Source of the DNA: an uncultured bacterium
GTDB taxonomy: Bacteria; Lernaellota; Lernaellaia; Lernaellales; Lernaellaceae
Length of the DNA stretch: 11,724 nucleotides
Direction of reading: 5' to 3'
NCBI GenBank assembly: GCA_964534375.1
Contig: CAZHPN010000181.1
Location: forward strand, 1 to 11,724
The notes below the pieces were generated by a model that saw only the letters and a program-made list of their open reading frames with translations, did not search any database and was not told the DNA's origin. The position numbers and the translations under genes are program-made. Shown piece by piece: positions 1-11,724 of this stretch; within the stretch, counting starts at the first letter, position 1; every line of letters starts with the position of its first letter.

Positions 1-1
1 C

Positions 2-172
2 GCCGCGACCAAAGAGGCCCGCTTGGACCACCGCGGCGCGTACAACATGTTCGTCAAGGCATTTCGAGCCGCGCGCGACCTGTTTTGGCGGCAGCCGCCT
101 GCGGCCGTTTACCAATTTCCGCCCGGTTGCTACCTGCCGCCGTTCGTCCCGTTGCCGCCCGCGCCTGATTAA
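2..172 (+). CDS. 3' end of a gene entering from the left edge; resembles the C-terminus of RAYT-like (IS200-related, Y1 HUH) tyrosine transposases
   Basis: Frame 2 is open from the edge to TAA at 170-172 and reads AATKEARLDHRGAYNMFVKAFRAARDLFWRQPPAAVYQFPPGCYLPPFVPLPPAPD. The pattern AATKEAR..AY..FV.AFR.A....FPPGC..P matches my recollection of C-termini of RAYT-like transposases in Acidobacteriota/Myxococcota. The HUH catalytic part is outside the window, so the family call is tentative. Confidence 0.5.
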   Translation, partial: AATKEARLDHRGAYNMFVKAFRAARDLFWRQPPAAVYQFPPGCYLPPFVPLPPAPD

Positions 173-400
173 GCGCATCGCAAGCGCCCGCCGAATCTTC
201 CGAAACATCTGCAACAAAGGCGAAAAACCATCCGACGCACAAATCGCCGGTAAATTACGGTGCGTTAAACTGCGTTTCCAGCTTTGTAGGAGGCGGAAAA
301 TTCACGAAACGCGACATCCGGCCGGGCAATCTGCGACCAAACGCTCCGGCCGATGGCAGATGCTCCGACCCGAGCCGCCACGCGCCGAAAAAGTGGCTGG

Positions 401-489
401 CACCATTGCCCGGCACCATTGCCCGGCAGCACCATTGCCCGGGCAGCACCATTGCCCGGGCAGCACCATTGCCCGGCACCATTGCCCGG
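401..489. repeat. Tandem array of six identical 13-mers CACCATTGCCCGG
   Basis: Copies start at 401, 414, 430, 447, 464 and 477, with spacers of 0, CAG, GCAG, GCAG and 0. The array ends 10 bp from the kinase stop codon. Confidence 0.95.
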
Positions 490-499
490 GAGAGTACGC

Positions 500-2266
500 T
501 TACCCGCGCGGCAGGAAGATCGAGAAGACGCTGCCCTGATCGACGACGCTGTGGACCGCGACCCGGCCGCCGTGCGCGTTGACGATGTGCTTGACGATCG
601 CCAGGCCCAGGCCGGTGCCGCCGAGGTTCCGGCTGCGCGCTTTGTCCACGCGATAGAAGCGCTCGAAAATGCGGGACAAATGCTCGGCCGGGATGCCGCA
701 GCCGCGGTCGGTCACGCGAATGGCGACTTCCTCGCCGGCCGGCGTCGCCTCGACCGTCACCGTGTCGCCGGGCGTGCTGTATTTCACCGCGTTGTCGATC
801 AGGTTGACGATCGCCTGTTCGAGGAGAGCGGAGTTGATCGGCGCGTTCAGCCCGTCGTCGCAAATCATTTCGACCTTGATGTTCTTCGCGGCGGCCTTGC
901 TCGCGCAGGTCAGGATGGCGGAATCGAGCGGCTCCTTGAGCGGGCCGCGCGTCAGCGGAATCTCCCGGCGCTCCGATTCCTGTTCCACGCGCGACAGGCT
1001 CAGCAGGTCCTCGATGATCGAGTTCAGGCGGTCGGCGTGGCGCGCGATGATCGCCAGAAACCGCTGCGCGTTCTCCGGATCGTTGATCGCGCCCTCGCGC
1101 AACGTTTCGACAAAGCCCTTGATCGAGGTGATCGGCGTTTTCAGTTCGTGCGAGACGTTGGCGACGAAATCGCGCCGCACGACCTCCAGCCGTTTGATCT
1201 GCGAAATGTCGTGCAGCACGATCAACGCCGCCGCGACCTGGCCGTCCGCGTCGCGCAACGGCGCGCCGTAGGCCTGCAGGAAGCGGTCCTGGCCGTCGCG
1301 AATCGTCAGTTGGTCGATCAGCGGCTCGGCGGCGGCGAGCGTGCGGCGCACGAACCGCAGCAGGTCGGGATTGCGCGTCGCCGCCAGCAGGCTGCGGCCG
1401 GCCGGGTCTTCCGGTTCGGACAGCAGCAGCCGGCGGCCCGCGCCATTCAGCCGGATGATCGTTTCCTCGGCGTCGACGATCAGCACCGCCTCGATCATGC
1501 TCGACAACACGGCTTCCAATTCTTCGCGCTGGCTGGTGATCGTGCGGATGCGCTCGTCCAACCCGGCCGCCATTTGGTTCATCGCCTCCGCGAGATTCTC
1601 GACCTCCGTCGGGCCGTGCACCCGCAGCCGATGGCCGAGTTCGCCGCGGGCGAAGCGATCCGCGCCGCGCGTGATTTCCGCGACCGGGCGCTCGATCCGC
1701 CGCGCGGCCAGCAGGCTGACCAGGGCGGCGAGGGCGGCGATCGCGAAGCAGCCCAGCGCGATCCGCCAATAACCGGCGCGCAGCGTCGAGGCGACGTTGC
1801 GCAGCGGCAGGCTCAGGCGCACCACGCCCGCCAGCCGGCCGTGGTCGTACGCCGGAACGGCGACGTACAGCATGTCGCGTTTCAGGGTGTAGCTGTAGCG
1901 CCGCGCCACGCCCACCGCGCCGGTAGCGGCGGCCTGGAACTCGGGCCGGTCGGCGTGATTTTCCATCGTGCGGAACGCCTGGTCCGAGTCGCCGATGACG
2001 CGGCCGTCGGGCAGGATCAAGGTCATGCGCGTCTTGATGTCGGCGGCGATCGAGCGGCACAAGGCGTCCGCCTGGCCGTCGGGCGTTTCGGCAAATTGGG
2101 TCGCCAGCCGCGGAATGATCAACCGCGCGCGCGCCGTCAGATCCTCGGCGACGGTTTCCGACTCCAATTCCTGCAGCGTGCGCGAGGCGTACCACGCCAC
2201 CGCGGCCATCGCCACAACGAGGATCAGGAAATGCGAAAAAAACAATCGCCACAGCAATTTGCGCAT
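500..2266 (-). CDS. phoR: PhoR-like sensor histidine kinase (TM-periplasmic-TM-HAMP-PAS-HisKA-HATPase), 588 aa
   Basis: H-box RRDFVANVSHELKTPITSIKGFVETL, N-box NLIDNAVKYS, G1 DRGCGIP, F-box IFERFYRVDKARSR, G2 GGTGLGLAIVKH; periplasmic DGRVIGDS..MENHADRPE motif; two hydrophobic segments; GAGGGAAG upstream of the ATG at 2266. Confidence 0.85.
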   Translation of the reverse strand: MRKLLWRLFFSHFLILVVAMAAVAWYASRTLQELESETVAEDLTARARLIIPRLATQFAETPDGQADALCRSIAADIKTRMTLILPDGRVIGDSDQAFRTMENHADRPEFQAAATGAVGVARRYSYTLKRDMLYVAVPAYDHGRLAGVVRLSLPLRNVASTLRAGYWRIALGCFAIAALAALVSLLAARRIERPVAEITRGADRFARGELGHRLRVHGPTEVENLAEAMNQMAAGLDERIRTITSQREELEAVLSSMIEAVLIVDAEETIIRLNGAGRRLLLSEPEDPAGRSLLAATRNPDLLRFVRRTLAAAEPLIDQLTIRDGQDRFLQAYGAPLRDADGQVAAALIVLHDISQIKRLEVVRRDFVANVSHELKTPITSIKGFVETLREGAINDPENAQRFLAIIARHADRLNSIIEDLLSLSRVEQESERREIPLTRGPLKEPLDSAILTCASKAAAKNIKVEMICDDGLNAPINSALLEQAIVNLIDNAVKYSTPGDTVTVEATPAGEEVAIRVTDRGCGIPAEHLSRIFERFYRVDKARSRNLGGTGLGLAIVKHIVNAHGGRVAVHSVVDQGSVFSIFLPRG

Positions 2267-2608
2267 TGCGCCGCTTCCCTCGTCCGCCGGCCGCCACGGA
2301 AACAGCCAAACTGCGGCCCGTTTATTTGCCGAAGATTATGCTTTTGTTAGAAATATGCAAAAGCCCCGATCTTGGATAAGTTGGAAGACCCGTGCCCGAA
2401 GTGGCTGGCGCCAGCGGCCGGTCGCCCCGACGGCCGGTTGGATCGCGCCGATCCGGCGCGCGGCCGAACCATCGGATCAGCCGCCGGTCGCCTGAGCCGA
2501 GGTCCGGTTTTCGGCCCCCGACAAACAGGTTTTGCCCGATGTCGCACAACGCGCCATCTGGTTACGTTGGTGTTCAACGAACTGCCTTCGCAGGGGCCGG
2601 GAGATAAC

Positions 2609-3481
2609 ATGGTCGGCGCGCAGACGATATTGCTTCACGGGGCCACGGACAGGGTCGGTCGCGAACTTGCACTCAGCCTGGCGCGGAAGGGCCGTTCGGT
2701 TTTCGCCGTTGGTCCGCATCGCAAGCCGCTGGAGGAATTGCGCCGCGAGGCGCGCGGTTTGCCGTTGAAAACCATCCAGACGAATCCGTCGGACCCGGCG
2801 TCCGTCGCGCGGTTGAAACAGCGGATGAACCGCGAGACGCAGAACCTGGGGCCGGACGTGCTGGTCAACAATTCCGGTTGCGATGCTTGCGGCGAAGCGT
2901 CGGGGCCGGCCGGGCTGCGCGGCATGTGCGCGCAACTGGAACAGGACATTCAGGGCATGGTCGCCTTGATCGGGGCGTTCGCGCCGCAAATGCGGACGCG
3001 CGGCTGGGGCCGCATCGTCAACATCTGCCCGACCACGGCCGGCGCGCGGAACCTGCCGCGCATCGTCGGCCGCCTGTGCGGCGACGGGGCCAAAGCCTTT
3101 TCGCTGGCAATGGCGAAGGAACTGGCGCCGTCCGGCGTCCAGGTCGTGTACGTCGAGCCCGTGCCGGTCCGGCCGCGAGACGGCGACGCCGTCGCGCCGT
3201 TGCGCGGCAACGGCCCCGGCAACGTCGAACGCCGCGTTTACCCGCGCGAGGAGGCGTCGACGGCCGTCCAACTGTTCGAACCCGGCGTGCTCGTGCGCGC
3301 GGTCGAAATGGCCATTCGCACGAAAAACCCGCCCGGGCTGTGGCCGGCGATCCGCGGCGACCGCGTGTGGGCGGCCGTTTCCGCGGCGATCGGCGACCGC
3401 TGGGCCGACCAACTGGTGGCCTTGTTGTCGCACCTTCCCGCCGCCCGCGGCCGTTTCGTGGCGTCGGCGAAGAGCCGCTAA
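2609..3481 (+). CDS. Atypical short-chain dehydrogenase/reductase (SDR)-fold protein, 290 aa, catalytic residues absent
   Basis: ATG at 2609 preceded by GGGAG. ILLHGATDRVGRELA (degenerate TGxxxGxG), DVLVNNSG (NNAG-like), GWGRIVNI and ELAPSGVQVVYVEP are SDR landmarks. No YxxxK occurs anywhere in the protein. Confidence 0.8.
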   Translation: MVGAQTILLHGATDRVGRELALSLARKGRSVFAVGPHRKPLEELRREARGLPLKTIQTNPSDPASVARLKQRMNRETQNLGPDVLVNNSGCDACGEASGPAGLRGMCAQLEQDIQGMVALIGAFAPQMRTRGWGRIVNICPTTAGARNLPRIVGRLCGDGAKAFSLAMAKELAPSGVQVVYVEPVPVRPRDGDAVAPLRGNGPGNVERRVYPREEASTAVQLFEPGVLVRAVEMAIRTKNPPGLWPAIRGDRVWAAVSAAIGDRWADQLVALLSHLPAARGRFVASAKSR

Positions 3482-3511
3482 AACGCTTTACGAGTTTCGG
3501 GCTCCGAGCGC

Positions 3512-3524
3512 AATCAATCTCTTG
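3512..3524 (+). promoter_or_regulatory. IHF consensus site next to the putative origin
   Basis: AATCAA-TCTC-TTG matches WATCAANNNNTTR exactly; 18 bp left of the large inverted repeat. Confidence 0.45.
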
Positions 3525-3542
3525 GGTCGGGTTCGACCGCCG

Positions 3543-3624
3543 GTGACTGGTTGTGACTGGTTTGCCGGTGCTCCTATAGGTTTGCTTCTTGGGAACTTCC
3601 GGCAAACCGGTCACAACCAGTCAC
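3543..3624. repeat. 26-bp inverted repeat built from tandem 10-bp units; putative iteron replication origin
   Basis: Left arm GTGACTGGTTGTGACTGGTTTGCCGG (3543-3568), right arm CCGGCAAACCGGTCACAACCAGTCAC (3599-3624), 25/26 complementary. The 30-nt spacer contains the palindrome CCTATAGG. It lies 14 bp downstream of the primase stop. The repeat is directly seen; the origin role is inferred. Confidence 0.75.
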
Positions 3625-3638
3625 TTTGACGGCCGGAA

Positions 3639-5831
3639 TCAATCGTCCGCCCGCGATTTCAGGGCCAGCCCGACGCGATGATAGCCGTCGTTTCTCTTCA
3701 CTTTATGGAATCCCCGTTCCGTCAGGCAGCGCCCGAAGGCGGTATTGGACATCGGGTGTTTGACTCCCTGCCGGTCGCTGTAGGCGGCGTACGCATTGAA
3801 CAGAGCTTTCGCCGGCGCGCGGCAATCGGCGCCGCGATCGCAGCATTCGCTAAGGAAATCCGCCAGGCGGTCGAACTCCTCTTGATATTCGCCGGTCGCC
3901 GATTTCACGGCCGCCGAGTCCGCCAGGCCCTGCCGCTGCCAGAGGAGACAGCCCTCGACCAGCCAGTTCAGAATGCCCGAGCGCTCGGCGCGCAGCTTCT
4001 CGGTCAACAGCTTGTCGCGTTCGGCGTCGGGGATCGTGACGTTGAACGGCACGAGGCGCAGCCGCCGCCAGAGCCCTTCGTCCTGCCCGGACACCATCGG
4101 CGTGTGGTTGGTGGCCATGACGAACTTGTGCGTCGGTCGGAAGGTCCAGAAGTTCTCGTGCATCCGCCGCGTGCTGATTTCGTCGCCGCCGGTCAACTGC
4201 TTGACGAGCGCTTCGGAAAGGCGGTCGCCATGGTCGATTTCGGTCGCGACGGCCAGCCGCGTGCGGTACAGATCGGCCGTCGCCGTCGGGTGCGCCTCGT
4301 GGTGTTGGTCCAGCAGCAAACCGGGCGCCGTTTGCCGGGCGTAGCCGCCGAACACGCCCTTGACCGTCTCCAGCAGCACGGATTTGCCGTTGGCGCCCGT
4401 GCCGTAGAAGATCGCCAGCACGTGCTCCCGCACCTCGCCGGACAGGCCGTAGCCGAGAAAGCGCTGCACGTAGTCGATCAACGCGCGGTCGCCGGCGAAG
4501 ATGCGGTCGAGGAAGTCGTCCCATAGCGGCCGACGCGCGTACGGATCGAACGCGGCGCCGGCCAGTTGCGAGAGGCGGCGGGCCGGATCGTGCGGCGCCA
4601 ACTCGCCGGTGCGCAAATCCAGGATGCCGTTTTGCACGTTGAGCAGGAACGGATCGGCGTCGAGGTCCTCGGGGTCGAGTTGCATCTCCGCTTCGGCTTC
4701 GGTCACCCGCAACATCGAGTCCAGGCGCTGCGCGCTCTCGGACCGCATCGCGTGTTTCCACAAGGCGGCGCGCTCTTCCTTGGACGCGGCGGCGCGGGTC
4801 TCCTCGTCGATCCGGCGAACGGTCTGCTTGGCCATCGCGCGCACGTGGACCGCCTGTTCGTCGCGCTTCCAGCGCCGGCCGTCCCAGGTCAGCCAGGCCC
4901 GCCACGCCGGCACGTAGCGCGCTTCCTGCCGATGCTGCGCGGCAAAGCGTTCGGCATTGCCCGCGTCGGTCAAGGGCGCGATCGCCGGCGCCGGCGGCCC
5001 CGGCGGCGTGGCGGCGGCGAGCGCGGCCTGCCAGGCGGCGGCGAAACCCGCGGGGCCGGTTTTCTGGAGCAGGTCGTTCGGGTCCTTGACGCCGTCGAGC
5101 CGCACGATGCGCACCTCGCCGATCCAGCCGGAGCAGATGTGGCGCGCGACCTCCGCGGCGAATTGCGCGCCGGCGGCGTCCGGTTCCTGCACGATGTACA
5201 CGAGCGGGATGCCGCCCAGGAAATCGGGCGACAGCGTTTTGGTCATCGTCGCGCCCGGCGCGCCCAGGGCGGGGCAGCCGAAATGCCAGAGCGTCCAGCA
5301 ATCGCTTTCGCCCTCGACGAGGGTCAACGAGCCGGCCGCCCGGGCGGCCGCGAGGCGATCGAGGCCGTAGGCGATCACGCCCTCGCCCGGCGCCCACGAA
5401 CTGCCGTCGCCGGCCTTCAAGGCGCTGCGCCGCCGCTCGCGGAACGTCGCGCCGCATTCGTCGCGGTACGGAATCACCACGCCGTAACGCGGGTCGTCGC
5501 GCAGGCCCAGCGAACGCAGGAAATCCGCCGGCAGGCATTTATCCTCCGCGAGCGCGGCGACGGTCAGCGGCGGGCCGGCCGGCGTGCGGCGCCGCCGCTG
5601 CTCGCGGCCCGGCGGCGGCGCGGGAAAGAGGTCTTTCATCGACAGGCTCAGCGCGGTGACGATGTCCGGCGCCGCGCACCCGGCGAAACACTTCAGCAGA
5701 ATGCGGCCGTCGCGGCCCTCGCACACCGACAGCGACGCTTGCCGATCGTCGTGCGCCGGGCAGCGCGCCTGCCAGCCGTGGCTGTTTTTTCGCGGCGAAT
5801 CCAAACGGCTCAGGAACTCGGAGACGTGCAT
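3639..5831 (-). CDS. Phage/plasmid primase-helicase, P4/D5 family (Zn finger + TOPRIM + D5_N + SF3 helicase), 730 aa
   Basis: CPAHDD..LLKCFAGC Zn ligands; TOPRIM LVEGESD, EPDAAG and KDPND; D5_N LTDAGNAERF..WLTWDGRRW; Walker A GTGANGKS; VKQLTGGD, motif C MATN, GLWRR; strong SD AAAGGAG upstream of the ATG at 5831. Confidence 0.92.
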   Translation of the reverse strand: MHVSEFLSRLDSPRKNSHGWQARCPAHDDRQASLSVCEGRDGRILLKCFAGCAAPDIVTALSLSMKDLFPAPPPGREQRRRRTPAGPPLTVAALAEDKCLPADFLRSLGLRDDPRYGVVIPYRDECGATFRERRRSALKAGDGSSWAPGEGVIAYGLDRLAAARAAGSLTLVEGESDCWTLWHFGCPALGAPGATMTKTLSPDFLGGIPLVYIVQEPDAAGAQFAAEVARHICSGWIGEVRIVRLDGVKDPNDLLQKTGPAGFAAAWQAALAAATPPGPPAPAIAPLTDAGNAERFAAQHRQEARYVPAWRAWLTWDGRRWKRDEQAVHVRAMAKQTVRRIDEETRAAASKEERAALWKHAMRSESAQRLDSMLRVTEAEAEMQLDPEDLDADPFLLNVQNGILDLRTGELAPHDPARRLSQLAGAAFDPYARRPLWDDFLDRIFAGDRALIDYVQRFLGYGLSGEVREHVLAIFYGTGANGKSVLLETVKGVFGGYARQTAPGLLLDQHHEAHPTATADLYRTRLAVATEIDHGDRLSEALVKQLTGGDEISTRRMHENFWTFRPTHKFVMATNHTPMVSGQDEGLWRRLRLVPFNVTIPDAERDKLLTEKLRAERSGILNWLVEGCLLWQRQGLADSAAVKSATGEYQEEFDRLADFLSECCDRGADCRAPAKALFNAYAAYSDRQGVKHPMSNTAFGRCLTERGFHKVKRNDGYHRVGLALKSRADD

Positions 5832-5967
5832 CGGTCGCTCCTTTCGTCAAAGCTCACGCATCGGCCGGAAGAAACTGGTCCGTGTCTTCCGTTGCAGCCC
5901 CCAGTCGCGCTCGAACGACTAATTCAGGCTGCCCGATTCACTTTGTGCACGTGGCCACGTGGGAACT

Positions 5968-6011
5968 ATTTTTGCCAGATGCATGTACAAAAGTCAAACT
6001 CTTTTTTGTAC
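5968..6011 (-). promoter_or_regulatory. Putative sigma70 promoter of the primase gene, overlapped by an operator-like inverted repeat
   Basis: Minus strand TTGACT (5997-5992), 18-nt spacer, AAAAAT (5973-5968) in an AT-rich patch. GTACAAAA (5985-5992)-N11-TTTTGTAC (6004-6011) straddles the -35. Confidence 0.45.
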
Positions 6012-6039
6012 TATTCTCCAAGTATTTTTCATTGCAGTC

Positions 6040-6052
6040 CAACTAGTTGATA
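6040..6052 (-). promoter_or_regulatory. IHF consensus site upstream of the primase promoter
   Basis: CAA-CTAG-TTGATA matches YAANNNNTTGATW exactly. A two-mismatch copy TAACTAGCTGAAA lies at 6148-6160. Confidence 0.45.
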
Positions 6053-6218
6053 ATTCGCCACTTCTTGCGCTCTGCGCCCGGACCAAAAAATGGGGCGCGT
6101 TGGCGCACTTTCGGCGAGTTTGCGGCAATGAACGACGGTTTGTGGCCTAACTAGCTGAAATGCAGCGCATTTTTTTCGCCATGCGGCGCCGCCGCGGGTC
6201 GAACGAAAACGTCGGCGC

Positions 6219-7257
6219 TTACGGCGGCGTTCCCCAGACGGCGAAAAGTTCGGGCGTGCCGTTCGGAGCCGTCATCGAACGCCAAGAGGCGCCGTCGTAA
6301 TGCAGGATCACGGCGTTTTCGCCCACCGCGAACACGTCGGAAGCCGAATTCCCCCAGACGCCGTAAATAAACGAGTCTCCGCCGGCCTGCGTCGGCGTCC
6401 ATGACGTCCCTTGGTATTGCACGATCTCGCCGTTGTAGGGGTTGGTGGAATATTCGATGCCCACCGCGAAAATGTCGGTGTTTGACGCCCCCCAGATGCC
6501 GGCGAGTTGCATCAAGTCCTCCATCGTCGTCGACCAGGACGACCCGTTGTAATGGAGGATTTCCGCGTCGGGCGGGGTGTTATAATCGCGGCCCAAAACG
6601 TACAAATCGGATGACGTTCCCCAGATGCTTGCGAGCGGCATCACCGTTTCGGTGGCCATCGACGTCCAGGCCGCGCCGTCGTAATGCAGCACGACGCCGT
6701 TGGGCAGAGGCGCGGCGTTGTCGTTGCCCACGGCGTACACGTCGGCAAACGACGATCCCCAAACGCCGTAGAGGTTCGCGACTCCGCTCGGGACCGTCAT
6801 CGGCGTCCACGACGATCCGTCGTATTGCAGAATCAAGCCAGCGTAGGAGCCCCCCGTGCCGGTCGAGCCCACAGCAAATACGTTGGCAGGCGACGCTCCC
6901 CAGACCGCGGCCAGGTGCTCGGCGGCGGTTCCGGTCGTTTCCACATCCCACGATGTTCCGTTGAAAAACAGCGTCGTGTCGGCGTCGCCCACCGCGAACA
7001 CACTGGAAGCCGACGTTCCCCAGATGCCGTAAATGCTCACGCTGGTTCCGCTGGCCATCGTCTGCCAGGACGCGCCGTCGTAGTGCAGAATCGCGCCTTG
7101 GTCGCCCACCGCGAACACGTCGGACGATAAGTCATCGTCGTTGTCGTCGTCATTGTCGTCGTTATCGTTGTCGTCGTTGTCGTCATCCGCAGGCGATCGC
7201 GCCGGCCAGCACCGCCGTCGTCAACAGGAGAAACAGAAACCAACTGCTGCGATTCAT
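6219..7257 (-). pseudogene. Asp/Asn-rich seven-repeat beta-propeller-like lipoprotein, frameshifted after the lipobox (repeat-coding frame 7187-6219 intact)
   Basis: GGAGGT SD plus ATG at 7257 gives MNRSSWFLFLLLTTAVLAGAIACG then TGA (7185-7183). The +1 frame from 7187 reads 19 D/N codons, then LSSDVFAVG.., continuous with track ORF 6219-7118, which holds seven DVFAVG..ILHYDG..W..VWG repeats. Confidence 0.8.
7131..7187 (-). repeat. GAC/GAT/AAC/AAT codon tract (19 Asp/Asn)
   Basis: Reads DDDNDDNDNDDNDDDNDDD on the minus strand. Confidence 0.9.
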
Positions 7258-7431
7258 CGCGACACCTCCGAAAGTCAGCCTGTTCCGAACCTGGAACATC
7301 ACGGAAACCGATTCCCTTTCCATATAAGTAGGCGCCGCGTTTCTCGCAGTCAAGCGAACCGACCTTTGGACGCGTGTTTAACCCGGCCCCACGCTCATAC
7401 GTGCGGAAACGCCCGGCGGCCCGAAGTGGGA

Positions 7432-7460
7432 TTGACGGCGCCAGTTCGAAGCCGGACAAT
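7432..7460 (+). promoter_or_regulatory. Putative sigma70 promoter for the propeller-TlpA lipoprotein
   Basis: TTGACG (7432-7437), 17-nt spacer, GACAAT (7455-7460); about 65 bp upstream of the ATG at 7525. Confidence 0.5.
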
Positions 7461-7524
7461 CGCCGTGCGCAACAGGGATCGAACAAAGAAAATGCTGCGG
7501 CAGCCGGTCCTTCAGGAGGAGCCG

Positions 7525-9192
7525 ATGGAGAGTTCTCGCTTGTCCTGGGCTTTCTTTTTGATCGCCCTCGCTGCCATTATTTTTTTATTCTCGTGCTCGT
7601 CCGGCAGCGGCAACGGCCTTAGCGCCGCCCGCGTCGCGGACGACGACGACGCCAGCCCTGCCGACGACGACAACGACGCAACGGACGACGATTCCTCCGC
7701 AGATGACGACGACAACGACAACGACGACTTCACGCCCCACTGGTCGGTGATCGCGACCGGGCAAGCCGGCTATCTGTATTCTGGCGTTTGGGGCAGCTCC
7801 GCTTCCGACGTGTACGTCGTCGGCAGCGAGGGGTTGATTCTGCACTACGATGGCGCGACGTGGTCGACGACGACGGTCTCAACGACTTATTGGCTGCATA
7901 CTGTCTGGGGAACTTCCTCCTCGGACGTCTTTGCGACCGGCAACATCTCGGCCGCCAATCCGCTCGGCGTAATTTTGCACTACGACGGCCACGCTTGGTC
8001 GGACATGACCAGCGAGACGGCCTCGACGTGGCCCGGACTTTGGGGAACCTCCGGTTCGGATGTTTTCGCGGCCGGCGGACCCAACCTCAACCTGGGCGTC
8101 ATCATGCACTACGATGGTTTTTCGTGGTCCACGATCGACGGCGACGCGGCGGCCTATATGTATGCCATCTGGGGCGCTTCGGACACGGAGATGTTTGCCG
8201 CCGGCCCCATGATCCTTTACGGCGACGGCTCCTCGTGGACCTGGATGAACACGCCCGTCGCGGGCGAGTACAACGGCATTTGGGGAACCTCGGCGTCGGA
8301 TGTGTTCGCCGTGGGTTCCGCGGTGAACAGCGAGCAACAACAAACCGGCGCCGTCTTGCATTACGACGGCGTCGCGTGGTCGGCCACGGACTCGGGGTGG
8401 ACGGAGTCTTGGTTGTGGGGCGTTTGGGGCAGTTCGGGGGCGGATGTTTTCGCCGTGGGCGACGCCGCGACGATCCTGCACTACGACGGCGCCGTGTGGT
8501 CGCCGATGGACGCCGGCGGCGCCACGACGACGACGACGCTGGCCGCCGTTTGGGGCAGTTCCTTCGACAACGTGTACGCCGTCGGATATGACCGGGGGGA
8601 CGGCTCCCACGGCGTGATTTTGCATTACGGCGACGACGACGATGACAATGACGACAACGACGATGACAATGATGACGACAATGACGACAACGACGACAAT
8701 GACGACGACGCCACGCCGCCCCTCGGTTATGACGACGGCGATACGATGCCGGATTTCACCTTGATCTCGAACAGCGGCTCGCCGGTTTCGTTGTCCGCTT
8801 ACCGGGGCCGGATCGTGCTGCTCGATTCGTCGGCGATGTGGTGCCTCTATTGCCGTTACGAAACGCCGTTGCTCGAAACGCAGTTTTACCAGCCTTATCA
8901 GAATCAAGGTCCGGGCTTGATGGTGCTGCAACTGCTTGGGCAGGACTACAACTACGCCACGCCGACGGTCGCGGAACTGCAAGCTTGGGCGACCACGTAT
9001 GGCCTCGCCTTCCCCGTGCTGGCCGATCCGAACTTCCAGGTCGGCGGCCAGATCAACGACGGCGGCATCCCGTTCTTCTGGGTTCTCGACGCAAATATGG
9101 TGATCGTCGCGAAGTCGGACGACGGCGGCAATTATCACGATTTGTCGTATTTCGGCCCGATCGTGCGCCAGTTGCTCGGGCTCGGCGAATAA
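7525..9192 (+). CDS. Lipoprotein: Asp-rich linker, seven-repeat beta-propeller-like domain, Asp/Asn linker, TlpA/redoxin-like thioredoxin domain; 555 aa
   Basis: AGGAGG SD plus ATG at 7525; signal peptide MESSRLSWAFFLIALAAIIFLFS-C; seven WG(S/T)S.SDVFAVG..ILHYDG..W repeats; C-terminal GDTMPDFTL..VSLSAYRGRIVLLDSSAMWCLYC (CxxC at 8842-8853), FPVLAD and GIP. Confidence 0.88.
   Translation: MESSRLSWAFFLIALAAIIFLFSCSSGSGNGLSAARVADDDDASPADDDNDATDDDSSADDDDNDNDDFTPHWSVIATGQAGYLYSGVWGSSASDVYVVGSEGLILHYDGATWSTTTVSTTYWLHTVWGTSSSDVFATGNISAANPLGVILHYDGHAWSDMTSETASTWPGLWGTSGSDVFAAGGPNLNLGVIMHYDGFSWSTIDGDAAAYMYAIWGASDTEMFAAGPMILYGDGSSWTWMNTPVAGEYNGIWGTSASDVFAVGSAVNSEQQQTGAVLHYDGVAWSATDSGWTESWLWGVWGSSGADVFAVGDAATILHYDGAVWSPMDAGGATTTTTLAAVWGSSFDNVYAVGYDRGDGSHGVILHYGDDDDDNDDNDDDNDDDNDDNDDNDDDATPPLGYDDGDTMPDFTLISNSGSPVSLSAYRGRIVLLDSSAMWCLYCRYETPLLETQFYQPYQNQGPGLMVLQLLGQDYNYATPTVAELQAWATTYGLAFPVLADPNFQVGGQINDGGIPFFWVLDANMVIVAKSDDGGNYHDLSYFGPIVRQLLGLGE
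8632..8709 (+). repeat. 26-codon Asp/Asn tract linking the propeller and thioredoxin-like domains
   Basis: Reads DDDDDNDDNDDDNDDDNDDNDDNDDD. A second, interrupted Asp-rich tract lies at 7639-7728. Confidence 0.9.
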
Positions 9193-9356
9193 TCGGCGCG
9201 CGCCGCGATCCTTGCGGATTACGGAGAAATTCGACGGCCTTCCCGCCGCCAAAGCCCCGCGGCGCTGGACAAAGAAGAGAAGTTCGCGTCAAATCGACGG
9301 GCCGCGCCGGCGGCGGTCAGGCGCTCCGGCCGAGAATCTGCGCGTGAGTGGCAGCG

Positions 9357-11495
9357 ATGGCGAAGTCCGACATTTCTCCGCCGGTGGCCGTGACGGGAAA
9401 GCGCCTCGGCGCGGACCGTGAAGCCCTGTTTTTGGCGGGCGCGGCGCTCGCGGTTTTCGTCGTCTACGCCTTTCGGATCAGCCATTATTCCGGCATCGAC
9501 GCCGAACAAGTGCGCAACGGCCAACTGACGCTGGGTTTTCTCGACGGCTTCACCGCGTCGCCGCTTTATTATCTTTACGGACGCAGCCACGGCCCGCTGT
9601 TTTACGGCCTGGCGCTGACGCCGGTTTATGATCTGTTCGGCTCGAGTTACCTCTGGATCAAATTGCTCGGCTTTTTGTTTTTCGCGGGCGGCGTCGCGGT
9701 CTGGGCGCTGCTGCTGCGCCGCTGCTGGGGCTTCGCGCCGGCCTTGCTCTTTCTGCTGTGGTTGGCGCTGCCGCCGCCGTTTTTCGAAGAGGTTTCGCAC
9801 GTCACCTGCGGCAACCATATGGAAAGCGTCTTCTTCGCCGGCGTATCGCTGTACTTTTTTCTCAGCCTCGATATGTACGGCACGTCGTTCGCCAAATGGG
9901 CGCGGTTCGGACTGTGGGTCGGCTTCGCGACATTTTTCTGCATGCAAATCGCGGCCGTCGCCGCGGCGTTGGCGGCGGCGATGGTCTGGCGGTGGCGCAA
10001 AGCCGGGTTGCAAAAACTGCTCTGGCCGGTCGCGCCGGCGTTTCTGCTCGCCTTTTCGCCGCACTGGATCTTCCGCGTTTATTGGCCGCTGTCGACCGAC
10101 TACATCGCCTTCTCGACCGACGCGCTCGCCCGTTGGCGCAACCTGTTTTTCGACTTGCTGCCGCTGCTGCCCGGATACGGCCGCCGCGTCGGGCCGGCGC
10201 TCTCGGCGGCGTTGATGATCGCGGCCGCGGCCGGGCTCGCGCTCGCGTTGCGCGACACCGGCAAAACCGCAGCCGAACGCGGCGCGCTGCCGAAGCAGGT
10301 GTGGCTGGTGCGCGTCCTGGCGCTGTATCTGCTCGCCTATTTCGCCGCCGTCGGCTTCAGCACGATGCCCTTCGGCGCGATCACGCATTTTTACGATTTG
10401 CGTTATCTGCTGCCGCCGTTCCCCGTTTTCGTTGCGTTCGCCTGCTACTTGGTCAGCCGTCTGCCGAAGGCCGCCGCGGCCGCGATCCTGATGGCGTTCG
10501 CCGCGGCGGGCGGGGCCGCGCTGGCGCTGGACCTGCCGCACGATCTCGCCCATTGGCGCGCGGGTTGGCAGGAACTGCGGCAGACCCGCGGCGACGATTA
10601 CGAGAACTTCATCAATCTCAACTTGCCGCCCAGTTGGAACGGGAACTTGGACAAGGCGTTGAAGTCCGTGGCGCGTCTGCCCGGCGGCTGGCAGGAAGAG
10701 GGTTACGCGTGCGCCGGCCGGGAATTGGGCGGCGCCGCGCTCGATCGGTTGCGCGACGGCGCGCCCGGGCTCGCCCCGGCGGCGCGAACGGCCTTGTTTC
10801 GCGGTCTGGGCATGGCGGCGGCCCACTGGATCGGCTCGGACTCGCCGGAGTTGGCGCAGTTGAACGGACCCGGATTGACTGTGTTGGAGAACGCGACCGA
10901 CGCGGAGGCCGACGCCTTTGCGCAGGGGTTCGGCTATCAGAATATATTCGAATGGTCGCCGCGCGGTTTTCTGACGACGATCGACAAGGTCGAAACGCTC
11001 GACGCGGACGGCCAACTTGCGGCCTGGTATGCGGCCTATCCGCCGGCGGCCCCGCGCCGATTGGCCTGCGCCGGCGTGATTCAGCGGCTGGGCCGGCGCG
11101 ATCCGGCGAAAAATCTCGCCGCGTTCATGCAGGGCGTGGGCCGTTGGTGCGGCTTTTACTTCCGCGCGGACCAGACGAAGCACGTGCAGCTTTATCCGAA
11201 AATCTGGGGAAAATACCTCGAAATCGCGCCGACTGACGAGGCGACCGCAGCGATGGAACGCGGTCTCGCCGAGGGGCAGGCGCTTTATTTGCTGTCGTTC
11301 CGCAACCGCTTTGCCGACGCGCCGCCGCTGCGGAACCTGGCGTTGACGCGCGCGGAACTGGCGCGCCGCGGCGTCACGTTGCGGCAAGTTGCAACGCATC
11401 CGGACGAATACGTCTTGGTGAAAGAGAAAAACTACTACGCGCGAACGCTGCCGCCCGGCGCGGACGCGGCTGCGGGGCCTGCGTCAGGAAAGTAG
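9357..11495 (+). CDS. Multi-pass membrane protein, probable GT-C glycosyltransferase (ArnT/PMT-like) with a soluble C-terminal domain
   Basis: First TM followed by acidic DAE, then YYLYGRSHGPLFYGLALTPVYDLFGSSYLWIKL (typical of the GT-C first loop); about 10 further hydrophobic segments; RYLLP motif; hydrophilic helical last ~320 aa. Start is uncertain: ATG 9357 or GTG 9348. Confidence 0.65.
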   Translation: MAKSDISPPVAVTGKRLGADREALFLAGAALAVFVVYAFRISHYSGIDAEQVRNGQLTLGFLDGFTASPLYYLYGRSHGPLFYGLALTPVYDLFGSSYLWIKLLGFLFFAGGVAVWALLLRRCWGFAPALLFLLWLALPPPFFEEVSHVTCGNHMESVFFAGVSLYFFLSLDMYGTSFAKWARFGLWVGFATFFCMQIAAVAAALAAAMVWRWRKAGLQKLLWPVAPAFLLAFSPHWIFRVYWPLSTDYIAFSTDALARWRNLFFDLLPLLPGYGRRVGPALSAALMIAAAAGLALALRDTGKTAAERGALPKQVWLVRVLALYLLAYFAAVGFSTMPFGAITHFYDLRYLLPPFPVFVAFACYLVSRLPKAAAAAILMAFAAAGGAALALDLPHDLAHWRAGWQELRQTRGDDYENFINLNLPPSWNGNLDKALKSVARLPGGWQEEGYACAGRELGGAALDRLRDGAPGLAPAARTALFRGLGMAAAHWIGSDSPELAQLNGPGLTVLENATDAEADAFAQGFGYQNIFEWSPRGFLTTIDKVETLDADGQLAAWYAAYPPAAPRRLACAGVIQRLGRRDPAKNLAAFMQGVGRWCGFYFRADQTKHVQLYPKIWGKYLEIAPTDEATAAMERGLAEGQALYLLSFRNRFADAPPLRNLALTRAELARRGVTLRQVATHPDEYVLVKEKNYYARTLPPGADAAAGPASGK

Positions 11496-11724
11496 GTTTC
11501 CGTGAATTCCCAACGGAATCGAGGCCGGTGTGCAGTATGCAGCGCTGCAATCAAGATTTTTTCTTCCAAATTCGCGGAATCACGCCTTCGCAAATAAGAC
11601 CTCGGGGCATTGCGCGACCCCGCCCCGGCCACGCTCGAAGCGTGGCCCGCCCCTCCCCGCGACGGGGCGTAGGCTTTAGGATTAAGAGCGGCGATGCTTC
11701 AAATGGCGCAGAATTGCGCTCTTT

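Follow-up and report, generated by a model that had tools for sequence, protein, structure and literature searches.

A candidate replication module of fused primase-helicase and downstream iterons, lying bare on a short bacterial contig

Results and Discussion

The 11.7-kb stretch of DNA that was analysed here in full (the window) encodes a protein in which primase and SF3 helicase are fused, and its gene is followed directly by inverted iterons. We regard this unit as probably a complete and apparently functional replication module of the P4 alpha/SaPI PriRep type, belonging to a mobile element whose other parts have been lost or lie off the contig; likely parents would include phage satellites, small prophages and integrative islands. 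Modules of this kind are ordinary biology, as in P4 alpha with crr or the SaPI PriRep with its ori. Its bare, integrase-less setting, on a contig of about 12 kb, is unusual among the loci that we examined.

The primase-helicase gene and its product

The gene is a single open reading frame that encodes the following domains and motifs.

3639-5831 (-): primase-helicase-initiator gene, 730 aa, uninterrupted ORF
C24, H27, C48 and C52 of the protein: CHC2-type Zn finger
E173-G-E-S-D177 of the protein: Toprim acidic motif
Residues 293-445 of the protein: D5_N
G477-S484 of the protein: Walker A motif of the SF3 ATPase
Residues 653-713 of the protein: Pox_D5 C-terminal domain

Pfam matches comprise D5_N (1.2e-35; 123.4 bits against a cut-off of 22.4), DUF5906 (48.4 against 27.6), Pox_D5 and a weak Toprim_3, and the NCBIfam model TIGR01613 ("primase_Cterm") scores 307.9 bits against a curated cut-off of 108.7, which places the protein in the P4 family and bears out the uninterrupted 730-aa Zn-TOPRIM-SF3 gene described in an earlier note on this DNA. 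Profile scores for the primase part fall below cut-off (18.9 bits against 27.2 for Toprim_3, and 34 bits, likewise under its own cut-off, for the dnaG domain), and the Zn finger and Toprim domain are identified by invariant residues: C24, H27, C48, C52 and E173-G-E-D177 do not vary among 31 aligned homologues, and S176 is at least 90% conserved. The Walker A motif is intact, with G477, G479, N481, G482 and K483 invariant in the same alignment and S484 at least 90% conserved. Residues 3-273 match the primase families PHROG 47 and PHROG 239. The AlphaFold2 model of the protein has a mean pLDDT of 89.7, and its top Foldseek matches in the PDB are D5-type primase-helicases (ASFV C962R, MPXV E5 and VACV D5); the entry 7ola ("DNA primase"), which we take to be PriRep5, matches residues 386-697 with an E value of 1.4e-6. 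PADLOC assigned the protein to no defence system, the sole match being a weak, DnaG-like one to a DRT accessory model. As judged from these motifs and matches, the protein is a P4-family Zn-finger/Toprim primase with D5_N, an SF3 helicase and a predicted C-terminal DNA-binding domain.

The gene is intact and under visible constraint, for which column retention was our measure. Among 145 columns that are at least 90% conserved in 29 other homologues, 134 are kept, and 7 of the 11 changed columns are common to the protein and its best foreign homologue (P0002), which is 77% identical. The N-terminus MHVSEFL... is common to P0002 and a second homologue, P0027, which argues that the start codon is right, and the Shine-Dalgarno sequence previously noted is present on the gene's strand.

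5838-5843 (-): Shine-Dalgarno sequence AAGGAG, 6 nt before the ATG

Compositional foreignness of the gene was considered and rejected, because its GC3 of 0.88 falls within the 0.85-0.89 of its neighbours.

Iterons directly downstream of the gene

An iteron-like inverted repeat, also remarked upon in the earlier note, begins immediately beyond the stop codon.

3543-3624 (.): putative origin, 2+2 inverted 10-bp iterons, starting 14 nt past the stop codon
3543-3562: two tandem 10-bp iterons GTGACTGGTT, left half of the putative origin
3605-3624: two inverted iterons, right half of the putative origin

The arms of the repeat (3543-3568 and 3599-3624) are 26 nt long, 96% complementary and 30 nt apart, and each contains two tandem 10-mers GTGACYGGTT with a 10-bp period. 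When at most one mismatch is allowed, this word occurs four times in the window, always inside the repeat, and no other inverted repeat of the window has arms of 16 nt or more with one mismatch at most and a loop of up to 100 nt. The 42-bp spacer between the iteron pairs has a GC fraction of 0.55, and its central 30 nt one of 0.43, against 0.65 for the window, so that it is lower in GC than its surroundings yet not truly AT-rich. In place and orientation the iterons are arranged as in SaPI/PICI-type origins, immediately 3' of the gene, at least two per side and in opposite directions.

Recurrence of the layout in homologous loci

A blind scan for clusters of tandem-plus-inverted words in 14 loci that carry a homologue (174,414 nt) returned 24 strong clusters, half of them (12) in the first 320 nt beyond the end of homology, where 0.62 would be expected by length. 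Tandem-plus-inverted iterons are thereby found no more than 320 nt 3' of the gene in 11 of the 14 loci; the remaining three (L081, L082 and L083) have no strong cluster after the gene, and inspection of the 14-locus list found none in a zone of the same size before the gene start. In the recurring layout, the gene is followed directly by tandem iterons of about 10 bp and then, beyond a spacer, by inverted copies of these iterons. With spacers of 40-90 bp, the layout also occurs after homologues that have a co-oriented downstream neighbour. The scan is imperfect, as it places P4 crr, with 2+2 seeds, below its "strong" threshold. At its strictest (9-mers, 2+2 tandem) it retrieves nothing beyond the window, L003 and a single upstream site in L008. 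Two further loci stand outside the count of 14: L067 has a partial homologue with no D5_N match and an 8-seed cluster 969 nt after the ORF, and in L072, on a 3.4-kb contig, the ORF call breaks inside the homology region.

The iteron words vary from locus to locus (GTGACYGGTT, GGTGACRCA, TGTCACGCGA, ATGACNGGAA, TGACAGGTTT, GGACCGGAAT, GTTAACGA and TAGTGGC), and L001 and L006 are alike in both their C-terminal domains and their iterons, a pattern expected of a protein and its binding site. The window's own word gave five single chance matches and no cluster across 80 loci, and iteron words are lineage-specific. The same layout follows homologues, P4 alpha (as crr) and the rep genes of SaPIs (as their origins), and for this reason 3543-3624 is best read as the putative cognate origin of the protein and not just as a terminator. 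The combination of origin and primase-helicase cassette that the earlier note had proposed is supported by this recurrence. The layout spans contigs of Bacillota, Elusimicrobia, Deltaproteobacteria, Planctomycetota and Actinomycetota, as well as plasmids, and offers a simple rule for annotating origins beside Toprim-D5_N-SF3 genes.

Flanking signals and limits of the cassette

Further signals lie in the two intergenic regions that flank the gene.

3512-3524 (+): IHF-consensus match AATCAATCTCTTG, pattern match only
6040-6052 (-): IHF-consensus match inside the AT-rich patch, pattern match only
5950-6070 (.): AT-rich patch, GC 0.32-0.42 against 0.65 for the window, holding a promoter-like site on the gene's strand
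5968-5997 (-): promoter-like site TTGACT-18 nt-AAAAAT, about 135 nt upstream of the ATG
5985-6011 (.): palindrome GTACAAAA-N11-TTTTGTAC, overlapping the -35 hexamer
6085-6108 (-): terminator-like hairpin with T-run, ending the upstream lipoprotein transcript; upstream limit of the cassette

The IHF sites on both flanks and the AT-rich regulatory patch upstream had been pointed out before, and all are present, the former as pattern matches. The IHF pattern WATCAANNNNTTR occurs exactly twice in the window against 0.07 expected, a figure from whole-window shuffles that overstates its significance because both sites lie in lower-GC intergenic DNA; the consensus is, moreover, that of E. coli IHF. 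An 11-nt word CGCAATCAATC at the first of these matches (3509-3524) recurs as CGGAATCAATC at 3634-3644, and the two copies bracket the iterons. Promoter-like sites number two in 3300-6400 against 0.1 expected, and the palindrome at 5985-6011 looks like an operator. The limits of the cassette are very tight: 61 nt separate the iterons from the SDR stop codon, and about 90 nt separate the promoter from the lipoprotein terminator, spacing that would be unusual for random decay.

Neighbouring genes and signs of mobility

The neighbours are of cellular type, as the earlier note had said, and encode an SDR oxidoreductase, a sensor histidine kinase, two lipoproteins and a GT-C-like membrane protein; the lipoprotein gene that adjoins the cassette is frameshifted. 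For one neighbouring gene the nearest protein cluster is commonest in Planctomycetota, a weak hint as to taxonomy.

Searches of the 56 translated ORFs of the window (E at most 0.01) found no integrase, recombinase, excisionase, repressor, capsid, terminase or partition family, Phage_integrase and Resolvase included, nor did the window show any relaxase, toxin-antitoxin, ParA/ParB, gene-transfer-agent or packaging genes. PHROGs returned nothing for five small ORFs in or beside the two intergenic regions, and 5832-6218, where an AlpA/excisionase-type regulator might sit beside the primase, holds no coding-like small ORF and no family match. No att-like direct repeat was found in the window, the longest word common to both flanks being 9 nt; att sites of any larger element would lie beyond it. 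Rfam matched no family in the window, nor were tRNA genes found there, so no tRNA-type integration site is in view. A tblastn search with 1,880 ORFs from 15 related loci gave only three marginal matches outside the primase gene and no trace of an integrase, and there is thus no direct trace of a larger element. The earlier claim that no integrase or similar gene is recognisable therefore stands within the window; the wider surroundings lie beyond a source contig of only about 11.9 kb, which reaches at most 16.5 kb in another assembly, and an integrase a few kb away is possible.

Comparison of homologues hints at a mobile rather than a long-domesticated cassette. Identity to the best foreign homologue is 77% for the primase-helicase, against 65% for the SDR and 37% for the membrane protein, and the N-terminal primase module of the primase-helicase is 84% identical in proteins that bear a different C-terminal ATPase. 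A scan of genome contigs with N-terminal patterns returned only distant relatives, at most 50% identical in the N-terminal part and at most 44% over the full length, and P0002 was not among them. No neighbour homologue came from a contig of the size of that of P0002 (115 kb) among the 8,000 candidates sharing most words in each search, which weakly suggests a lack of conserved synteny between the neighbours' homologues and the primase-helicase.

Homologous loci, whose neighbourhoods the earlier note had proposed to check for the same lone arrangement, are found mostly in phages, recombinase-bearing islands or plasmids. Ten GTDB loci encode a homologue of the helicase part, and in 6 of them a recombinase or phage structural genes lie no more than 10 kb away. 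Among the plasmid and phage records are an integrase-bearing circle of 8.4 kb, a 12.5-kb circle that has a capsid gene, and Arthrobacter phages.

Interpretation and alternatives

The module would comprise its own promoter with an operator-like palindrome, the fused primase, SF3 helicase and initiator, and a cognate origin. By analogy with the families concerned, the C-terminal winged-helix-like domain may bind the four 10-bp iterons, one hexamer would self-load per inverted iteron pair, and the 42-bp spacer would melt; the Toprim domain would then prime, and host polymerases would extend both ways. The integrase and other genes of the element would have been lost or lie beyond the 12-16 kb contig, leaving as the visible remainder a bare rep-ori unit wedged between the SDR gene and the lipoprotein gene. 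The earlier note's fallback, the remnant of a decayed satellite, comes close to this reading. The unit of about 2.7 kb (promoter, gene and putative origin), from a high-GC lineage, is a candidate minimal replicon for vectors in bacteria that lack plasmid tools.

The main rival is that the contig derives from a plasmid or another secondary replicon, for which the cassette would serve as basic replicon. This would account for the missing integrase and for the ordinary cargo genes on both sides, and the assembly offers only short contigs. Homologues of the helicase part are found on the circular plasmids Singulisphaera pSINAC02 (39 kb, 44.9% identity, with an iteron cluster of 9 seeds 71 nt beyond the gene) and Planctomyces pPL62-4 (12.5 kb) and on a 1.1-Mb megaplasmid of Gemmatirosa, and in pRN1 such a gene with a downstream element, a promoter and a small repressor gene makes up the whole replicon (PMC4234260). 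However, these plasmid homologues are without the Toprim N-terminus of our protein, the matches spanning residues 287-729 only, the window yielded no family of partition, relaxase or toxin-antitoxin proteins, and the neighbours, with a PhoR/PnpS-like kinase, an SDR and a GT-C glycosyltransferase, have a chromosomal look. A plasmid fragment is a possible but unlikely source.

It is rather doubtful that the iterons serve only as a crr-like cis enhancer, the true origin having been lost and the cassette being an inert though intact remnant. The site after P4 alpha is indeed crr, with initiation at a separate ori (NC_001609.1), and the window has no second iteron cluster; SaPIs, however, have no origin other than the site that adjoins the 3' end of rep (PMC9371898), and the constraint on the gene (134 of 145 columns kept, with most of the changes common to the 77% homologue) is not expected of an inert remnant.

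We consider it highly unlikely that the host has retained the cassette as an inducible origin which fires in situ and amplifies the flanking chromosome, lipoprotein genes included, in the manner of Bartonella. The cassette is bare, intact and tightly delimited, it has a regulated-looking promoter and the GC3 of host genes, and no excision functions are in view; on the other hand, neither gene-transfer-agent or packaging genes nor anything like the brrA-G cluster is found in the window, the homologues of the neighbours are far more diverged than that of the primase and give no evidence of conserved synteny, and the adjacent lipoprotein gene is frameshifted. Equally small is the chance that an integrase-less rep-ori unit has been kept as a switchable local origin, over-replicating the lipoprotein and glycosyltransferase genes when derepressed. 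Were this so, the over-replicated DNA could serve to raise gene dosage or be packaged by a helper phage or a transducing particle, and the locus would represent, with a single gene and in another phylum, a minimal counterpart of Bartonella run-off replication.

That the repeat is a mere bidirectional terminator and the gene an orphan without a cis site is scarcely credible: it does sit between the convergent SDR and primase genes and folds strongly as RNA (-80 kcal/mol, z-score -9.3), but its 26-bp stem and 30-nt loop have no T-run and were missed by the terminator scan, its arms are internally tandem with a 10-bp period, and the same layout is seen after homologues with a co-oriented gene downstream.

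Comparison with known systems

The proposed mobile-element module, whose protein exceeds the TIGR01613 cut-off, resembles P4 in that alpha likewise combines a Toprim primase, D5_N, an SF3 helicase and a C-terminal DNA-binding domain in one polypeptide, and in that an iteron cis site directly follows the stop codon, at a distance of 46 nt in P4 and 14 nt here. In the P4 record (NC_001609.1) this site is crr, the "cis required region for replication", with tandem and inverted type-1 repeats; P4 needs ori as well as crr, and ori, 2.1 kb upstream of alpha, has more type-1 repeats. This second iteron site, the integrase, attP, cI, epsilon and sid/delta/psu are features of P4 with no counterpart in the window. 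The iterons of P4 are 8-mers (core TGTTCAC in crr), whereas those described here are the 10-mer GTGACYGGTT.

Likeness to SaPI5 PriRep5 lies in the fusion of a primase to an SF3 helicase-initiator and in an ori immediately 3' of the gene. PMC9371898 describes the SaPI ori as lying immediately downstream of rep, with an AT-rich region flanked on either side by two or more iterons, in opposite directions, which are bound by a C-terminal winged helix, PriRep5 being the fused form; the model of a self-loading helicase is given there and in bioRxiv 10.64898/2026.10.17.759575. Here too at least two opposed iterons per side surround a lower-GC centre. SaPI iterons are 5-6 nt long, with 6-12 copies over about 300 bp, whereas the window has four 10-mers in 82 bp. 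SaPIs also have an integrase, the Stl repressor and packaging genes, none of which was found in the window, and their host phylum differs.

The minimal replicon of the archaeal plasmid pRN1 (PMC4234260) measures 3.1 kb and consists of a promoter, the orf56 repressor gene, the replication protein gene orf904 and a downstream structured element. It is similar in size (about 3 kb), in its promoter, in a gene that joins primase, SF3 helicase and winged helix, and in a cis element directly after orf904. The primase is an archaeo-eukaryotic prim-pol and not Toprim, the small repressor gene orf56 is an additional component, and the element is described there as a 100-nt stem-loop without iterons, whereas iterons are present here.

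The Bartonella ror locus is presented in bioRxiv 10.1101/2024.11.20.624540 as an origin accompanied by the genes brrA-G, a cluster that is coupled to capsid genes. Its likeness to the present cassette would be that of a phage-derived origin kept in the chromosome without excision; Bartonella has brrA-G and gene-transfer-agent capsid genes, whereas the window has none and our locus is known from sequence alone.

Gene content of the window

The window (11,724 bases, GC 65%) contains a cassette of about 2.6-2.7 kb, a primase-helicase gene with a putative iteron origin, which is very probably a replication module of the P4-alpha/PriRep type together with its cognate iteron site. Neither tRNA genes nor Rfam families were detected in the window. 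The gene map was compiled from coding-like ORFs (high GC3) with family hits:

500-2266, minus strand: PhoR/PnpS-like sensor kinase (coding-like ORF, family hits)
ending at 3481, plus strand: SDR oxidoreductase (coding-like ORF, family hits)
3639-5831, minus strand: primase-helicase (coding-like ORF, family hits)
6219-7257, minus strand: lipoprotein (coding-like ORF, family hits)
7522-9192, plus strand: lipoprotein fused to a TlpA/AhpC-like thioredoxin domain, a divergent paralogue of the 6219-7257 gene
9348-11495, plus strand: GT-C-like (PMT_2-like) membrane protein (coding-like ORF, family hits)

The histidine kinase scores 395.5 bits against a PnpS cut-off of 400, and no response-regulator gene lies beside it within the window; directly downstream of it (399-490) are approximately six tandem copies of GCACCATTGCCCGG with a period of 14-17. 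The lipoprotein gene adjoining the cassette is frameshifted (7183-7257, minus strand). A good Shine-Dalgarno sequence and ATG (7257) are followed by a signal peptide whose lipobox reads …LAGAIAC, the initial frame meets a stop at 7185-7183, and a poly-Asp/Asn linker and beta-propeller-like repeats extend to 6219 in another frame. A genuine pseudogene, slippage or a fault in the assembly could each account for this. The two paralogous lipoproteins (6219-7220, minus; 7522-9192, plus) share repeats of about 40 aa (WG.S..DVFAVG…LHYDG..W) and long Asp/Asn linkers, the thioredoxin domain being C-terminal on the plus strand copy, and no Pfam family exceeded its cut-off in the repeat region of either. 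The multi-pass membrane protein (715 aa) has no Pfam or NCBIfam match; the Atlas clusters closest to it consist of PMT_2/ArnT-like GT-C glycosyltransferases and are most frequent in Planctomycetota.

The primase-helicase

The 730-aa Zn-TOPRIM-SF3 gene described in the earlier note is indeed uninterrupted, and the strong Shine-Dalgarno sequence attributed to it is AAGGAG, 6 nt before the ATG. Pfam recognises D5_N, DUF5906 and Pox_D5, plus a sub-threshold Toprim_3, the match to TIGR01613 (“phage/plasmid primase, P4 family”) reaches 307.9 bits, well above the 108.7 required, and the PHROGs matches are DNA primase families. The N-terminus is common to the homologues. Across 31 aligned homologues the Zn-finger residues are invariant, and so are the Toprim motif E-G-E-S-D and the Walker A motif G-x-G-x-N-G-K-S except for the serine in each (S176 and S484, respectively), which is nearly invariant. 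The protein retains 134 of the 145 columns conserved in at least 90% of 29 other homologues; seven of the 11 changes are common to its 77% identical relative (P0002), and the changes look like lineage features rather than decay. The AlphaFold2 model is confident (mean pLDDT 89.7) and its best PDB matches are D5-type primase-helicases; by sequence, PDB entry 7ola (“DNA primase”) is matched with an E value of 1.4e-6. The last 60 residues are predicted to form helices followed by a beta-hairpin, an arrangement that would be compatible with a winged helix.

Genomic setting of the cassette and its relatives

The cassette stands alone within the window. As previously proposed, no integrase, Xis, repressor or capsid gene is recognisable there, and the 56 translated ORFs gave no match to integrase, recombinase, excisionase, repressor, capsid, terminase or partition families. 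Small ORFs in the gap upstream of the primase-helicase gene have no family hits, ORF 5959-6150 in this gap has no coding signature, and the two flanks have no words longer than 9 nt in common. A tblastn search with 1,880 ORFs from 15 related loci returned 57 matches, all to the primase gene, and three marginal ones. This view is narrow because the source contig is about 11.9 kb, and at most 16.5 kb in another assembly.

Ten GTDB loci encode a protein homologous to the helicase part. Four of them (L001, L006, L014 and L023) contain genes for phage structure or packaging, two a tyrosine integrase (657 nt after the gene in L003 and 2 kb before it in L014) and one a serine recombinase (L008). Three further loci are on contigs shorter than 6 kb (L017, L072 and L077), and L067 has cellular-type genes only, on the single side available. 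Phage genes or a recombinase/integrase thus occur in six of the ten, L014 falling into two classes. Relatives are also found on plasmid records (a 12.5-kb circle bearing a capsid gene, an 8.4-kb circle bearing an integrase, a 39-kb Singulisphaera plasmid and a 54-kb C. perfringens plasmid), and Arthrobacter phages have full-length homologues. Since relatives sit in phage or recombinase loci, plasmids and phages, the bare arrangement is unusual among the loci examined, a small sample at 25-49% identity. The cassette is probably an intact replication module of a mobile element, the remaining parts of which would have been lost or lie off the contig. The main rival, that the stretch is a fragment of a plasmid, is considered unlikely.

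Iterons and limits of the cassette

The iteron-like inverted repeat reported just downstream of the gene is present, its first base lying 14 nt past the stop codon. The arms (3543-3568 and 3599-3624) are 26 nt each, 96% complementary and 30 nt apart, and the central 30 nt have a GC content of 0.43 compared with 0.65 for the window. Each arm carries two copies of the tandem 10-mer GTGACYGGTT; all four copies in the window with at most one mismatch are within the inverted repeat, no second cluster appears in the window at two mismatches, and no other inverted repeat in the window has arms of 16 nt or more. Two 11-nt direct words, CGCAATCAATC (3509-3519) and CGGAATCAATC (3634-3644, overlapping the stop codon of the primase-helicase gene), bracket the iteron region, and each includes the AATCAA core of the IHF consensus.

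The IHF consensus was defined in E. coli. The flanking IHF sites noted earlier correspond to two exact matches (3512-3524 and 6040-6052, 0.07 expected), and are a pattern match, no more, because both are in lower-GC intergenic DNA. The AT-rich upstream patch was also recovered, with GC down to 0.32-0.42 at 5950-6070. A promoter-like site on the primase-helicase strand (5997-5968), whose -35 hexamer is overlapped by the palindrome GTACAAAA-N11-TTTTGTAC, and a terminator-like hairpin (6108-6085, minus strand) closing the lipoprotein transcript tightly delimit the unit to about 3500-6085.

Just after the gene, loci of relatives have the same iteron layout with different words. In L003, two copies of TGTCACGCGA are separated by about 90 bp from two of GCGTGACA; L017 has TGACAGGTTT followed by two copies of AAACCTGTCA; in L014, four words resembling ATGACNGGAA precede four inverted copies of GTCAT; in L008, three copies of GGACCGGAAT precede inverted copies of CCGGTCC; L023 has repeats of GTTAACGA followed by inverted copies; and in L077 two TAGTGGC words precede two of GCCACT. 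L001 (GGTGACRC words, three in number, followed by GTCACC in inverted copies) and L006 (TGACGC repeats followed by inverted GTCA copies) have similar C-terminal domains together with similar iterons. In L008 (12240-12373), L014 (11290-11395) and L077 (2430-2520) the iteron cluster falls within the longest ORF, so that the protein acquires a C-terminal tail; this tail is probably an annotation artefact, and otherwise the origin would lie inside coding sequence.

A blind scan was run on 14 loci totalling 174,414 nt (the window, eight GTDB loci, four plasmid records and one phage). It sought 8-mers repeated in tandem every 8-12 nt, allowing up to one mismatch, that also occur inverted no more than 150 nt away, and retained clusters of four or more seeds. 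L067 (a partial homologue, cluster 969 nt downstream) and L072 (a 3.4-kb contig in which the ORF call breaks inside the homology region) were omitted from the count. Twelve of the 24 clusters found, in 11 of the 14 loci, fall within 320 nt after the end of homology, against 0.62 predicted by length alone, a generous expectation as intergenic DNA is more repeat-rich than coding DNA; one of the twelve is inside the window's SDR gene and was regarded as noise. By inspection, a zone of equal length upstream of the gene start contains none of the 24. A post-gene cluster of at least four seeds is missing from pPL62-4 (L081), the Thermaerobacter circle (L082) and Arthrobacter phage Cyan (L083). A variant reading, in which the repeat would be a site resembling P4 crr without a true origin, seems improbable. 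That it is a mere terminator is very unlikely, as a plain terminator would account neither for a tandem period of 10 bp, nor for spacers of 40-90 bp, nor for the recurrence before co-oriented genes.

Probable mobility of the gene

A domesticated run-off origin is likewise highly improbable. In its favour, the GC3 of the primase-helicase gene (0.88) equals that of its neighbours, so the gene is host-adapted. Against it, the best foreign homologue among 8,000 candidates is 77% identical for the primase-helicase, compared with 65% for the SDR and 37% for the membrane protein (the latter two on contigs of other sizes), which argues indirectly against long vertical residence. Similarly, the N-terminal 270 residues (the Zn-finger/Toprim module) are 84.3% identical to P0002, 83.6% to P0027 and 77.0% to P0056, whereas identity to P0002 drops to 73.2% in the C-terminal part. 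P0027 and P0056 (784-788 aa) carry at their C-terminal end a P-loop domain of an unrelated kind (PHROG 10537, 29234, 19930). Most GTDB loci of relatives match the N-terminal primase module only. Because the module is about as close to that of P0027, which is joined to an unrelated P-loop domain, as to that of P0002, the primase module is shuffled between helicase types, a pattern indirectly suggestive of exchange within a mobile gene pool.

Comparison with known replication systems

Annotated and published systems are in line with the reading of the repeat as an origin. The record of phage P4, which served as an annotated control, places crr (“cis required region for replication”) 46 nt after the alpha gene; crr consists of “ori type 1 repeats” in tandem and inverted arrangement, and the blind scan detected it with 2+2 seeds only, below threshold. 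According to PMC9371898, the origin of SaPIs directly follows rep and has at least two iterons on each side of an AT-rich region, the two sides pointing in opposite directions; these are bound by the C-terminal winged helix, and PriRep5 is the fused primase-helicase. The same account of the SaPI ori appears in bioRxiv 10.64898/2026.10.17.759575. Finally, PMC4234260 shows that the 3.1-kb minimal replicon of pRN1 comprises a promoter, the replication operon orf56/orf904 and, downstream, a structured element, and reports that similar elements occur after phage replication genes.
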